Source: Nibricoccus sp.
GTDB taxonomy: Bacteria > Verrucomicrobiota > Verrucomicrobiia > Opitutales > Opitutaceae
Assembly (NCBI GenBank): GCA_047602425.1
Contig: JASGHG010000001.1
Location: 512,001-576,000, forward strand
Length of the DNA stretch: 64,000 nucleotides
Direction: 5' to 3'
Shown here: positions 1 to 64,000 of the stretch, piece by piece
Numbering within the stretch: position 1 is the stretch's first letter
How the letters are laid out: each line of letters begins with the position of its first letter
Notes under the pieces: model-generated
The model's input: only the letters and a program-made list of their open reading frames with translations
Told to the model about the DNA's origin: nothing
Database searches by the model: none
Translations under genes and position numbers: made by a program

Positions 1-531
1 ATTCAGAAAAAATTCCTCAAGGAACGTAAAATCTTCCTCTGGGGCGCCGTGACCGACGAGACCGCCAAGGATCTCACCGAAAAGTTGCTTTATCTTGAGG
101 CTGAAGCTCCAGGCAAAGAGATTTCTTTCTATATGAACACGCCGGGCGGATCCATCACCGCCGGCATGGCCGTGTACGACACGATGAAAATGATCACCTC
201 GCCGATCACGGTGATCGTCACAGGCATGGCCGCGTCGATGGGCTCGATTCTTCTCAGCGGCGCACCCAAGGGCCGTCGTCTGCTTTATCCGCATTCGCGC
301 GTGCTCATTCACCAGCCGCTGATTTCCGGCCGCATGGTCGGTCCCGCCACCGACATCAACATTCAGGCAAAGGAAATGGAAAAGCTCCGCGCCGAACTTA
401 ACCAGATCCTCGCCGACGCTTCAGGCCAGCCGCTCGAACGCATCAACCGTGACACCGACCGCGACTTTTATTTGAACGCGCAGGAAGCCATCGCCTACGG
501 CCTCGCCGACAAGATTGTCGAAAAACTTTAA
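1..531 (+). CDS. clpP: ATP-dependent Clp protease proteolytic subunit (5' partial, frame open from base 1)
   Basis: Frame reads IQKKFLKERKIFLWG... from base 1; YMNTPGGS, catalytic Ser GMAASMGS, His VLIHQP, DTDRDFYLNAQEAIAYGLAD. Confidence 0.97.
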   Translation: MQKKFLKERKIFLWGAVTDETAKDLTEKLLYLEAEAPGKEISFYMNTPGGSITAGMAVYDTMKMITSPITVIVTGMAASMGSILLSGAPKGRRLLYPHSRVLIHQPLISGRMVGPATDINIQAKEMEKLRAELNQILADASGQPLERINRDTDRDFYLNAQEAIAYGLADKIVEKL

Positions 532-561
532 GGCCGTTGCCTTATAATACTTGGTTTCGCC

Positions 562-590
562 AAGCCCGCCGAATTGCCGGCGGGCTTTTT
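562..590 (+). terminator. Rho-independent terminator after clpP
   Basis: AAGCCCGCCG-AATTGC-CGGCGGGCTT followed by a T run. Confidence 0.85.
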
Positions 591-725
591 GTTGTTCACC
601 CACAACTATCTTCAAGAGGTAATATTTTGTTCCCTCAAAGCCGTAGTTTTCCTAGCAAAAAAATTCTTCGATAAAAACCTCCAAGCCTTTGACAAAACTG
701 CGGCCAAGCGCGAAATTTCGCCGGG

Positions 726-871
726 GTCGCTCCTATTTCAGCTCCGTGTTTTTCACGCAGCTCCAGCCAATCGGGAAATGAGCGGCGTCACGGCGCCGGA
801 CTCTCCGGCGCACCGCGGTTTCGGCCGCGTCAACGCCAACTGCATCCGCATGCGACTCAGCGTAGGATGCA
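726..871 (+). promoter_or_regulatory. Structured 5' leader, candidate cis-regulatory RNA
   Basis: Four stems (726-739/775-786, 793-800/804-811, 814-819/824-829 with a UUCG loop, 841-847/865-871) between a TTGACA at 689-694 and the ATG at 888. Confidence 0.45.
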
Positions 872-887
872 AAACCCACATCAAAAT

Positions 888-2225
888 ATGTCAGTTCTCG
901 CCACGGAGTCCACTCTGCCCCGGATCGGCATGGTTTCCACCCACGGTTATGTCGCGGCCATTCCGCCCTTGGGCGCGGCCGACACGGGCGGCCAGGTCGT
1001 CTACGTGCTGGAGCTCTCCAAAAAACTCGCGCTCCTTGGTTACGAGGTCGACATCTGGACACGCCAGTTCGAAGACCAGCCGCAACTTGAGGTCGTAAAT
1101 GAGCGCGTCCGCATCATCCGCATGCCCTGTGGCGGCCGCGATTTTATCGATAAGGAATATCTCGTCCGCCACCTCGGCGAATGGTCTGAAAACGCCCTTC
1201 GCTTCATCGAGAAACACCAGCTGCGCTATCAGTTTTTCAACAGCCATTATTGGGACGCCGGTGTCGCGACCCAACGTCTTTGCGAAGCGCTCGACGTGCC
1301 GCACGTCCATACGCCGCATTCGCTCGGTCTCTGGAAAAAACAGCTGATGGAAAAAGATTATCCGGATGACGCCGCGAATTTCGAAAAAAAGTACAACTTC
1401 ACCCAGCGCATCAACGAGGAGACCATTCTCTATCGCTCTTGCGACGAGATCATCGCGACCACGCCACCCCAAGTCGACATGATCGTGCAGGACTATGGCG
1501 CACCCAGTGAACAGGTACAAATGATTCCGCCCGGTTACGACGACAACCGTTTCTATCCGATGAGCGCGGCCACCCGCAATGGCATCCGCCAGCGCCTCGG
1601 CTTCACCGGAAAGGTCGTCCTCGCGATCGGCCGCCTCGCTCGCAACAAGGGTTACGATCTTCTCATCGACGCGTTTTCGGTCGTGGCCAGTCGCATTCCC
1701 GAAGCGGTCCTTCACCTCGCGGTCGGCGGCACCCAACTCAACCCCGCCGAACAAAAAATCCTGGATGAACTTAAGGCCCAAGTCGCGCAACTCGGCCTGA
1801 ATGAGCGCGTGATTTTCAACGGTTACGTGGCCGACGGCGATCTTGCCGACTGTTACCGCGCAGCCGATGTCTTCGTCCTCAGCAGCCGGTACGAACCTTT
1901 CGGCATGACCGCGATTGAAGCGATGGCCTGCGGCACTCCCACCGTCATCACAACTCATGGCGGCCTTTACCGCGCGGTGACTTTCGGACGCCACGCGCTC
2001 TATGCCGACGCGTTCGACAAAGAAGATCTTGGCATCACAATCTACAAGGTGCTCCGCCACGAACGCCTCTCGAATCGTCTTTCGCGCATGGGCGCTCACA
2101 AGGCGCGCAGCCTCTTCACCTGGACGGGCATCGCGCAACAACTTGTCAGCCTCATCGAGGAACGTGCCACCGCCCTCGCCTTCACCGACAACGAATGGGA
2201 CGAACCATGGAACGATGGTGATTGA
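888..2225 (+). CDS. mfpsA: Mannosylfructose-phosphate synthase-like / sucrose-phosphate synthase family GT4
   Basis: STHGYVAAIPPLGAADTGGQVVYVLEL, SHYWDAG, HTPHSLG, YEPFGMTAIEAMACGTP; C-terminal EPWNDGD as recalled for Agrobacterium MfpsA; ATG 888 preferred over 867. Confidence 0.88.
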   Translation: MSVLATESTLPRIGMVSTHGYVAAIPPLGAADTGGQVVYVLELSKKLALLGYEVDIWTRQFEDQPQLEVVNERVRIIRMPCGGRDFIDKEYLVRHLGEWSENALRFIEKHQLRYQFFNSHYWDAGVATQRLCEALDVPHVHTPHSLGLWKKQLMEKDYPDDAANFEKKYNFTQRINEETILYRSCDEIIATTPPQVDMIVQDYGAPSEQVQMIPPGYDDNRFYPMSAATRNGIRQRLGFTGKVVLAIGRLARNKGYDLLIDAFSVVASRIPEAVLHLAVGGTQLNPAEQKILDELKAQVAQLGLNERVIFNGYVADGDLADCYRAADVFVLSSRYEPFGMTAIEAMACGTPTVITTHGGLYRAVTFGRHALYADAFDKEDLGITIYKVLRHERLSNRLSRMGAHKARSLFTWTGIAQQLVSLIEERATALAFTDNEWDEPWNDGD

Positions 2226-2246
2226 ACCCGGTCCTTCCCTCCTCGC

Positions 2247-4349
2247 ATGAACGCCCACACGCCCATCCGACTGTTCAGCTCCGATCTCGATGGCACTTTG
2301 CTCGGCAATCCGGAAGCCACCCAACGTTTCAAGGCCGTTTGGCAAAAACTTCCTCCAGCAAATCGTCCGCTGCTCGTCTACAACAGCGGACGCCTCATTG
2401 AGGACATGCGGCGTTTTGTATCCAATAACCTGTTACCTGCGCCCGATTACTTCATCGGCGGCGTCGGCACGCAAATCTACGACGAAAAAGCCGGTGCGTT
2501 GCTTCACGATTTCAACCAACGCCTCGACGAAAACTGGGATCCGGAACGTGTCACCGGAATCGCCTCGATCTTCCCAGGCATTCGTCGCCAGCCCGAGGAA
2601 TTCCAAACTCACTACAAGTCCAGCTGGTTTCTCGATAACGCCAAACCGAACCAGCTTCGTGAGCTCGAACAGCAGTTCGCCCGCGCCGGTCTCGCCGTCA
2701 ATATCGTCTATTCCAGCCAGCGCGACCTCGACCTTCTGCCGGTAAATGGAACCAAGGGTTATGCCCTAAAATGGCTCTGCGATCGCCTCGGTGTCCCAAT
2801 CGACACCGTGCTCGTGGCGGGCGACACCGGCAACGACAGCAGCATGTTCCGCCTGCCCGGCGTTCGAGGCATCATCGTCGACAACGCCCAGCCGGAACTT
2901 TTCGAAGCCACGGTCGACATTCCGATTTATACCGCACGCCATGTGCTCGCCGATGGCGTGCTCGATGGACTGCAGCATTTCGGCGTCATCGACAAAACTC
3001 CTTCGATCACGCAAACAGGCATCCCCGCGCACAAGATGGAGACGGGATTTCGCCTCCTCTTCAGTGGCACGAAACTCGGCACTCTCAATCAGGACGACCG
3101 CGCACTCATCCGCACCGGCTATGAAAAAGCCGTGATCGCAATCCGCAAAAACATCACGCCACTGGGTTTTTCCGCGTGCTCGCTCGACGACAATCTCGTC
3201 ACCGGCACCGATGCCAACTACCGCAGCGTTTGGGCGCGCGACGGCTCGATCACCCTTATCTATACGCTCGACTTGGAGGACGAAGACATCCGGTCCGCCC
3301 AACGACAGACTCTTAAAACGCTCCTCAGCGCCGCTTCGCCGAACGGTCAGATCCCTGCCAACGTACGGATCGAAACCGGCGAGGCTGACTATGGTGGTGT
3401 CGGAAATATCTCTTCAATCGACAGCGGTCTTTGGGTCATCATCGCCATCTACAATTTCATCATTAAAACCGGCGACCTCGATTTCCTTCGCACTTACAGC
3501 GAGCGGCTCCAGGTTGCGATGAATTGGCTCAGTGCCCACGACAGCAACAACGACGGCCTGCTCGAAATTCCCGAGGCGGGCGATTGGACCGATCTGTTCG
3601 GTCGCAGTTACAACGTGCTCTACGATGAAGTTCTCTGGTATCGCGCCAATGTCTGTTTTGGCCGCCTGCTGGAACTCCAGGGCGATTTCGAACGCGCCGC
3701 CAACTACCTGCGCTGGTCGCAAAAAATCCGCAGCCGCATTCTCGATACCTTCTGGCCTTCAACCAAAACTAGCAGCCCCCTCCAACAGACTTCGACCAAT
3801 CGCTTTGCCGACCGTCAGTTCGGCCTCGGCGACGCACAATATCTTCTCGCTGAAATTACACCTTTTTCCTTCAACTGGCGCTGCGACGTCTACGGCAACG
3901 TCCTCGCTTACCTCATGAATCTGCTCGATATCGAGCGTGCCCGCACCGCCTTTCGATTTATGTGGGGTGTCGGCGTGAACAATCCCTGGCCAGTCGCAAA
4001 TCTCTATCCCGTCGTACAAGCCGGCGATCCCGACTGGCGCGCCTATTATACGATCAATTTGCTTAACCTGCCCAACCACTACCACAATGGCGGCATCTGG
4101 CCGTTCATCGGCGGCATGTGGGTGCGTTTCATTCACCGCATTGGTTTTCACGGCGTCGCCCTGCGCGAACTTGTACAACTCGCTCATCTAAATCGCACCG
4201 GCCGCGAGCACGAGTGGGAGTTCAACGAGTGGGCCCATGGCGTCACCGGACGCCCGATGGGAAAAGCGTTCCAAGCCTGGTCCGCCGCCTCGTTTATCAA
4301 GGCTTGTCACGAGGTCGAAGCCGACCCCGCACATCTAAGCCGCGACTAA
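2247..4349 (+). CDS. Fusion of a HAD-IIB sugar-phosphate phosphatase (MfppA/SPP-like) and an (alpha/alpha)6 glycoside hydrolase (GH100 invertase / amylo-alpha-1,6-glucosidase-like)
   Basis: N-terminal SSDLDGTLLG, YNSGR, AGDTGND HAD motifs; C-terminal YRSVWARDG, IDSGLW, YHNGGIWP, EFNEW, QAWSAA. Confidence 0.85.
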   Translation: MNAHTPIRLFSSDLDGTLLGNPEATQRFKAVWQKLPPANRPLLVYNSGRLIEDMRRFVSNNLLPAPDYFIGGVGTQIYDEKAGALLHDFNQRLDENWDPERVTGIASIFPGIRRQPEEFQTHYKSSWFLDNAKPNQLRELEQQFARAGLAVNIVYSSQRDLDLLPVNGTKGYALKWLCDRLGVPIDTVLVAGDTGNDSSMFRLPGVRGIIVDNAQPELFEATVDIPIYTARHVLADGVLDGLQHFGVIDKTPSITQTGIPAHKMETGFRLLFSGTKLGTLNQDDRALIRTGYEKAVIAIRKNITPLGFSACSLDDNLVTGTDANYRSVWARDGSITLIYTLDLEDEDIRSAQRQTLKTLLSAASPNGQIPANVRIETGEADYGGVGNISSIDSGLWVIIAIYNFIIKTGDLDFLRTYSERLQVAMNWLSAHDSNNDGLLEIPEAGDWTDLFGRSYNVLYDEVLWYRANVCFGRLLELQGDFERAANYLRWSQKIRSRILDTFWPSTKTSSPLQQTSTNRFADRQFGLGDAQYLLAEITPFSFNWRCDVYGNVLAYLMNLLDIERARTAFRFMWGVGVNNPWPVANLYPVVQAGDPDWRAYYTINLLNLPNHYHNGGIWPFIGGMWVRFIHRIGFHGVALRELVQLAHLNRTGREHEWEFNEWAHGVTGRPMGKAFQAWSAASFIKACHEVEADPAHLSRD

Positions 4350-4446
4350 CATTTCAAATCAGGCTTGGCGCAAAACCCTGCTGAAAGAAGACAGCCCACT
4401 TACTGCCTTCCGCGTGTAAACCGATTGGCTCGTCAGCTTGGCCCTA

Positions 4447-4749
4447 TCAGTAGGTTGTGGCCACACGGACGTTTGTCCGAAATCGCATTTGTTCCAATGG
4501 CGCTTCGGAAGGCCGCAACAACTTTGCCGGTATAACCGCCAGAAGGAAGGAATGCAAACGCACCACGCCTTCATGCGTGAGGTAAGAAATTCCGACGGTG
4601 CCCACCACCCAACTCATAAATTCCAGCCATACCGCCCGCACTGAAGATTCACTCATCACGACATCCGAAGAAACCATTTGCGCGATCGCCGGACTCGTAT
4701 GCATCAGTAAGCCCAGAATGAAAAAACAGAGTGCGTTCTTAATGTTCAT
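4447..4749 (-). CDS. Small exported or membrane hypothetical protein
   Basis: Signal-peptide-like N-terminus (..HTSPAIA-Q), a second hydrophobic segment, and a sigma54-like motif just upstream. Confidence 0.45.
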   Translation of the reverse strand: MNIKNALCFFILGLLMHTSPAIAQMVSSDVVMSESSVRAVWLEFMSWVVGTVGISYLTHEGVVRLHSFLLAVIPAKLLRPSEAPLEQMRFRTNVRVATTY

Positions 4750-4781
4750 GAGGGTATGAAAATTTCGTTTCGCTTCCTATA

Positions 4782-4796
4782 GCCATGCTCATGCCA
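4782..4796 (-). promoter_or_regulatory. Putative sigma54 (-24/-12) promoter
   Basis: Minus strand TGGCATGAGCATGGC has GG-N10-GC spacing; AT-rich tract at 4811-4846 immediately upstream. Confidence 0.55.
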
Positions 4797-5009
4797 AGCA
4801 TGTCCAGCTCATCATTAATTGTTAATTTATAGCATTTTATCAATTTCGACACCTGTGCAACAGCCTACTTTTCATGCATTCAGCAAGGTGCTTAAAACCT
4901 TCGTTCTTGCAGGTTGCATGATGGCGAAATGAATGCTGATAAGAAGCGTAAAGAGAACAAATTTTCATCGCTTCTTACTAATTTCCAGCGATTTACTTAA
5001 AACTTCGCA

Positions 5010-6059
5010 TCAACACACCAGCGCCCGATAATCGACGAAGTCCGTCGTAAAGCCGCCGCGGAGTCCTTTGCAGATGGCAGATACGGCATCGTGGGAATGC
5101 AGCGATTCCAGATGTGCGCAAACCACCAGGAAATCCTTGATTCTTTTGTCGGTATCGAGTTGTTCGAAAAGCAATCGTGCTGCGTCCTCGACAAACTTGA
5201 TATACGCGCCGTTAAGTTCGGCGAAGGCCTGCTCGTCCTCACGTTTCACCATCACCTGCGTCTCGGTGCGCAATGCAGTGAGGCAATGGGCATGCAGATC
5301 CTCGATCGGAAGATCCTCGCCCTCAGCCAATTCGATGCGCACCCGGGCCTTCGAGCGCTGGCTGTGCCCGATCGCATAGGTGCCGCGTTCTTCGCGCGCA
5401 TGTTCCGCAAGTTCGGCTGAACATGGACAAGCCGACGAATAAACAAAATCGAATTCGATGAAGCGACGAAACGTGCCGTCGCGATCGAGCGACCCAATAT
5501 ACGAAACCACGTAATACCGGTAACCTTCCAGCCCACTGCGCAGGCTGCGCTGCACGAGCGGATAATTGAACGTGAGCTTCAGCTTCGCATCGAAGGAACC
5601 CACCGCGCGCCGGTGCTCAGTGAGAATTTTCTTCAAGGTCGACGTCGTGATAATCTCGCCCTTGTGCTGATAAAAAGAACGCATGATGCGGCTCATGTTA
5701 ATGCCCTTGTGATTGGCTTCCAAAGAAACGGTGCCGGTCACGGAGGTTTCAAGCGTCACGGGTTTGCCTCCTCTCACGGCGAACTTCAGTGGTAGCTTAA
5801 AATTGGATACACCCACTTGCTGGATCGGTGTGTTGGCGCCTTCGATGGCATCGTCCGCGTCCATCACATCCGGCAGCGTGGCGCGGTAGGCATCCGTCGC
5901 ACGGAAAGCCGCGTCGTAACTCCGTTTCAATTTCGCCGGCTCTTTGCCGCCCCGGATGCGATGCAGGTAGAGTTTTTTGGACGCTGGCGTCGTCTCTTTC
6001 TGCGTGGTCGATAGGGCGGGCGAATTCTTTGCGGCGGCGGATCGGATTGTACGTTTCAT
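5010..6059 (-). CDS. folE2: GTP cyclohydrolase I type IB (FolE2)
   Basis: [55 protein letters not shown]; start set at MKRTIR (ATG 6059). Confidence 0.93.
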
Positions 6060-6320
6060 GTTCGTTTTTGTTGGTTCGGCCAGGCGGTTATACGAAAACC
6101 GTAGGCGCGTCGCGGACACCGGGATCGGAGGCGCGAACGTGCTTAGCTGGTCGGAAGTGAAAATGAGGGGCGCAATAGAACGTATCCCGGGGTCGCAAGT
6201 CAAATGCGGCCTCGCGTCTATCCTTCGGCGAACTGTAAGGCGTTTTACCCCCGTGTTTTTCCACTTGGGCGGGTTGATTGCATATCGCGCCTGCACAAGG
6301 TGTCGCGTCTTCCGCTCCCC

Positions 6321-6809
6321 ATGCCTTCATTACGCTTACAAGTTAACGGCAAGGTGCACACGGTCGAGGTCGCGGATCCGTCGACGCCTTTGCTCTGGGT
6401 ACTCCGCGACAATCTCGGACTCGTTGGCACCAAATACGGTTGCGGCATGTCGCTTTGCGGCGCGTGCACCGTGCACCTCGCTGGCAATGCCATCCGCTCC
6501 TGCTCTTTCCCGGCCATCGCCGCAGTCGGCCAGCCGATCACCACCATTGAAGGCCTCGCCGCCGACGCGGAGCATTTGCATCCGTTGCAGGAAGCGTGGA
6601 TCGAACACGACGTCCCGCAATGCGGCTATTGTCAGGCCGGCCAGATCATGCAGGTCGCGGCGTTGCTCAAGCGAAACCCCTCGCCTTCCGACGCCGACAT
6701 CGACGCTGAAATGGCGGGCAACCTTTGTCGTTGCGGTACCTACCTGCGCATTCGCGCGGCCATCCACACCGCGGCCAAACAAATTCCCGCGAAAGGAGCC
6801 TCGTCATGA
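6321..6809 (+). CDS. iorA: Isoquinoline 1-oxidoreductase / aldehyde oxidase small (2Fe-2S) subunit
   Basis: [37 protein letters not shown]. Confidence 0.92.
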
Positions 6810-9091
6810 ACGGTCCTTCCAACCCAAACCTTCCGCCATCGGTCATTGTCGCCGAGAACGAAATCGACGCTGCGCTCGCCCAGGCTGCAGGCGTCGCCCA
6901 ACCGCTGGATCGCCGCACATTTCTCAAGCTCACCGGCCTCGCTGGCGGCGGACTCACGCTGGCGTTTTTCCTCGGCGGACGCAGCGAAACCTTTGCCGCC
7001 TCTGAAACGGCGCTCTCGCCCGGTTCCGCATCAGGGGACTTTGCCCCCAATGCCTTCATTCGCATCGCCCCCGATGGTCTCGTGACCATTTACGCCAAAA
7101 ATCCCGAGATCGGCCAGGGCGTGAAAACATCCTTTCCGATGATTGTCGCCGAGGAACTCGGTGCCTCCTGGGAAAAGGTTCGGGTGGAACAGGCGCCCGT
7201 CGATCAAGCGCGTTTTGGCACGCAAAGCGCGGGCGGCTCGACTTCGATTCCAAACAATTGGGAACGCCTACGTCGCGCCGGCGCGGTAGCCCGCACCATG
7301 TTGATCGCCGCGGCCACTGCCGAGTGGAAAGTCTCGCCGGAGGAATGCACTTCGGAAAATCACGAAGTTGTCCACGCGGGCTCCAATCGCCGACTCGCCT
7401 TCGGCGCTCTCGCCAGCAAAGCCGCGGCACTGCCCGTGCCGGACGAGCGCTCCGTAAAATTGAAAGATCGCGCCCAATTCCAACTCCTCGGCCGCAGGAT
7501 CACCGGCGTCGACAATCGAGCCATTGTTACCGGTTTACCTTTGTTCGGCATCGACCAGGCCCCGAAAAACACGCTCTACGCCGTTTACGAAAAATGCCCT
7601 GTGTTTGGCGGCAAGGTCGTGCAGGCCAACCTCGACGAGATCAAAAAGCTTCCCGGCGTGAAAAACGCCTTCGTCATCGACGGCAACCAACACGACGACG
7701 AATTGATGCCGGGCGTGGCCATTGTCGCGACTTCCACGTGGGCGGCTTTTCAAGCGCGCCTGAAACTGAATGTTCAGTGGGACGAGTCCGGCGCGTCGAA
7801 AGACAGCTGGTCCGGCTTTGTCGAAAAAGCCAAAGCCCTCGCCGACAAGCCGGGAAAAACCATGCGGGCCGTCGGCGACGTCGATAAGGCGTTCGGCTCC
7901 GCCAAAATCGTCGAGGCGTCTTATACGTATCCATTTCTCTCACACGCCACGTTGGAGCCGCAAAACTGCACGGCGTGGTTCCATGACGGGATTATGGAAA
8001 TCTGGGCACCCTCGCAGACTCCCGGCGGCGGTGGCGATACTGTCGGCCGTGTCCTTGGACTTGCCCATGAAAAAATCGTCGTTCATCTCACGCGCATCGG
8101 CGGCGGCTTCGGTCGACGCCTGCTGAACGATTACATGGTCGAAGCAGCCGCTATCGCCAAACAAACCGACGCGCCGGTCAAGCTCACCTGGCCGAGAGAG
8201 AGTGACATGGCGCACGATTTCTACCGCGCGGGCGGTTTCCATCATTTCAAAGGCGGCGTGGACACCGCCGGTAAATTAATTGCCTGGCAGGACCATTTTG
8301 TAACGTTCGGCGCAGCCGATAAAACCGGCCGTGGCGCCGCGATGGGCGCCGAGGAGTTTCCTTCGCCCGTTGTCCCTAATTATCGTTTCGGTCAAACGGT
8401 CCTCGACTCGGGCACCCCCACCGGCTGGTGGCGTGCGCCGGGCGCTTGTGCCTTCGCCTGGGCGGTCCAGAGCTTTCTTCATGAGCTTTCCGTTACCGGC
8501 GGACGCGATCATTTGGAATTTCTCCTTGAGCTCATGGGCGAGCCGCGAAAATTCCCGCCGGAAGGGCGCAATCCTCTCAATACCGGCCGCGCCGCCGCCG
8601 TGATCAAGCTCGCTGCCGAGAAAGCCGATTGGGGCAAACCGCTGCCTCCGGGCCGCGGGCGCGGTCTCGCCTTTCACTTCAGCCATCGCGGACATTTCGC
8701 CGAGGTGGCCGAAGTAAGCGTCGACGCCAACAATCGCCTCAAGGTTCACCGAGTCACCGTGGCCGGCGATGTCGGCCCGATCATCAATCGCAGCGGCGCC
8801 GAAAACCAAATCGAAGGTTCGGTTATCGATGGTCTCAGCGCAATGTGGGCGCAGGAAATCACGATGGAGAGTGGCCGCGTCACGCAGTCAAATTTCCACG
8901 ATTACGCCCTTCTGCGCATGCCCGACGCACCACAAGTTTCCGTGCACTTGATCGAAAGCGACAATCCTCCCACGGGCTTGGGCGAGCCTGCGCTGCCGCC
9001 TCTGGCACCCGCTGTGTGCAACGCGATTTTCGCCGCCACGGGGAAACGCGTCCGCACGCTCCCGCTCACGAAGGCAGGTTTCTCCGCCTGA
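6806..9091 (+). CDS. iorB: Xanthine dehydrogenase-family molybdopterin-binding large subunit (IorB-like), Tat-exported
   Basis: ATGA overlap with iorA; RRTFLK twin-arginine motif; [45 protein letters not shown]. Confidence 0.9.
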
Positions 9092-9227
9092 TGTTGCTCA
9101 GGATCGCTTAGCCTCCTCCGCTGACACAAACATCTTTCGCCGCACCAGTTTTCCGTTCATCGCCATCGTCTGGCCTCGACAAGCTTGCAAAGCCCGCCGC
9201 GCAGTGCTTCGACACTGGACGACAAAC

Positions 9228-10025
9228 ATGAGCATGCGTTTTTGCATTTTGGGCAGCGGCAGTTCCGGCAACTGCGCCTTCCTCCAGACCGAGCAAACGC
9301 GCGTCCTCGTCGATGCAGGCTTTTCCGCGCGAAAGACCCAGCAACTTCTCTCCGCTTTTGGCGAATCGCTCGAAAAAATTGAGGCGATTTTCCTGACCCA
9401 TGAGCACGGCGACCACGCGGCCGCCATCAATGGCCTCGCCCGCTATCCGCACATCAAGGTCTTTGCCAATTCGCCCACCGCACGCTCGCTTCAATCCGGA
9501 CTCGAACATCGCATCGACTGGCAACTCTTCGAAACAGGGACCCGTTTTCACTTCCGGGATTTGGAGGTACAGAGTTTCTCGGTTCCGCACGACGCCCAGG
9601 AGCCGGTCGGTTTCGTCTTTGCCCATGGCAACGACGACCTGCTTTCGCCCCGTCGCCGTCTCGCCTGGCTCACCGACCTCGGTCACGCACCGCGGCATAT
9701 TCATGAGCACATCCGCGAAGTCGACGTCGTGGTCGTCGAAGCCAATCATTGCTCCGATTTGCTCAAGGCCGATACCAAACGCCCTTGGTCCGTCAAACAG
9801 CGCATCAGTGGACGCCACGGCCACCTTTCCAACTCCAGCGCCCGCGAACTTCTTGAGTCCGTCGCAAGCCCGCGTTGGCGACAAATTTATCTCACGCATC
9901 TTAGCCGCGATTGTAACAGCCCGGAAACCGTGGAGCGGGCCTTTGCATCGACCAAGAGTACACTGAGTTGCACATTTTCGGTTGTGGCTCCGGGCGCCGG
10001 GACGCCCTTCTACGATTTTTCGTAG
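9228..10025 (+). CDS. MBL-fold metallo-hydrolase (YycJ/WalJ-like)
   Basis: LGSGSSGN, THEHGDH, VPHDA, TDLGH, EANH, GHLSN, HLSRDCN. Confidence 0.9.
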   Translation: MSMRFCILGSGSSGNCAFLQTEQTRVLVDAGFSARKTQQLLSAFGESLEKIEAIFLTHEHGDHAAAINGLARYPHIKVFANSPTARSLQSGLEHRIDWQLFETGTRFHFRDLEVQSFSVPHDAQEPVGFVFAHGNDDLLSPRRRLAWLTDLGHAPRHIHEHIREVDVVVVEANHCSDLLKADTKRPWSVKQRISGRHGHLSNSSARELLESVASPRWRQIYLTHLSRDCNSPETVERAFASTKSTLSCTFSVVAPGAGTPFYDFS

Positions 10026-10116
10026 CCCAACTTTCGATTGGCCTTCCGTCCGGAAACTCCAATGTTGGAGGCTCGCGTTTTTCGCTTCCAGTGAGACACG
10101 CGCCTAATTTTCCAAC

Positions 10117-11562
10117 ATGAGTTCAACAGAGACTCCCTTCCGCCGTACCAAAATCGTCTTCACCCTAGGACCCGCCACCGAAAGCGAGGAAATGCTCGAA
10201 AAGCTGATCCTCGCCGGCGCCGATGTCGCGCGCCTCAACATGGCCCACGCCAAGCATGACTGGACCCGCGCCATCATCCGCCGCATTCGCGCCGTTTCGA
10301 AAAAAGTCGGACGCGAAATCGCCATCATGATGGACATCAAAGGTCCCGAGATCCGCACCGGCGATCTCGCGGTCCCGATCGAACTTCGCCCTGGCGATAT
10401 TTTTGATTTCACCGTCAAGCCCGGCGCTCCTCGCGAAACGTCCGAGGAAATTCGCTCCGTCGACGTCAATTACAAGGATCTCATCAACGACATTAACGTC
10501 GGCGACACCGTGCTCGTTGACTCCGGTCTTATCCGCCTAGAAGTCCTCGAAAAGAAAGATGCGCACATCCGCTGTCGCGTGCTCGTCCCGGGCCAGCTCA
10601 CCTCCCGCCGTCATATCAATCTCCCCGGCGTGAAAGTTAATCTCCCTTCCTTCACCGAAAAAGATCGCGCCGACACCCTTGTCGGTATCGAGGAGGGCAT
10701 CGATTTTGTCGCCCTGTCGTTCGTGCGCGAAGCCAAGGACATCGAAATTCTCCGCGAATTTCTCCGCACCCATCGCTCTCCGGCACAAATCATCGCCAAG
10801 ATCGAAGACCAATCGGCGATCGAAAATCTCAAAGACATTGTCCAAGCCTGCGACGCCCTCATGGTGGCCCGCGGTGACCTCGGCATTGAGTGCCCGTTTG
10901 AAGACTTGCCGATCATCCAACGCCGCGCCGTGCAGAAATGTCTGCAACATGGCAAACCAGTCATTATCGCCACGCACATGCTGGAATCGATGATCACCTC
11001 GCCGATGCCCACGCGCGCCGAAATCACCGACGTTGCAAATGCCGTGTTTGAACGCGCTGACTGCGTCATGCTTTCGGGCGAAACCACCATCGGCCGCTAC
11101 CCGATCGACTGCGTGAAAATCCTCGAGAAAATCGCCTGCCGTATCGAAGACGAGTTGGCCGAGGATCGTTCCGAACCCGCGACATTCTCGCACGAAAAAA
11201 TGAAGGTGCTGCGCTCCGCCGTCGTCATGGCCAACGAAGTTCCCGGCTCGCAAATTCTGACCTTCACCCGCCAAGGCTTCATGGCCCGCGGCCTCGCCGC
11301 CCTGCGCCCACCGCGCGCACCCGTCCTCGCCTTCACGCCCTCGATCGAAGTTCTGCGTCAAATGCGCCTCCTCCGCTCGGTCGAAGGCTTTCTGCTGCCA
11401 CTGGAATCGAATCCCGACGAAACCATTCGCCACGCGATCTCGCACCTCGTGAAAACGAAACGCCTGAAAGTCGGCGACAAACTCATCGTCGTAACCGACA
11501 TCCTCTCGCACGACCGCCTGATCGACAGCGTCCAACTCCGCACCATCCGCGCCACGGATTAA
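10117..11562 (+). CDS. pyk: Pyruvate kinase
   Basis: RRTKIVFTLGPAT, DIKGPEIR, IIAKIE, MVARGDLG, ATHMLESM, MLSGET. Confidence 0.97.
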   Translation: MSSTETPFRRTKIVFTLGPATESEEMLEKLILAGADVARLNMAHAKHDWTRAIIRRIRAVSKKVGREIAIMMDIKGPEIRTGDLAVPIELRPGDIFDFTVKPGAPRETSEEIRSVDVNYKDLINDINVGDTVLVDSGLIRLEVLEKKDAHIRCRVLVPGQLTSRRHINLPGVKVNLPSFTEKDRADTLVGIEEGIDFVALSFVREAKDIEILREFLRTHRSPAQIIAKIEDQSAIENLKDIVQACDALMVARGDLGIECPFEDLPIIQRRAVQKCLQHGKPVIIATHMLESMITSPMPTRAEITDVANAVFERADCVMLSGETTIGRYPIDCVKILEKIACRIEDELAEDRSEPATFSHEKMKVLRSAVVMANEVPGSQILTFTRQGFMARGLAALRPPRAPVLAFTPSIEVLRQMRLLRSVEGFLLPLESNPDETIRHAISHLVKTKRLKVGDKLIVVTDILSHDRLIDSVQLRTIRATD

Positions 11563-11617
11563 AACGAGCCTCAAAAGGCCAACAGACCGTCCATCCGAGT
11601 CTGTTTCAAATACATTC

Positions 11618-11646
11618 AAATCCCGCCCTAACCCGCGGGATTTTTT
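11618..11646 (+). terminator. Rho-independent terminator after pyk
   Basis: AAATCCCGC-CCTAACCC-GCGGGA-TTTTTT. Confidence 0.8.
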
Positions 11647-11737
11647 ATTGGCCGTAGCCGAACCACAATCTAGCGACAAGCCACCGCGCCGGTCGTTAAA
11701 AATCGATATCTTAAAACTTCAACTTCCCACCTCAACG

Positions 11738-11762
11738 AGCGATGGCGCGCAGCGCCATCGCT
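11738..11762. repeat. REP-like perfect hairpin overlapping the stop codon of the PglF-like gene
   Basis: AGCGATGGCGC-GCA-GCGCCATCGCT. Confidence 0.55.
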
Positions 11763-13818
11763 AATCCAGCGAAGGCTGATACTCAGGAATCAGCACCTTC
11801 AAGTTTCGCTTAATGTCGTTGGCCGAAAGCTCGTCCGTGAACGGCTCCAATTCCGCCATCGCCTGACGGCTTGCCTTGGTCGCATCGCTGCTCGTCACAA
11901 AACGCATGATTCGGGGATGCTCCGTCGGCAAATGTTGTTCGTCCACGTGCTGGAGCTCCTCGTAAAGTTTTTCGCCCGGCTTTAGACCTGTGAACTTGAT
12001 ATCGATATCCTCGCCCACCTTGTAGCCACTCAGCTCGATCATCTGGCGGGCCAGATCGACGATCTTCACCGGCTTGCCCATATCGAGCACGAAAATTTCC
12101 CCACCCTTGCCGAGCGCGCTCGCCTGCATCACCAAACCGACCGCTTCCGGAATAGTCATAAAATAACGAATCACATCCGGGTGCGTGACCGTGACCGGAC
12201 CACCCGCTTCGATCTGCTTTTTGAAAATCGGCACCACGCTGCCGGACGAACCCAACACATTGCCAAAACGCACAGCCATTAGCTTCGTTTTCGAAGAGCC
12301 GGTCGCAAACTGAGCCGCCGTATCCGTCACAAGTTGTGGCGGACGACTTGACCCGCCGGTAGAAGTAACCTCCTGGCGCGAGACATCACCAACCGTTGAA
12401 GAAGCCGTCTTCGCGCTTACCTTCGCCGCCGAGCGCATCGCAGCCACCGCTTGACGCTCAAGTTGCGCCTCCGCGATGACTTCATTGCTCAACGCTTGCA
12501 GATGCAATTCCGCCAAACGCTTGCTCGCGCCCATCACATTAGTCGGATTGATGGCTTTGTCGGTCGAAATCATAACGAAAGCCTCAGCCGCATAATCGAT
12601 CGCCAATTGCGCGAGCTTTCTTGTCCCAATCGAGTTGTTTTTAATCGCCTCGGAAGGCTGCCGCTCCATCAGGTAAACATGTTTGTGCGCAGCGGCGTGA
12701 AAAACCACCTGTGGACTATGCAGCTCGAAAATCGCCTTCATCCGCCCTTGGTCTAAAATATCTGCGACGAGTGGAAGAATCAGTCCGCCCAAACCCAGTC
12801 CGTTCATCTCTTGTTCGATCACAAAAAGTGAAGGCTCGGACTGCTCCACCATCAACACGCGTCGGGGGTTAAGATTGGCGATCTGGCGACAAAGTTCGCT
12901 GCCGATACTCCCGCCTGCGCCCGTCACCATCACCACCTTGTTCTCCACGAAATGGCGAATGGATTTACTATCGAGCTGAATAGCCTCACGCCCCAGCAAA
13001 TCTTGAATTTCGATCGGGCGAATCTTGCTCACCCGCGCTTTGCCCGACGCCATGTCCTCGAGCGCCGGTATAGTCTCTACTTGTACACCGCCCTTACCCA
13101 GAAACAGCGCGATTTCGCCAATTCGCTTCGCCGAAGCCGAAGGCATGGCGACGATTGCACGCCGCACACCAACCAATGACTTCAACTCAAAAAAATCCTC
13201 CGCCACACCATCCACCATCACACCATGGATAAACTTCCCATGTTTGCTCCGGTCGTCATCGAGAAAGGCCACCGGTTTAAAACCTCTTCCCGGCATACTG
13301 AGCAAATCCGTAGCCAACGAAGCCCCTGCATCGCCCGCGCCAATGATCGCAATCCGCTCCATCCGCCGATCCCCCAATTTCTTCCCTATCATGATTCGCT
13401 CACGATAAAGCCGCAGCGCCATGCGAAACGCGCAAAAGCATACCACTGACAACAGCAAATCCACCAACAACACCCCGCGCGGCGGCGTGTATAGCGGATA
13501 CCCCGCCATGCGCGGCACGATCATTAAGGCACTAGAAACCAACAACGCCGAAGTCAGTCGCACAAAATCCGGTATGCTGAAATAAGTCAGCATCGTCCCC
13601 ATCTGCCCAAAGACGACCAACGCCACCAGTTTCACCGCCAGCAGTAACCCAATGATCCGCATACGGTCAGCTTGGAACTCAGCAGTCGGCGCAAAATCAA
13701 AACGCACCTCGTAAGCAACGTAAAAACAGCACACCACGATTGCCGCATAAAGCGCCAATACGATAAGGAACCGATAGCTCAGCACATCCCGAGCCGCCTG
13801 AGTGAGAGATCTTTTCAC
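11761..13818 (-). CDS. Membrane-bound nucleoside-diphosphate sugar 4,6-dehydratase (PglF/WbpM/CapD family)
   Basis: N-terminal TM segments, IIGAGDAG, TGAGGSIGSELCRQI, HAAAHKHV, ISTDKA, VRFGNVLGSSGSV, GLKPGEKLYEEL. Confidence 0.93.
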   Translation of the reverse strand: MKRSLTQAARDVLSYRFLIVLALYAAIVVCCFYVAYEVRFDFAPTAEFQADRMRIIGLLLAVKLVALVVFGQMGTMLTYFSIPDFVRLTSALLVSSALMIVPRMAGYPLYTPPRGVLLVDLLLSVVCFCAFRMALRLYRERIMIGKKLGDRRMERIAIIGAGDAGASLATDLLSMPGRGFKPVAFLDDDRSKHGKFIHGVMVDGVAEDFFELKSLVGVRRAIVAMPSASAKRIGEIALFLGKGGVQVETIPALEDMASGKARVSKIRPIEIQDLLGREAIQLDSKSIRHFVENKVVMVTGAGGSIGSELCRQIANLNPRRVLMVEQSEPSLFVIEQEMNGLGLGGLILPLVADILDQGRMKAIFELHSPQVVFHAAAHKHVYLMERQPSEAIKNNSIGTRKLAQLAIDYAAEAFVMISTDKAINPTNVMGASKRLAELHLQALSNEVIAEAQLERQAVAAMRSAAKVSAKTASSTVGDVSRQEVTSTGGSSRPPQLVTDTAAQFATGSSKTKLMAVRFGNVLGSSGSVVPIFKKQIEAGGPVTVTHPDVIRYFMTIPEAVGLVMQASALGKGGEIFVLDMGKPVKIVDLARQMIELSGYKVGEDIDIKFTGLKPGEKLYEELQHVDEQHLPTEHPRIMRFVTSSDATKASRQAMAELEPFTDELSANDIKRNLKVLIPEYQPSLD

Positions 13819-14146
13819 AAAAGAGTTTTAAGGTGGATCCGAATCCCTACCCGGTCTTCATAAAAATTTCACGCAAAATCGCATAGTTCAATGAGCGCAG
13901 CAAAACAAGTTCGCTCCATAACACCGTATGGACGTCCTCAATATCTTGAGTAGATGCCGAATAATCCCGCGGCAAGAGTCAAACGTGGTCGATGAAGAGA
14001 AGCTCTCTCGAGCACGGGATTACGACGCGAGAAAACCGCAGCATTAGCGCGAAGTATGGATAGGGTTACGTAACATGGGGCGGATATGGCCTATAGCATA
14101 GCGTTTCCCGCAGTTCTAAGCCAGGGTCATAATAACCAGCAATTCG

Positions 14147-15172
14147 CTATCCATATTTGCTGTAGTCATATCCTACACCCGCATCCGCAAGAATCTTATG
14201 CACATTTATGTCTCCCCTCATAATTTCTGCACTGAGCTCGTCAGGAAACAATTTCTTGATCAGCTCATTGTCCAAAAGCTCAGGAAACCATTCTTTTCCC
14301 AAGCGACTAAGTTTTTTTTGCACCAACGCCTGATACCCTCCATACGGCGTCTTTAGCTGCTGAAGACAGATACTAGCGTGTTGATCGACACCAAACGAAA
14401 TATTCCTTAAAATATCTATTCTACGCCACTTGATACTCCTACAAATATTATACACAACATAAAACAACTTATCCACCCAGCCACTCGAAAAAGACTTACC
14501 GACTGGAGCAGTAGCATCCGACATTCCTGTATAATAATAGTTAACCCAGCTATTAACGCGAAGAAATTCGCTGTATACTTCCAATCCAGAGACAGGAATA
14601 AGATTCTTAATTTCAGTTGCCGTATAGAAATTCCTATTAGGCACCAGCAGAATTCGTTCATCCATAACGTAACTTATGCACAATTCAGGCTCCTGTTTAC
14701 TGCGAGGGAAAATGTAGCGCAGTCCACGCAGTATATTGTAAAGCCAAAGACATTGGCTTCTAGTTATTAGAAATATATCAATATCCAAGTGATTATTCCG
14801 GTCCCTAACCGGATTACTAGCCGCCAAGGACCCCGATATTCCAACGAATTTTACTATAGGATTTTTAGCAATTTTATTGAGACAAGCCAAACGGGAATTG
14901 ATAAGCTTTCTTGCTGTTGCTATTTTGGAAGCCTTGACCGCAATCTTGTCTTCAAGGCTCGGTAGAGCAGCAAAGCCATCATTTAGAACTATTTTCCCTT
15001 TCAAGTGCAGCTCATTCAGCGCGGCGTAAAACGCATCTCGTTCAGATACTCCAAGCCTTGCCGCTATCTCTTCAATGCCAATAACATCATTAAAAACGCC
15101 AGCATAACAGACTAAAGTTGCGATCCCAGCAGACAGAGGCAGATCCGACCATATGCTTGCTTTTGAGTTCAT
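14147..15172 (-). CDS. Nucleotidyltransferase-fold hypothetical protein
   Basis: GISGSLA...DIDIFLIT resembles the Pol-beta NTase GS/DxD signature; low GC; start may be 15172 or 15190. Confidence 0.6.
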   Translation of the reverse strand: MNSKASIWSDLPLSAGIATLVCYAGVFNDVIGIEEIAARLGVSERDAFYAALNELHLKGKIVLNDGFAALPSLEDKIAVKASKIATARKLINSRLACLNKIAKNPIVKFVGISGSLAASNPVRDRNNHLDIDIFLITRSQCLWLYNILRGLRYIFPRSKQEPELCISYVMDERILLVPNRNFYTATEIKNLIPVSGLEVYSEFLRVNSWVNYYYTGMSDATAPVGKSFSSGWVDKLFYVVYNICRSIKWRRIDILRNISFGVDQHASICLQQLKTPYGGYQALVQKKLSRLGKEWFPELLDNELIKKLFPDELSAEIMRGDINVHKILADAGVGYDYSKYG

Positions 15173-15386
15173 GACTTGTGAACCTTTCAAGGAGGCCCAA
15201 ATCAGAACAAATGCAGGAAAATTTCAGTAACAGACCAGTTACGCTTTTTTCTAGATCACGCACGACACGATATGGAGCGATAAATCGAATAGTAAAACGC
15301 CAGAGCGTCATGCATAGTAAGGAGCAACGCTATTGACCTGCATTGAACCTCAATAGCCTAGAACTCCTACGCAGCTAAATAATGCA

Positions 15387-17402
15387 ATGCCCATAACTCG
15401 TTCATCCTTCTTCACAGCCGCTATACGCCGTTACTTCTACAGCGGCTGGGCCTTCCTTATTCCCTACCTAGCGGTCTACCTACTCTACTACGTCACCAAG
15501 TGGCCGGTAAACACGGCAAACAGAAACCAGACACTAGAAGCCGGAAGCCAGATAACTACGAGTTTGGTACCATGCCTGCTCCACATTTATTGGGTCCTGC
15601 ACGCAATCCATGTCATTCTTGGAGGCTTCGCCCTGTGGAGCGCGCTCCACGCGAGACTAAGTGGGAAGCTGGAAGTTTTAAGCGAAGGAAATCCTCAATG
15701 CAAAACCTCCAACTTAAAATGGCTCACGCGCATTGCGCCGTGGGCTTTGCTCGCCCTACTCTTCTACATCCCCGGCGTCTACCTCGAATGGCCCTCTGAC
15801 CCGTGGGAACACCTGCGCCGCATCAACGAATGGCGTATCCTTGATACCGTTGGCGCGCACTCCTTCTGGAGTAAATCTGCATACTTTATCCCCTATAGTC
15901 TACTCAGCTGGTGCATCGGCCTCCGCCAAATCTTCTGGCTCGATTTTTATTATACAGGTGTCTGCCTATTACTCTGCTGGCAGTATTATCGCTTCTCCCG
16001 CGCCTGCGGCCTCGGCGAACGCGCCTCGATGGTGTTTGTCATTATACAAGCACTGCTATTCGGGAATAATATATTCTCGTTCTATAGATACTACGGTATA
16101 TCCAGCAGCATCTACGCCCAATTAGGCGCCATCGCCCTCACACGCATCATTCTAGAATTTGCTTCATGGAGAACTAGTGTAGCACCGCAGCATTCTCCTT
16201 ATTCGACTTTCCTAACTTCCGCATCCCATCCGCCTCCCCGCCCCATCTTCTGGCATTTGCCATCGCTACTTCGCCTCTTACCTATCACCTTTTGCCTACT
16301 ACCCTTTATTGCCTTCAATCACCCGCAAGGCCTTGGCATCGCCGGACTCGGAGTCATCGCAATCGTCGTTTGGCGCCTGATCGAGTGGAAATATTCGGTT
16401 ATCTGGTGGCTAACGGGAGGTGCACTTGTCATCAATGCTCTCTTTCTTTCGTTATACCCTCGACTCGCCATTATCGAAACATACCGCGAGCACGGCTACC
16501 TAAATGCATGGTACGGTTTTAACATCCTCGATCTCACCTCAGCCGCAGGCGACCGCATGCTACAAATTGTCAGCGGTGCTGGACTCATTAATTTGGCAGC
16601 TGCGCTACTTCTATTCCGCCGTAATCACCCAATCGCATGGTTTACAACCATTCCATTTTTCGCTCTTCTCTTTCCCTGCTTAAGTCTTCCCCTCGCGAAT
16701 GCCCTTTCCGCAAATGACGCTACGGTCAGTATTATTACTTTCCAACGAATGCTCTTTGCGATCCCTTTTGGGTGGGCACTCATTTACCAATGGGGCCATT
16801 TGGGCTCCGCTATTTTATGCCAGCGCCAGCTATCATCTATAATACGCAAGACATTGCGCATAGTCGGTTTCGAAGCCAATACTTTGCTTACAAGTCTTGT
16901 ACTCGCTACAATTGTCACCATTACCCAAGCTAGCCCTGGCTACAATCGATCATGGCATGCTGTCATACATACTTCAGACGACTTAAAAATGCAGCCTATG
17001 CTGAGCATAGCCAAATGCATTTCGTCACATCGCACACACTCTTCGCAACTCGTAACGTCGTATTGCATCGGGGCTGTGCTTCAGTCGATTGGCGTATCCG
17101 ACGTTATCTACGCATTGCGTGCAATCTCGATTCCAAAGCCAGATATTATAAATCCTACCATTCATAAAATCCGAACGATTATGCCTAGTGATACAATCAT
17201 CATCGTTCCCAAAGCAGCTTCATTATATACATTCTGTTCTCAGAGCGGCATACTATCCAACCATTGGCCCGCCCAGCAAACTCCCTGTGACTATCTTGGT
17301 GGCACCGAGCTAACTTCGGAGATTGCTAAACACAATCTATCAACACTAGTATGTGCGCAGGGAGAGCTCTATCAATTCTCTGCACTGCGATCCCGACCGT
17401 AG
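15387..17402 (+). CDS. Polytopic membrane protein, possible GT-C-fold glycosyltransferase
   Basis: 671 aa with many hydrophobic segments; early loop motif EWPSDPWEH; opposite strand to the surrounding locus. Confidence 0.6.
   Translation: MPITRSSFFTAAIRRYFYSGWAFLIPYLAVYLLYYVTKWPVNTANRNQTLEAGSQITTSLVPCLLHIYWVLHAIHVILGGFALWSALHARLSGKLEVLSEGNPQCKTSNLKWLTRIAPWALLALLFYIPGVYLEWPSDPWEHLRRINEWRILDTVGAHSFWSKSAYFIPYSLLSWCIGLRQIFWLDFYYTGVCLLLCWQYYRFSRACGLGERASMVFVIIQALLFGNNIFSFYRYYGISSSIYAQLGAIALTRIILEFASWRTSVAPQHSPYSTFLTSASHPPPRPIFWHLPSLLRLLPITFCLLPFIAFNHPQGLGIAGLGVIAIVVWRLIEWKYSVIWWLTGGALVINALFLSLYPRLAIIETYREHGYLNAWYGFNILDLTSAAGDRMLQIVSGAGLINLAAALLLFRRNHPIAWFTTIPFFALLFPCLSLPLANALSANDATVSIITFQRMLFAIPFGWALIYQWGHLGSAILCQRQLSSIIRKTLRIVGFEANTLLTSLVLATIVTITQASPGYNRSWHAVIHTSDDLKMQPMLSIAKCISSHRTHSSQLVTSYCIGAVLQSIGVSDVIYALRAISIPKPDIINPTIHKIRTIMPSDTIIIVPKAASLYTFCSQSGILSNHWPAQQTPCDYLGGTELTSEIAKHNLSTLVCAQGELYQFSALRSRP
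15521..15555 (+). repeat. Degenerate heptamer array inside a CDS
   Basis: CAGAAAC CAGACAC TAGAAGC CGGAAGC CAGATAA. Confidence 0.6.
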
Positions 17403-17519
17403 CCCACATTAATTTGGATCAAAACTATAGTGCGCTACAATCCGATAATTCTACCTCAGTCTTTACAGATACGGATTACATTCTCACCGCTACCTCCTTC
17501 AAGAAGTGATGGTCAAATC

Positions 17520-18572
17520 TTACATCGATCGTTCTCCTCTTTCCAAGAGAACGGTTAGTATCCATGTGACAACTACGAACAACATGGCGATACTCGCAGC
17601 CAGCAAAATCCCACCACTACCGACGAATTTTAGTGCAACTATGGAACAGATGATATTCCATAAACAATAATAGGTTGCAACTGCAGAGTGACTCCCCCCC
17701 CCCTGCACCATTCGCTGATATAGGTGTGTTCGATGCGCTTTCCAAACTGGTTCATGGTTCGCAACGCGACGGAAAAATGTAAACAGCCCATCAGCCAGAA
17801 AGGGCCACAATGCCATGATGGCGAACGTTGGCAATCGGGCGTAAAAATGATGCTGGGAAGATAATTCTTGCAACGCAATTATTGGCAGTATCCCAAAGCA
17901 AAACCCAAGAAAAGCACTACCAACATCACCCATAAATATCTTTGCGGGAGACCAGTTATGGCAAAGAAAACCAATACACCCTCCCGCCAACAGGGCACCC
18001 ATGACAGCTACGCCTTGAGCGCCGACCGACAAGCCAACACCAGCCCAAAAAAAGCCGGCAGTGGCTCCTTGTAGCCCAGCTATGCCATCAATTCCGTCCA
18101 TAAAATTGAAAACATTAGTTAAGCCTACAATCCAGAGAACTGTTAGCGGAGCTCCTAACCATCCCAGTTGAAACTCGAAACCGAGCTGAACAACTTCAAA
18201 CGCACCAAATACTTTTATAACGACCACCGCAGCAACTAGGTGAACGCCCAATCTTATGCCGGGCCCCACCGATCGGAAATCATCCCGCAGACTAACTCCC
18301 GCTATTCCAAGAGCGGTTGTTGCCAACGTGACTATCTGAAAAGTAGATAGATGAATTTCGCACAAGCACCACGAAGCGATTAGCCCAATGCACCATGTAG
18401 CGACAATACCCACTCCACCACCTCGTGGTGTGACTTTGGTATGGGAACTCCGCTCGTTTGGCCGATCAACAAGTCCCAGTACAGGAGCCTTTCTGACAAT
18501 AAATGCTACCAAAGCTGAGCATACAATTGCTGATATCCCGGTATAAATCAGCATACTCGAAATTGTTTTCAA
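17520..18572 (-). CDS. Undecaprenyl-phosphate HexNAc-1-phosphate transferase (MraY/WecA/WbpL family)
   Basis: DRPNERSSH..TPRGGG, LRDD, NVFNFMDGIDG, AKIFMGDVGS, HRTHLYQR. Confidence 0.92.
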   Translation of the reverse strand: MKTISSMLIYTGISAIVCSALVAFIVRKAPVLGLVDRPNERSSHTKVTPRGGGVGIVATWCIGLIASWCLCEIHLSTFQIVTLATTALGIAGVSLRDDFRSVGPGIRLGVHLVAAVVVIKVFGAFEVVQLGFEFQLGWLGAPLTVLWIVGLTNVFNFMDGIDGIAGLQGATAGFFWAGVGLSVGAQGVAVMGALLAGGCIGFLCHNWSPAKIFMGDVGSAFLGFCFGILPIIALQELSSQHHFYARLPTFAIMALWPFLADGLFTFFRRVANHEPVWKAHRTHLYQRMVQGGGSHSAVATYYCLWNIICSIVALKFVGSGGILLAASIAMLFVVVTWILTVLLERGERSM

Positions 18573-18583
18573 TTTATGAAGGT

Positions 18584-19567
18584 CTAAATATTTTTATAAA
18601 ATGTTGCATGCCGCGCCAATGCTTCTACAAAGTTGGGCAGAGGAATATCCGGCAATGTTTCCAGCATACGACTGTTATCAATAACGGTAGATGTAGTCAA
18701 CTTTCCCAAGGTATCTAGCGTGAGAGGAAATCCGTTTATTACCCTATTTATCACAGTTCCTCCTGCCGATAGCACTTTGAATACAGACATCGGCAGCGAA
18801 ATCGGGCGAGGGAAACCACAATATTTTGAATACGCCTCGCACATTTCTCGCAGGGTCGGAGTGTCCGTAATGGCAGCATTAATTAACCGATAACGTGGAG
18901 TCGTTTTAAGTGCCATCTCCACCAAGACCTCTACAGCAACATCTACAGGAATCACACTTTTCCTAGCGTCACCATCGCCAGGCACAAGGAATTGTCTCCG
19001 TTTTAGCCCACGTGCGAGTTTAGCAAAATTTGCTCGATCACCCTCACCAAAAACAGTCGCAAGCCGGATTACACGCCAGTCCAGCGAAGACTTTGATATG
19101 ATAGATTCCCCTTCTAGTTTGGTCTGGGCATAGGCAGAAACCGGTTTGATCAAAACATCCTCACTAACCGGTTGCCCAACTGCACGTTTCCAGTCATATC
19201 CGGCGATTGTTGAAACATATACTATGCGATCTACGCCGTTTTGGAGACAAGCATTAACTAGATTCTGCGTACCTCGAACATTCGCTTCTTTAAACGCCTG
19301 CACCTCCTCAGGCGTTTCTACCGGTCGGTGGGCACGTCCAGCGCAGTGAATCACAGTTTTTGTTTTTTGGAGCAGCCTGCGAAGGTCTGGCGTTGGATTG
19401 CCAAGCAATGCTAATTCTCCCTCGAATACCTCGATCCATGGACCCGTTGAACCAACCATATCGTATCCTACCACCAAACAACCTTTTTCGCTAAGCCGGC
19501 AGGAAACGCGTCGACCTATCCAACCCGCTGATCCAGTAACTAAGATCAAATCACGAAGAGTGTTCAT
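18584..19567 (-). CDS. NAD-dependent epimerase/dehydratase (WbpV-like)
   Basis: VTGSAGWIG, IHCAGRAH, YAQTK. Confidence 0.88.
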   Translation of the reverse strand: MNTLRDLILVTGSAGWIGRRVSCRLSEKGCLVVGYDMVGSTGPWIEVFEGELALLGNPTPDLRRLLQKTKTVIHCAGRAHRPVETPEEVQAFKEANVRGTQNLVNACLQNGVDRIVYVSTIAGYDWKRAVGQPVSEDVLIKPVSAYAQTKLEGESIISKSSLDWRVIRLATVFGEGDRANFAKLARGLKRRQFLVPGDGDARKSVIPVDVAVEVLVEMALKTTPRYRLINAAITDTPTLREMCEAYSKYCGFPRPISLPMSVFKVLSAGGTVINRVINGFPLTLDTLGKLTTSTVIDNSRMLETLPDIPLPNFVEALARHATFYKNI

Positions 19568-20681
19568 TCAATTCTCCAAACAATTTCAGCCATTGGCGAC
19601 TTGTTGACTCCATTGAGTAGTGTGCATGGGCAGCGTTATATGAATTAATCCGTTTTTTGTGAACTTCTGCAGAACGCTGTGGCAATCCCTCAAGAAGCGT
19701 ACGGAGATTGCGTGCGTCACCCGGTTCAATAACCCAGCCACAGTCATGCGTTTTTATCAGATCAGCCAAATCGGATTGATCCGGACAAATAGCCAGCACA
19801 GCCTGTCCTGCAGCCATTGCGCTATATGTTTTGCTCGGCATGACCACTTTTTCGGCTCCAGGCAGCATGGTGACCAACGCCACATCTGCGCCAAGCATAG
19901 TTGCTTTCCAATCGACAGATTGTCGAGTTCCTGAGAAACTCAGTCGTTCATGGCAGGTATTCTGTAAATGACTTTTAAGTGCATTTGCGCTTGGTCCATC
20001 CGAAGCAATCGTTATGTTGACACCCTGCGGGACGCCCGGTCTCAGAGCCGCTCCCAAAGTCTCCCAATCGTGCAGCCTTCCCATATGACCTGAATAAAGA
20101 CATTGCAGAACTGGCACCTCTCGAACGCCCGGCTCGCAATCAGAAAATTGCGTGGCGTCTGTACCGACCGAAATCACTGCCGTGAGAGGTGCCGATCCAT
20201 ACGAAGACTCCGCATACACCCGCAACCTTTCCCCAAGATATACCGTAGCCGCAGTATTTTTGATAGCATAGCGCGTGGTTGCGGCCGCAAAATGGTATGC
20301 AGGGCTATTCCTGGACCATCCTCCACCGAACATAAGGGCGTCTGGGTAAAGGTCGTATATAAGGTTAACTACTTTAATGCCACGTCGCCCAGCGATGCGT
20401 GCCGCTACCGCCGGCGCAAAAAATGGGTTAGTCACTGACACAAACAAGTCGTTTGTGCTGGCATGCCGTACAGCGCGCGCCATCATTATTGTATAATATA
20501 TATACATAGCCACTCGCAAGCGACAGCGAGAGAGAAAACCCGATTTCGACCGCCAGTAGTCCCTGAGACTCACAGCCGAGTGTAAACGCGCGTCGATACC
20601 AAGTTTTCGCCAAGAGCAAACTTGGTACTCTCCAAAAACTCCACCTCCAACATTCGAACAAAACCAAATACGTTGTTTCAC
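19551..20681 (-). CDS. Glycosyltransferase family 4 (WbuB-like)
   Basis: TNPFF, YDLYPD, YSGHMG, MPSKTYSAMAAG. Confidence 0.85.
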   Translation of the reverse strand: MKQRIWFCSNVGGGVFGEYQVCSWRKLGIDARLHSAVSLRDYWRSKSGFLSRCRLRVAMYIYYTIMMARAVRHASTNDLFVSVTNPFFAPAVAARIAGRRGIKVVNLIYDLYPDALMFGGGWSRNSPAYHFAAATTRYAIKNTAATVYLGERLRVYAESSYGSAPLTAVISVGTDATQFSDCEPGVREVPVLQCLYSGHMGRLHDWETLGAALRPGVPQGVNITIASDGPSANALKSHLQNTCHERLSFSGTRQSVDWKATMLGADVALVTMLPGAEKVVMPSKTYSAMAAGQAVLAICPDQSDLADLIKTHDCGWVIEPGDARNLRTLLEGLPQRSAEVHKKRINSYNAAHAHYSMESTSRQWLKLFGELNEHSS

Positions 20682-20755
20682 AAGATATCGATAAATCCAC
20701 TGTCAATTCAACCAACCCGAAAACGCACCAATATTTAGCGTAAGCTGCTATCCAT

Positions 20756-21739
20756 CTATGGATTGCAGTCCGGACTCTCCATGAACCATTTGGCCGTACG
20801 CCTAATGCCTTCTTGCTGCGATACAAGCGCTGGCCCACAGACAGACGCCGTCCGCGTAACATCAAATATGTATTCTGTTAGAATGTTATTGAGCCTAAAG
20901 GTGTTGAACGGAAAACGAGCAATGCCAGTCCAGTTAATGAGATCACCAGCACGGGCTAAGACTCTCGCCAGTGAAATCGGTAGTGTCGGAATTTGCGGAG
21001 CGTTCATTTCGCGACCCAATGCAATCGTATATTCTCGAAGTGAAAGCGGCTCGTAATCGGCAAGGTAAAAAGTCTGTCCGTAAATTGCAGCCCTGTCGGC
21101 CGTAAGAAGACCCAAATATTGATGGGCAATATTTTCTACATAGACATAAGATTTCAACAGTTGGCCATTGCCACAATGGAAATACCAGCCCTTTCGTATT
21201 AGATGTAGCATGTGTTGATAGTGTGAACTCATGTAGGGCCCCCACACTGTGGTCGGGCGTACCAAACACCATTCTACGTTACCACCGTTTCTATCTCGAA
21301 CAAGCTGTTCCGTCATTACTTTACTGCGGCCATATAAAGTATTGGGGCAGTATTCCGTTTCAGACATTGGAACATGACCAACACGACATACAAGTTGAGA
21401 AGACGTGAATATAGCTCTCCGCACTGTGCGACATTCCTGAATTGCTTCGATGAGATTTTTTACGCCATCAACATTTGTAGCATATCCAGCGATAGATTCT
21501 CGTTCGTCCAAATCAATTCGGGCAGCTAAGTGGATGATGGCGTCCGGCATGATTTGATTGAATGCTCTTTTCAACTCACAACCATCCAGTATGTCGCTTT
21601 TGACGAACCGATGCATCAAGGAAGGGTTTTGAGGTTCCACCCGGTCAAGCCCGATGACTTCAAAACCCGCTTCGAACAGCTGTTTACACAACCACCGTCC
21701 TATAAATCCCGAGCTTCCGGTAACTAATATTTTCATCAA
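20756..21739 (-). CDS. NAD-dependent epimerase/dehydratase
   Basis: ILVTGSSGFIG, IHLAARID, YGRSK, RPTTVWGP. Confidence 0.9.
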   Translation of the reverse strand: MMKILVTGSSGFIGRWLCKQLFEAGFEVIGLDRVEPQNPSLMHRFVKSDILDGCELKRAFNQIMPDAIIHLAARIDLDERESIAGYATNVDGVKNLIEAIQECRTVRRAIFTSSQLVCRVGHVPMSETEYCPNTLYGRSKVMTEQLVRDRNGGNVEWCLVRPTTVWGPYMSSHYQHMLHLIRKGWYFHCGNGQLLKSYVYVENIAHQYLGLLTADRAAIYGQTFYLADYEPLSLREYTIALGREMNAPQIPTLPISLARVLARAGDLINWTGIARFPFNTFRLNNILTEYIFDVTRTASVCGPALVSQQEGIRRTAKWFMESPDCNP

Positions 21740-21761
21740 TAGTACGGTAGGTTTTCTGTAA

Positions 21762-23006
21762 CTAAAGAGTAGCGCTATCTTTCATTTTCGAACGCTTCGC
21801 TGCACAGAGTTCGCCGCAGAGATGCTCGTAGGTTTGGGTAATCTTAGCCCAGGAAAACCGATCGCGGACCAAACGCTGACCTCTTTCCCCCATGGCTTGC
21901 ATGGCCGAATGATCTGTCTTAATAAACTCAGTCATCTGCGCTGCAATCTTATCGATATTTAAGGGAACGATCTTTCCAGCACCACATCCCTCGATGTCAT
22001 TGAAATATGCGCCAGGCGTCGTGATAACTGGGCAGCCAGATGCAAGCGCTTCTAGTAAAACCATAGAAAAACCTTCCGCCTCGGTCGGTAGCACAAATAC
22101 TGTCGCTGCCTTAAATAGCGCGTGTTTATCATTTGTATCGGCGATACCCGCATAATGAAACTGGCTAGATAACCCGACTTCTCTCACTCGCTCTGTAAGG
22201 ATCGGAACCATCATAGCTTCGTCGGGACCAGCTAGGACGCAATGAATATTGGTAGTAATTTTCGCGGCTTTAATGAATGCTTCTACAAGTAAATCAGGGC
22301 CTTTCGTCGGGTGAATCCGGCTAATAAACAAAAATACTGGCCTGCCCGCCGTCACACGGATGATGTCTGCTACCGTCGTAGATGGGGTGCCCTTAGTTGT
22401 GGAGGGCGGATCAAAACCATTTGGGATGATTTCGATACGGTTTCTAAGTTTCAGCGCACGATATGTCTCCACCTCTTTTTCGGTCAGTGCAATCAGCGCA
22501 TCAGCTGATTTCATGATCGGACGCTCTCGAAGCCAAATAAAAATAGCCTTTTTAAGCCGACCTCTTTTTAGGCGCAACGGATCGAGGTTTCCACGTTGAT
22601 GATACAGATAAACCTTACCGTGTTTTCGAGCAAAGTTTGCACAAAGCGCATTTGAATATGTATAAGTGATATGACTGTGGATGACATCGCAAGTTGGTCC
22701 AAATTCACTGAGCCACGACGAGAATTCAGGGCCAAATTGGAAAACTGCAGAACACGCAAATGCAGGTATCCCCGTCCGCTGCAATAGCGTTGGTCGAGCC
22801 CGAAAGTATCGGACGTCAACACCGTTGACTTTATTGGTCTTGTTAAAGTCAACGTCAATCCGACCTGGAATATCCAGATCGGAAGCAGCAACGGTCACTT
22901 GGTGTCCGCGCCGAACTAATTCTTCTGCCAAAAACGAAACAGAAAGCAAAGGCCCCCCTCCGCCTTTGGCCGGCTTGTAGTAAACAGTATTAAAAAGAAA
23001 ACGCAT
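21762..23006 (-). CDS. Glycosyltransferase family 4
   Basis: GGGP, IIPNG, SRIHPTKG, EGFSMVLLEALASGCP. Confidence 0.9.
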   Translation of the reverse strand: MRFLFNTVYYKPAKGGGGPLLSVSFLAEELVRRGHQVTVAASDLDIPGRIDVDFNKTNKVNGVDVRYFRARPTLLQRTGIPAFACSAVFQFGPEFSSWLSEFGPTCDVIHSHITYTYSNALCANFARKHGKVYLYHQRGNLDPLRLKRGRLKKAIFIWLRERPIMKSADALIALTEKEVETYRALKLRNRIEIIPNGFDPPSTTKGTPSTTVADIIRVTAGRPVFLFISRIHPTKGPDLLVEAFIKAAKITTNIHCVLAGPDEAMMVPILTERVREVGLSSQFHYAGIADTNDKHALFKAATVFVLPTEAEGFSMVLLEALASGCPVITTPGAYFNDIEGCGAGKIVPLNIDKIAAQMTEFIKTDHSAMQAMGERGQRLVRDRFSWAKITQTYEHLCGELCAAKRSKMKDSATL

Positions 23007-23012
23007 GACTAC

Positions 23013-24890
23013 TTAGTGAACAGAAATTTTATGGATGTTCATCCAGAGTTTTAATATAACCAAACTGAAGATACGCTGCGTATTCTTGAGCCCCCGACAT
23101 TGGCCATTCCATAGGGACCTCAACATTTTTTGATCAAAAAGAGCATCCTTCTGATCAAATAGGACGTCCGTAATATATTGCTTCCATTCGCCTTGCATCC
23201 ACGACTGCAAAGGAAGCGAAAAACCCTGCTTCCGCTTGAGATCAAGGGTAGGAGGTAACAGCCTCTTGCCAAGGTGCCTTAGTAGAATTTTGCGCTTTTC
23301 AGGTGTAGCCCTCAAATGGTTAGGAACCTTACTGAACGCAAACTCCATTACATATCTATCTAGAAACGGAGCCCGAACTTCCAATGATGCAAGCATACTA
23401 GCTCTATCAACTTTGACGAGGATATCTTCGGGTAAATATGAATGGAAGTCCATAGCCATCCCGGCCAGAGGAATCCCTTTGTATTTGTAAGCAAATGACT
23501 GTTTGTACTTCTCAGGAATATCCCATCCTGATTCGTCTCGTTTTTGAAACGCCGGTACAAGAGCACGACGCGCAACGGCGTCAAAAAATAAGTTAAAATG
23601 AGCCATTCCATTGCCGATATCCCCTGCACTCCCCATAAGTACTGTGCGTCCAGGGGCACCAATTGGTAGACAAGCGCGAGCAAATGCGGCGAATCCCCTT
23701 CGTAAAGAGTCGGGAATATACTCACGGATTTTTGCGTGTTTATATAGCCAGCTATAAAACGGATATCCCCCGAATAACTCATCTCCTCCGTCTCCCCCCA
23801 ACGCGACAGTACAATGTTGGCGGATTAGTTTTGAAACAAGGAACGTCGGAAGCATAGACGAATCAGCAATGGGTTCGTCGTACTGCCAAGCGAGTTGAGG
23901 CAAAAGATCGAATGTCGCAGGTTGCGCAGCGAGCTCTACGTGATCTGTACCAAAGTGCGAGGCAACCAAGCGCGCGTACGGAGCTTCGTCATACGCGGCG
24001 TGCCCCGGAAACGAGATATTAAAGGTTCGAACTTTGCCGCTGCACACCTTTGCGGCGATCGCGGTCACAAGGCTGGAGTCGACGCCGCCGCTCAGTAAAA
24101 CGCCTATTGGGACGTCAGCAACCATTTGTCGACGGACCGCGTCCCGCAGTAGGCCCTCAAGCTCATCGGTGAGCGTCTCGAGATCGTCAGTGAGTTCTGA
24201 AGCGTGAGCCGGCATGCACCAGTAAGCCCATATGCGAGTGGCCGGCTTTCGCAGGTCCAGAGTGAGGGCGTGCGCCGGGGGCAGTTTCCTGACTCCTTTT
24301 AAGATGCACCCGTCATGCGGTACATAGCCATATGCAAGGTAGTATTGGAGCCCCGAAAGATCAATTACGCGCAAAAAGGGAAGGCCCTCCATAAGCGCCT
24401 TCAGCTCCGATGCAAACCAGCAGGTCTGCCCATCGTGCCAATAAAAAAGCGGCTTTTCTCCCGCACGGTCCCGCGCCAAGAGAGCCGTCCGGCGTCGACC
24501 GTCGTAGATGGCAAATGCGTATGCACCATTCAAACGATCAAGACAACCCTCACCCCATTCCAGATATGATTTGATGATTACCTCGGTGTCGCTGTGCGAT
24601 TGGAATGAGTGGCCTTTAGCCTCGAGGATGGCACGCAGCTCGACGTGGTTGTATACCTCTCCGTTGAAAACGATTGTGACGTCTTGCCGGCCGTCGTGCA
24701 TAGGCTGGTGACCACCCGAGGAGAGATCGATAATCGACAGGCGACGATGAGCGAGCCCCGCCTTACCGTCGGCAGACCACCAAAGGCCCGAATCGTCTGG
24801 CCCCCGATGGCGCATCGTGTCGCGCATACGGGTCAGCGCTTCCATCTGAGCGCCTCCCGAATTGGAAAACACTCCGATTATGCCGCACAT
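23013..24890 (-). CDS. asnB: Asparagine synthase (glutamine-hydrolysing)-like amidotransferase, copy 1
   Basis: MCGI, HRGPD, HRRLSIIDLS, FNGEVYN, LSGGVDSS, GDGGDELFGGY, KVDRASM. Confidence 0.93.
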   Translation of the reverse strand: MCGIIGVFSNSGGAQMEALTRMRDTMRHRGPDDSGLWWSADGKAGLAHRRLSIIDLSSGGHQPMHDGRQDVTIVFNGEVYNHVELRAILEAKGHSFQSHSDTEVIIKSYLEWGEGCLDRLNGAYAFAIYDGRRRTALLARDRAGEKPLFYWHDGQTCWFASELKALMEGLPFLRVIDLSGLQYYLAYGYVPHDGCILKGVRKLPPAHALTLDLRKPATRIWAYWCMPAHASELTDDLETLTDELEGLLRDAVRRQMVADVPIGVLLSGGVDSSLVTAIAAKVCSGKVRTFNISFPGHAAYDEAPYARLVASHFGTDHVELAAQPATFDLLPQLAWQYDEPIADSSMLPTFLVSKLIRQHCTVALGGDGGDELFGGYPFYSWLYKHAKIREYIPDSLRRGFAAFARACLPIGAPGRTVLMGSAGDIGNGMAHFNLFFDAVARRALVPAFQKRDESGWDIPEKYKQSFAYKYKGIPLAGMAMDFHSYLPEDILVKVDRASMLASLEVRAPFLDRYVMEFAFSKVPNHLRATPEKRKILLRHLGKRLLPPTLDLKRKQGFSLPLQSWMQGEWKQYITDVLFDQKDALFDQKMLRSLWNGQCRGLKNTQRIFSLVILKLWMNIHKISVH

Positions 24891-24936
24891 TTCGACCTCG
24901 CTTTCTTGCAGAATGTTATAAACAGGGAAAAGGATG

Positions 24937-25875
24937 TCACAGCTTCACCGCTTGGACAAAGGCATCCGAGGTCGTAAGATCAGCCTCGGTAATATGGCTG
25001 AAGCGGGTTGCCAACGCGGTCCTCAGCAAAGCCGACGTCTGTTCAACCTTCTGGGTGGCCAGGAGCTGAAAACCGACCTCGGTCAGAAGTTTCTCATGCG
25101 TCGAGAATGGCTCGCGGTTGAGTAGATAGGCGCGACGCCCTCTCATCAATTTCCAAGTGAGATCGGAGAGGCCCCAGTGGCCATTCCATTCCGTTGTCAG
25201 CTGATGGCACTTGAAGTCGATCTGATGTGAGATGAATCCCCCTCGACGTAACCAACTGTACATCGCCGCGTAGGTACCAGTTAGGTCATCGACATGCTCA
25301 AGGACTGCCTGAGAGTAGATCATGTCCACCGATGCCGGGTCGATGATCTTAGCATTGAACCATGGCGCAGCATAGCGAACGACAGATCCGGGGCGACTAC
25401 AGTCACTGAGCGCATCCCGGATCAGTTCCAGCCGCGATGGCCGCATCAATTCGCGGATACGCGCTTCGCTGATGATAGCGTCGGGAAAGGCATAATTCGT
25501 CAACTCAGGTTTGAGATTGGGAAATTCGCTGCCATCTGGAATGTCGGCTCGGCGTGCGAACAATTCGATCATCTCGTCCAGAATCGGCGCGTGGTGCTGC
25601 AATGACGCATGTTCGACCACATCCATGCCAAAGTACTTTTCAGCACCCGAAAGAAGCGCAGCCAGGCCGATCCCAATCGAATCACCGGGACCAAGCTCGC
25701 CTACTATTTTGGGCACTCCAGCCGTAAGACGGTTTTGATGAGCGAGGACAAGATGACGCATCCACACGGCATAGCAATACCGGGCTGAATTCGTGCCGCC
25801 GGTGCCCTTCGCGTGAAAAGAGGACATGCCGGGGATGAAGGTAGAAACGCCGTAGGCGAATTGTTTGAGGTTCAT
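24937..25875 (-). CDS. Methyltransferase-domain protein
   Basis: ELGPG, DMIYSQAVLEHV, LRRGG. Confidence 0.75.
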   Translation of the reverse strand: MNLKQFAYGVSTFIPGMSSFHAKGTGGTNSARYCYAVWMRHLVLAHQNRLTAGVPKIVGELGPGDSIGIGLAALLSGAEKYFGMDVVEHASLQHHAPILDEMIELFARRADIPDGSEFPNLKPELTNYAFPDAIISEARIRELMRPSRLELIRDALSDCSRPGSVVRYAAPWFNAKIIDPASVDMIYSQAVLEHVDDLTGTYAAMYSWLRRGGFISHQIDFKCHQLTTEWNGHWGLSDLTWKLMRGRRAYLLNREPFSTHEKLLTEVGFQLLATQKVEQTSALLRTALATRFSHITEADLTTSDAFVQAVKL

Positions 25876-26957
25876 GTGACAGTGTTATAGATGTGGACGT
25901 AATTATTGGCCATCGCGGACAGGCTCCATTTCTGGATTGCGACAGCAGCGTTCTCTGCCTTGCGTAGAGTCGCCGAGCGATCGGTGAGGGCGACGCCTAA
26001 TTTCTCCGCCACTTCCGACGGTGAGAAACATTGTACGAAGGTCGCGCTATCGTCAGAAAGAAACTCCCGATGTGCGGGAATGTCGGAGACCACAAGTGGA
26101 CACCCACATCCCATTGCTTCCAAAACCGTGTTCGGGCAGCCTTCATACTCACTCAGCGAGGTGAATATCGACGCCTTCCTCTTGAGGATGGTCCAGGCCA
26201 TGTCGGATGAGACGTGACCACTGAAGTGAACAGATCCCGCAGAACAGACCGCTGCGGCCAACTTCTCGAGAGAAGCCTTCTGCGGTCCCGTGCCGCATAG
26301 GATGAGGCTGGCCGGCATGCGTTGCTGCAAACAGCCAACCGCCCGGATCAAAAGATCCAAACGCTTGGAGCCAGTGGAATCGGCGGCGAGTCTGCCCACG
26401 TACACGATCACGGGCCCCTTTAACGCAAGGATTTCCGAAGTCAGCGGAGCGTCGGCACTGCGGATCTCGTCGAGCGCAATCCCGTTCGGTACTACAAAAC
26501 GGCGGCCGCGCTGCAGCTTTTGCCTCCAATAGTCGTCGCCTCCTTGGGAGTTCGACACGATGGCGTTGGCGAATCGCGCCACGCCGACTCTCAGGCTCGC
26601 CTTCCACCGGCCGGCGTAGGCGCGCTCCGAGCTCGGTTCTCGGAATATCCAAGGAACCCCAGTCACCCGCGTCGCAATACCGCCAATAATATCCATTTGG
26701 AATATCCATGTTTGAACGACATCCGGACGCAAGCGACGAGTCAGCTGGACAACGCGCCAAAGTAGAACCGGATCATAGTTGGAAGATAGAGGAAGCCGAT
26801 GAAGGCACACGCCCCTCCATTGTGTAGGCGCCACACCTTCATAGCAGTACCCGACGTGCACGTCATGACCGAGGTCCACTAGCGCAGGGGCAAGATTTGC
26901 CAGCTGCCGCTCCGCCCCTCCTCCGCTTAGCGTCGGAATTAGATGTAAGATGCGCAC
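25872..26957 (-). CDS. Glycosyltransferase family 4
   Basis: GGGAERQL, VVPNGI, YVGRL, EGCPNTVLEAMGCGCP. Confidence 0.9.
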   Translation of the reverse strand: MRILHLIPTLSGGGAERQLANLAPALVDLGHDVHVGYCYEGVAPTQWRGVCLHRLPLSSNYDPVLLWRVVQLTRRLRPDVVQTWIFQMDIIGGIATRVTGVPWIFREPSSERAYAGRWKASLRVGVARFANAIVSNSQGGDDYWRQKLQRGRRFVVPNGIALDEIRSADAPLTSEILALKGPVIVYVGRLAADSTGSKRLDLLIRAVGCLQQRMPASLILCGTGPQKASLEKLAAAVCSAGSVHFSGHVSSDMAWTILKRKASIFTSLSEYEGCPNTVLEAMGCGCPLVVSDIPAHREFLSDDSATFVQCFSPSEVAEKLGVALTDRSATLRKAENAAVAIQKWSLSAMANNYVHIYNTVT

Positions 26958-26997
26958 TGATCAGGTGAGCGGCTTTTAGACAAAAAAAGCCAAAATG

Positions 26998-28497
26998 TCA
27001 CTGTCCGGCAGTTCCGCCAATGGCAAAAGGTTTTGCCGGCGGCACCGGCAACTGCCGAGTTTTAGTCTGTAAAATCTTAAGAAGCAGATAGAGCGGCAAA
27101 AACCTGAAAAGAAAGGAGGCAATGAGTATATAAAATGCAGTTCCCCGAATGGTATAGTAGGCAATTACTATTAAGTAGAAATAGGCCAACGTCGGCCAAA
27201 ATTTCCGCGAACTGCGGACATACCAGATTCTTGCTTTCGCAAAGACAAACCCCAGCAACATGCCACGAGCTATGAGTTCCACCCAGCCATATCCGATGAT
27301 CGCCTGTGAAATAGGACTGAACATAAAAAAACCCGGCAAGGCCCGCTCTGCTATCCAGTTTTGCACATCAAGTTTTGGAAATGGGAGCAGCTGTTGCGGA
27401 ACGACCATAACAACATCGTACAATGTAAACTGTACTGGGATTTCCCCCAATTCACCGCTCTCCTTAAGTCGCAGCAAATCGAAGTTTCCGCCAAACAGTG
27501 CTTGGAATTCTGTGTTGGTGGAGACGGTCAGCTCGAAACTGTCAACCTTGCTTTTAAAATTTGTTAGGTTGGATCCCAGCGTCGCCTGACCACGGACAAA
27601 CCCGATCAGCAGAAAACCGACGAACAAACACAAACCGATCGTCAACATCTGCCATATTTTCAAACGGCGGACAAACTCATTATACATAATGACACACGCG
27701 AGCAGAATCAGGACTAATTCCGTTCGAGCCCCCATCCATAGGATGTTACTAATCACTATAACAGCCAGCCAACAATAGAGTATCAAGCGATACACTGGTT
27801 TTTCCCAGCCAAGAAACAACGTAAGCAGCAAACCCAATTTCACGATCAATCCGACGCCGTTGTGTCCTATAATTCCATAAAACTGCCGGAACAACAGAGG
27901 CATGCCCAGATATACTTCATACGAATCGTACATCCGCTCAACATCATATACCCCGTAAAGATTGATTCCGTAGATCGCTTCGATCGCATACATTACGACC
28001 GAGAGAGCCATCCAGAGCGCAACCAAGAGAGCAACCGTTCTCCTGTCCGGAGGATTGGGCACAAAGGGAGCAGCAGCCCGCCGGGAATCGAATGCGAGAT
28101 AACCGGAGACAAACGCGACCAAATACACCACGTACCACCACATGAATCCACCGAATTGACGCGGCGTTGGATTCAAAACGTAGAGCTGGTAGGCGCTCAA
28201 GTAAGTATGCTGACCGCCCGCAAGCAGATACTGCAGGGGTGGTATGATTGTGTAACAGGTCACGGCCAATACCGTGAGGGTGGCTGGGTCCGCCAGCGGC
28301 GGACCCGGCCGCCGGGCCTTAAGCACCGTCCAGAAAAACGCGGCGGCTAAGACGGTCGCACCCATGGGTGCGATCAAATACTTTATCTCGTCAGCCGATA
28401 TCACAAACCATACCGCACAGGATAACGCTGCAAGCGCCACCCCAATGAGCTCCTTCGGGATGCGCGCAAGAGCCAGTTTCCTTGGTATGCGTGTCAT
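26998..28497 (-). CDS. wzy: Polysaccharide polymerase (Wzy-like)
   Basis: About ten hydrophobic segments, WMGART and IRG motifs, locus context; start set at MTRIPRK. Confidence 0.7.
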   Translation of the reverse strand: MTRIPRKLALARIPKELIGVALAALSCAVWFVISADEIKYLIAPMGATVLAAAFFWTVLKARRPGPPLADPATLTVLAVTCYTIIPPLQYLLAGGQHTYLSAYQLYVLNPTPRQFGGFMWWYVVYLVAFVSGYLAFDSRRAAAPFVPNPPDRRTVALLVALWMALSVVMYAIEAIYGINLYGVYDVERMYDSYEVYLGMPLLFRQFYGIIGHNGVGLIVKLGLLLTLFLGWEKPVYRLILYCWLAVIVISNILWMGARTELVLILLACVIMYNEFVRRLKIWQMLTIGLCLFVGFLLIGFVRGQATLGSNLTNFKSKVDSFELTVSTNTEFQALFGGNFDLLRLKESGELGEIPVQFTLYDVVMVVPQQLLPFPKLDVQNWIAERALPGFFMFSPISQAIIGYGWVELIARGMLLGFVFAKARIWYVRSSRKFWPTLAYFYLIVIAYYTIRGTAFYILIASFLFRFLPLYLLLKILQTKTRQLPVPPAKPFAIGGTAGQ

Positions 28498-28543
28498 GAA
28501 AAATTTCGAACCACGAAAGATCGATTTGTATACCCTCGTCTGG

Positions 28544-29359
28544 TCACGAACTCCGGATGAAAACGAACTGATTGCACCCAAAGCCGTCACAGGTCACGAG
28601 ATTCGTTAGCACAAATCCTTTCTTGCGGGCATAGTGGAAGATGTCCTCGACCTTGGCGGCCTCAAACGGCAGGCCGCCCAGCCAATCATGCCAATCATGA
28701 AAAATAGCCATCCCGCGGTTCTTTTTGTACGTCGCAAACTGGTTCTCCCTCTTGAGCAAGCTCCCAATGACGGTCCGACAAAAGAAATAGGGGATGAAGA
28801 TCGAGCTCATCGCAGCCTTGCCAAGAAAACCGGAACAATAAATTTGTTTCGCTCTCAGCCAAACTGCCGTGCGCTGGCCTTGGTGATTGTAGATTGCTAT
28901 GCACAGAATTCCTCCAGTTTTCACCATGGACGCAGCATTATCGATAGCCATCCACATTTTGCCAGTGTGGTGCAAGACCCCCCAGGAGTATACGATATCG
29001 AAATGCCCCAATCCGCCCAGAAATTTATCATCCAAGACCGAACCCCTTAGTACCTTCCAATCGGCATCGTTCGGGCAATAGCGTGACTGCAGGTGACTCG
29101 TGCATGCGACTGATTCCGGGTCGAAATCAAAGGAGACTACGGTTGCACCAAGTCGGCGAGCTGAAAGAGAAAACAAACCGCTCCCCGACCCGGCATCCAA
29201 GAATTTCAAGCCTTTTAAGTTGGCTATTTTCAATAGTTGAAGAAGGGAGTTCTCCGCCTCTTTTATCCTATCGTCATTCAAAGTGGCGAGAAATCCACGC
29301 CAGTTTTTTCCGAAAGAATAGCGCTCACCTTTTTCAATCTCGGTCTCAAAGTTATTCAC
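28544..29359 (-). CDS. Class I SAM-dependent methyltransferase
   Basis: FGKNW, FLDAGSGSGLFS, FDIVYSWGVLHHTG, DWLGGLPFE. Confidence 0.9.
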   Translation of the reverse strand: MNNFETEIEKGERYSFGKNWRGFLATLNDDRIKEAENSLLQLLKIANLKGLKFLDAGSGSGLFSLSARRLGATVVSFDFDPESVACTSHLQSRYCPNDADWKVLRGSVLDDKFLGGLGHFDIVYSWGVLHHTGKMWMAIDNAASMVKTGGILCIAIYNHQGQRTAVWLRAKQIYCSGFLGKAAMSSIFIPYFFCRTVIGSLLKRENQFATYKKNRGMAIFHDWHDWLGGLPFEAAKVEDIFHYARKKGFVLTNLVTCDGFGCNQFVFIRSS

Positions 29360-29421
29360 AATTGTTAGGTTTTTGAATTTTGCATCATTGGACTTGCAGT
29401 GAAAGAATCGGAGTTTTCACG

Positions 29422-30498
29422 CTAGCGCAGGCGTTTCATTAAACTCCGCGCACCCGGCATGAGAAATAGGCTGCAAATAATGAGTTCGCGAATCGGAAGC
29501 TGCCCCATCCGCAATGTTGCGAACATGAACTTCAATGAACCTAAACGGTCAGAGGGCGCATAGTAGCGGGCGCAGCGCATAAGGACCGCAGCGCAATGGG
29601 CCCTCACCTGCTTGTTCCGATACGCTTCCGGGTATACCGCGAGAAACCGGCAACGGACATCCTTGAACATGGCCAAAACTTCTGTCGGATTCCCGATCTT
29701 GGTCAGTGCCGGCATCGTAATATGCAACCATCTTGTCGCAAATTCCTGCGGGAATTCGCTAGTCTGTAGAATTCGCCCGAGATTTTGCCGGTAAACTGGC
29801 GTAAGCTTGATCACGTCTTCTGTTGTGTAACGCCTCGACACAGAATTTGCGTGCAGGCGAAAGTCCACCAAGACCTCGTCGAGATTACAAATCTCATACA
29901 GATGAGCCACACGGCTCCATAGCTCAAAGTCCTGACTCGTTCTGAACGTTTCGTCATACCCCTTCATTCTCTCCCAAATAATTTCCCGCCGGAATAGCGT
30001 TGTCGAGTGAGCGAGCGGATTGTCAAAGATCCAGTGCCAGGCGAGAGCCACCGGATCAACCGCCTTTCGCGAACCTCCCTTACGAATAGTTTTCCCCTCC
30101 GCGTCAATTGGCTGGATCTGTGTTCCAACGACAGCAACGCGCGGATTCTCGTTCAGGAACTCAACCTGCTTCGCCAAACGTTCCTTATGAGAACGATCAT
30201 CTGCATCCATACGCGCCACGTAGTGGCCTCGTGACAAGGCAAGTGCCTTGTTCAGTGACTTCGTTAATCCGATGTTGGTCGGGTTGTCCACAAGACGCAC
30301 CCGGGGGTCGCCATACGAAATGATGATTCTCTGAGAATTGTCACTCGAGCAGTCGTTTACGATCAGAAACTCGAAATCCGTGAATGATTGAGCCAAAATT
30401 GAATCAATTGCCTCGCGCAGATAGGGCTCACCATTGTGCACCGACATTATCACGGACACGATTGGCCGGTGGCCGGATTGACCGGAGTTTTCTACCAT
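29422..30498 (-). CDS. Glycosyltransferase family 2
   Basis: VSVIMSVHN, VNDCSSD, ARMDADD, QDFELW. Confidence 0.92.
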   Translation of the reverse strand: MVENSGQSGHRPIVSVIMSVHNGEPYLREAIDSILAQSFTDFEFLIVNDCSSDNSQRIIISYGDPRVRLVDNPTNIGLTKSLNKALALSRGHYVARMDADDRSHKERLAKQVEFLNENPRVAVVGTQIQPIDAEGKTIRKGGSRKAVDPVALAWHWIFDNPLAHSTTLFRREIIWERMKGYDETFRTSQDFELWSRVAHLYEICNLDEVLVDFRLHANSVSRRYTTEDVIKLTPVYRQNLGRILQTSEFPQEFATRWLHITMPALTKIGNPTEVLAMFKDVRCRFLAVYPEAYRNKQVRAHCAAVLMRCARYYAPSDRLGSLKFMFATLRMGQLPIRELIICSLFLMPGARSLMKRLR

Positions 30499-32327
30499 TG
30501 CATGTCCTTGTTCGTTCGCAGCCACAGACCGAGCGTTAGCAAAATCCAAGTGTTATAATCCCCTCCCCGGCGGTCCGTCTCACTAATACCAGGCAAAAGA
30601 TTCCTCAATGGCGACCCGCGAGAGAATACTTCTTCCGACAGCTCCTGAACATCGGGCATTTTCAACCACTGGCCAATGGGAGAACCAAAGCCTTGCTTCT
30701 TTCTATTCCGCAGTTGTTCGGGCCAATAACGTAAGCATGTTTTTTGGAGCAATATCTTCGTGTTATTATCTTCCACCTTGAGTGAAACGGGAAGTGTGAA
30801 CGCAAATTCAGCGAGATCACGATCAAGGAATGGCGCTCGGATCTCAAGACCATGCGCCATCGCCGCCCGGTCGACCTTGACCAAAATGTCACCAGGCAAA
30901 TAGGAGGTTAGATCGAAGTAGAAGCCGTCGTTCGCGATGTTTCCCGGTTGTGAAGGCTTATGATATTCTCCCGGGAAATAGGCAGCCACTTCACCGCTCC
31001 GGTCCCCCCAAAGAGTCTTCCGCTGACCATTGCCAAAATGAACATGTTGCATTACCTGCCGCGTCCACATATCAGGCCAGCGCGCGGCCAAACCAAAGCC
31101 GGATGAAGTGAGTGCCAGCGATCTCCAGCGATGCCGCAACAGCTTGCTTAGCGATCGAAGAAACACCCAAAGAACAGCCGACTTCGGCACTTCTCCGGAC
31201 TTCACGAGAGCGGGATACCACGAATATCCGCCAAATAACTCGTCTCCGCCGTCACCGGAGAGCACAACTTTTACCTGCTTCCTGGCAAACTCCGAGATGA
31301 GATAGGTCGGGATGTTCGATGTATCAGCAAAAGGTTCGTCATATACTTGGGCCATTCGCTTGAGCATCCGTGCGACGTCAGGGGTTCCGAGATCGATTGC
31401 GTGATGCTCCGTGCCGTATTTCTCTGCCACCGCTTTCGCACAGGGCAGTTCATTAATATAATGTCCGAAGCCGACAGAAAAAGTCTTCACCCGCCGTTCT
31501 CCGTTTTGCTGCATCAAAGCCACAACGGTACTCGAATCCAGTCCGCCGCTAAGAAACGCTCCAATCGGAACATCCGCTACCATTTGCCGCTTCACGGCTT
31601 GGCGTAGTAGATGATCGAGACGATCCTTCGCATCATCCAATGACAACTGCCGCGGCTGGAGCAGCGGTCGCCAATAACGCGTTACCTCAAATGCTTCTTT
31701 TTGCCAGGTCAGATAATGGCCAGGCGGGAGAGTGTGCACATTTCTAAAAACTGTCCGGTCCGGAGGGATATAGCCCAAGGCCAGATAGGCATCCACCGCA
31801 CTGAGATCAATTCGCTTTTCGATCAGACCGGAGGCAAAAATGGCTTTTAATTCCGACGCAACCACGAGAGCCCCGCCGCGACTGACCGCATAATATAACG
31901 GCTTTTCACCAAAGATATCACGAGCCGCGAAGAGACTGCGAGTTTGCTGGTCCCAAAGGGAGAAGGCAAACATCCCGCGCATTCGATCAACACACGGCGC
32001 GCCCCACTGGAAGTAGGCAGCGAGAATCACCTCCGTGTCGGAAGTGCTCTTGAACTGGTGTCCCATCAGCTCCAACTCCGAGCGCAGCTCCCGGTAATTA
32101 TATATTTCCCCGTTAAAGGTGATCCAATAGCGCCCATCGGCGTACGACATTGGCTGCGCTCCAGTGGCGAGGTCAATCACACTCAGCCGCGCATGGCCCA
32201 ATGCGCACTCCTTGAGAATGATCGTACCGTGTGCATCAGGGCCACGATGCCGAATCGAATCCAGCATCGCCCCGAGGGCTTCCTCGTGCCTACCTTTGCG
32301 GTCAACAATCGCTGCAATTCCACACAT
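30492..32327 (-). CDS. asnB: Asparagine synthase-like amidotransferase, copy 2
   Basis: MCGI, HRGPD, FNGEIYN, LSGGLDSS, SGDGGDELFGGY, KVDRAAM. Confidence 0.93.
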   Translation of the reverse strand: MCGIAAIVDRKGRHEEALGAMLDSIRHRGPDAHGTIILKECALGHARLSVIDLATGAQPMSYADGRYWITFNGEIYNYRELRSELELMGHQFKSTSDTEVILAAYFQWGAPCVDRMRGMFAFSLWDQQTRSLFAARDIFGEKPLYYAVSRGGALVVASELKAIFASGLIEKRIDLSAVDAYLALGYIPPDRTVFRNVHTLPPGHYLTWQKEAFEVTRYWRPLLQPRQLSLDDAKDRLDHLLRQAVKRQMVADVPIGAFLSGGLDSSTVVALMQQNGERRVKTFSVGFGHYINELPCAKAVAEKYGTEHHAIDLGTPDVARMLKRMAQVYDEPFADTSNIPTYLISEFARKQVKVVLSGDGGDELFGGYSWYPALVKSGEVPKSAVLWVFLRSLSKLLRHRWRSLALTSSGFGLAARWPDMWTRQVMQHVHFGNGQRKTLWGDRSGEVAAYFPGEYHKPSQPGNIANDGFYFDLTSYLPGDILVKVDRAAMAHGLEIRAPFLDRDLAEFAFTLPVSLKVEDNNTKILLQKTCLRYWPEQLRNRKKQGFGSPIGQWLKMPDVQELSEEVFSRGSPLRNLLPGISETDRRGGDYNTWILLTLGLWLRTNKDMQW

Positions 32328-32456
32328 CGTCGGCGAACTTAAGCTAGTTTCTGGTCTGACCTCACAGCGAGATTCCCCTCTCCTCCGGGCTCCAATTGTC
32401 TTTCATTAAGAATATGGCCCGCGATCATTTCGCAGGTGTAGATTTCATCATACCTC

Positions 32457-33560
32457 TCATGAATGACATTGCACAGGACTGTCTGCCTTTTTCGCCACTA
32501 CATTGCCCTCTCGACTGTAAACCAACTCCATCCCCCCGGCATCCTTGAAGTACTGGTCAAACTCCTCAGGGGTGATGAAACGTTGGTAGGCATGATTGCC
32601 GTAATAATCGAAGGTGTTTGTCCAAGTTGTTTTAAAGTCGGGCATGAGATCGTAATACAAAACGGTGCCGGATTTTCTCAGGAAGTAACCAAGTACCGGA
32701 ACATAATTCATTGCGCCAAAAACCCCGGTCACAAACAGCAGCTTGAATCGCTCCATGCCGCTAAGCCTACTGCGCAAATATTCGTAATAGCTCGCTGTTA
32801 GCCTGCGTTTCATTCTCGCCAGCCAGGACTTAATCGGTTGGCGGATGTAGTGAGCCGCCATGATTTGCCCGCCTTGTTTTAGCACCCTGCAGAGTTCCCT
32901 GACCGTCTTCACCGAATCCTGCGTGTGCTGTATGACGCCCTCACAGTATACCATGTCAAACTGCTCGGATTGGAACGGCAATCTCATGATATCCGCCTGG
33001 ATTCCCACCCAGTTTGTATTTGATCTTAATTTTCGTGCAACGACTTCAATCGCCTCAGACAAATCAACGGAAACTACCGACGCTCCCAACGAAAGCATAT
33101 ATCTCGATTGATCCCCAGCGCCAGCACCGGCATCAATTACCACGCGATTGGCAAATACGGCCGGGTCCAGCCCAAACTTGTTCACGACCCGCATGCGCAA
33201 ATCCCCCTGGGTTCTCATCGCGCTATTCCAGGTCCACTGCCACCCAAAACTATCGACCGTCATGCTCTGCTGGAACGCGGCATCGCAACCAGAAACTGCT
33301 GGTGGCCTCAAGTTGTAAATTGCAAGCCAATCACGGTACTTCAACGCCAGCTCCGGTGTCAGGCGAACGATACAATCCACAATGGGATACCCTGTATCTG
33401 TTCCCTTGATGCGCATGGCACCGCTGACCGGAACGCCGCCGGGAGTGCGGGCAGACACGATAGGCTCCAACGGAACTCCGCTGAGAGGATCGCGCCATGA
33501 TATCGTATCGAATAAGCCGCGCTTGTTATCGAATATTACACTGGGGTTTGAGTCGGACAT
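32457..33560 (-). CDS. Class I SAM-dependent methyltransferase with Trm112-like N-terminus
   Basis: YPIVDCIVRL, SFGWQW, IDAGAGAG, FDMVYCEGVIQHT. Confidence 0.85.
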   Translation of the reverse strand: MSDSNPSVIFDNKRGLFDTISWRDPLSGVPLEPIVSARTPGGVPVSGAMRIKGTDTGYPIVDCIVRLTPELALKYRDWLAIYNLRPPAVSGCDAAFQQSMTVDSFGWQWTWNSAMRTQGDLRMRVVNKFGLDPAVFANRVVIDAGAGAGDQSRYMLSLGASVVSVDLSEAIEVVARKLRSNTNWVGIQADIMRLPFQSEQFDMVYCEGVIQHTQDSVKTVRELCRVLKQGGQIMAAHYIRQPIKSWLARMKRRLTASYYEYLRSRLSGMERFKLLFVTGVFGAMNYVPVLGYFLRKSGTVLYYDLMPDFKTTWTNTFDYYGNHAYQRFITPEEFDQYFKDAGGMELVYSREGNVVAKKADSPVQCHS

Positions 33561-33688
33561 AAGAAATGAAAAAATCTTTTCGTCGGTGATAGCCGAGGTT
33601 CATCGTTACGTGGCGGAGAGCCCTTCCAACTATTGAACATTTCCCCTCGCATGCAGTAATGCAGCTCCAGTATTTGCATCATCACACA

Positions 33689-34591
33689 CTAAACAGCCAT
33701 CCAATCTTTCGGCAAGACGCCGGAGGAATCCAGTCCCTCGACATTAACCCAGTTTTTTGGCGCCACGACCAGTTTATCTGGTTGATTAGACAACCACGCT
33801 GCCCACCAACCAAAGGTGCTGTTAGGAATGACGAAGTATCGGCATTGTCGCATGAGGTGAAGATAGGCGGAAAACCCGGGTCCTGCGTAATCGTGACCAA
33901 CGAAAACATGCGGGACCTCGAACCGGAGATTTTGCTCGCACCATTCAATTTCATCCGAAAACACATAAATTTTCTGCACTTGTCGCCGTGAGGTAACATA
34001 CTCGAGGGCGCGCGAAATGTAGTCTGTGCCCACCACACCGTGGGTGGAGTTAGTTACGAAATCTCCGCGTCGAACATTGATACATACAGAATGACACCCC
34101 GCTATTTCGGACGCTAGAGCTGATATCCTGTCATCAAAAGAAATCTTAAAAGAAAAGTCAGCCTGGATCTGAGCAGCGATGGCCTCGAAATACTTGGGAT
34201 TTTGCCAGTACCCATTGAGATAAGTGTTTTGCCCGGCCTGAAGCACTCTGTCTTCAAAAGCAAAATAGCGCCCCTCATTTAGAATCACGTATTTGTCCCA
34301 CAACGAATAGAGATTAAGCGTCCTCTTAGCGAAGAGCCTGAGCCGGTGACTACGCTTGGCACTATAGGTTGGAAGCGTCGGGTCGAGTTCGCGATCAAGC
34401 GATCTCGCAACAATATTGAACATTTGTAATGCGTATTCCCGCTTTACGAACTGGGGTTCGTCTTTGGGAACATATTCAAAATAAGTCGTATCGAGAACAA
34501 GCTCGGTGCTATTTCGGATGGCGAGATGCCTACCCAAAGCATATTGGAACATTTGATTCCCAAGACCACCCTGTAGTCGCATACAGATCAT
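33689..34591 (-). CDS. Alpha-1,2-fucosyltransferase family (GT11)
   Basis: GGLGNQMFQYA, GYWQ, NVRRGDF, FSDEIEW, NSTFGWWAAWL. Confidence 0.92.
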   Translation of the reverse strand: MICMRLQGGLGNQMFQYALGRHLAIRNSTELVLDTTYFEYVPKDEPQFVKREYALQMFNIVARSLDRELDPTLPTYSAKRSHRLRLFAKRTLNLYSLWDKYVILNEGRYFAFEDRVLQAGQNTYLNGYWQNPKYFEAIAAQIQADFSFKISFDDRISALASEIAGCHSVCINVRRGDFVTNSTHGVVGTDYISRALEYVTSRRQVQKIYVFSDEIEWCEQNLRFEVPHVFVGHDYAGPGFSAYLHLMRQCRYFVIPNSTFGWWAAWLSNQPDKLVVAPKNWVNVEGLDSSGVLPKDWMAV

Positions 34592-34819
34592 TGAAATATT
34601 GTCATATGTCGAGAATATGCATGATTCCAGTAGGCCGCCAACTCTCGCAAAACGAAACCAACGCACTTACATATCGCGGACGGTAAAAGACGACTGAAAC
34701 CACGTTACAGATATTGGAGGCTGATCGATGATCAATGCTTTCAACGCATCGCGCTACGATCGACGTATGCTCGATTTGTTTGTCGGTCGCACTGGATTCA
34801 TATTAGCTAGAGGAGACAA

Positions 34820-35491
34820 CTAGACCCGTAAGGTCCAACTATCCCACAGAAATTTGTAATGGTATACCGATTTGTGGGTTCTCGATAATTGCTCGCCAAT
34901 TTTTTCCATCCGAGTTTCTGAATCGCTGCTCAAGTCGTGAAATTGCACCTGGATGTTACGAATCATGTTAATTTTTCGGCTAGAAATCAACCGCTCCAAC
35001 AATTCATACTCACCGCCTTCGATATTTATTTTAATCAAGTCAATAAAAGCGATATTTTCGTCATTCAGCCACTCAACGACGTCCACAATTCTAATGGATT
35101 CAAACGAATCTGATTTTCGGAAAATGGAGCTACCGTCCGCGGCTATTGCGATTCGCTCATCACGTGTTTTTCCTCCTAACCCACACCGAACTATCTTTAT
35201 GTCCAAATTTCGTCTAAAGCGCTTCTCTATATAATTTGCAAAAGCGTTTACTGGCTCGAAAACGACAATTTTGCAACGATACATCGAATATAGATCGCTG
35301 GCCCATTGACCACGATAGCCACCAAGATCTAAAACGTATGCGTTTTCACTCAGCTCGTAATTAAACCGAAGCTGGTCGTCGCCACCATCCTTTTTCCAAC
35401 GTTCGACAGTACGGTCAAACTTCGTGGGAAGGACACGTTTCCTTATTTCTCTAAGGACAATGCTAATAATATTTATATAACGCATTCTCAT
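34820..35491 (-). CDS. FkbM family methyltransferase
   Basis: LDLGGYRG, FEPV, IDLIKINIEGGEY, QVQFH. Confidence 0.9.
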   Translation of the reverse strand: MRMRYINIISIVLREIRKRVLPTKFDRTVERWKKDGGDDQLRFNYELSENAYVLDLGGYRGQWASDLYSMYRCKIVVFEPVNAFANYIEKRFRRNLDIKIVRCGLGGKTRDERIAIAADGSSIFRKSDSFESIRIVDVVEWLNDENIAFIDLIKINIEGGEYELLERLISSRKINMIRNIQVQFHDLSSDSETRMEKIGEQLSRTHKSVYHYKFLWDSWTLRV

Positions 35492-35733
35492 TAATTAAAT
35501 CTATTTTTGCGGTCGATGAATTGCGAGGTTTGAGTCTCAGGCATCAATATGACCGGAAATCGGGAGACTACGCGGTTTGTTTTATTCGGCGCTACTATGA
35601 CGACATTATCAAATAATATACAGTCACAATTGAACTTTTTATTTAAAATATACTGACGAAGTTCGGCTATTTTCGGGTAGCCTCCTGTTCTGGTGAGGTC
35701 AGACGCATCATCGATTAGCAGAACGTACTTCAT
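35491..35733 (-). pseudogene. Short ORF, probably a C-terminal remnant of a longer protein
   Basis: Starts at VLLIDDASDL..GGYP, which looks like the late strand of a methyltransferase-like fold; only 80 aa. Confidence 0.4.
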
Positions 35734-35812
35734 AACGGAGGAGGATAGGTTTTGCCTGCTTCGAATGATATAGTTGACAACTAATATAGCGACGAGCTTT
35801 AGCGTCCTAACT

Positions 35813-37298
35813 TTAGGACCAAGAGCTGATTAAAGTACGCACATGTGGCAATGTACCTCCAGTTGCGATAAGAGCGATTGCTCCGACCAGTACGAGCCAG
35901 CTCGCAACAACCAGTTGTGAAGACGAGGCGGAAGGACTCACGACGAAGCCGCAGATACAAATCGTAAAAGCCGTGACCGCTGGCACGGCAACATCCCGCC
36001 AATACCATGCATCCCGATCCTCCACGAAATACCGCCGAAAATAAGCCGGCACCATAAAAACTATGTATGTACTGTTTAGCACGATCCACGCGACCGCTGC
36101 ACCAACACCTTGATATTTGTAGGTAAGCCCAATTATAAGAGGCACCACAATGATTGCTTGTACCGCGTTTGTATAAGTAATTAATTGAGGCCAGCCGAAA
36201 GCCGATGCGCTATAACCTGGAACAGAAGCCATTCCGTTAATCATGGTGCCGCATACCAGCAAACTAACAATCAGATGACAATGCTGGACAATGGCAGGAT
36301 CGTGAAGCCAAAGGGACAATATTTCTTTGGAAAAAACTATAATCAGCGCACACGCCGGAAATAGAAACAAAGACAAGAGCTGCGATGTACGGTGGAAAAA
36401 CAGACGTAGCTCTTCGGGTTGCGATAGTTCATGGAGTTGCACGAACCGGGGAAAGATTGCGCTGTTAAATGGCAATATGATCATCCAAATGGTAGATCCA
36501 ACCGTACCGGCCAGCGTATAGTAGCCAAACATTTCCAACGACAGCATTCGGCTCAAAATAACCTTATCTAGCTGATTAAGTATAATTCCGATGATGGCAT
36601 TAGCAGAAACGGCGGCTGCATACTTCCAAACCCCGCGAAATACCGCTATGTCAAATCGAGCCGCCTGACCTTGCGCGGGTAGGCTGCGCCAAGTTGCGAC
36701 CAGGAAAATCCCGCTGCCGACTACCCCAGATACAATCTGCCAACCGAGAAATGTCTCAATGGTCGGGGCAACAAGCCACAGCACCACAATAGCTCCCGCA
36801 CCGCGCAAAGTCCCGACGACTATCAGAATTGCATTGACCAGGACTTGACGCTGCAAAGTCCATCAACCCTCCCTGATAAAACGAAATTGGAAACTGCAGC
36901 GCAACTGAGATTCCCATTAACCGGATTGCTTGTAGCACCGAGTGCCCCCCTAGGTTCTGGGCCTTTATCCAATGGTTGCTGATATACGGAGCGAGAATCA
37001 CAACCAACGCTCCGGCAAAAACGGCAATTCCCCAATAAACTACCTCCAGTGTCCTGACCAGATTCCTTTGCTCACCTCCCGAATCGCCATTTACCGAAAG
37101 ACGTGCCAGTTCTCGGTTCATGGTCGCGCCAATCCCAAAATCCAAGACTCCAAGGACGCTGCTCAAGCCCATATAGAAACCAATTAAACCGTAGGCTTCG
37201 ATACCAATGAAGTGCAGGTAAGCCGGAACACACACAAGACTGAGGCCAGCTCCCCAGATCCGACCAATATAATTGGCGATTAGATTACGTCCGAGCAT
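35813..37298 (-). pseudogene. wzx: Oligosaccharide flippase (Wzx) split by a frameshift near 36857-36860
   Basis: N-half ends ...YQGGLM in one frame and C-half continues LQRQV in another; DFGIG..MNRELAR, QLDKVILS, FGYYTLA motifs. Confidence 0.85.
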
Positions 37299-37364
37299 AG
37301 CTTAATTTTTTCACGCCTATGTGCCCAAACTACCTTAGTGATATAGGTGTCACGATCTATCTAG

Positions 37365-38444
37365 TCAAAGTTGAATGTCTTTCAACCAGGACCGATTATC
37401 ACAATGCCAATCAACAGTGCGTTGGAACCCGTCGGCTGCGATTATTTCCGGAGACCACCCTAACAGTCGCTTGGCTTTACTGATGTCCGCCCATGTTTCC
37501 TTAATATCTGCTATATGAAATGGCTTACCATCAATCATAGCCTTTTTCTTCAATGAATTCTCAATAAATTGGATCACTGCCTGAAGCGTGATCGGATTAC
37601 GGCCACCCCCAAGATTAATTATTTCATAACCCAGCGGTCTCGCGGCCAAGATTGTTCCTTTGGCAATATCATCAACAAAAGTGAAATCGCGTGATTGCAA
37701 ACCGTCTCCAAATAGCTCCAGCCTTACGCCTTCATCAATCCATTTTATAAAACGAAAAATACTCATATCCGGCCTTCCTGCCGGGCCAAATACAGTGAAA
37801 TATCGCACCACCGAAATATCGAGCCCGTATAGTTTGTGATAACTATAAGCCATAAGCTCGGCTGCTTTTTTGGCTGCAGCATAAGGCGAAAGCGGCGTAT
37901 TGACCGACAAGTCTTCTGTAAACGGCATTTTACAACCTGCGTACAAAGATGAGGTCGAAGCCAAGACCTGCTTCTTGACCGAGTATTTCCGTTGGCATTC
38001 GAGCAGATTAAGAGTGCCTTCCGTATTGGTGGACAAAAACACATACGGGTTCTCCATGCTCGCCCGCACTCCGGCTCGGGCTGCGAGATTGAAAATAGCA
38101 TCAAAGTGAAACTCTTGAAATAGAAATTCCAGCGCCTCCAGATTCTCGATATCTATATACCTAAACGTGAATTTATCATGAGAGAAGCCCCCTCCTTTTG
38201 CGAAGAAAGAATGTTTGGAGCCACAGCTTGCTTTCCAATGCTCGTTGTCAAGAAGCCGGCCTAGACGATAGTCTTTCAGCCGTACATCATAGTAGTCGTT
38301 AAGGTTGTCGATTCCAACGACAGTGTGCCCAGCCGCCAAAAGGAGCTCGCACACGCGAGATGCAATAAATCCAGCAGCTCCTGTCACAAGGTATGTGCGA
38401 GGTATCTCCGATGAAATTGTAGCTATATTGTTTTTATTATTCAC
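37365..38444 (-). CDS. UDP-glucuronate 4-epimerase-like SDR
   Basis: VTGAAGFIA, DNLNDYYDVRLK, NLAARAGVR, YAAAKK, FTVFGPAGRPDM. Confidence 0.9.
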   Translation of the reverse strand: MNNKNNIATISSEIPRTYLVTGAAGFIASRVCELLLAAGHTVVGIDNLNDYYDVRLKDYRLGRLLDNEHWKASCGSKHSFFAKGGGFSHDKFTFRYIDIENLEALEFLFQEFHFDAIFNLAARAGVRASMENPYVFLSTNTEGTLNLLECQRKYSVKKQVLASTSSLYAGCKMPFTEDLSVNTPLSPYAAAKKAAELMAYSYHKLYGLDISVVRYFTVFGPAGRPDMSIFRFIKWIDEGVRLELFGDGLQSRDFTFVDDIAKGTILAARPLGYEIINLGGGRNPITLQAVIQFIENSLKKKAMIDGKPFHIADIKETWADISKAKRLLGWSPEIIAADGFQRTVDWHCDNRSWLKDIQL

Positions 38445-38545
38445 GATTATATAAATTCCAGAGGGCGACCGTTACTCACAATACTAAGAAGATTGATCGA
38501 TGGCCGTATCGGTGTGCAGGTTTAGAATCACTTTAAAAAAGGCAT

Positions 38546-39610
38546 TTATGCACAGTGCGTACGTCTCGCCCATGCTTCGACGATCTGTCGGATGGTTTCC
38601 TCGAGGGACTGAGTGATGTCCCACGACGGGTAGTGGGCGCGCATTTTGCGGAGATCCGAGTAGTAGCAAATGTGGTCGCCGATGCGGTTTTGATCGACGT
38701 AGTTGAAGATTTGCGGCTTGTCGGTGAACTTTTCGGTGATTTTGAACGCTTCGAGGATCGAGGTGCTGTTGGCTTTGCCGCCGCCGAGATTGTAGACCTC
38801 AGCCACGCGCGGGGCGTTGACGAACGCGGTCATGAACCGGGCGACGTCGAGCGAATGGATGTTATCGCGCACCTGCTTGCCCTTATATCCAAAAATCTTG
38901 TACTCGCGGCCTTCGAGATTGCACTTAACGAGGTAGCTGAGGAAACCGTGGAGTTCGACGCCGGAGTGATTTGGGCCAGTGAGACAGCCGCCACGCAAAC
39001 AGCAGGTCGGCATGTTGAAATAGCGACCGTATTCCTGGACCATCACATCAGCGGCGACTTTCGAGGCGCCGAAAAGCGAGTGTTTGGATTGGTCGATGGT
39101 GAAGGTTTCGGCGATGCCGTTTTCGTAGCCCGGATCGGCGTAATCCCAACGGGAAGGAAGTTCCTTGAGCGTGATGGAATTGGGCGCGTCGCCGTAGACC
39201 TTGTTGGTCGACATGTTCACGAAGGGCGAATCGGGGCAGGCCTGACGGGCGGCTTCGAGGAGATTGAGCGTACCAACAGCGTTGGTGTCGAAATCGTCGA
39301 AGGGAATAGCCGCGGCGCGGTCGTGCGAAGGCTGGGCGGCAGTGTGGACGATTGCGGCAGGCTTGAGCTGTTTGACCAGTGCGAGGACGCCAGCGCGGTC
39401 GCGGATGTCGAGTTCGTGATGCTGGAAACCGGGAAGCTCCTTGGCGAGGCGTTGTTGATTCCAGCGGGTGTCGCCTTGCGGTCCAAAAAAGACTGCGCGC
39501 TGATTATTGTCCACGCCGTGAACAGTGTAGCCGAGTTCGCGTGCAAAATACACGCAGACCTCGGACCCGATTAGGCCGGATGAACCAGTGACGAGCAGGG
39601 TTTTTGACAT
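38546..39610 (-). CDS. NAD-dependent epimerase (CDP-paratose 2-epimerase / RfbE-like)
   Basis: [39 protein letters not shown]. Confidence 0.9.
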
Positions 39611-39697
39611 AAGAGCCAGAGAGATAGTGTTAAAGCTTCGCCCCGTCGCGTCGGGTGGGCGCAACCGGGCAATTTGTTTTCAAACTAACTGACTCGA

Positions 39698-40216
39698 TCA
39701 CTTCGTTTTTTTCTTCGGACCGAGCAGAGCAGTGAGCAGTGGCATCACGGTCGTAAACCGTTTGCGCCAAGTCTCGAGTTGCTTGGCTCTTCCCAAATAA
39801 AATTTTGAGTTCGCGGGCGATTGCTCCGCGAGGTCTTTTAGGCGCTTCAAGCGGTCCACGCCGGTGCTGGCCATTGGCGCGATGCGCTCACGTAGGACGC
39901 CGGTCACGAGCTGGCGGAGGCTGAGTTCGGGCTCGTATGCAACGCCACGCGTTGCGCCATCAGTCTGGTGAGCTTCGACGATCGCGCCGAGGGCGCGGAG
40001 GAGTTGCAGGCCTTGGCTGGTGGAGCCTTTGCTGATCTCCAAGCGCTCCATGATTTCTGTGAAGCCCAAGGGCTCAGGCGAAGCGTAGAGGAGGTCGTAG
40101 ATCTGGCCGACGGATTTTGGGACTCCGAATAGCTGCACGATTTCAGCAAAAAACGATACGCACTCGTGTTCGAAAGTGCTGGATATCGCTGTTGTTGCTG
40201 GAGTTGGAGTCGCCAC
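39698..40216 (-). CDS. GbsR/MarR-family transcriptional regulator
   Basis: FGVPKSVGQIY.LLY.S.EPL, ERLEISKGSTSQGLQLL winged HTH. Confidence 0.85.
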   Translation of the reverse strand: MATPTPATTAISSTFEHECVSFFAEIVQLFGVPKSVGQIYDLLYASPEPLGFTEIMERLEISKGSTSQGLQLLRALGAIVEAHQTDGATRGVAYEPELSLRQLVTGVLRERIAPMASTGVDRLKRLKDLAEQSPANSKFYLGRAKQLETWRKRFTTVMPLLTALLGPKKKTK

Positions 40217-40237
40217 GATCGCCTAGGGAAGCGAGGA

Positions 40238-40277
40238 GTTCACACAGAAATGAACCTCAGTTCAAGGAAAAATGAAC
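40238..40277. promoter_or_regulatory. Tandem palindromic operator, 2x GTTCA-N8-TGAAC
   Basis: GTTCA cacagaaa TGAAC ctca GTTCA aggaaaaa TGAAC, 22-bp period, about 20 bp upstream of the regulator start. Confidence 0.7.
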
Positions 40278-40351
40278 CTGGAACACTAAATGATGAGTTG
40301 AATATGGAACTCAGGAACGGCTGGACGGATTGCGGAGAAACATAGAAAGGA

Positions 40352-40385
40352 TTTTAACCACTGATGCACACTGATCGACACTGAT
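40352..40385 (+). repeat. 10-bp periodic repeat arm
   Basis: TTTTAAC CACTGAT gca CACTGAT cga CACTGAT. Confidence 0.75.
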
Positions 40386-40569
40386 GATGGATGTACTTTG
40401 CCTATACTGTTCTTCCGGTCATCCTGCGACGATCCTCCAGTGAGGTCCTGACTCAGGGCTTGTCATTCGCCGCAATATCTAAAGGTTCGCTGGCTCACGG
40501 TCACAGGACGAGCGGAGGCTGAGTATAGTCAATACGAGGGCAATGAGGAGGTCCCGGCCTTTGATATCC

Positions 40570-41100
40570 ATGGCAATCGCAACTCTCAATCCTTCCTATC
40601 CGCGCCTACGCGGCAAAGTCGGCGGTCTCGTCTTCAAGCACTACCGCGACAAAGTGGTCGTCACCCGCGCCCCTATGTTTTCAGGCAAGTGGTCGGCAAA
40701 CCAACGCACTGGACGCAACCGTTTCGCTCAAGCTTCAGCCTATGCGCGCATGGTGCAGGTCGATCCGTTGCTCCGCGAGAAATATTCTACAATCGCCGCG
40801 CAACGCGGCCTAACCATTCGCTCAGCTGCCATTTCAGCTTATTTGAAAGGTGAAGCCTCCAAAATCGAAGTATCCCGGCAACCTCACCCATGCCTGAAAC
40901 GCAAGTGCCCCAAGCTGCGGAAAAACGCCTCTCCTCTGCCAGCAATCCCAAGCCGTCATCAAGCATTGAAAACCAGCTCAGCTTTGATCCGCCGCAGGAC
41001 CAATAATGGTCGCAAGCCAAGGCGTTTATCGTATGCACAGAGTCGTTTCATAAACTCCAGGTGGCTCCTTCAGTCTCACCGATCCTGGGAGCCTGGCTGA
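40570..41100 (+). CDS. Basic hypothetical protein with a GKVGGLVF motif (DUF6266-like N-terminus)
   Basis: LRGKVGGLVF..Y....VV.RAP...S.NQ...R.RF..A..YA pattern; the C-terminal half is not recognisable. Confidence 0.65.
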   Translation: MAIATLNPSYPRLRGKVGGLVFKHYRDKVVVTRAPMFSGKWSANQRTGRNRFAQASAYARMVQVDPLLREKYSTIAAQRGLTIRSAAISAYLKGEASKIEVSRQPHPCLKRKCPKLRKNASPLPAIPSRHQALKTSSALIRRRTNNGRKPRRLSYAQSRFINSRWLLQSHRSWEPG

Positions 41101-41215
41101 AGAAGAGTTCACGTTCCCAAGGGCAGAAGGTTCCGCAAGGCATGCGTTGCCGTCGGTTGGTGTTGTTTGATGGTTTTGCCCGCCACTTCTTCGGCACTTC
41201 TTTTAAATACGCGTT

Positions 41216-41253
41216 TTCATCTGCATTTCATGCAGACTTCATCATCGCTTCAC
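41216..41253 (+). promoter_or_regulatory. Four 11-bp-spaced TTCAY direct repeats (CreB/BlrA-tag-like)
   Basis: TTCAT-N6-TTCAT-N6-TTCAT-N6-TTCAC ending about 25 bp before ATG 41278. Confidence 0.65.
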
Positions 41254-41277
41254 GTGACGCGCTCATGATGAAGAGCG

Positions 41278-43314
41278 ATGAAACGCTTTTTTCTTTGCCT
41301 TCTCTTCACTTCGGTTGCCTTCACGGCTTGCGCGGCACGCACGGCGGAAGGAGCCGATAAATCGCTTTCGCCCTATTTTTGGGTGAAGCCGTCCAGCGTC
41401 GCAGGCTCGGATTCGCCGGGCGTTGCCGACGTGTTACCGCTTAAATCCACTTCGGTGGAGGCAAGCGTCGCTGGTGTGATCGCGGATGTGCGGGTTACAC
41501 AGGTTTACACCAATTCCGGCAATGTGCCGCTCGAAGCGGTGTACATATTTCCTGGTTCGACTCGGGCGGCGGTCCACGGATTGACGATGATGGTCGGCGA
41601 GCGACGGCTCGAAGCTAAGATTAAAAAGCGCGAGGAGGCGCGGCGCACTTACGAAGCAGCCAAGGCCGAGGGCAAGACCACGTCGTTGCTCGAACAGCAA
41701 CGTCCGAATGTTTTTCAGATGAACGTCGCCAATATTCTTCCGGGCGACGAGGTCCGGGTGGAATTGCGCTACACCGAACTGCTCGTGCCGACCGATGGAG
41801 TTTATGAATTTGTTTATCCCGGCGTGGTTGGGCCGCGTTACTCGAACAAGCCGGCCTCTGGCGCCGCACCGGAAGACAAGTGGGTCGCAAATCCGTATCT
41901 GCGCAAAGGGGAAATCGACTCCGCACGCTATCAGCTCACCGTGCAGATCGCGGCCGGCCTGCCGCTTCAAGAGGTAAACTGCCGCACGCACCCAACCAAG
42001 ATCACCTACACCAACGAGCGCGAAGCTCGCATCGCCACGGATCCTGAAGACATGTCTGCTTCAAACCGCGATTTTATTTGCAGTTATCGTCTGGCCGGCG
42101 GTGCGATTCAGTCAGGTGTTCTTATGGCCGAGGGAAAAGATGAAAATTTCTTCCTTCTGATGGTGCAGCCGCCGGCGCGTCCCCTGCCCTCGCAGATTCC
42201 GCCACGCGATTTCATTTTCATCGTCGATGTGTCAGGCTCGATGCACGGGTTCCCGTTGAACATTTCGAAAAAGCTCGTGCGTGATCTGCTCACTGCATTG
42301 CGTCCGACTGATACGTTCAATGTTCTACTTTTCGCGGGTGACAGCCAGGTACTCGCCCCCGCGTCGCTTCCTGCCACCACCGAAAACATCAGCGCAGCCA
42401 TCGATCTGCTCGACCAGCAGAAAGGCGGAGGCGGCACCGAGTTGCTCCCCGCACTCAAAAAAGCCTTCGCGCTGCCGCAGGATGAAAACGTTTCGCGTAC
42501 CGTAGCGGTCATCACCGACGGCTATGTCGACATCGAGGCGGAGGCTTTCGAGCTCGTCCGCACCAATCTTGGGCGGGCCAACGTGTTCGCCTTTGGCATC
42601 GGCTCGTCGGTCAATCGCCATTTGATCGAAGGATTGGCCCGCGTCGGACAAGGCGAGCCATTTATCGTCACCGAGCCCGACAAGGCGCCAGTCATGGCAG
42701 CGAAATTTCGCGACTACATTTCCACGCCCGTGCTGACGCGCGTGGCGATCGATTTCGGCGGGCTGGAAACCTATGATGTCGAGCCGACTGCCATTCCGAA
42801 CGTGCTCGCGCAGCGGCCGGTGATTGTGTTCGGCAAATGGCGTGGAATGAAAACCGGCGCGATCACTGTGCGTGGGCGTTCGGGAGATCAGGCTTTCGCG
42901 GCGACCCACGATTTGGCCCAAGCCACTGTGCTTCCCTCGGCGGATGGGCTCGCCCACCTCTGGGCGCGCACCCGGATCGCCCAGCTTGGCGATCTGGTGA
43001 ACTTGCGGTCATCTGATGAACGTGTCGCACAAATCACCAACCTCGGACTCACCTACAATTTGCTTACCAAATATACGTCGTTTGTGGCGGTCGACGAAGT
43101 CGTGCGTCGGACCACGACGGATCTTAAGACCGTAAAACAACCGTTGCCGCTGCCGCAGGGCGTCGAGAATACGGCCGTCGGTGAAGACGTGCCAACCTCT
43201 CCTGAACCATCGACCATCGGCATGTTGGGAATTGGGGGAGCGTTCGTACTGATGAAACTGCTGCGGAGAAGGAAAAAGTACGGCGTGAAAAATGTTTGTT
43301 TTAACAGGAGGTAA
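41278..43314 (+). CDS. VIT + von Willebrand A domain protein with C-terminal PEP-CTERM-like sorting signal
   Basis: Signal peptide; VIT (LEAVYIFP, F.MNVANI.PG); MIDAS DVSGSM, GGGTEL, ITDG; tail VPTSPEPSTIGMLGIGGAFVLMKLLRRRKK. Confidence 0.92.
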   Translation: MKRFFLCLLFTSVAFTACAARTAEGADKSLSPYFWVKPSSVAGSDSPGVADVLPLKSTSVEASVAGVIADVRVTQVYTNSGNVPLEAVYIFPGSTRAAVHGLTMMVGERRLEAKIKKREEARRTYEAAKAEGKTTSLLEQQRPNVFQMNVANILPGDEVRVELRYTELLVPTDGVYEFVYPGVVGPRYSNKPASGAAPEDKWVANPYLRKGEIDSARYQLTVQIAAGLPLQEVNCRTHPTKITYTNEREARIATDPEDMSASNRDFICSYRLAGGAIQSGVLMAEGKDENFFLLMVQPPARPLPSQIPPRDFIFIVDVSGSMHGFPLNISKKLVRDLLTALRPTDTFNVLLFAGDSQVLAPASLPATTENISAAIDLLDQQKGGGGTELLPALKKAFALPQDENVSRTVAVITDGYVDIEAEAFELVRTNLGRANVFAFGIGSSVNRHLIEGLARVGQGEPFIVTEPDKAPVMAAKFRDYISTPVLTRVAIDFGGLETYDVEPTAIPNVLAQRPVIVFGKWRGMKTGAITVRGRSGDQAFAATHDLAQATVLPSADGLAHLWARTRIAQLGDLVNLRSSDERVAQITNLGLTYNLLTKYTSFVAVDEVVRRTTTDLKTVKQPLPLPQGVENTAVGEDVPTSPEPSTIGMLGIGGAFVLMKLLRRRKKYGVKNVCFNRR

Positions 43315-43370
43315 CAGAGGAAAAGGAGATAGAATTTCTTAACCACTTATGTTCACTGAAAGGCACTGAT
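43299..43370 (+). repeat. Adjacent 9-bp and 10-bp periodic repeat arms
   Basis: TTTTAACAGGAG GTAACAGAG GAAAAGGAG, then TTAAC CACTTAT gtt CACTGAA agg CACTGAT. Confidence 0.65.
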
Positions 43371-43429
43371 TCGGCATCTTAAAGACGGAGAGCGCAGCGT
43401 GGGGCGGGCGCTCAACACGCAACGCTATC

Positions 43430-43454
43430 AACCCGCACGGAGTGCGGGTTCTAC
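43430..43454 (-). repeat. GTAG-type REP element
   Basis: Minus strand GTAG AACCCGCAC TCC GTGCGGGTT. Confidence 0.75.
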
Positions 43455-43462
43455 CTCGAACG

Positions 43463-44347
43463 ATGAAACAAACTACAAGCAGCAGTTCCCTGAACAGCCT
43501 CTCATCGATGGTTGCGGACGCCTCGGAGAGGCGTCCCTACCGACGAACCTTGTTCAGCTGCCGCCTCGCGTTCGTGCTTGCGCTCTGCCTCGCCTGCTGG
43601 CCGGTGGCGCGGTGGTATGTGGCGCGCGTCAGCGATGGCTCGGATGAGCCGTGGGGGTTGGCCGCGTTGGTAGCAGCTTTGCTTTTCGCGCCGCGCGAGG
43701 GGTGGAATGAACCACTCGGTAGAGGTCGTCTGTGGATGCTGTGCGGGCTTCTGACGATTTATGTGGTTAACTTCCATTGGCTGCCGCCACTGGGGCATGC
43801 GCTTTTGTTTGTCACCGCGCTCGCCGTTGCGGTGAGCCGGCGTGGATTTCCGCTGGCTTGGTGGGGATTGTTGGTTTTGTCGCTACCGTTGATTGCAACG
43901 CTGCAGTTTTATCTGGGTTATCCACTGCGGCTCGCGACGACCGCGTTATGCGTGCCGCTTCTGCGACTGGGTGGTTTGTACGTCACAGCCGATGCCACCG
44001 CGCTGCGCTGGGCGGGCGAGATGGTTGTTGTCGATGCGCCATGCAGCGGAATTCATATGCTGTGGACCGGTCTGTTTCTCGCCGCGGCACTCGCGTGTTG
44101 GCAAAAACTCGACGGGCGTGGAACGCTGCGGCTGTTGCGTTGGGCAAGCGGGGCGGTCTTCGTCGCAAATGTACTACGCGCAACGGCGTTGTTTTGCATC
44201 GAGGCGAGGATCTGGCCGTCGCCGGCTTGGGCGCACGAGGGCGTGGGACTGGTGCTGTTCGGAGCGGCGTCGGGAATTATTTATTTCGCGAGTCAAAGCG
44301 GCGCGCCCGGCGGTCGCGCCCTACCTTCAAGGCAGACCGCCATATGA
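43463..44347 (+). CDS. Exosortase/archaeosortase family protein (XrtQ-like, VIT-associated)
   Basis: Multi-TM; catalytic Cys DAPCSG, Arg NVLR, His AHEGVG; DGSDEPWG motif; start uncertain (43463 or 43508). Confidence 0.88.
   Translation: MKQTTSSSSLNSLSSMVADASERRPYRRTLFSCRLAFVLALCLACWPVARWYVARVSDGSDEPWGLAALVAALLFAPREGWNEPLGRGRLWMLCGLLTIYVVNFHWLPPLGHALLFVTALAVAVSRRGFPLAWWGLLVLSLPLIATLQFYLGYPLRLATTALCVPLLRLGGLYVTADATALRWAGEMVVVDAPCSGIHMLWTGLFLAAALACWQKLDGRGTLRLLRWASGAVFVANVLRATALFCIEARIWPSPAWAHEGVGLVLFGAASGIIYFASQSGAPGGRALPSRQTAI
43516..43540 (-). repeat. GTAG-type REP element inside the exosortase 5' end
   Basis: Minus strand GTAG GGACGCCTC TCC GAGGCGTCC. Confidence 0.75.
44300..44324 (-). repeat. 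GTAG-type REP element inside the exosortase 3' end
   Basis: Plus strand GGCGCG CCCGGCGGT CGCGCC CTAC. Confidence 0.65.
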
Positions 44348-44892
44348 AAATCTCTCTGCTCTTTTTGAGCCTCTGTGTAGTCGCTGCATGGATACCGGCT
44401 TGGTCGCGATCGTCATATGAGGATGGAGCGTCAGCGGAAGCGTTTCCGGGTTGGAATGCCGCACCCGTCCCAAGCGACATGACGCCTTTGACGCCGGGGG
44501 AACGCGAGGCGCGTTTCGCGGCGGGCTTTCCAGGAAAAATCGGCGTGTTCACCGATGGCGAGCGGACGTACGTCCTTCGCTGGGTGTGCTCGCCAACACG
44601 GAAACTTCATCCCGCCGCCGATTGTTTGCGTGCGCTCGGTTACGGCGTAAAGCCGACGCCGATCTTCGCCGAGGCCAATGGAGCACGTTGGGGTACGTCG
44701 CGCGCGCAACGCGGCCAGGAAGAGCTGCGCGTGCGCGAGCGGATCGTCGACTCAGCGGGGAATGCGTGGACCGACGTGTCGGCGTGGTACTGGTCCGCAA
44801 CGCTGGGCCGCAGCGCGGGACCGTGGTGGGCCGTCACGATTTTCGAGCGGCCAAACCATGGCCGTAAAAACGAACCATTTTACAGAAGTTAA
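44344..44892 (+). CDS. Exosortase-associated EpsI-like periplasmic protein
   Basis: ATGA overlap with exosortase; N-terminal hydrophobic segment; TRKLHPAADCLRALGY fits an EpsI-type HxxxxCxxxxG motif. Confidence 0.7.
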   Translation: MKISLLFLSLCVVAAWIPAWSRSSYEDGASAEAFPGWNAAPVPSDMTPLTPGEREARFAAGFPGKIGVFTDGERTYVLRWVCSPTRKLHPAADCLRALGYGVKPTPIFAEANGARWGTSRAQRGQEELRVRERIVDSAGNAWTDVSAWYWSATLGRSAGPWWAVTIFERPNHGRKNEPFYRS

Positions 44893-45004
44893 CGAAGGAA
44901 ACAAAGAGTCTCACCTCGTGCCTTGTCTGGGCTCCATGCGTGGACCTGAAAAAACGAGCCGGACATACCAACATTGCTTCATTCCCTTCGTTCTCTTCTG
45001 TTAA
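44878..45004. repeat. ~125-bp inverted-pair element with 9-bp periodic arms
   Basis: Left TTTTACAGAAG TTAACGAAG GAAACAAAG; right CTTCATTCC CTTCGTTCT CTTCTGTTAA. Confidence 0.75.
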
Positions 45005-45086
45005 CCAGCTCGAAAATCCACCGGTCTTACCAATGGTGATTTAGCAGAAAATCAAGGTGGAGCGCGTTGACCTGACTTGCACCCCA

Positions 45087-45254
45087 CCCAAGGCTGTCCT
45101 GTCGCAGCCCAAGCCTCTGCTGCAAATGTCCGGGATACCCCTGCGCACACCCATGGTACAATTGTCGCGACCCATGGTACGCTTCTTCAAGCCCAAGGGT
45201 CGTTTGATCGGACCCATGGTCGCTCTGTGCGAACCCATGATCCAGTTGCAACCG
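45087..45254. repeat. 8 x 21-bp degenerate tandem array (CCCAWGG-N5-YTG-N6)
   Basis: Cores at 45087, 45108, 45129, 45150, 45171, 45192, 45213, 45234. Confidence 0.8.
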
Positions 45255-45368
45255 ATAAGGAGTTCCCGGATGCAACGTAATTCAACATGACAAAACTGGC
45301 GCGCTGCGAAGGTTGACGTCACACAATTGTTGCGGGCCAAGTGGGATCTGCGTTCTTTCCGTTTCTGC

Positions 45369-46109
45369 TTACTCTCGATCCTCGCGCAGCAGATGTCCGA
45401 GGATGCGTTCCCGACTGTTCAAGAAATCGCGAGTGACCCGAAAATGATCGGTCTGCTCATATTCCACTCGTTCCATGCCGTTCGGACCCACTTCATAAAT
45501 CGTCGCATCGGGGAATCCCATGAGGATTGGAGAATGAGTGGCCATGATCACCTGTGATTTTTCGGCGAGAAGTCGCTGCAAAATCACCAAGACGCTCAAC
45601 TGCCGCTTCGGCGACAAGGCCGCCTCGGGTTCATCGAAAATATAGAGCCCGTTTCCTCGGAGGCGGTTTTGCAGCAAGGCAAGGAATGCTTCGCCGTGCG
45701 ATTGTTCATGCAGGGATTTTCCACCGTAACTAGCGTGATGAGCCAAATCGAGACGCTCCACCTCCGTGGCCATGCCATAGAAACTTTCAGCGCGGAGAAA
45801 AAAACCGTCCGTCGGCCGACGCACACCTTTTTCCAAGACCAGACATTCGTTCAACGACGAATGGGTTTCTTTGGTGCGAAATCGGAAATTCTTGCTGCCG
45901 CCCTCAGCGTTAAAACCCCACTTCACCGCAATCGCTTCGATCAACGTCGATTTCCCGACACCATTTTCTCCGATGATCGTGGTGAGGCCCGGAGCAAATT
46001 CGAGTCTTTCGAGGTGACGAACCGCGGGAACGCAGAATGGATACGTCTCAGGCGACGCTACCTTTCTTCGATCAAGTCGGATAGCGCGCAAAAAGCCGTG
46101 ATCCTTCAT
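45369..46109 (-). CDS. AAA/ABC-type ATPase (COG3910-like)
   Basis: GENGVGKST, GFNAEGGS, FFLRAESF, QSHGE, FDEPEAALSP, ATHSPIL. Confidence 0.9.
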   Translation of the reverse strand: MKDHGFLRAIRLDRRKVASPETYPFCVPAVRHLERLEFAPGLTTIIGENGVGKSTLIEAIAVKWGFNAEGGSKNFRFRTKETHSSLNECLVLEKGVRRPTDGFFLRAESFYGMATEVERLDLAHHASYGGKSLHEQSHGEAFLALLQNRLRGNGLYIFDEPEAALSPKRQLSVLVILQRLLAEKSQVIMATHSPILMGFPDATIYEVGPNGMERVEYEQTDHFRVTRDFLNSRERILGHLLREDRE

Positions 46110-46119
46110 GGCGCAGATC

Positions 46120-46542
46120 TTATTCGCCGATCACCGTCACGATCAAGGTGCGGGTGTGCGGGCGCGTGCGGTGTTCCCAGAGATACAATCCCTGCCACGT
46201 GCCAAGGAGCATTCGGCCTTCGGCGAAGGGGATGGTTTCGCTCGTTCGCGTTAAAGCCATCTTGATATGACTGGGCATATCGTCGGGGCCTTCGAGTGTG
46301 TGTTCGAAATGCGGGTCGTTTTCCGGAACTAGTCGCTCAAACCAATGCTCCAGATCATGCCGCGCGGTCGGATCGGCGTTTTCCATGATCACCAGGCTCG
46401 CGCTCGTGTGCTGGCAGAAAATCGTCACCGTGCCGCGCTTGAGTCCGCTGCGTGAAAGTTCGCTAGCAACGGTGTCAGTGACGTCGTGCAGACCCTTGCC
46501 GCGCGTGTGGACAGTGAAAGCGGCTTGGTGAACAGAAGACAT
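46120..46542 (-). CDS. yjbQ: Secondary thiamine-phosphate synthase family protein YjbQ (UPF0047)
   Basis: HTSASL..ENADP, H..EGPDDMPSHIK, LGTWQG.YLWEHR. Confidence 0.93.
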   Translation of the reverse strand: MSSVHQAAFTVHTRGKGLHDVTDTVASELSRSGLKRGTVTIFCQHTSASLVIMENADPTARHDLEHWFERLVPENDPHFEHTLEGPDDMPSHIKMALTRTSETIPFAEGRMLLGTWQGLYLWEHRTRPHTRTLIVTVIGE

Positions 46543-46567
46543 GGGGAAGACGGAATTAAACGATCCG

Positions 46568-46691
46568 TTTTACAGAAGGCAACTAGGGGAACGAAGCGTC
46601 ACCGGAGAAAAGGCATCGCTCCTGCATGGCTTGGAAACTCGACGGGGAAAAACTACCGGCTCTTCGTTTCCTTCGTTATCTTCTGTTTAAA
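46568..46691. repeat. ~125-bp inverted-pair element with 9-bp periodic arms
   Basis: Left TTTTACAGAAG GCAACTAGG GGAACGAAG; right CTTCGTTTC CTTCGTTAT CTTCTGTTTAAA. Confidence 0.75.
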
Positions 46692-46714
46692 GAGATCGGA
46701 AAACAAAAACCTTC

Positions 46715-46840
46715 TTACAGGAGAAAACCGAGGGAACGAAGAAGGAAGATCGGGGTCGCCGTTTTTTCGCTCTCCCACGTTGATGAGCAACTGCAATGGC
46801 TGTCCGCTCCTCCTTCGTTGCCTCTATCTCCTCCTGTAAA
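46715..46840. repeat. ~125-bp inverted-pair element with 9-bp periodic arms
   Basis: Left TTACAGGAG AAAACCGAG GGAACGAAG; right CTTCGTTGC CTCTATCTC CTCCTGTAAA. Confidence 0.7.
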
Positions 46841-46852
46841 TAAATAGTCCAC

Positions 46853-47782
46853 CTAGCCTTCCAGGCCGAAGACCGCTTTGACGTAATTGTCGATGGAGAA
46901 GGGTTGCAAATCCTCGGGCTGTTCGCCGAGGCCGAGGAAATAGATCGGGAGTTTCAACTGGCGGTAGATGCCGACGAGGGCGCCGCCGCGGCTGGTGCCG
47001 TCGAGCTTGGTCACGACCAAGCCGGTAAGGCCAAAACTGGCGTGAAACGCCTTCGCCTGGTCGATCGAGTTGGAGCCAATGCTGCCGTCGACCACGAGCC
47101 AGCGGTGATGCGGCGCGGTTGCGTCGTTTTTCTGAAGCACACGGCGGATTTTTGCGAGTTCCTCCATGAGGTTGCTCTTCGTGTGAAGACGTCCGGCGGT
47201 GTCGACGATGAGGTAGTCGCGTTTGCGGGAGTTGGCGGTCTGCCAGGCGTCGAAGGCCACGGCAGCGGAGTCGGCGCCGGTGTGGCTGGCGACGATTTCA
47301 ATATCAAGGCGCGTGGCCCAGGTCTTGAGTTGCTCCACGGCGGCGGCGCGGAAGGTGTCGCAAGCGGCCAGCGTGGTGGTCTTGCCGTCTTCCTTCAGTT
47401 TCCAGGCGAGCTTGGCGGAGGTGGTGGTCTTGCCGGAACCGTTGACGCCGATCATGGCGATGACGGTGGGTTTGCCGGGTTCGGCCTTGATGGCGTCGAA
47501 CGAACCTTCGGCTCCCGCCAAGACACGCTTGAGTACAGCGGCGCCGATGGCGGCGGCGTCCTGGCCGCGGAGGGATTTATCCTTTTTGTAGGCGGTTTTG
47601 ATTTCCTCGAGAATTTCCTCGGTCGTCTCGACGCCGAAGTCGGCGGTGTAGAGCGCTTCTTCAAGCGTGTCGAGGGACGATGCGTCGATCGGTTTCTGGC
47701 CAAAGATCGCGGCGGTCTTCGCGGCGATGGCGGAGACGGTTTTGGCGAGGCCGTCTTTGAATTTTTTAAAGAGACCGAACAT
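46853..47782 (-). CDS. ftsY: Signal recognition particle receptor FtsY
   Basis: GVNGSGKTT, DTFRAAA.EQL, DTAGRL, TKLDGTSRGG. Confidence 0.97.
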   Translation of the reverse strand: MFGLFKKFKDGLAKTVSAIAAKTAAIFGQKPIDASSLDTLEEALYTADFGVETTEEILEEIKTAYKKDKSLRGQDAAAIGAAVLKRVLAGAEGSFDAIKAEPGKPTVIAMIGVNGSGKTTTSAKLAWKLKEDGKTTTLAACDTFRAAAVEQLKTWATRLDIEIVASHTGADSAAVAFDAWQTANSRKRDYLIVDTAGRLHTKSNLMEELAKIRRVLQKNDATAPHHRWLVVDGSIGSNSIDQAKAFHASFGLTGLVVTKLDGTSRGGALVGIYRQLKLPIYFLGLGEQPEDLQPFSIDNYVKAVFGLEG

Positions 47783-47790
47783 AGGCGTGA

Positions 47791-47889
47791 TTTTTTAACC
47801 GCGAATGAGCGCGAATTGACGCGAATAAGAAAAACTCAAAGAGGAAAACAGGCGCACGCAAACTGGCTTCGTTCACGTTGATTTGCGGG
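47791..47889. repeat. Inverted-pair element with 10-bp periodic arms
   Basis: Left TTTTTTAAC CGCGAAT gag CGCGAAT tga CGCGAAT; degenerate right arm GTTCACG ttg ATTTGCGG at 47871-47888. Confidence 0.65.
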
Positions 47890-47918
47890 CATGACACTTC
47901 GCTCGAAACGCGGTTATT

Positions 47919-48371
47919 TTACTCGGCGACCTTGCGCGCGTCGCGGCCGAGTTGGTCTTTCAGGCGGTCGAGGATGCCGTTGATGAAGCGCTTCGCGTCG
48001 GCGTTGGAGAATTGTTTGCTCAGATCGATCGCTTCGTTGATCGAGACGACGGGCGGGACGTCTTTGCGATAAAGCATTTCGTACATTGCGAGGCGGAGGA
48101 TCGCGAGGTCGATCTTGGCGATGCGATCGAACTCCCAGTTGTGCGCGAGGCCTTTGATGCGAGCATCGAGATCGGCGACGTTTTGAATCACGCCTTGGAT
48201 GATTTCTTCGCCGTAAGAATAAGTTTCGCGCGGTTTTTCCTGAGCCTCGAAAAAGGCCTGGAGATCGTTCGCGAGATTGGTCGGAGCGTTGAGGCTCCAG
48301 GCGAAAAGATATTGAAGCGCGGCGACTCGGCCGGCCCGGCGTTGGGCGAATTGCGGTTTGCTGCTGCTCAT
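47919..48371 (-). CDS. nusB: Transcription antitermination factor NusB
   Basis: RRAGR..ALQ.L, W..DRI..ID.AILR, V.INEAI.L.K.F, FINGILD. Confidence 0.95.
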   Translation of the reverse strand: MSSSKPQFAQRRAGRVAALQYLFAWSLNAPTNLANDLQAFFEAQEKPRETYSYGEEIIQGVIQNVADLDARIKGLAHNWEFDRIAKIDLAILRLAMYEMLYRKDVPPVVSINEAIDLSKQFSNADAKRFINGILDRLKDQLGRDARKVAE

Positions 48372-48841
48372 TTTGAAAAACGTTTCCTCAATTCGGCCAT
48401 TTCGAGGGCCGCACGCGCGAACTCGGCGCCGCGGTTGATTTTTCCGAGGCAACGATCCTCGGCTTGTTTCAGGTTTTCGGCAACCACCACGCCGTTAATC
48501 ACCGCAATGCGGCTGTCGAGGGCAACGCGCATGAGACCATCGCCGGAGGCTTCGGCGACGAGTTCGTAGTGTTTCGTATCGCCACGAATAATCACGCCAA
48601 GGGCAACGATCACGTCGGGCTTGGTCGCGGAAGCGAGCCACTGGGCGGCGCTGGGAAGTTCGTTCGAGCCGGGCACACGGTAGACGCGGATTTTTTTCTC
48701 GGGCACGCCCGCTGAACGCAGTTGTTCGAACACTTGGTGCAACAACGCGTCGACCAGCGTCGGGTTGTAACGCGCCGCCACGATGCCGACCGAAAGGCGG
48801 GCACCGTCAACAGTCACTTCATGTGGAGCATCGAGACTCAT
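48368..48841 (-). CDS. ribH: 6,7-dimethyl-8-ribityllumazine synthase
   Basis: IVAARYN, VPGSNELP, LGVIIRGDTKHY; 4-bp overlap with nusB. Confidence 0.95.
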   Translation of the reverse strand: MSLDAPHEVTVDGARLSVGIVAARYNPTLVDALLHQVFEQLRSAGVPEKKIRVYRVPGSNELPSAAQWLASATKPDVIVALGVIIRGDTKHYELVAEASGDGLMRVALDSRIAVINGVVVAENLKQAEDRCLGKINRGAEFARAALEMAELRKRFSK

Positions 48842-49077
48842 GCGAGGAACTGTTCTGTCTGCGCGCCGACCGTGCAAGGAGCAAACTCTTTTCTGAAGCC
48901 AGGAAAAAACCTCTTCCAAGCCCTCGCACACTATGCCGCGTAACGCAGCCGGACAGGGAGAAGCCCGTCGAAATATTTTCTTGCACTCGTGTCCGAATTT
49001 CTTCCGTTATGACCTCGCTGGTGCGCTCACACCCACAACACGAGCCTCAGCAAATACCCCAACAACCAACCCCAGCC

Positions 49078-51135
49078 ATGCATAATACGCACGGAAAAAT
49101 CCGGCGCATTGCGTTCACGCTTTGCGCTATCCTTACAGCAGCGGCCTCGTCCGCTTTCGGCGCCATCGCCTTCGATGCCGTTGCCACCAAGACGGCCACC
49201 AACGCCAGTTCCGTCACGTGGTCCCACACGGTCGGCACCGGCACCAACCGCATCCTCCTCGTGAGCCTGGCTACCGAGGATACGAGCACCACCGTGCTGA
49301 ATCCGTCGGCCGTCACGTTTGGTGGCGTTGCGATGACCGCAGTTCCCAGTGCGACCGCAACCGCCGGTTCGAGCACTTTCGATCGGACGCAGCTCTACTA
49401 TTTGCTCAATCCGACTTCGGGCATAGGCACGGTCTCTGTGACCTTCGGCGGCGCCGTCAATGGCGTCACCGCTGGCTCCGTTTCGCTCTCCGGCGCAACT
49501 CAGTCCGCTCCGGCCGGTTCCACCGCAACTGCCACGTCAGGCAACACGATCTCCAAGGCCACGACGGTTTCCACGGCCGGTTCCTGGCTCGTCGACGTCG
49601 CTTGCTCGGGCGCTTCGAGCTCAACCTTAACTCAAGGTTCGAGCCAAACCAAACGTTGGGGCGTCTCCACCACCAATAACGGCGGTGCGGGCTCCACCCT
49701 CGCCACATCCGCCACCGGCTCCTTCACCAACTCGTGGACGGCTTCGAGTTCCAGCCAGCTCGCGCTCTCCGTCGCGGTGCTCACGCCGGCCTCTTCCGGC
49801 GGTTCATCGAGCAGTTCCTCGTCTTCGAGTTCTTCTTCGTCGTCGAGTTCCTCCAGTTCCTCGTCGTCGTCGAGCTCCAGCAGCAGTTCTTCCTCTTCGA
49901 GCTCAAGTTCGTCCTCCAGCAGTTCGTCGTCGAGTTCCGGTTCCGGTAGCTCTGGCATCATCTACGTTTCCCCGAGCGGCACCGATTCGAATCCCGGCAC
50001 GCTGGCCGCTCCGACGACCTTGACGGCAGCCATCGCCGAAGCCGCACCCGGTGACACGATCTACATGCGCGGCGGTACCTACAACTACTCCACCACCATT
50101 ACGATCGCCTTCGGCAACAACGGCACTTCGAGCGCCACGAAAAAAGTCTTCGCCTACGCCAGCGAAGTCCCTGTGCTTAACTTCTCCGCCCAAGCCACCG
50201 CCGACGCCAACCGCGGCGTCCAGCTCTTCGGCAACTACTGGCACTTCAAAGGCATCACGATTCAGAATGCCGGCGACAACGGCATGATGGTTGGCGGTAA
50301 TAACAACACGATCGAGCGTTGCATCTTCAAGGGCAACCGCGACTCCGGCCTGCAGATTTCCCGGCGCGCCAGCAGCCTCACCAGCATGTCCGACTGGCCC
50401 TCGAACAACCTCATCCTCAACTGCGATGCGTTCGACAATGCCGATCCCACCGCCGAAAACGCCGACGGTTTCGCCTGCAAACTCACCAACGGCCCCGGCA
50501 ACGTCTTCCGCGGCTGCATCTCCCACCACAATATCGACGACGGCTGGGACCTCTATGCCAAGACCGACACCGGCCCGAACGGCTCCGTCCTCATCGAAAA
50601 TTGCATCGCCTATGGCAATGGTACGCTAACCAATGGTTCCACCACAGGTAGCGGCGACAAGAACGGCTTCAAGCTCGGCGGCTCCGGCGTCGACGTCGTG
50701 CACACCATCCGGCGCTGCATTTCGTTCAACAACGGCCACCATGGTTTCACCGACAACAACAACCAAGGCGCCATGACGGTCCTCAACAACACCGCGTTCA
50801 ACAATACCAATTCCAACTTCAATTGGCGCGATGGCAGCACCTCGACGTTCACCAACAACGCCTCGTACAATTCTGGCGATTCCGACAAGTTCGTCGGCAC
50901 GCTCACTGGCACGACCAACCTTTTCTGGGTCAATGATGCCAGCAGCAACAATGGCGGCACGAAGGTGATTTCCGCCGCCGACTTCCAGAACCTCACCGCT
51001 CCCTCCGGCGGCTTCTCGCGCAACAGCGACGGCAGCATCAACCTCGGCACGTTCGCCAAGCTCGTCTCGACGAGCGACCTGGTGAACGCCGGCACGCCTT
51101 CCGGCACGGACATTGGTGCCGTCGAGAGTTACTAA
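49078..51135 (+). CDS. Secreted PL9-like pectate lyase (beta-helix) with uncharacterised N-terminal domain and poly-Ser linker
   Basis: Signal peptide; IYVSPSG.D.NPGT, GDTIYMRGGTY, ENADGFACK, DDGWDLY, GDKNGFKLGG. Confidence 0.88.
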   Translation: MHNTHGKIRRIAFTLCAILTAAASSAFGAIAFDAVATKTATNASSVTWSHTVGTGTNRILLVSLATEDTSTTVLNPSAVTFGGVAMTAVPSATATAGSSTFDRTQLYYLLNPTSGIGTVSVTFGGAVNGVTAGSVSLSGATQSAPAGSTATATSGNTISKATTVSTAGSWLVDVACSGASSSTLTQGSSQTKRWGVSTTNNGGAGSTLATSATGSFTNSWTASSSSQLALSVAVLTPASSGGSSSSSSSSSSSSSSSSSSSSSSSSSSSSSSSSSSSSSSSSSSSSSGSGSSGIIYVSPSGTDSNPGTLAAPTTLTAAIAEAAPGDTIYMRGGTYNYSTTITIAFGNNGTSSATKKVFAYASEVPVLNFSAQATADANRGVQLFGNYWHFKGITIQNAGDNGMMVGGNNNTIERCIFKGNRDSGLQISRRASSLTSMSDWPSNNLILNCDAFDNADPTAENADGFACKLTNGPGNVFRGCISHHNIDDGWDLYAKTDTGPNGSVLIENCIAYGNGTLTNGSTTGSGDKNGFKLGGSGVDVVHTIRRCISFNNGHHGFTDNNNQGAMTVLNNTAFNNTNSNFNWRDGSTSTFTNNASYNSGDSDKFVGTLTGTTNLFWVNDASSNNGGTKVISAADFQNLTAPSGGFSRNSDGSINLGTFAKLVSTSDLVNAGTPSGTDIGAVESY
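49162..49792 (+). repeat. Duplicated ~630-bp domain, copy 1
   Basis: AIAFDAVATKTATNASSVTW...SQLALSVAV, near-identical to 51310-51940. Confidence 0.9.
49804..49938 (+). repeat. Poly-serine linker (about 45 Ser)
   Basis: Mixed TCN/AGY codons. Confidence 0.95.
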
Positions 51136-51225
51136 CCGGCGATTATCGCCACGAATTCCACCAGCCGTTCGCACCCGCGGGCGGCTGGTGTTTCCATTTT
51201 CCCCACAAACAACCACCCCACGCCC

Positions 51226-53517
51226 ATGTTCCCTCCCCTATTCCGCCGTTTCCGCGCGCTGCTGAGCGTCGCACTGTTATTCGCCGTCGCCGCGCCCGCC
51301 ACGAAGGCCGCCATAGCCTTCGATGCCGTTGCCACCAAGACCGCCACCAATGCCAGTTCCGTCACCTGGACCCATACCATTGGCTCAGGTACAAATCGCA
51401 TACTTCTCGTAAGCCTCGCCACTGAGGACACCAGCAGCACCGTGCTGACTCCTTCGGCCGTCACGTTTGGTGGCGTTGCCCTGACCGCAGTGCCCAGCTC
51501 CGCCGCCACTGCGGGTTCAAGCACGCTGGACAAAACCCAGCTCTTTTACCTGCTCAATCCCGCGGCGGGCACCGGCACCGTATCGATCACTTTTGGTGGT
51601 GCTGTTAATGGCGTTTGCGCTGGTTCGGTTTCGCTCTCCGGCGCCGCGCAATCCGCTCCCGCCGGTTCTACCGCCACCGTTACCTCCGGCTCCACGATTT
51701 CGAAAGCCACCACCGTTTCCACGGCCGGTTCCTGGCTCGTCGACGTCGCTTGCTCGGGTGCCTCCAGCTCAACCCTAACCCAGGGTTCGAGCCAAACCAA
51801 ACGTTGGGGCGTCTCCACCACCAATAATGGAGGTGCCGGTTCAACCTTGGCCACGTCCGCCACCGGTTCGTTCACCAACTCGTGGACAAGTTCCAGCTCC
51901 AGCCAGCTCGCACTTTCCGTTGCGGTGATCGCACCAGCCAGTTCCTCGTCCGGCTCTTCGAGCAGCTCCTCTAGCTCTTCTTCGTCGTCGAGTTCTTCCA
52001 GTTCCTCGTCGTCCTCGTCGAGCTCCAGCAGCAGCTCTTCATCTTCGAGTTCCTCGTCCTCTTCTTCGTCAAGTTCGAGTAGTTCGTCTTCGAGCAGCAG
52101 TTCGTCCGGCTCCAATGCGAAATACAACCTCACCGGCTTCGCTACCCAAGGCACCGGCACCACGGGCGGCGGCGTCCTCGCAGTCGGCGCAGCTGGCTAC
52201 GTGCAAGTCACCACTCCGCTCGAACTCGCCAATGCCATTATCTCTTTCAACAAAAACGCTGGCGTGAAAGTCATCGAGATCATGAACAGCCTCGATCTTG
52301 GCTGGAACGAAATCGGTTCCACCGTGCAAACTCTATCCAGCACCCCGTTCCGGTCCGCCACCACGCCAAAACTCCATCCCAAGCTCATCACGACCGGCGT
52401 CAGCGTAATCGACATCAAGGGCTCCGCCGGCGACCTCACGATCTTCTCCGCGAATGGAGCAACCTTGCGGCACGTCACGCTCAATATCAAGGGCACTTCC
52501 AACATCATCATTCGCAATCTCAAGTTCGACGAAATGTGGGAGTGGGACGAAGCCTCCAAGGGTGATTATGACTCCAATGACTGGGACTTCATTGTCCTCA
52601 GCAACGGCGGCGCTGTCTCCAACGTCTGGATCGACCATTGCACGTTCACCAAGTCCTACGATGGCATCGCCGACATGAAGAAGGGCACGCAAAACGTCAC
52701 CATTTCCTGGTGCAAATACGTCGGTGACGATGGTGCAATCAACTCCAATAGCATGGTTCGGCAACAAATCGCCAAACTCGAGGCCAGCCGCTCCTCCTAC
52801 ACGTTCTACAATTTCCTCCGGACAAATGGATTTTCCGCCGAGGAAATCGTTCAGATCGTCCAGGGCCACGACAAATGCCACCTCATGGGCGCCACGGAAG
52901 ATCCCACCGGCACCACGAACGACTCCCTATCGGCCACGTTCCATCACAATTTGTTCCAGAACATCTGGGATCGTTGCGTGCCGCGTCTCCGCGGCGGCCA
53001 GGTTCATAATTACAATATCTACGTCGACGACTCCGTCGCCCTCGTAGCCAAGCGCCTGCGCGATGCCCGCGTCGCCGCCATGAGCACCTCGGCCCAGACT
53101 TCGATGAACAGCACTTACTCGTTTAATCCGTTCCTCAACGGCTCGATCTCCACCGAGGGCGCCGCGCTTCTCGTCGAGAAATCGGTCTACGTCGATTGCC
53201 TCACTCCGTTGCGCAACAATCAGACCGATGTCACCGATCCAACCTACACCGGTAAAATCAAGGCTGTCGACTCGATCTATGTCATGCATAACGCCGATGG
53301 GACCACGACCAACATTCGCGGCAATAGCACCGATGCCGGCAATCCCTACGGTCCTTTCCAGGCGCCTGTCATCGCCTTCTCGTGGAACACGTTCACGAAT
53401 CTGCCTTACAGCTATTCGATGGACGATCCGGCGAACTTGCTTCCGATCCTGCAAGCCGGGGCCGGGGCCGGAACGCTCACTTGGGATAAATCGAACTGGC
53501 TAAAGACCTCGTACTAA
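51226..53517 (+). CDS. Secreted PL1-like pectate lyase with the same N-terminal domain and poly-Ser linker
   Basis: GFA..GTTGG, NIIIRNLKF, VWIDHCTF, YDG..D, TISWC, TFHHN, R.PRLRGGQVHNYN. Confidence 0.88.
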   Translation: MFPPLFRRFRALLSVALLFAVAAPATKAAIAFDAVATKTATNASSVTWTHTIGSGTNRILLVSLATEDTSSTVLTPSAVTFGGVALTAVPSSAATAGSSTLDKTQLFYLLNPAAGTGTVSITFGGAVNGVCAGSVSLSGAAQSAPAGSTATVTSGSTISKATTVSTAGSWLVDVACSGASSSTLTQGSSQTKRWGVSTTNNGGAGSTLATSATGSFTNSWTSSSSSQLALSVAVIAPASSSSGSSSSSSSSSSSSSSSSSSSSSSSSSSSSSSSSSSSSSSSSSSSSSSSSSSSGSNAKYNLTGFATQGTGTTGGGVLAVGAAGYVQVTTPLELANAIISFNKNAGVKVIEIMNSLDLGWNEIGSTVQTLSSTPFRSATTPKLHPKLITTGVSVIDIKGSAGDLTIFSANGATLRHVTLNIKGTSNIIIRNLKFDEMWEWDEASKGDYDSNDWDFIVLSNGGAVSNVWIDHCTFTKSYDGIADMKKGTQNVTISWCKYVGDDGAINSNSMVRQQIAKLEASRSSYTFYNFLRTNGFSAEEIVQIVQGHDKCHLMGATEDPTGTTNDSLSATFHHNLFQNIWDRCVPRLRGGQVHNYNIYVDDSVALVAKRLRDARVAAMSTSAQTSMNSTYSFNPFLNGSISTEGAALLVEKSVYVDCLTPLRNNQTDVTDPTYTGKIKAVDSIYVMHNADGTTTNIRGNSTDAGNPYGPFQAPVIAFSWNTFTNLPYSYSMDDPANLLPILQAGAGAGTLTWDKSNWLKTSY
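51310..51940 (+). repeat. Duplicated ~630-bp domain, copy 2
   Basis: Offset 2148 bp from copy 1, with long identical nucleotide stretches. Confidence 0.9.
51955..52107 (+). repeat. Poly-serine linker (about 51 Ser)
   Basis: Mixed TCN/AGY codons. Confidence 0.95.
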
Positions 53518-53532
53518 TCTTCACTCGTTCGC

Positions 53533-53565
53533 GGCGGGTTTCTCTCTTCGGGAAACCCGCCTTTT
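53533..53565 (+). terminator. Rho-independent terminator after the pectate lyase pair
   Basis: GGCGGGTTTC...GAAACCCGCC-TTTT. Confidence 0.85.
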
Positions 53566-53594
53566 CAACCCCGCCCCAAGCCGCCGACTGTTGC

Positions 53595-54365
53595 ATGACC
53601 GAGCTACCGTCAAGAACCAGTCCCTCCCGATCCCCGCTACCCAATTCGACGGACGCCGCCGCCGTCGCCGCCAGCCGCTCGCCCATTCCTCCGCCGCTCG
53701 AACTTAGCCTGGGCCCGCGACACCATCTCTTGCGCACGGCCACTTACCTTCTTTTTGGCGCCGCGCTCGTCACCGCCGGCTGGATGCTGCTGCCTCACGG
53801 CAACAGCCGCGAGACAACTGCGGAACGGAGCCGCATCCGCTATCAAGAGCCAAACCGTCTCTCCAACACCGAACAAAACTCCGCCAATCTTTCGCTGCCA
53901 TCGCCGCCCGCCGCGGTCATTGCCGTCCGCGATTCCGAGTCCGATCCCCGCGAACCCGGCCTCAGGCATATCACCACGCTCCAACTCGCTGGTTCCTTCT
54001 CTGAAGCTGCCGACTACGCCGTCGCCGCCCCGCTGGAATATCGCCGCGACTTCACCATCGCCGCCTACCACGAATGGGGCCGGCACCACCCCGACCAAGC
54101 CATCGCCTCCGCCGTCCGCATCGAGGAAGCTTTCACCCGCGATTTTGCCATGCACTCCGTCCTCTCCGGCTGGGCGCGCAACGATCCAGAGGGCATGGCC
54201 GAGGCCGCCCTCGCCTTCCCCGACAGCGATTTTAAAAAAGCCGCACTCACCCGCGCGCTCCGCGCCTGGATGATTAAAGATCCGAACCTCGCCGGCGACT
54301 GGATCATGACGCACCCCGATGTGGTGCCCGTCGCCGAGGAAATGTTTCGCAAAGACCGCCGGTAA
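53595..54365 (+). CDS. Membrane-anchored helical-repeat hypothetical protein
   Basis: One TM segment followed by repeated W...(D/H)P..A helical units. Confidence 0.7.
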   Translation: MTELPSRTSPSRSPLPNSTDAAAVAASRSPIPPPLELSLGPRHHLLRTATYLLFGAALVTAGWMLLPHGNSRETTAERSRIRYQEPNRLSNTEQNSANLSLPSPPAAVIAVRDSESDPREPGLRHITTLQLAGSFSEAADYAVAAPLEYRRDFTIAAYHEWGRHHPDQAIASAVRIEEAFTRDFAMHSVLSGWARNDPEGMAEAALAFPDSDFKKAALTRALRAWMIKDPNLAGDWIMTHPDVVPVAEEMFRKDRR

Positions 54366-54448
54366 CCAAACGCGTCACGGGCTTCGCGGACACAAACCGC
54401 TCGGCGGATGTTGCGATATTGAGTGGTTGTGCTTTCTTGAGCCCGGAT

Positions 54449-55693
54449 ATGAAAACCCAAATATCAAGGGCGGGAGCCCTGTTGTTCATTGTTACTGCGT
54501 GCACGTCGTTCGCCGATGTGGCATCGAAAACCCCGAAATGGACCGCCCAACCGGGCAAACCCACCTACTTCATCAACTCCGTCGCCGTCTCGGCTGACGG
54601 CAGCCGCGTGGTCGGCGGAACCTTCTACCACGACTACGGCACAACCAAACGTTCGGACTACAAGGACACCACCAGCACCAACTCGGACCAGGGCACCTAC
54701 GGAACCTATTGCTACGACCAAAACGGCGCTCTGCTCTGGAAAGACGAGTTCAATGGTTACGAAGGCACCTACTGGGTAGACATTTCGACCGATGGCACCT
54801 ACGCCGCCTCCGGAGGCAAGGCCACGACCAAGGCAGGCTTCGTCCGCGCCTACGCCGTCGCCGGCACGGGCTCCACCCGCAAGCGTCTCCTCGACTATCC
54901 CACCACGTCCCGCGTCAACCAAGTGGGACTCTCCGCCGATGGCACTTGGCTGGCCGCGGGCGCTGAAAAACTCTATCTCTTTAAACGTGGCGCCGATGGC
55001 ACCTACAAACTCACCGGCAGCTACGACGCCGGCAGCACCGTTGAAACGATTGGCATCTCCGCCGACGGCACGCGCGTAATCTGTGGCTCCTATCAATCCC
55101 TCCTGTTCGTGTTCGACAACACCGACGGCACGCTCGCCAAACCGACTCAATGGAAACTTCCTTCCTCGTATAGTCATTCGATTCGCCTCACGCCGGATGG
55201 AAAAATCTTCGTGGCCGGCGGACCGTCGGGCTACGTCTACTATTTCGACATCGACGAACTAAGAAAAACCGGCAAACCCACGCTTAGCTACCAGTGTCCA
55301 GCGCAGTCGGCCGTCTACGGTGTAGCTGTGGTGGACGACGGCAGCTATTTCGCCGGTGTGTGCAATAACAGCTCCGCCGACAAAAAAGGCCTCGTCTTCT
55401 ACATCCAACGCAACGGATCCACCGGCACGCTAAAATGGACCTACAAGACCGATCGTAATCCCAACTGCGTTTCCCTCAACCAAGCCGCGGGACTCGCCGC
55501 CGTCGCCGACGGCCACCCGGATGGTTCGCCTGGCAATTTCTACCTGCTCGACACCACAACCACCAATCCCGATGGCAATCTCCTTTGGCAATATGGCACC
55601 GGCAACATGAGCTGGCCGATCATGATCTCCCAAAAAGGCAACGCCATCGCCGCCGGCAGCGACGACTCGAAAATCTATTACTTCACGCCCTAA
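54449..55693 (+). CDS. Secreted beta-propeller (WD40/PQQ-like) protein
   Basis: Signal peptide; repeated (V/I).IS.DG blades, LLW motifs, AAGSDD.KIYYF. Confidence 0.82.
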   Translation: MKTQISRAGALLFIVTACTSFADVASKTPKWTAQPGKPTYFINSVAVSADGSRVVGGTFYHDYGTTKRSDYKDTTSTNSDQGTYGTYCYDQNGALLWKDEFNGYEGTYWVDISTDGTYAASGGKATTKAGFVRAYAVAGTGSTRKRLLDYPTTSRVNQVGLSADGTWLAAGAEKLYLFKRGADGTYKLTGSYDAGSTVETIGISADGTRVICGSYQSLLFVFDNTDGTLAKPTQWKLPSSYSHSIRLTPDGKIFVAGGPSGYVYYFDIDELRKTGKPTLSYQCPAQSAVYGVAVVDDGSYFAGVCNNSSADKKGLVFYIQRNGSTGTLKWTYKTDRNPNCVSLNQAAGLAAVADGHPDGSPGNFYLLDTTTTNPDGNLLWQYGTGNMSWPIMISQKGNAIAAGSDDSKIYYFTP

Positions 55694-55712
55694 CGACAAA
55701 AAGCCACAGCCA

Positions 55713-55753
55713 GAAGCCATTCGTGCGTCTGTAACCGGGCGCACGAATGCTTC
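55713..55753. terminator. Hairpin between convergent genes
   Basis: GAAGC(C)ATTCGTGCG...CGCACGAATGCTTC. Confidence 0.55.
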
Positions 55754-55762
55754 GTTCACGAT

Positions 55763-56527
55763 TCAATAAAATAGGGGTGCAACCATAGACAAAGCTGCCC
55801 CGATCAATGACACGTGCCGAAATCGTTCCTTGGCTTGATACGATAAAACGCAAAATGCGATCCCGACGACTGTACCTATAAAAACCAATGGGAAGGGCAG
55901 TTCTTCAAATAAACTAAACAATGCGCCCAACCACGGGATTCCGGCCGAAAACGCTCCGAATACAATTGAAGTTTTCCAACGATACTCTCCGGAGAAAAGC
56001 GGTGCCATACTATTTACTTCCGAAAGTTGAATCGCACGCCCAGCGTCTAAAGGGTCGTCTGCGACAATAGCCTGATCTTTCTCTATACAATCCACGCGAT
56101 ACAGAAGCTCTTGAATGAAATCGTCGCATTCGGGTGCCTGATGAGTTTCTCGAACAATATAGAAAATTGGTTTGCCCCAGTGATCGAAAAATTGAAACGC
56201 ATCAACTCGAGGAATGCCTCGAATTGTCATAATCAGGAAAAAAAACGCGAAGATAACGGGCCATCCGATCAATGCGACCGGCATACGCTCGCGAGTCAAA
56301 AGCTCGTAGGATAACCAAAGACAAAACAGGCTAGGTACCAGCGGTACCGCAATTAATATGGCGAATCGACGAGCAACGCGCTGATACTCGGCACTGACGC
56401 TTTTAAGCAAGAACTCCGTACGCTCCTTCTTTCCGAACTGCGTCTTACTCAGCACGACCACGTCATTCTTGAGCTCAAAAATCGCCAACCCAAGTCGGGA
56501 TTTTTGAATAAAAACACGATCAGCCAT
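55763..56527 (-). CDS. Hypothetical membrane protein
   Basis: 254-aa ORF with about five hydrophobic segments; lower GC than neighbours. Confidence 0.7.
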   Translation of the reverse strand: MADRVFIQKSRLGLAIFELKNDVVVLSKTQFGKKERTEFLLKSVSAEYQRVARRFAILIAVPLVPSLFCLWLSYELLTRERMPVALIGWPVIFAFFFLIMTIRGIPRVDAFQFFDHWGKPIFYIVRETHQAPECDDFIQELLYRVDCIEKDQAIVADDPLDAGRAIQLSEVNSMAPLFSGEYRWKTSIVFGAFSAGIPWLGALFSLFEELPFPLVFIGTVVGIAFCVLSYQAKERFRHVSLIGAALSMVAPLFY

Positions 56528-56548
56528 TTTCGTCGGTAACGAATCTTT

Positions 56549-57646
56549 CTACACCGGCACTTGCTCGACGATTTCGAGATTGTACCCGTCGAGACCGATG
56601 GCTTTGCGGGGGTTGTTGGTCAGCAAACGGATCTTGCGCAGTCCTAGCGAAACCAGGATCTGTGCACCAATTCCATAGTCACGGAAACTCATCGGCATGC
56701 CTTCACCCGGCTTGGCATTGAGCTGGCGGACAATGGCTTCGCCGCGATTGCCCGGCTCCATGTAGAGCACCACGCCGCGGCCGGTTTTCGCCACCGCCTG
56801 AAGCGAAGCCTGCAACGTCCGTTGACTGTCCATGCCGTTCGCGCGGAAAACGTCGCTGAGTAAATTTTCCGCGTGCACGCGCACCAGCGTCGGCTCGGCG
56901 TTCAGGTTGCCCATCGCGAAAGCGTAATGATGGCGACCGTCGATCTTGTTGCGAAAAACATGAACGGTGAACGCGCCGTATTCGGAGGCAAACGGCTTCG
57001 TGGACACCAACTCGACCAATTGATCGCGGCGATGCCGGTACTCGATCAACGAGGCGATAGAAATGAGTTTTAGCCCAAAACGTTTTTTAAATTCAATCAA
57101 CTGCGGCAAACGCGAAACCGTGCCATCGTCGTTAACCACTTCACAGAGTACGCCACTGGGGTGCAAACCGGCCAACATCGCCAAATCGACCGCCGCTTCG
57201 GTGTGGCCCGCGCGTTCCAACACGCCACCTGGACGAGCGCGCAATGGGAAAACATGGCCAGGTTGCACGAGTTGCTCCGGATGCGCGTCGGGATTTGCCA
57301 GCGTGCGAATCGTCTGCGTGCGGTCATAGGCGCTGATGCCGGTCGCGATGCCCTGCGCGGCGTCGACCGACACCGTGAAATCCGTGCGATAGGAATCGCG
57401 GTTGCGACTCACCATCGGCCCGAGGCCCAGATGACGCAATTGCGGTTCCAGCATGGGCACGCAGACAATGCCGCTGCAGTAACGGATCATCATGTTGACC
57501 GTTTCGGGAGTGGCCTTGGAGGCGGCCATGATCAGGTCGCCCTCGTTTTCGCGATCCTCGTCGTCAGTAACAATCACGAGCTTCCCGTCTGCGATGTCTT
57601 TGATCGCAGACTCTACCGAATCAAAATCAGCGTGCACTTCAGTCAT
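56549..57646 (-). CDS. ribB: 3,4-dihydroxy-2-butanone-4-phosphate synthase fused to a degenerate GTP cyclohydrolase II domain (RibBX-type)
   Basis: DDEDRENEGD, FTVSVDA, PGHVFPL, RAGHTEA; C-terminal RVH, RDYGIGAQIL, LLTNNP without the Zn-binding cysteines. Confidence 0.93.
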   Translation of the reverse strand: MTEVHADFDSVESAIKDIADGKLVIVTDDEDRENEGDLIMAASKATPETVNMMIRYCSGIVCVPMLEPQLRHLGLGPMVSRNRDSYRTDFTVSVDAAQGIATGISAYDRTQTIRTLANPDAHPEQLVQPGHVFPLRARPGGVLERAGHTEAAVDLAMLAGLHPSGVLCEVVNDDGTVSRLPQLIEFKKRFGLKLISIASLIEYRHRRDQLVELVSTKPFASEYGAFTVHVFRNKIDGRHHYAFAMGNLNAEPTLVRVHAENLLSDVFRANGMDSQRTLQASLQAVAKTGRGVVLYMEPGNRGEAIVRQLNAKPGEGMPMSFRDYGIGAQILVSLGLRKIRLLTNNPRKAIGLDGYNLEIVEQVPV

Positions 57647-57725
57647 GGGAGCGGAAACGTCTGACACTGCATCGCGGCTGTCAACCCAGCCATCACCCCG
57701 CCTCATCTCGGCCTCTGTAAAGTTA

Positions 57726-57740
57726 TCACGTATTACGTGA
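57726..57740. promoter_or_regulatory. Perfect palindrome TCACGTA-T-TACGTGA
   Basis: Intergenic, about 80 bp upstream of ribB. Confidence 0.45.
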
Positions 57741-57752
57741 CAAACCGGCCGA

Positions 57753-60497
57753 TCAAGTTTGGGCCAGGACTTCCGCCACGGCGGAACTCAGGCTGGCGGT
57801 GGTAAGCGGTTTTTCGAGGATTCTATTGATGGAGAACTCCATCGCTTTGGCTCGGTCTTGATCTGAAAGATAACCGGTTAAAAGAATCACACGGAGGGCC
57901 GGCCGAATTTTCCGCAACTGCGCAATGAGTTCGAAGGCATTGAACCCCGGCATGGAAAAGTCCGTGATCAACAAGTCGCACTCCCCGCCTGACCGAAAAT
58001 TTTCGATCACGACCTGCGGATGCCCGAAGGTCGTGACCCGATAGCCGAGGGGGCCGAGCAGCCGCGCGCCCATACGCGTGAGCGATTCCTCGTCGTCCAC
58101 AAACACAATACACTGGCCTTGCCCACGTGGCAGCGGATCCCGGGTGCCTGCGATTTCCTTTCGCGTCGTCGCGTTCTCGACGACGGGAAAATACAAATGG
58201 AACACCGTGCCCTTGCCCGGCGAACTGTAAACCGTGACCGCCGCCTGATGGCTGCGCACAATGCCATGCACGACGGAGAGCCCCAAGCCGGTTCCCTGCC
58301 CTGGAGGTTTGGTGGTATAAAACGGTTCGAATATCCGGCTCACGACCTCCTGCGGCATACCGCAACCGTCGTCCCGCACCGCGAGATGCAGGTGCGGTCC
58401 CGGATGCAGCCCGGGATGCAATGACACCACCTCAGGACCCAGGTCGACTGCCTCCTCCACAATCTCGATCACGCCGTTGCGCACGCCAATTGCCTGCGAG
58501 GCGTTGGTACAAAGATTCAGCATCACCTGATAAAGCTGCGTGGGATCCGCCATGATATGCGGCGACGCCTTGACCGTGTGCCGTAGCGTGATCGTCACCG
58601 GAATCGTTGCGCGCAAAAATTTGATTAATTCCTCCAAGATCGGCGTCACGCACAGCGCCTCGCGCTGCGGTTTCGCGTGTCGCGAGAATGTAAGAATCTG
58701 GCGTACCAAATGGGCGGCTCGATTGGTTGCGGTGCGGATATCGTCCATGAGTCCCCGCGCCGGATGGTCTTCAGGCATGTCCGTAATCACCATCTCGGCA
58801 TTGCCGAGTATGGCGGACAGGATGTTGTTGAAATCGTGGGCAATGCCGCTGGCGAGGGTTCCGATCGCATCCATTTTCTGACTTAGGCGAACCTGCTCCT
58901 CCAGCCGTGACTCCTGGGTGATATCCTGGGCGATCAGCAAATAACGCGTGGGTTCTTCCGGAGCCGGTTGAATCGGCGTCACGACGAGTTGAAGAATTGT
59001 CGGAGCTCCTTGGTTGCGAGGGATGGCAATTCGTTCCTGCCAGCTTCGCTTTTCGGCGGTCGCACGGACCACCGCAGAAAAAGGCTGCGGATTGCCGCGG
59101 GCGTCCCGCCAAAGCACCGTGGTGTTGGGTAACTGCCCTGGTTCGGCTGGTGGCAGCACCCGTGACAGCGCCGCGTTGGCGTAAAACGCGGTACCGTCGT
59201 CGTTGAGCAGGGCGATCTGCTCGGTCGCCTGCTCGATGGCGGTCATGAGCAGTTGGAGGCGTTCGTTGCTGCGTCGCAGCGCGACTTCAGCCCTCTGACG
59301 ACGAAGATTAGTCGCGACCAAAAACACGACGGCAGCGGTAAGAACAACGATCACCCCAAGCGTCGCGAAAATACGCCCGCGATAGTGTTCATAGAAACCC
59401 TGCGGTTGGTTGAAAACTTCCGAGCCCGTTGGCAGCAAATTTAAGTCGATGCCGTGCCGAACCAATTGACCATAGTTAAAAGCCATTCGTGTCGGGCTCT
59501 TCGTGAGCACTGGGATTTGAGAGGCTTTCTCGCCGCGCAGAATCCGGCTGGCCATTTCGCCCGCCGCCTCGCCGTGACGGATGCTTGAAAGCATCGACCC
59601 TCCCAGCCCAAACCATAAGGCGTTCTCCAAATCCATGCCATAGGCGACAGGCAACGCGGGTTGCGAAAACAAAAAAATCGGCACCGCACTGCGCCTGGCC
59701 ACTTCATGGATAAAAGCCGCATCCTCGGAAACGATGCGTCCCTTCGAATCGCGGGCGTTGCCAATCACCAGCGCGGCGTCATCGGGTGGGAGCGCCGCCA
59801 TCCGTCCCGGAAGATCTTCGACGGTCCAGTCGGGCAAAACTCGAAAGTCGAACTCCTCTTTATAGTTCGCCGCCACTCGATTGAAGGCGGCCACTGTTTC
59901 CGATACTCCCGAGGCCGTATCGCATATCAAATGGATCGTGTGTGACTGCGACCTCAGCTTCCGGATCAGTTCTAGGTTTCCGCTGAAATCGAATGCTTCG
60001 GCTACACCCGTCACTTGTGGCTGTCCCGCGAGCATTTCCGGACGAAAATTGTTCACCCCCGCGAAAACGATCGGCGTATCGGGCGAAAGACGTTGGCGGT
60101 GCGCGAACGCAAATTGGAGCGCAAAATCATCGAGCGTCACAATCAGGTCGAACCGCACGCCGTTATACTTGCGAAGCAGAAACTCGAACAACAGTTCCGA
60201 ATGTGCCGCCGAAGTGTCTCTTTTGCCGTCGAGAAACTCCACGTTTGGTATCATCGCCGGAAATTCGCGCATGAGCACGCGTTGCAGGCCGTGCAATTCG
60301 CCGTCGCTCCAGCTATAACCGGCATGGTACGAATTGAGCACCAGCACTCGCGGCAAAACCGGCGTCGCGCCCGCCTCCGCGCTTCGAGCTTCACTCGCCG
60401 CCACGATTGTCATCGTCGCGACAGCAAAACTCATCACCGCTCTCACCAAAAAGCGGGGCAACAATTGCTTCCAGAATAAGTTTCTTGGAGATGCCAA
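57753..60497 (-). CDS. Hybrid sensor histidine kinase (ABC substrate-binding-like sensor, PAS-like, HisKA, HATPase, receiver)
   Basis: VLVLNSYH..YSW; GIAHDFNNIL; NLCTNA; DDGCGM; GTGLGL; FVDDE, LITDFSMPG. Confidence 0.93.
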   Translation of the reverse strand: MASPRNLFWKQLLPRFLVRAVMSFAVATMTIVAASEARSAEAGATPVLPRVLVLNSYHAGYSWSDGELHGLQRVLMREFPAMIPNVEFLDGKRDTSAAHSELLFEFLLRKYNGVRFDLIVTLDDFALQFAFAHRQRLSPDTPIVFAGVNNFRPEMLAGQPQVTGVAEAFDFSGNLELIRKLRSQSHTIHLICDTASGVSETVAAFNRVAANYKEEFDFRVLPDWTVEDLPGRMAALPPDDAALVIGNARDSKGRIVSEDAAFIHEVARRSAVPIFLFSQPALPVAYGMDLENALWFGLGGSMLSSIRHGEAAGEMASRILRGEKASQIPVLTKSPTRMAFNYGQLVRHGIDLNLLPTGSEVFNQPQGFYEHYRGRIFATLGVIVVLTAAVVFLVATNLRRQRAEVALRRSNERLQLLMTAIEQATEQIALLNDDGTAFYANAALSRVLPPAEPGQLPNTTVLWRDARGNPQPFSAVVRATAEKRSWQERIAIPRNQGAPTILQLVVTPIQPAPEEPTRYLLIAQDITQESRLEEQVRLSQKMDAIGTLASGIAHDFNNILSAILGNAEMVITDMPEDHPARGLMDDIRTATNRAAHLVRQILTFSRHAKPQREALCVTPILEELIKFLRATIPVTITLRHTVKASPHIMADPTQLYQVMLNLCTNASQAIGVRNGVIEIVEEAVDLGPEVVSLHPGLHPGPHLHLAVRDDGCGMPQEVVSRIFEPFYTTKPPGQGTGLGLSVVHGIVRSHQAAVTVYSSPGKGTVFHLYFPVVENATTRKEIAGTRDPLPRGQGQCIVFVDDEESLTRMGARLLGPLGYRVTTFGHPQVVIENFRSGGECDLLITDFSMPGFNAFELIAQLRKIRPALRVILLTGYLSDQDRAKAMEFSINRILEKPLTTASLSSAVAEVLAQT

Positions 60498-60622
60498 GCG
60501 GTTACAATGGGGGTAAACGCACGCCGCAACATGGTGACAAAGTTCACGCGCGCAACCCGTTTGCGTTGAACTTTTCCGCCAAAATCGCCTCCCGCCCGAA
60601 CCAATCTACTCCTGAGCCGCGT

Positions 60623-61090
60623 TTACTCGCGAAAATCCGTGTTATAAGTCTCCACCGCTTCGTCTTTGTCGTTAAGCAGTGTCACAAAAATGCGGAAATT
60701 ATGCGGCGGCAACACCGGCGGCGGCGAAATCAGCGACTGGCCGTCGCTCGAAGCGTTGAGGATGCGACGCTCGTCGCCTTTCTTGTTTTTCGGACTCCAG
60801 CGAACCGCGGCGCGGGTCACATCGGGCGCCTTCGGCATTTTCTTGGTGTCGTAGAAAGCGATCTTGAAGCAATTATTCTCAATCGTAACGGAAAGGAAAC
60901 TGCCGTCCGCGCGATTGATCACGGTTCCTGGAACCACCGGCTCGGCTTCTTCAGGTTTGGCGGTTTCTTCTTGTTGCGCTGGCGCGGGACCAGCTTTGCG
61001 CTTGGCGGGTGCTTGGGCCAGCAAAGGAGCCACAAGGCCAAACGAAGCGACCAATAACAACGACTTCGCGAAAGCAGCGTTGATCTTCAT
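60623..61090 (-). CDS. Hypothetical secreted protein
   Basis: Signal peptide (..APLLA-Q); host-like codon usage. Confidence 0.7.
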   Translation of the reverse strand: MKINAAFAKSLLLVASFGLVAPLLAQAPAKRKAGPAPAQQEETAKPEEAEPVVPGTVINRADGSFLSVTIENNCFKIAFYDTKKMPKAPDVTRAAVRWSPKNKKGDERRILNASSDGQSLISPPPVLPPHNFRIFVTLLNDKDEAVETYNTDFRE

Positions 61091-61250
61091 ATGCCAACTG
61101 CTTACGCGACCCGGGAATCATCGCAAGCCTCATTCCGTAAAGGCGCGGTAAAAGCCCGCGACTCTCCACGCAAAGCTGCCCTCAACCCGGCTGTCACGGC
61201 TCGCGCACTTCCACGTCGCATTTCCGCTTTTTTCCATTTTTAACACGCCC

Positions 61251-62348
61251 ATGCAATTGACCAAACATTGGGCCGCCGTTCTCAACGATTACGTGATCGA
61301 CCTCGCGTGGTCGCCCGACGGCACACAACTCGCCGCCGCCTCCGCCGCCGGACCTGTATCCATTTTCAAGGGACAAGATGGCGCCAAACTTCACGAACTC
61401 CCTGGCCACGACGATGGCACGAACTGCCTCGCCTGGCGGCCAGAAGCCGGAAGTCAGAAGCCAGAGGCCAGAAATCAGAAAACAGAACAGACGCCTCCGA
61501 ATAGCGACCTAGCCGCTGGCCTCCGGCCTCTGACTTCTGGTTCCACCCTCGCCACCGGCGGGCAGGATGGAAAAGTTAAACTCTGGGACCCCACCGCCGG
61601 CCAGCACACCGCCACTGCCGAACTCGGCAATGCCTGGATCGAGCATCTTGCCTGGCGGCCCGACGGCGCAACGCTCGCCGCCGCCGCTGGACGGGAACTC
61701 TTTTTCCTTAACGCCGATGCTTCGCTTCGTCATCGCTTCAAGCCCGCGCCCAAAACACTGTCTGCCATTGCCTGGCAGCCCAAGGGCGGTTGCCTCGCCG
61801 CGGCGTATTTCGGCGGCGTTTGCCTGTGGGATGCCGACGATTTCATCGCTCAAAAAGAATACGCCTATGGCAACGGCATCCACGCCCTCGTCTGGTCACC
61901 CGATAGCAAATGGTTGGTCTCCGGCAATCAGGACCCGAGCGTGCACCTCTGGGTGCCCGAGACCGATCTCGAACTCAACATGAGCGGATACGAAGGCAAG
62001 GTGAAGGAACTTTCCTACGACCGAACCAGTCGCTGGCTTGCCACGGGCGGCGGCAAGGACGCTTGCATTTGGGACTGCTCGGGCGACGGCCCCGAGGGAC
62101 GCGAGCCGCTGATGTTTCCGCACGATGCCAAAGTCTGTGCGGTCGCTTTCCAGCGCTCGCATGGCTTGCTTGCCAGCGCTTCGCAGGACGGCACGCTCAT
62201 GCTCTGGAGTCCGGACCGCAAACAGCCGCTGATGGCCACCGTGCGCATGCCCACGCCTGCCACAAAACTCAGTTGGTCACCCAATGACGAACTTCTCGCC
62301 ATCGGCAGTGAAAAAGGCGCCGTCTACGTGCTGCGGTGCGAAAACTAA
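61251..62348 (+). CDS. WD40-repeat protein
   Basis: LAWSPDG, LATGGQDGKVKLWD, WSPDSKWLVSG, LASASQDG. Confidence 0.9.
   Translation: MQLTKHWAAVLNDYVIDLAWSPDGTQLAAASAAGPVSIFKGQDGAKLHELPGHDDGTNCLAWRPEAGSQKPEARNQKTEQTPPNSDLAAGLRPLTSGSTLATGGQDGKVKLWDPTAGQHTATAELGNAWIEHLAWRPDGATLAAAAGRELFFLNADASLRHRFKPAPKTLSAIAWQPKGGCLAAAYFGGVCLWDADDFIAQKEYAYGNGIHALVWSPDSKWLVSGNQDPSVHLWVPETDLELNMSGYEGKVKELSYDRTSRWLATGGGKDACIWDCSGDGPEGREPLMFPHDAKVCAVAFQRSHGLLASASQDGTLMLWSPDRKQPLMATVRMPTPATKLSWSPNDELLAIGSEKGAVYVLRCEN
61441..61539. repeat. Inverted pair of heptamer arrays in-frame inside the WD40 gene
   Basis: 7 x CAGAAGC-like units at 61441-61489 and 4 reverse-complement units at 61512-61539. Confidence 0.8.
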
Positions 62349-62366
62349 ATTTTCTTCGACCGCAAG

Positions 62367-62954
62367 TTACGGCGTCTTCGGTGCCGATGGCTCGGACGCT
62401 GGCGCCGATGGCTGTGTTGTTGGCGCCTGTCCGCTGGTTGGAGAACCAGGAGATTTCTCGCCCGCAGGCGGCGGAGGAGGTTTTTCTCCAGCCGGTGGTG
62501 GCGGCGGCGGACGATCTCCGCGCGCCATGGCGGCCGCACGTTCCGCTTCCTTCTTTTTGAAACGTTCCTGCCGCTCAATGATCAATTGTTGATATTTCGG
62601 TTTCTGCTCTTCGGTGAGCAGGGCCATCACCTGCGCATCGAGCTTTTCCGTGATGTTGCCCATCTCGTGAAACGACTGTTCGCGCAATTGGCGAAACTCA
62701 GCCTGGGCTGTCTGAATAAAAGGATCGAGCTGTGCTTTCTGTTCGGGAGTGATGCCAACCTTTTCGATAAAAAGTTTTTGGAAACGCGCTGACCATTCCT
62801 CAACCGGCCGACGGGGCTGATTTTGCACCTGAGTCGTTGGCTCGGTTTTTCTATTTCCTTTCTCGCAGGCCATGCGCAGGCCGGTGAAATGTCCGGCCAC
62901 GCCTCCCGCCAGGAAGATGCAAAGGAAAATGAGGATGGCCTTTCCGTTAAACAT
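62367..62954 (-). CDS. Periplasmic Spy/CpxP-like protein with Pro-rich tail
   Basis: IFLAGGVAG, ITPEQ and LTEEQ (LTxxQ) motifs. Confidence 0.75.
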   Translation of the reverse strand: MFNGKAILIFLCIFLAGGVAGHFTGLRMACEKGNRKTEPTTQVQNQPRRPVEEWSARFQKLFIEKVGITPEQKAQLDPFIQTAQAEFRQLREQSFHEMGNITEKLDAQVMALLTEEQKPKYQQLIIERQERFKKKEAERAAAMARGDRPPPPPPAGEKPPPPPAGEKSPGSPTSGQAPTTQPSAPASEPSAPKTP

Positions 62955-62955
62955 G

Positions 62956-63258
62956 TCAGGAAAGGGTCAGGTATTCCGCGACAGGATCGACGTCAGAATC
63001 GTGTTCGACGTCGACCACGCTTGTCACTGTGGAGTAATTCGCCGCGATACTCACAGCCATCAACATCAGGGCCAGCGTGAGCGCTCGCCAGGAAAAGTGA
63101 TTGAGCGCGGACTGCAGCGAGGGCCGTTCGACCGCTGCCATTGCGAGGGAGGCGACCCGGACTGAAAATCCATAAGGCGCTGCATCATCGGTCCTTAAGT
63201 CAGGCGCCTGACGGGCAGCAGCGACGAGGCGCTGCCAGGGGGTGGTGGATTTTTTCAT
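62956..63258 (-). CDS. Putative anti-sigma factor (single TM)
   Basis: W..L..AAR, APYGF..RV, one TM segment; 4-bp overlap with the sigma gene. Confidence 0.7.
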   Translation of the reverse strand: MKKSTTPWQRLVAAARQAPDLRTDDAAPYGFSVRVASLAMAAVERPSLQSALNHFSWRALTLALMLMAVSIAANYSTVTSVVDVEHDSDVDPVAEYLTLS

Positions 63259-63851
63259 GAGCGTTCCTTTCGTTTTAACTGTTCAAAAAGTTTTTGCAAT
63301 TTCCGCCGCGCACGAAATGCACGGACTTTGATGAGGGTGGTGCTCCACCCGGTGTGTTCACTGATTTCGATCAGCGTTTTCTGTTCCAGATCGAGCATGC
63401 GAATGACGAGTTGGTCATCCGGTTTGAGTTGTTCGAGAAGTTTGTCGACGAGTTCGCGCGCTGCGAGCGCATCGCCCGCACTGACGTCGTTTTCGCTCGT
63501 GAGGACGGCATCGAGCACGTCGGCTTCATTCTCCGAGAGATCGGCCCAGCGAAATTCCGGCCGCCGTTTTTGAGCGCGCAGGTGATCGATGCAGGTCGTC
63601 ACCGCGATGCGCGACACCCAGTGCGGAAAAGGCACGGCTCCTTGAAACTGGCCAAGACGGGTGAAGACTTTCATAAACACCTCCTGGGCGAGATCTTCCT
63701 CGGCCACTCGGCGAGGCAAATGGGCGCGTACGATGCGAATGACCAGCGGATGGAGATGTTCGACGAGTTGGCGCGCAGCCGCCTGATCGTTGGCCCGAAC
63801 ACGTTCGAGGCAAGCGACCAGATCGAACGCTGTATCAACGTCGTCGGACAT
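63255..63851 (-). CDS. ECF RNA polymerase sigma factor
   Basis: EDLAQEVF.K.F..L.QF, W..RIA...CIDHLR, EIS...GWS...IKVRAFRAR.KL. Confidence 0.93.
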   Translation of the reverse strand: MSDDVDTAFDLVACLERVRANDQAAARQLVEHLHPLVIRIVRAHLPRRVAEEDLAQEVFMKVFTRLGQFQGAVPFPHWVSRIAVTTCIDHLRAQKRRPEFRWADLSENEADVLDAVLTSENDVSAGDALAARELVDKLLEQLKPDDQLVIRMLDLEQKTLIEISEHTGWSTTLIKVRAFRARRKLQKLFEQLKRKERS

Positions 63852-63886
63852 GGAACGATGGAAGCTTTGTCATGCACAAAGATCAA

Positions 63887-63911
63887 GACGGCTATAGCCC
63901 CGGCAAGTTAC
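63887..63911 (-). promoter_or_regulatory. ECF-type promoter (GTAAC-N16-CGTC)
   Basis: Minus strand GTAAC TTGCCGGGGCTATAGC CGTC, about 35 bp before the sigma ATG. Confidence 0.7.
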
Positions 63912-64000
63912 CCACCAAACCCCTTCTTGACTCCTCCCCTCATGTGCCGATATCAGCCCTATCTACATGCGAAACTTCGCTCAGGCGCTTCGACTTACCT

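Follow-up and report, generated by a model that had tools for sequence, protein, structure and literature searches.

Periodic inverted-arm repeats at bacterial gene junctions and a candidate GxxExxY partner protein

Introduction

Established classes of transposition include DDE, HUH, tyrosine and serine. IS-derived MITEs are non-autonomous elements with inverted ends that occur beside a gene-bearing parent with the same ends. REPINs, moved by the HUH tyrosine transposase RAYT, have conserved inverted ends around a variable spacer, lie between genes and are long-lived (PMC3116915; 10.1101/2021.07.10.451892). The TIRtron genes described in the available portion of PMC3733652 are all tyrosine transposases, and integron attC sites measure 57-141 bp (PMC3053210).

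Here we describe gene-less repeats with periodic inverted arms, together with a candidate partner from the GxxExxY family, whose function is listed as unknown in PMC3424549. In the literature searched, supplements aside, we found no description of a GxxExxY periodic-arm system; a link of PDDEXK_3/GxxExxY to repeats was not found there either, and, under the terms searched, the available portions of PMC12306157 and 10.64898/2026.09.22.753630 do not mention the nuclease family. We put at roughly 55% the probability that the gene-less elements are copies of a small cassette whose GxxExxY protein binds their words and mobilises arm-bounded DNA.

Results

The window, which is the whole 64,000-nt stretch of a Nibricoccus contig analysed here, contains three inward-facing arm pairs, all of them recognised in the initial annotation and confirmed as real. 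Each arm consists of a T-run and three 7-bp words with a 9-bp period. Element A (44876-45007) is gene-less and of the AAG-word subtype, with a plus-strand arm at 44876-44906 and a minus-strand arm at 44977-45007 (scores 45.9 and 37.3); its left arm holds the stop codon of the upstream ORF (44890-44892), and the element is absent after the orthologous gene in the relatives G001 and G002. Element B (46566-46692; arms at 46566-46596, plus, and 46662-46692, minus; scores 39.9 and 44.5), likewise gene-less and AAG-word, lies 23 bp before the yjbQ start and has full-length matches of 70-71% at C1:492240-492377 and on contig C3 of G002. The gene-less element C (46711-46843; arms at 46711-46741, plus, and 46813-46843, minus; scores 38.9 and 31.8) is mostly GAG-word, with both arms typed GGA, and is 9 bp from the ftsY stop; no arm like its own was present after ftsY in 19 relative loci. 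The lone left arm noted earlier at the end of the VIT gene was also recovered: it lies at 43298-43328 on the plus strand (GAG-word, matrix score 39.9) and the VIT/VWA gene (41278-43314) has its stop codon within this arm. The corresponding junction has almost no gap in G001 and another arm type in G002. A further lone arm (47791-47826, plus), between nusB and ftsY, belongs to a sister family with CGCGAAT words and a 10-bp period, the word type found in the arms of a GxxExxY gene between argF and argG.

Against dinucleotide shuffles, the hairpins of the three elements had z-scores of -2.1, -2.0 and -3.8. No Rfam match at E<=1 was obtained within 42000-49000, and a promoter scan of 43200-47000 returned 0 promoters. 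The same interval held 7 terminator-like sites, compared with 5.6 in shuffles, and none of them was at an arm end.

A weight-matrix scan of the 5.16-Mb genome (score >=20) revealed further copies, with 75 arms as opposed to 0 in two 200-bp block shuffles; a strict arm pattern gave 30 matches in the genome and 0 in three shuffles. The arms are spread over 48 clusters and all gene orientations, with gene context taken from a crude ORF caller only, and they form 25 inward-facing pairs, of which 24 are gene-less and one is gene-bearing. The constant length initially attributed to the elements holds for half of the gene-less pairs: 12 of the 24 measure 125-134 bp, within a full range of 71-289 bp. 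Both ends carry the proposed AAC...GTT motif in just 2 of 24. No excess of direct repeats was found at the ends of the 24 pairs (p 0.43), in a test for target-site duplication on old copies with empty sites from relatives at ~75-89% identity. Among possible cargo in this genome (G000), 13 ORFs next to arms, or between arms that lie far apart, had no match to a nuclease or transposase family. The arm pairs frequently occur nested with repeats of other types. One DNA sequencing run with a small share was uninformative: among the joints listed, none crossed an element.

A 21-bp array (45088-45255), the AAA ATPase gene and yjbQ do sit between A and B, as had been claimed, but the suggestion that the arms bracket a two-gene unit was not borne out, and there is no sign that the block moved as a unit. 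The element-bearing junctions of the window are syntenic in no relative examined; in G004, yjbQ, the AAA gene and ftsY occupy three separate places, and in three relatives no arm flanks yjbQ. It is very improbable that the elements are attC-like sites through which one of the integron integrases of this genome excises or shuffles the block. The genome does have two integrase matches above the TIGR02249 cut-off, the element size falls within the attC range, and the window junctions together with 3 of 8 other tested elements are at synteny breaks. However, RYYYAAC with GTTRRRY occurred in 0 of 24 pairs, a result that also removes the attC likeness of the initial annotation. One integrase is separated from the nearest arm by 81 kb, the other has just lone arms in its vicinity (1.7-2.7 kb away), and the copies are dispersed rather than arrayed.

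Movement of the elements as REPINs by a RAYT appears similarly remote. The general layout is shared and the genome contains 4 Y1_Tnp matches, but none of these four genes is flanked by arms, the nearest lying 4.6-85 kb away; the earlier comparison with REPINs therefore stands for the layout and not for the enzyme, no Y1 gene being within 4.6 kb of any arm. Moreover, the arm is a direct-repeat array and not a short palindrome. Compensatory changes, common in REPINs (PMC3116915), were looked for and not found: in 15 copies, 0 of 20 predicted pairs had changes on both sides. The two arms of an element did not resemble each other more than shuffled partners did (p 0.22), and their sole agreement was in the AAG/GAG subtype, which matched in 23 of 24 pairs. 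No recombinase or HUH partner for the arms was found. By eye, GTAG-type palindromes flank three of the four Y1 matches.

The only gene-bearing pair of this arm type lies between pheS and pheT. This 480-bp cassette, whose arms score 46 and 50, contains a GxxExxY gene at C1:1214775-1215179. All five GxxExxY genes in the genome (5/5) lie between inverted arms, each with its own 7-bp word, and they occupy the junctions gatA/gatB, nadE/hemL, pheS/pheT, argF/argG and oppD/oppF. Four other word patterns also occur 13-86 times genome-wide and 0-39 times in a shuffle, and Rfam searches across the five loci gave 3 sub-threshold matches.

The 134-aa protein is a PDDEXK_3/GxxExxY member (PF13366, TIGR04256; E 5.5e-35); its family matches are PDDEXK_3 and, weakly, Cas_Cas4, and it matches no transposase family (DDE, HUH, tyrosine or serine). 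The structure model (pLDDT 96.7) has PD-(D/E)XK nucleases as its best fold matches, with 4ic1 first (Z 7.1, rmsd 3.3, 100 aligned) and none at Z>=8. Foldseek gave no match at E<=0.001, and no solved structure was found by sequence. The catalytic residues D72 and E82 are present in 109 of 109 clade loci and K84 in 108, and identity to the G002 orthologue is 0.90/0.94/0.56 by codon position. A search of viral contigs gave 2 relatives, both distant, and one of plasmids gave 8 records, each below 60% identity.

The interiors of the elements, initially described as unrelated, share a symmetric consensus with a TTCCAA..TGGAA centre in 11 of the 12 copies of 125-134 bp (leave-one-out test). A and B are related in this way (z 3.8 and 4.9), while the original description holds for C, the one exception (z 0.1). 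The interior of A (44907-44976) can be recognised as a decayed form of this palindromic family consensus, with a similar centre, and does not stem from the nuclease gene. The consensus is also matched by two copies in G002 that were not among the training sites (z 4.8 and 3.9), and the interior profile had no match away from arms at E<1. The gene-bearing element lacks the consensus (score -3.5). The interior that 11 of the 12 share and that is missing from the gene-bearing element points to descent from one gene-less ancestor. This bears on another reading, namely that only the full cassette moves and the gene-less elements are scars, each left by its own insertion of a gene-bearing cassette whose gene was later lost. 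Such scars could account for the range of lengths, for a gene-less 82-bp filler with the same arms in G009 at pheS-pheT, where G000 and G002 carry the gene, and for the G000 site 4611891, a shorter version of the copy in G002. Given the shared interior, however, this origin is improbable in general and largely refuted for A and B, though it may apply to C and the short copies.

We compared the words with the protein across the clade, in which 94 of 109 loci have an arm on at least one side and 62 on both. The 94 loci with a readable arm made up the sample, the other 15 being without one. Residue 12 (S/T) and word base 5 (A/G) were concordant in 91 of the 94, with S12 accompanied by A in 68 of 70 and T12 by G in 23 of 24. 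Residue 132 was concordant with word base 2 in 88 of the 94 (N132 with A in 61 of 66, other residues with G in 27 of 28). A tree built without the covarying columns indicated 4-5 and 10-11 state changes, and independent-pair tests had just 2 pairs (p 0.5) and 4 pairs (p 0.125), too small for significance. Outside the clade, T12 accompanied GAG words in 20 of 24 cases and AAG words in 1 of 7. Our genome has GAG-word arms (C and the lone arm), yet its gene is solely of the S12, AAG-type form. Because the word letters seem to change in step with its amino acids, the GxxExxY protein likely reads these repeats.

Among 121 genomes of the family, 68 carry this arm type, with up to 126 copies. Of 21 genomes carrying an N132-type gene, 20 had at least five further arms, as against 25 of 100 others; within genera, the link between gene and arms went up in 10 and down in 4 (p 0.18). 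Depending on the relative, a junction is empty, filled or occupied by a different type of arm. At pheS-pheT, 9 of 30 loci have a gap of <=24 bp; for each of the sites 4167967 and 4169783, two relatives lack the element; and a 128-bp copy of G004 is absent from G000, where the gap differs by 129 bp. From the mobile system envisaged initially, there thus remain the dispersal of the elements, their variable presence and a candidate enzyme encoded elsewhere, without the resemblance to attC. Other fillers hold a four-helix-bundle gene with no nuclease fold, so arm-bounded cassettes need not encode a nuclease. A clonal 85-bp family in G002 and G003 was dropped as proof of copying by the nuclease: it sits inside a MITE-like unit of ~165 bp whose own inverted ends are flanked by TA, and a different transposase could therefore have done the copying.

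These distributions also allow for a reading that we consider possible but rather doubtful: the words would be binding or RNA-processing sites kept by the host at gene junctions, which GxxExxY binds without moving (e.g. in transcript regulation or punctuation), while spread is due to other transposases or recombination. It is consistent with the conservation of the words, whose core positions are identical at 216 of 224 (96%) over 14 orthologous arm pairs, compared with 55-69% for third codon positions; spacer bases, which had looked conserved at one orthologous site, agreed in 39 of 56 over the same pairs, and the interior drifts as well. Arms also persist in genomes without the matching gene: seven genomes have at least 30 arms and no N132-type gene, including the one-contig G091 (50) and the two-contig G067 (41), and in five of the seven nothing matches the protein at more than 47%. 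The MITE-like unit of G002 and G003 and the nesting with other repeats would fit as well. On the other hand, 76 of 77 arms in G000 have no MITE-like outer end nearby, compensatory pairs are lacking and an element's own arms are not especially alike, the catalytic triad is invariant, and arms are almost absent where the gene is lacking, at most 5 being found in each of the 16 genomes without any GxxExxY gene.

Discussion

If the protein does mobilise arm-bounded DNA, the full form of the system would be the GxxExxY nuclease-fold gene between the same inverted arms, which this genome has once, at pheS-pheT. The protein would bind the repeated 7-bp words directly, word base 5 being read by residue 12 of the first helix and base 2 by residue 132, which lies in the C-terminal tail. 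The nuclease would cut at a low rate at or near the arms, and arm-bounded DNA would be copied in trans into gene junctions, in an insertion driven by repair. After landing, copies would persist across species, decaying except for their words. The broader proposal, a new class of mobile DNA with a 134-residue PD-(D/E)XK nuclease as its only enzyme, seems to us evenly balanced. Such a class would combine a residue-base code for 7-bp words, insertion at stop/start operon junctions without target duplication, gene-less pairs copied in trans, and several coexisting systems that have different words and compete for junctions. If the nuclease spreads the repeats, they may be an undescribed kind of selfish DNA.

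The widespread GxxExxY family (PF13366) now has a concrete candidate substrate and two single-residue predictions, pairing S12/T12 with word base 5 and N132/D132 with base 2. If the enzyme moves the arms, its transposition chemistry would fall outside the four established classes, and the enzyme would account for much of the intergenic repeat content of this bacterial family. Should it have no moving role, the long-lived conserved words would even so suggest that operon junctions host an unknown function involving protein and DNA or protein and RNA.

In comparison with known systems, the gene-less elements resemble IS-derived MITEs in lying beside a gene-bearing parent that shares their ends, but target-site duplication was not detected among these old copies, the parent gene encodes 134 aa without a transposase family match, and the interior is not the remnant of a gene deletion. 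With integron attC sites (PMC3053210) they have in common an imperfect inverted repeat, a similar size and a position beside genes, whereas the core sites are absent and there is no array behind an integrase. Like REPINs and RAYTs (PMC3116915; 10.1101/2021.07.10.451892), they are intergenic units of ~100 bp in which the inverted ends are conserved and the spacer less so; they are present in many copies per genome, include a gene flanked by the same repeat and show long vertical persistence. They differ in a partner of PD-(D/E)XK fold in place of an HUH tyrosine transposase, in arms of three 7-bp words instead of the ~14-bp palindromes of REPs and in having no compensatory pairing; unlike non-jumping RAYTs, the gene cassette is found at different junctions in different genomes. 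As in REPtrons and TIRtrons, one small gene lies between inverted repeats that are also found alone, one genome holds several repeat-specific gene lineages, and the co-occurrence of gene and repeat is not constant (PMC3733652). The periodic word arrays and the residue-base covariation, neither of which is mentioned in the available portion of that study, set the present system apart.

Periodic arms in the window

The window contains seven arms, in each of which a T-run leads into three 7-bp words at a 9-bp period. This is a real feature, part of a class of periodic-arm elements linked to GxxExxY genes. The commonest words are ACAGAAG, AACGAAG and AACGAAG, separated by free dinucleotide spacers. 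All the elements of the initial annotation were located, as three inward-facing pairs and one lone arm. Elements A (44876-45007) and B (46566-46692) are of the AAG subtype, named after the ending of the words, while element C (46711-46843) and the lone arm (43298-43328) are mostly of the GAG subtype. Their neighbours in the window are a VIT/VWA PEP-CTERM protein, an exosortase Q-like gene with its partner, an AAA ATPase, yjbQ, ftsY and nusB.

Other repeats were seen nearby. Behind the lone arm (43335-43520), the apparent remnant of an arm pair with different words was recognized by eye; at the same VIT-exosortase junction, again by eye, this second type forms an intact pair in the relative G002, and G001 is almost gapless. 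The nusB-ftsY junction (47783-47918) carries a lone CGCGAAT-type arm in G000, the genome under study. In G001 and G002 it closes with arms of a further word and what appears to be the 3' portion of a GxxExxY gene (loci L007, L008 and L011 compared), and in several family members it is nearly empty. Eight degenerate 21-bp units phased by CCATGG/CCAAGG (45088-45255) lie within a 77-aa ORF (45057-45290), whose 7-residue repeats gave no Pfam or NCBIfam match. This array, which is distinct from the arm family, resembles one at C1:1468773 in contig numbering, on which the window spans C1:512001-576000. A GCCAGAA-type 7-bp array with a short mirror copy is found inside a WD40-like reading frame (61439-61487).

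Genome-wide copies and their interiors

The profile scan for further copies proposed in the initial annotation was productive: an iterated weight matrix found 75 arms at a score of at least 20 in the 5.16-Mb one-contig genome of G000, and none in two block shuffles. At a score of at least 17 there were 77 arms, 50 of which make up 25 inward pairs shorter than 600 bp. The constant length first ascribed to the elements does not hold, as only 12 of the 24 gene-less pairs measure 125-134 bp and the others range from 71 to 289 bp. Both arms of a pair are of the same subtype in 23/24. Junctions with several arm types, consecutive or nested, occur at C1:2902340-2902800 and at loci L265, L276, L291 and L393, and are partly common to G000 and G002.

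TTCCA or TGGAA is present in 13/16 mid-size interiors compared to 5/32 flank controls. With a symmetric interior profile, 11 of the 12 copies of 125-134 bp outscored shuffles in a leave-one-out analysis, and so did four of seven copies from relatives, two of them from sites not used in training. The interiors, initially described as unrelated, are so for C (z 0.1), but A (z 3.8) and B (z 4.9) match the shared profile. The ends of the interior of the gene-bearing element described below score -3.5. A and B thus share descent from one gene-less, formerly near-perfect palindrome.

The hairpin pairing of the arms is not maintained. Compensatory changes had been named beforehand as a check, and none of 20 predicted pairs changed on both sides across 15 copies, the variable positions falling in unpaired columns; nor were the two arms of an element more alike than shuffled partners. 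Across 14 arm pairs at orthologous sites, 216/224 core word positions are identical, against 39/56 spacer positions. Two orthologous pairs have interiors that match in 58/112 and 44/70 columns, comparable to nearby third codon positions (0.55). Kept words with drifting spacers and interiors are the pattern that would be expected of protein-binding words.

GxxExxY genes enclosed by arms

The 25th pair (C1:1214741-1215220), between pheS and pheT, encloses a single gene for a 134-aa GxxExxY protein (PDDEXK_3), a family whose function is listed as unknown in the accessible text of PMC3424549. The other four GxxExxY genes of G000, at gatA/gatB, nadE/hemL, argF/argG and oppD/oppF, likewise lie inside inverted arms, and the word, at a 9-10-bp period, differs from gene to gene. 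Their words are dispersed too, with 86, 33, 85 and 13 pattern matches versus 0, 6, 39 and 0 in one shuffle. The model of the pheS-pheT protein has a PD-(D/E)XK fold (pLDDT 96.7), with 4ic1 as top structural match (Z 7.1, rmsd 3.3 over 100 residues). No match reached Z ≥8 in this search, and the protein therefore has no specific solved relative. Within its clade, D72 and E82 are conserved in 109/109 sequences and K84 in 108/109. Codon-position identity between the G000 and G002 orthologues is 0.90/0.94/0.56, the differences being mostly at third positions. Our literature search, over the main text of largely open-access papers, returned no description of such an arm-bounded GxxExxY system and, in the text available, one mention of GxxExxY as neighbour of a reverse transcriptase.

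We examined 181 GxxExxY loci and retained 162 (7 were dropped as broken or short, the remainder as duplicates), 109 of them in the clade, with the arm readable in 94 and unreadable in 15. In these 94 loci, and with an arm pattern defined after seeing the data, A at word position 5 occurs with S12 in 68/70 and G with T12 in 23/24, while A at position 2 occurs with N132 in 61/66 and G with a non-N residue in 27/28. Columns 12 and 132 are the top two by mutual information. Outside the clade, T12 accompanies GAG words at 20 of 24 loci and AAG words at 1 of 7. A tree built without the two columns gave 4-5 and 10-11 trait changes, respectively. Because well-supported branches hold only 2 and 4 independent pairs (p 0.5 and 0.125), the apparent residue-base link, strong in counts, is formally unproven. 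The words are likely bound by the GxxExxY protein.

The arm pattern was found in 68/121 family genomes, at 0-126 copies per genome against 0 for the reversed control, and in 12/151 phylum genomes. With the N132-type gene called from protein features alone, at least five arms beyond the gene's own were found in 20/21 genomes having it (median 16) versus 25/100 others (median 0), and none of the 16 genomes lacking a GxxExxY match exceeds five arms. Within genera the gene-arm link stands at 10 to 4 (p 0.18), and kin genomes are not independent. Seven genomes have at least 30 arms and no N132-type gene found with this protein query; rechecking five of them turned up no GxxExxY genes but distant ones, which had other arms. 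Loss of the gene while old copies persisted would account for such genomes, as would an arm family independent of the gene. Beside a clade GxxExxY gene at L162, a ~110-bp unit that includes an arm pair is repeated in tandem, in at least three copies.

Filled, empty and rearranged junctions

We compared the pheS-pheT junction in 30 loci. The gap is at most 24 bp in nine, and two (G000 and G002) carry the GxxExxY cassette described above. A gene-less pair of the same arms (G009), a different GxxExxY cassette and an unrelated small ORF flanked by other arms are found in one locus each. Six have four-helix-bundle-like ORFs with 7-bp periodic flanks (one scanned, TIGR02436; the rest by eye), nine have other fillers of 48-156 bp, and in one pheT is absent. 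The four-helix-bundle genes lie at L028:1111-1500 (TIGR02436), L037, L039, L041, L043 and L054. In G035, a small membrane-type ORF between CACAGAG-type arms (L051:1250-1567), a possible cargo, had no NCBIfam match at 1e-25.

Eight G000 elements were compared against five relatives, and presence/absence variation was observed. At the site of 4167967, the junction is empty in G001 and G004 and occupied by a different arm type in G003 and G006. G003 shares 4169783, whose site is empty in G001 and G002 and taken by a different type in G004. Elements 2863168 and 3308087 are each missing from three relatives, and 2853151 is replaced in G004. Three of the eight have no syntenic relative because their two flanks map to distant places. 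Conversely, a 128-bp copy in G004 is absent from G000, with a gap difference of 129 bp. Several inserts start at or beside a stop codon and finish beside a start codon, and no target duplication was detected at element ends (p 0.43).

The ftsY-yjbQ junction and that at A are syntenic in none of the relatives compared, and in G004 three separate loci hold yjbQ, the AAA match and ftsY, which fits a foreign origin of the AAA-yjbQ block in G000. It does not establish that this two-gene block was transferred between the arms. Synteny breaks relative to all relatives tested, without a matched null, were also seen at C1:492248, 1430721 and 4421725, as well as at A and B/C.

In G002 and G003, the interiors of an 85-bp arm pair average 78% identity across 11 copies. 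Recent copying by the nuclease was considered and set aside in view of the surrounding sequence: most of 15 copies aligned with their flanks (L245-L263, L395-L398) are embedded in a ~165-bp unit that has TA-flanked inverted ends of its own, which resemble IS630-type MITE ends. The 85-bp family may therefore have hitchhiked in the larger unit, a caution that some copies travel within other MITE-like units. Such an outer end lies near 1/77 G000 arms. One unit with similar ends surrounds a GTAG palindrome at C1:916208-916375.

Mobilization of the arms by the GxxExxY protein is the reading we favor, at odds slightly better than even (about 0.55). To the periodic-arm class the locus contributes gene-less members, a subfamily whose shared interior is not that of the gene and whose words are kept as the spacers drift.

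Comparison with known systems

Two genes for integron integrases, at C1:5142000-5148000 and 917800-920500, score higher than the cut-off of the family; upstream of the former is a run of short ORFs, one gene being duplicated. The likeness to attC sites drawn initially fails on both counts, as the elements have no core sites and are placed differently relative to both integrase genes (PMC3053210). That to REPINs is partial: the elements share layout and persistence with REPIN/RAYT systems (PMC3116915; 10.1101/2021.07.10.451892), but differ in the enzyme, in lacking palindromic REP ends and in showing no compensatory changes (PMC3116915). The closest architecture is that of TIRtrons, whose genes encode tyrosine transposases (PMC3733652).

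What the first reader, a model, noticed from the sequence alone, without database searches (positions are those of the whole stretch)
45087..45254. 8 x 21-bp array with a conserved core and variable spacers
Seen: exact 21-bp phasing of CCCA(A/T)GG-N5-(C/T)TG-N6, with the N positions different in every unit, about 80 bp from an inverted-pair element. It is open in frame on both strands (+: P[MK]xxLxx; -: [HL]GxxQxx, ORF 45027-45275). The CCC-to-TCC change is synonymous only on the minus strand, which weakly favours that frame, but near-invariant CCC suggests nucleotide-level constraint. Inference: a heptad-repeat microprotein, a phased protein-binding array (21 bp is two helical turns), or a processed repeat-spacer RNA. 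It is too short-period for CRISPR.
Basis: partly seen in the sequence, partly recalled or inferred. Interest (0 to 1): 0.72.

Follow-up and report, generated by a model that had tools for sequence, protein, structure and literature searches.

The report
Orphan two-turn DNA repeat array
This row of eight 21-base repeats is real and likely non-coding: it is a gene-less copy of a repeat row that in a related bacterium sits just in front of a small all-helical protein gene, and it is likely a landing track for that protein, which would supply a testable partner for a known but unexplained class of bacterial repeats.

Summary
The 8 x 21-bp array is real. It is one of 29 mostly intergenic 21-bp arrays in this genome. 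Ten lie upstream of unannotated all-helical protein genes; 19, including this one, are orphans. A ~120-aa family has an upstream 21-bp array at 45 of 61 metagenome loci and downstream at 0 of 44. This array's sequence class has five copies in three genomes. One sits 190 bp upstream of a frameshifted ~220-aa helical gene; another is fused to a remnant of it. No coding or RNA-hairpin signal was found. The short protein is a predicted antiparallel homodimer with an ~80-A helix, and 31 of 56 of its arrays are palindromic, against 0 of 9 for longer partners. Best reading: a DNA landing track for a rod-shaped protein, here orphaned; binding is untested. The repeat class is published without a partner (PMC8161180). 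This scan noted the module before, in this genome and on other DNA.

The parts
45087..45254 (.). Core array, 8 x 21 bp, consensus CCCAWGGt.c..YTG...... on +. Judged by the gene-linked homologue, the missing partner gene would lie to the left, on the minus strand.
   Evidence: class and orientation
45066..45086 (.). Worn edge unit, one base out of phase; resembles the first unit of the homologous array in G004 (L184)
   Evidence: by eye; the unit-order test ours vs G004 gave P 0.12
45255..45275 (.). Worn ninth unit, in phase (AAGG core kept)
44868..45012 (.). Context, not part of the array: REP-like inverted pair of a separate dispersed family. It lies where the leader and partner gene lie in gene-linked copies.
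44344..44892 (+). Context: left flanking gene (downstream of an exosortase gene), pointing at the array. Its orthologues in G001 and G002 have no array downstream.
45369..46109 (-). Context: right flanking gene, AAA_21-type ATPase, pointing at the array. Its closest G004 match has no array downstream.

Best explanation
The array is a gene-less copy of a 21-bp repeat row that in a related genome lies 190 bp upstream of a ~220-residue all-helical protein gene, and it is likely a double-stranded DNA landing track on which that predicted rod-shaped protein would line up, one rod per two helical turns. Shown: the period, the sequence class, the gene link of the class, the lack of a coding or hairpin signal, and the tight association of such arrays with these gene families. 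Predicted: the fold and dimer of the partners. Inferred: direct binding; autoregulation of the partner gene or local DNA organisation at complete cassettes; and at this locus either a cassette relic (short, worn, no gene remnant, no same-class partner gene found in this genome) or a dispersed site read in trans. I put relic at about 60% and working site at about 40%.
For: (1) Association. The 21-bp score is about 0.50 or more within 600 bp upstream at 8 of 12 family genes in this genome, against 36 of 4145 of all called genes. Two more have arrays further off, one displaced by an IS66-like insertion. In relatives: 13 of 26 loci upstream, 0 of 26 downstream at 0.50. In metagenomes: 45 of 61 upstream, 0 of 44 downstream at 0.45, best period 21 in 53 of 61. 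(2) This class. Profile similarity to the gene-linked G106 array L293 is 0.77, against 0.28 +/- 0.08 (max 0.47) for 56 unrelated arrays. L290 is the same array fused to a 23-codon remnant of the gene (iE 0.014). (3) Not coding. (4) DNA rather than RNA hairpin. Dyad arrays show 3016 complementary cells against 2992 +/- 24 in shuffles, no wobble excess, and loop-less palindromes. (5) Partner shape. The short family has helices 10-25, 37-90 and 95-99, pLDDT 96, basic N-terminal arm and C-terminal tail, and a predicted antiparallel homodimer, score 0.75 against best control 0.00. That mark was reached by 20 of 30 solved homo-pairs and 1 of 23 single chains; the runs agree in at least 96% of contacts, partner pLDDT at least 88. 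The long helix is about 81 A; 21 bp is 71 A. The long family models as two such helix sets in one chain. (6) Symmetry match. Arrays of the homodimer family are palindromic in 31 of 56, arrays of the longer proteins in 0 of 9 (Fisher P 0.002); this array is not palindromic (P 0.59), as its long-family link predicts. (7) Orthologues keep array class and odd units across species.
Against: No binding, expression or DNA-complex test was possible. No known DNA-binding fold was recognised (inconclusive). The gene link of this class rests on one frameshifted gene and one short remnant in one genome, plus a more distant array before an intact gene (0.49 to this array, 0.76 to the G004 orphan). No gene remnant lies beside this array, its sibling or the G004 orphan. 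The 9 long-family arrays are not independent: two are clear orthologues (82% protein identity), and three belong to proteins only weakly or not alignable to the core family. 5 of 13 long-family loci had no upstream array at 0.50, and one had a downstream signal of 0.57. The two halves of the long protein do not align by sequence (E 0.093), and only its second half resembles the short family (probability 51-54%). 25 of 56 short-family arrays are not palindromic. Linkage alone explains why similar proteins have similar arrays. In the P[MK]xxL frame the class has 1 stop in 64 units against 6.3 by column shuffle (P 0.006), though 2.5 by the dinucleotide null (P 0.29).
Confidence: 0.6

Rival explanations
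1. The array works as RNA: a repeat leader or separate non-coding RNA, possibly cut into 21-nt units, which the helical protein coats or uses as a guide.
For: Constant orientation upstream of the gene, basic protein tails, and unit order conserved between dispersed copies of other classes. Dispersal of array-only copies with sharp edges would suit an RNA intermediate. Bacillus coagulans satellites (usually 52-nt repeats) are reported as transcribed (PMC8625621, passages).
Against: No compensatory pairing or G-U excess, and loop-less palindromes. Fold z-score -1.4. No Rfam match at E 1. No promoter-like site. No nuclease or reverse transcriptase recurs beside the cassettes. The period equals two turns of B-DNA.
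Confidence: 0.13
2. A neutral minisatellite: the 21-bp rows arise by slippage or as a by-product of how the cassette moves, and nothing reads them.
For: Unit consensus turns over fast (similar only above about 60-75% protein identity). Unit gain and loss occur between copies. This copy is short and worn, and the site is empty in two congeners. Orphans avoid divergent promoter gaps (0 of 19 against 214 of 703), as tolerated junk would.
Against: The period is 21 at 53 of 61 loci whatever the sequence or GC content. Position is fixed upstream of particular gene families. Symmetry tracks partner family. Odd units are kept between species.
Confidence: 0.11
3. The array is bound by some other host factor, as a far-upstream control region of the helical gene, and the helical protein does something unrelated to it.
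For: Arrays end 58-745 bp before the start codon, where activator sites could lie. Co-location does not show which protein binds.
Against: Array sequences differ completely between cassettes in one genome, which would need a different host factor for each. No regulator recurs nearby, and a sigma-54-like motif occurs in 1 of 56 leaders.
Confidence: 0.09
4. The array encodes a heptad-repeat microprotein (+ strand P[MK]xxLxx, 45057-45290, or - strand 45027-45275).
For: Both frames are open here. The P[MK]xxL frame has only 1 stop in 64 units over five copies, fewer than a column shuffle gives (6.3, P 0.006). Antisense frames are slightly more often open than a column shuffle predicts (30 of 56 against 22.6 +/- 2.6; 40 against 31.8 +/- 3.6 open frames in this genome).
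Against: Both excesses vanish with a dinucleotide-preserving null. 33 of 56 oriented arrays have all sense frames closed and 26 of 56 all antisense frames closed, with no period-3 component in conservation. Third positions of the Pro and Leu codons are the most fixed columns while Pro/Leu and Lys/Arg/Met vary. The coding score is at most 0.12 per codon against a gene median of 0.34. No Pfam hit. The wobble test had little power, because coding controls scattered from 0.17 to 1.52.
Confidence: 0.07

Closest known systems
Constant-size (20-21 nt), variable-sequence bacterial tandem repeats (Subirana and Messeguer, PMC8161180; abstract, introduction, part of methods and passages read. Their J Bacteriol 2020 paper, PMC7549362, was not held.)
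   Same: 21-bp unit, sequence differs between families within one genome, generally non-coding. The authors note two helical turns and propose a protein that polymerises on the DNA.
   Different: No partner gene is named in the passages read ('upstream', 'adjacent' and 'hypothetical' occur 0 times). Here the arrays are tied to specific helical-protein genes, with orphans as copies of gene-linked classes. Units here are far more worn (about 50% identity).
Plasmid centromeres and iterons with their binders: parC-ParR, tubC-TubR, omega heptads, 21-22-bp Rep iterons (recalled, no call)
   Same: Helically phased, degenerate sites just upstream of the gene for a small basic protein, which is likely to spread along them and autoregulate.
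   Different: No partition ATPase/GTPase or Rep recurs beside the cassette. Chromosomal, many different cassettes per genome. The predicted partner is a long antiparallel helical rod, not visibly ribbon-helix-helix or winged-helix. One plasmid record, no viral hit.
CRISPR, TIGR and VIPR arrays (periods 60-79, 18 and 5 nt; bioRxiv 10.64898/2026.10.21.760802, sections 2.3 and 4.22 and passages read)
   Same: Fixed core alternating with variable bases, next to one protein gene.
   Different: Period 21; no effector family recognised in the partners; variable positions are scattered and biased, not free spacers. That survey lists no 21-nt class, but it removed periods that are multiples of 3 with a lag-3 peak.
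REP/BIME and MITE dispersed intergenic elements (review PMC3184786, passages only)
   Same: Dispersed, lineage-specific, enriched between convergent genes (9 of 19 against 101 of 703), often next to REP-like elements.
   Different: Direct tandem units, no inverted arms around the array, no transposase linked.
NCBIfam NF052641 'PQLLE family protein' and Pfam DUF6261 (names only)
   Same: All-helical proteins of unknown function. One array-linked protein hits NF052641 at E 1.7e-7; the Atlas model of a long-family protein aligns to a DUF6261 cluster at TM 0.51.
   Different: Both are under the bar for membership (31 bits against a cut-off of 80; Atlas score under the bar).

Membership tests
Constant-size 20-21-nt bacterial tandem repeats (Subirana and Messeguer) | Unit of 20-21 nt, at least four repeats, at least 60% of equal length | tested here: met
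   8 of 8 units exactly 21 bp
Constant-size 20-21-nt bacterial tandem repeats (Subirana and Messeguer) | Several families of different sequence but the same unit length in one genome | tested here: met
   29 arrays, seven multi-copy classes plus singletons
Constant-size 20-21-nt bacterial tandem repeats (Subirana and Messeguer) | Generally not coding for amino-acid repeats | tested here: met
   (the wobble sub-test was uninformative)
Constant-size 20-21-nt bacterial tandem repeats (Subirana and Messeguer) | Detectable with the authors' SATFIND settings | not tested
   program not available; TRF misses this array
CRISPR array | Near-identical repeats with long unique spacers, period about 60-79 nt | tested here: not met
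   period 21, 50% unit identity; period range
TIGR-Tas | 18-nt periodicity and a Tas protein alongside | tested here: not met
   lag-18 identity 0.23; no Pfam family above cut-off in nine partner proteins
VIPR | 5-nt GGY/NN units | tested here: not met
   lag-5 identity 0.26; definition
Plasmid centromere / iteron systems | Helically phased degenerate sites upstream of the binder's gene | tested here: met
   met for the module, not for this orphan copy
Plasmid centromere / iteron systems | Binder with RHH or winged-helix fold | tested here: inconclusive
   models are long-helix rods; fold searches give only generic helical matches
Plasmid centromere / iteron systems | Linked motor NTPase or replication initiator | tested here: not met
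   no neighbour family shared by more than 2 of 56 loci (many contigs are short)
Plasmid centromere / iteron systems | Direct, cooperative binding of the linked protein | not testable with these tools
   needs EMSA, footprinting or ChIP
REP/MITE | Terminal inverted repeats around the element | tested here: not met
   no inverted arms bracket 45087-45254 among the 25 longest pairs shown; homology of sister classes ends at the array edges
REP/MITE | Target-site duplication against an empty site | not tested
   empty sites in G001 and G002 are not syntenic beyond the left gene
Type III toxin-antitoxin (RNA repeat array before a toxin gene; recalled) | Near-identical structured RNA repeats and a known toxin family | tested here: not met
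   no covariation, no Rfam hit, no PADLOC hit for three partners

The most novel reading that the evidence does not exclude
The array is a working, dispersed site of an undescribed bacterial DNA-address system. Each small rod protein (a symmetric dimer for palindromic rows, a fused two-lobed chain for direct-repeat rows) polymerises in two-turn steps on its own private 21-bp code. Array-only copies spread to convergent gene ends, where the filament acts as a roadblock, insulator or nucleoid anchor. This would give thousands of natural orthogonal protein-DNA pairs built on a plain helical rod.
Probability: 0.25. Interest if true: 0.85.

Novelty: new variant of a known kind. Interest (0 to 1): 0.6.

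Why it matters
Bacterial tandem repeats of fixed 20-21-nt size and variable sequence are published as enigmatic, with a polymerising protein proposed but not named (PMC8161180). The data here name candidate proteins and pair each with its own array class. They also add a sharp prediction: array symmetry follows partner architecture (31 of 56 against 0 of 9). One gel-shift series with cognate, swapped and re-spaced arrays would settle it. If true, it is a new DNA-recognition mode and a large set of orthogonal sites (1753 clusters at 50% identity for the short family alone). This particular copy is short, worn and gene-less, so it is a poor entry point, but it shows how orphans relate to gene-linked rows.

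Tried and rejected
blastn of the array region in 40 relatives found only the REP-like pair, not the array. Two arrays with a CCAAGG core lie upstream of helical genes in Prevotellaceae and Treponema (L037, L073). I first read them as fixing orientation, then rejected this, because the true homologue L293 points the other way. The phylum-wide pattern search gave only G000 and G004 as true arrays among the hits inspected (6 non-self loci inspected). Sequencing runs: none was listed, which is no evidence. Viral contigs: no relative. Rfam: nothing. Promoter and terminator scan at chance level. PDB sequence search: nothing better than E 0.03. Fold searches gave generic helical matches only (best Z 6.7, rmsd 3.2, 63 aligned for the short family; Z 9.3, rmsd 3.3, 97 aligned for the long family). 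The wobble-position test was rejected as underpowered. Sigma-54 motif: 1 of 56. Internal duplication of the long family was not shown by sequence. The long family was found in only 2 of 401 phylum genomes and 5 of 301 genomes of another phylum, which limits the symmetry test. Nine paper searches found no description of the array-plus-gene module; subscription journals are mostly not covered. The Minerva preprint (10.64898/2026.09.22.753630) was seen only as abstract and outline. Supplements of PMC8161180 were not opened and those of the bioRxiv papers are closed; either could list these arrays or their neighbours. Gene calls outside the window are my own hexamer-based calls, so the orientation counts are approximate. 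Of 43 candidate arrays inspected, 14 covered by called genes were dropped and 29 kept, two of them overlapping weak ORF calls.

Full report
OBSERVATION. The window is G000:C1:512001-576000 of a complete 5.16-Mb, 57% GC genome. Eight gap-free 21-bp units lie at 45087-45254 with four invariant columns and an autocorrelation peak at 21, 42 and 63. Inter-unit identity is 0.50, the highest stretch in the window, against at most 0.374 in 100 codon shuffles. The array lies between two convergent genes, an unannotated gene after an exosortase gene and an AAA_21 ATPase. The inverted pair 80 bp to the left belongs to a separate dispersed family with 18 matches in this genome and matches in 11 of 40 relatives; the array itself had no blastn match there.

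A GENOME-WIDE CLASS. A period scan gave 142 clusters. I inspected 43 and kept 29 that are not inside well-supported genes. They differ in consensus and fall into classes. Ten lie upstream of, and co-oriented with, unannotated all-helical genes: a ~120-aa family with a GxRxSERK tail, and longer proteins of 170-250 aa, none with a Pfam or NCBIfam match above cut-off. Eight of 12 such genes score about 0.50 or more within 600 bp upstream, against 36 of 4145 called genes. One more has its array 536 bp away, one is separated from it by an IS66-like insertion, and two score 0.44. The 19 orphans are often copies of gene-linked classes. In class A the three copies are colinear unit by unit (P at most 0.003 against unit shuffles) and homology stops at the array edges. 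Orphans lie between convergent genes in 9 of 19 cases and divergent genes in 0 of 19, against 101 and 214 of 703 gaps; complete cassettes are in divergent gaps in 4 of 12 (my own gene calls).

BEYOND THIS GENOME. The short family has 1753 clusters at 50% identity and occurs in 13 of 120 family genomes. Arrays lie upstream at 13 of 26 of those loci and downstream at none. Of 81 further loci (80 metagenomic, one plasmid), 61 were distinct with at least 600 bp upstream: 45 of 61 score 0.45 or more, the best period among 8-41 is 21 in 53 of 61, and 0 of 44 score downstream. Arrays have 6-23 units and end 58-745 bp before the gene. Consensus is shared only between proteins above about 60-75% identity, and no neighbour gene recurs. 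Orthologues in a congener keep the class and its odd units.

THIS ARRAY'S CLASS. Five copies were found: this one, a sibling of about 16-20 units at G000:1468525, a 23-unit orphan in G004, and two in G106 (three of 161 family genomes, plus one hit that looks like a coding repeat). In G106 L293 the array starts 190 bp upstream of a frameshifted ~220-aa gene of the long family, on the strand opposite to the CCCAGG reading. L290 is the same array fused directly to a 23-codon remnant of such a gene, a decayed cassette (iE 0.014; E 0.007 by tblastn). Profile similarity of our array is 0.83 to the sibling, 0.78 to G004, 0.77 to L293 and 0.68 to L290, against 0.28 +/- 0.08 for 56 unrelated arrays. 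An intact long-family gene in G004 has a related array (0.76 to the G004 orphan, 0.49 to ours). No gene remnant lies beside our copy. The site is empty downstream of the left gene's orthologues in G001 and G002.

NOT A PROTEIN. Among 56 oriented arrays, 23 have an open sense frame (column shuffle 22.6, dinucleotide null 30.9) and 30 an open antisense frame (22.6 +/- 2.6 and 35.1). Conservation has no period-3 component. The P[MK]xxL frame has 1 stop in 64 units: fewer than a column shuffle gives (6.3, P 0.006) but not fewer than the dinucleotide null (2.5, P 0.29). Its third positions are the most fixed columns. The wobble test was underpowered. No frame shows a consistent synonymous excess between copies.

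DNA RATHER THAN RNA. 32 of 56 arrays have dyad symmetry (31 on rerun). Their units show no compensatory pairing (3016 against 2992 +/- 24 of 5825 cells in 29 arrays) and no wobble excess, and many dyads have no loop. This is the pattern of operators, not hairpins. Our array folds no better than shuffles (z -1.4). No expression data could be examined.

THE PARTNERS. The short protein models at pLDDT 96 as a short helix, a 54-residue helix and a short helix with basic ends. It is predicted to form an antiparallel homodimer: score 0.75 against best control 0.00; the mark was reached by 20 of 30 solved homo-pairs and 1 of 23 single chains; contact agreement at least 96%, pLDDT at least 88; the model supports binding and does not show it. 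From the listed contacts, each end of the rod would carry one chain's basic arm and the other's basic tail (inference). The helix spans about 81 A; two turns of DNA span 71 A. The long family models (pLDDT 86, pTM 0.51) as two successive short-long-short helix sets. Its second half resembles the short family (probability 51-54%), but its halves do not align to each other. Natural tandem fusions of the short family exist. Fold searches are inconclusive. The symmetry test then gives 31 of 56 palindromic arrays for the homodimer family and 0 of 9 for the longer proteins (Fisher P 0.002; about seven independent, three of uncertain kinship; 5 of 13 long-family loci lacked an array at the cut-off). 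Our array and its class are non-palindromic, as their link predicts.

MECHANISM. Most likely (0.6), each cassette is a row of DNA sites plus the gene for a rod that binds them cooperatively at one rod per two turns, with private, fast-evolving specificity. Autoregulation and local DNA organisation are the likely outputs; all of this is inferred. This copy is an orphan, more likely a relic (like L290) than a working site, since no same-class partner gene was found in this genome. The sharp edges and placement of orphans in other classes keep the working-site reading open. Rivals: RNA (0.13), neutral repeat (0.11), another host factor (0.09), microprotein (0.07).

PRIOR KNOWLEDGE. The repeat class matches the constant-size 20-21-nt repeats of Subirana and Messeguer, who note two helical turns and propose a polymerising protein but name no gene in the parts read. 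That paper came to me from earlier notes of this scan. A 2026 periodicity survey reports no 21-nt class but filtered multiples of three. Nine searches found no description of the module. Comparisons with ParR/TubR/iterons and type III toxin-antitoxin systems are recalled. Earlier agents of this scan described the same module in this genome and on other DNA; those notes are not counted as evidence.

VERDICT. Real; a new variant of a known but unexplained repeat kind, with a testable candidate partner; interest 0.6.

Noticed in passing
window 44868-45012 and 46558-46840: REP-like inverted pairs of a 9-bp-period family on both sides of the ATPase/UPF0047 gene pair; 18 matches in this genome and matches in 11 of 40 relatives.
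   Followed up: partly
window 40564-41100 (+): Unannotated basic ORF with no Pfam, NCBIfam or PADLOC hit and one paralogue at G000:4863589-4864227; neither has a 21-bp array upstream (0.32, 0.30). A resemblance to DUF6266-type proteins is recalled, not tested.
   Followed up: partly
window 45257-45317: An AAGGAG in the worn ninth unit precedes an ATG and a 6-codon tail of the + frame; a second 9-codon ORF follows. Probably chance.
   Followed up: no
window 61439-61487: Seven-base repeat (GCCAGAA, 5 copies; also scored at period 21) found by TRF.
   Followed up: no
window 45369-46109 (-): Stand-alone AAA_21 ATPase with partial hits to many defence-system ATPase models; no partner nuclease gene beside it.
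   Followed up: partly
window 49785-49900: The second-best period-21 signal of the window is the poly-serine linker of ORF 48823-51135, not an array.
   Followed up: yes
   Followed up: yes
G000:C1:4543756-4543946 and 4823052-4823241: Two distant orphan arrays are 95% identical over 191 bp, a recent partial copy; one end abuts a ~90-bp dispersed REP-like element that also flanks several other arrays.
   Followed up: partly
proteins P0003, P0005, P0007, P0012, P0049: Natural tandem fusions of two short-family units; a ready test set for the symmetry rule.
   Followed up: no
protein P0016; G000 4441910-4442785 and 917615-918844: Where an array happens to be open in frame with its gene, gene callers can add a spurious heptad N-terminal extension; in-frame openness is at chance level (11 of 56 against 9.6).
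   Followed up: yes
L037:869-1534 and L073:3-305: 21-bp arrays with a CCAAGG core upstream of a third kind of helical gene (no Pfam hit for L037) in Prevotellaceae and Treponema; many similar orphan arrays in other phyla.
   Followed up: partly
G000:C1:994007-994137, 2561746-2561876, 3647006-3647136: Three short-family genes share a conserved ~130-bp leader with a GC-rich hairpin although their arrays differ.
   Followed up: no
L297 (G576): Long-family gene with no upstream array but a period-21 signal of 0.57 in the last 1400 bp of the locus.
   Followed up: no
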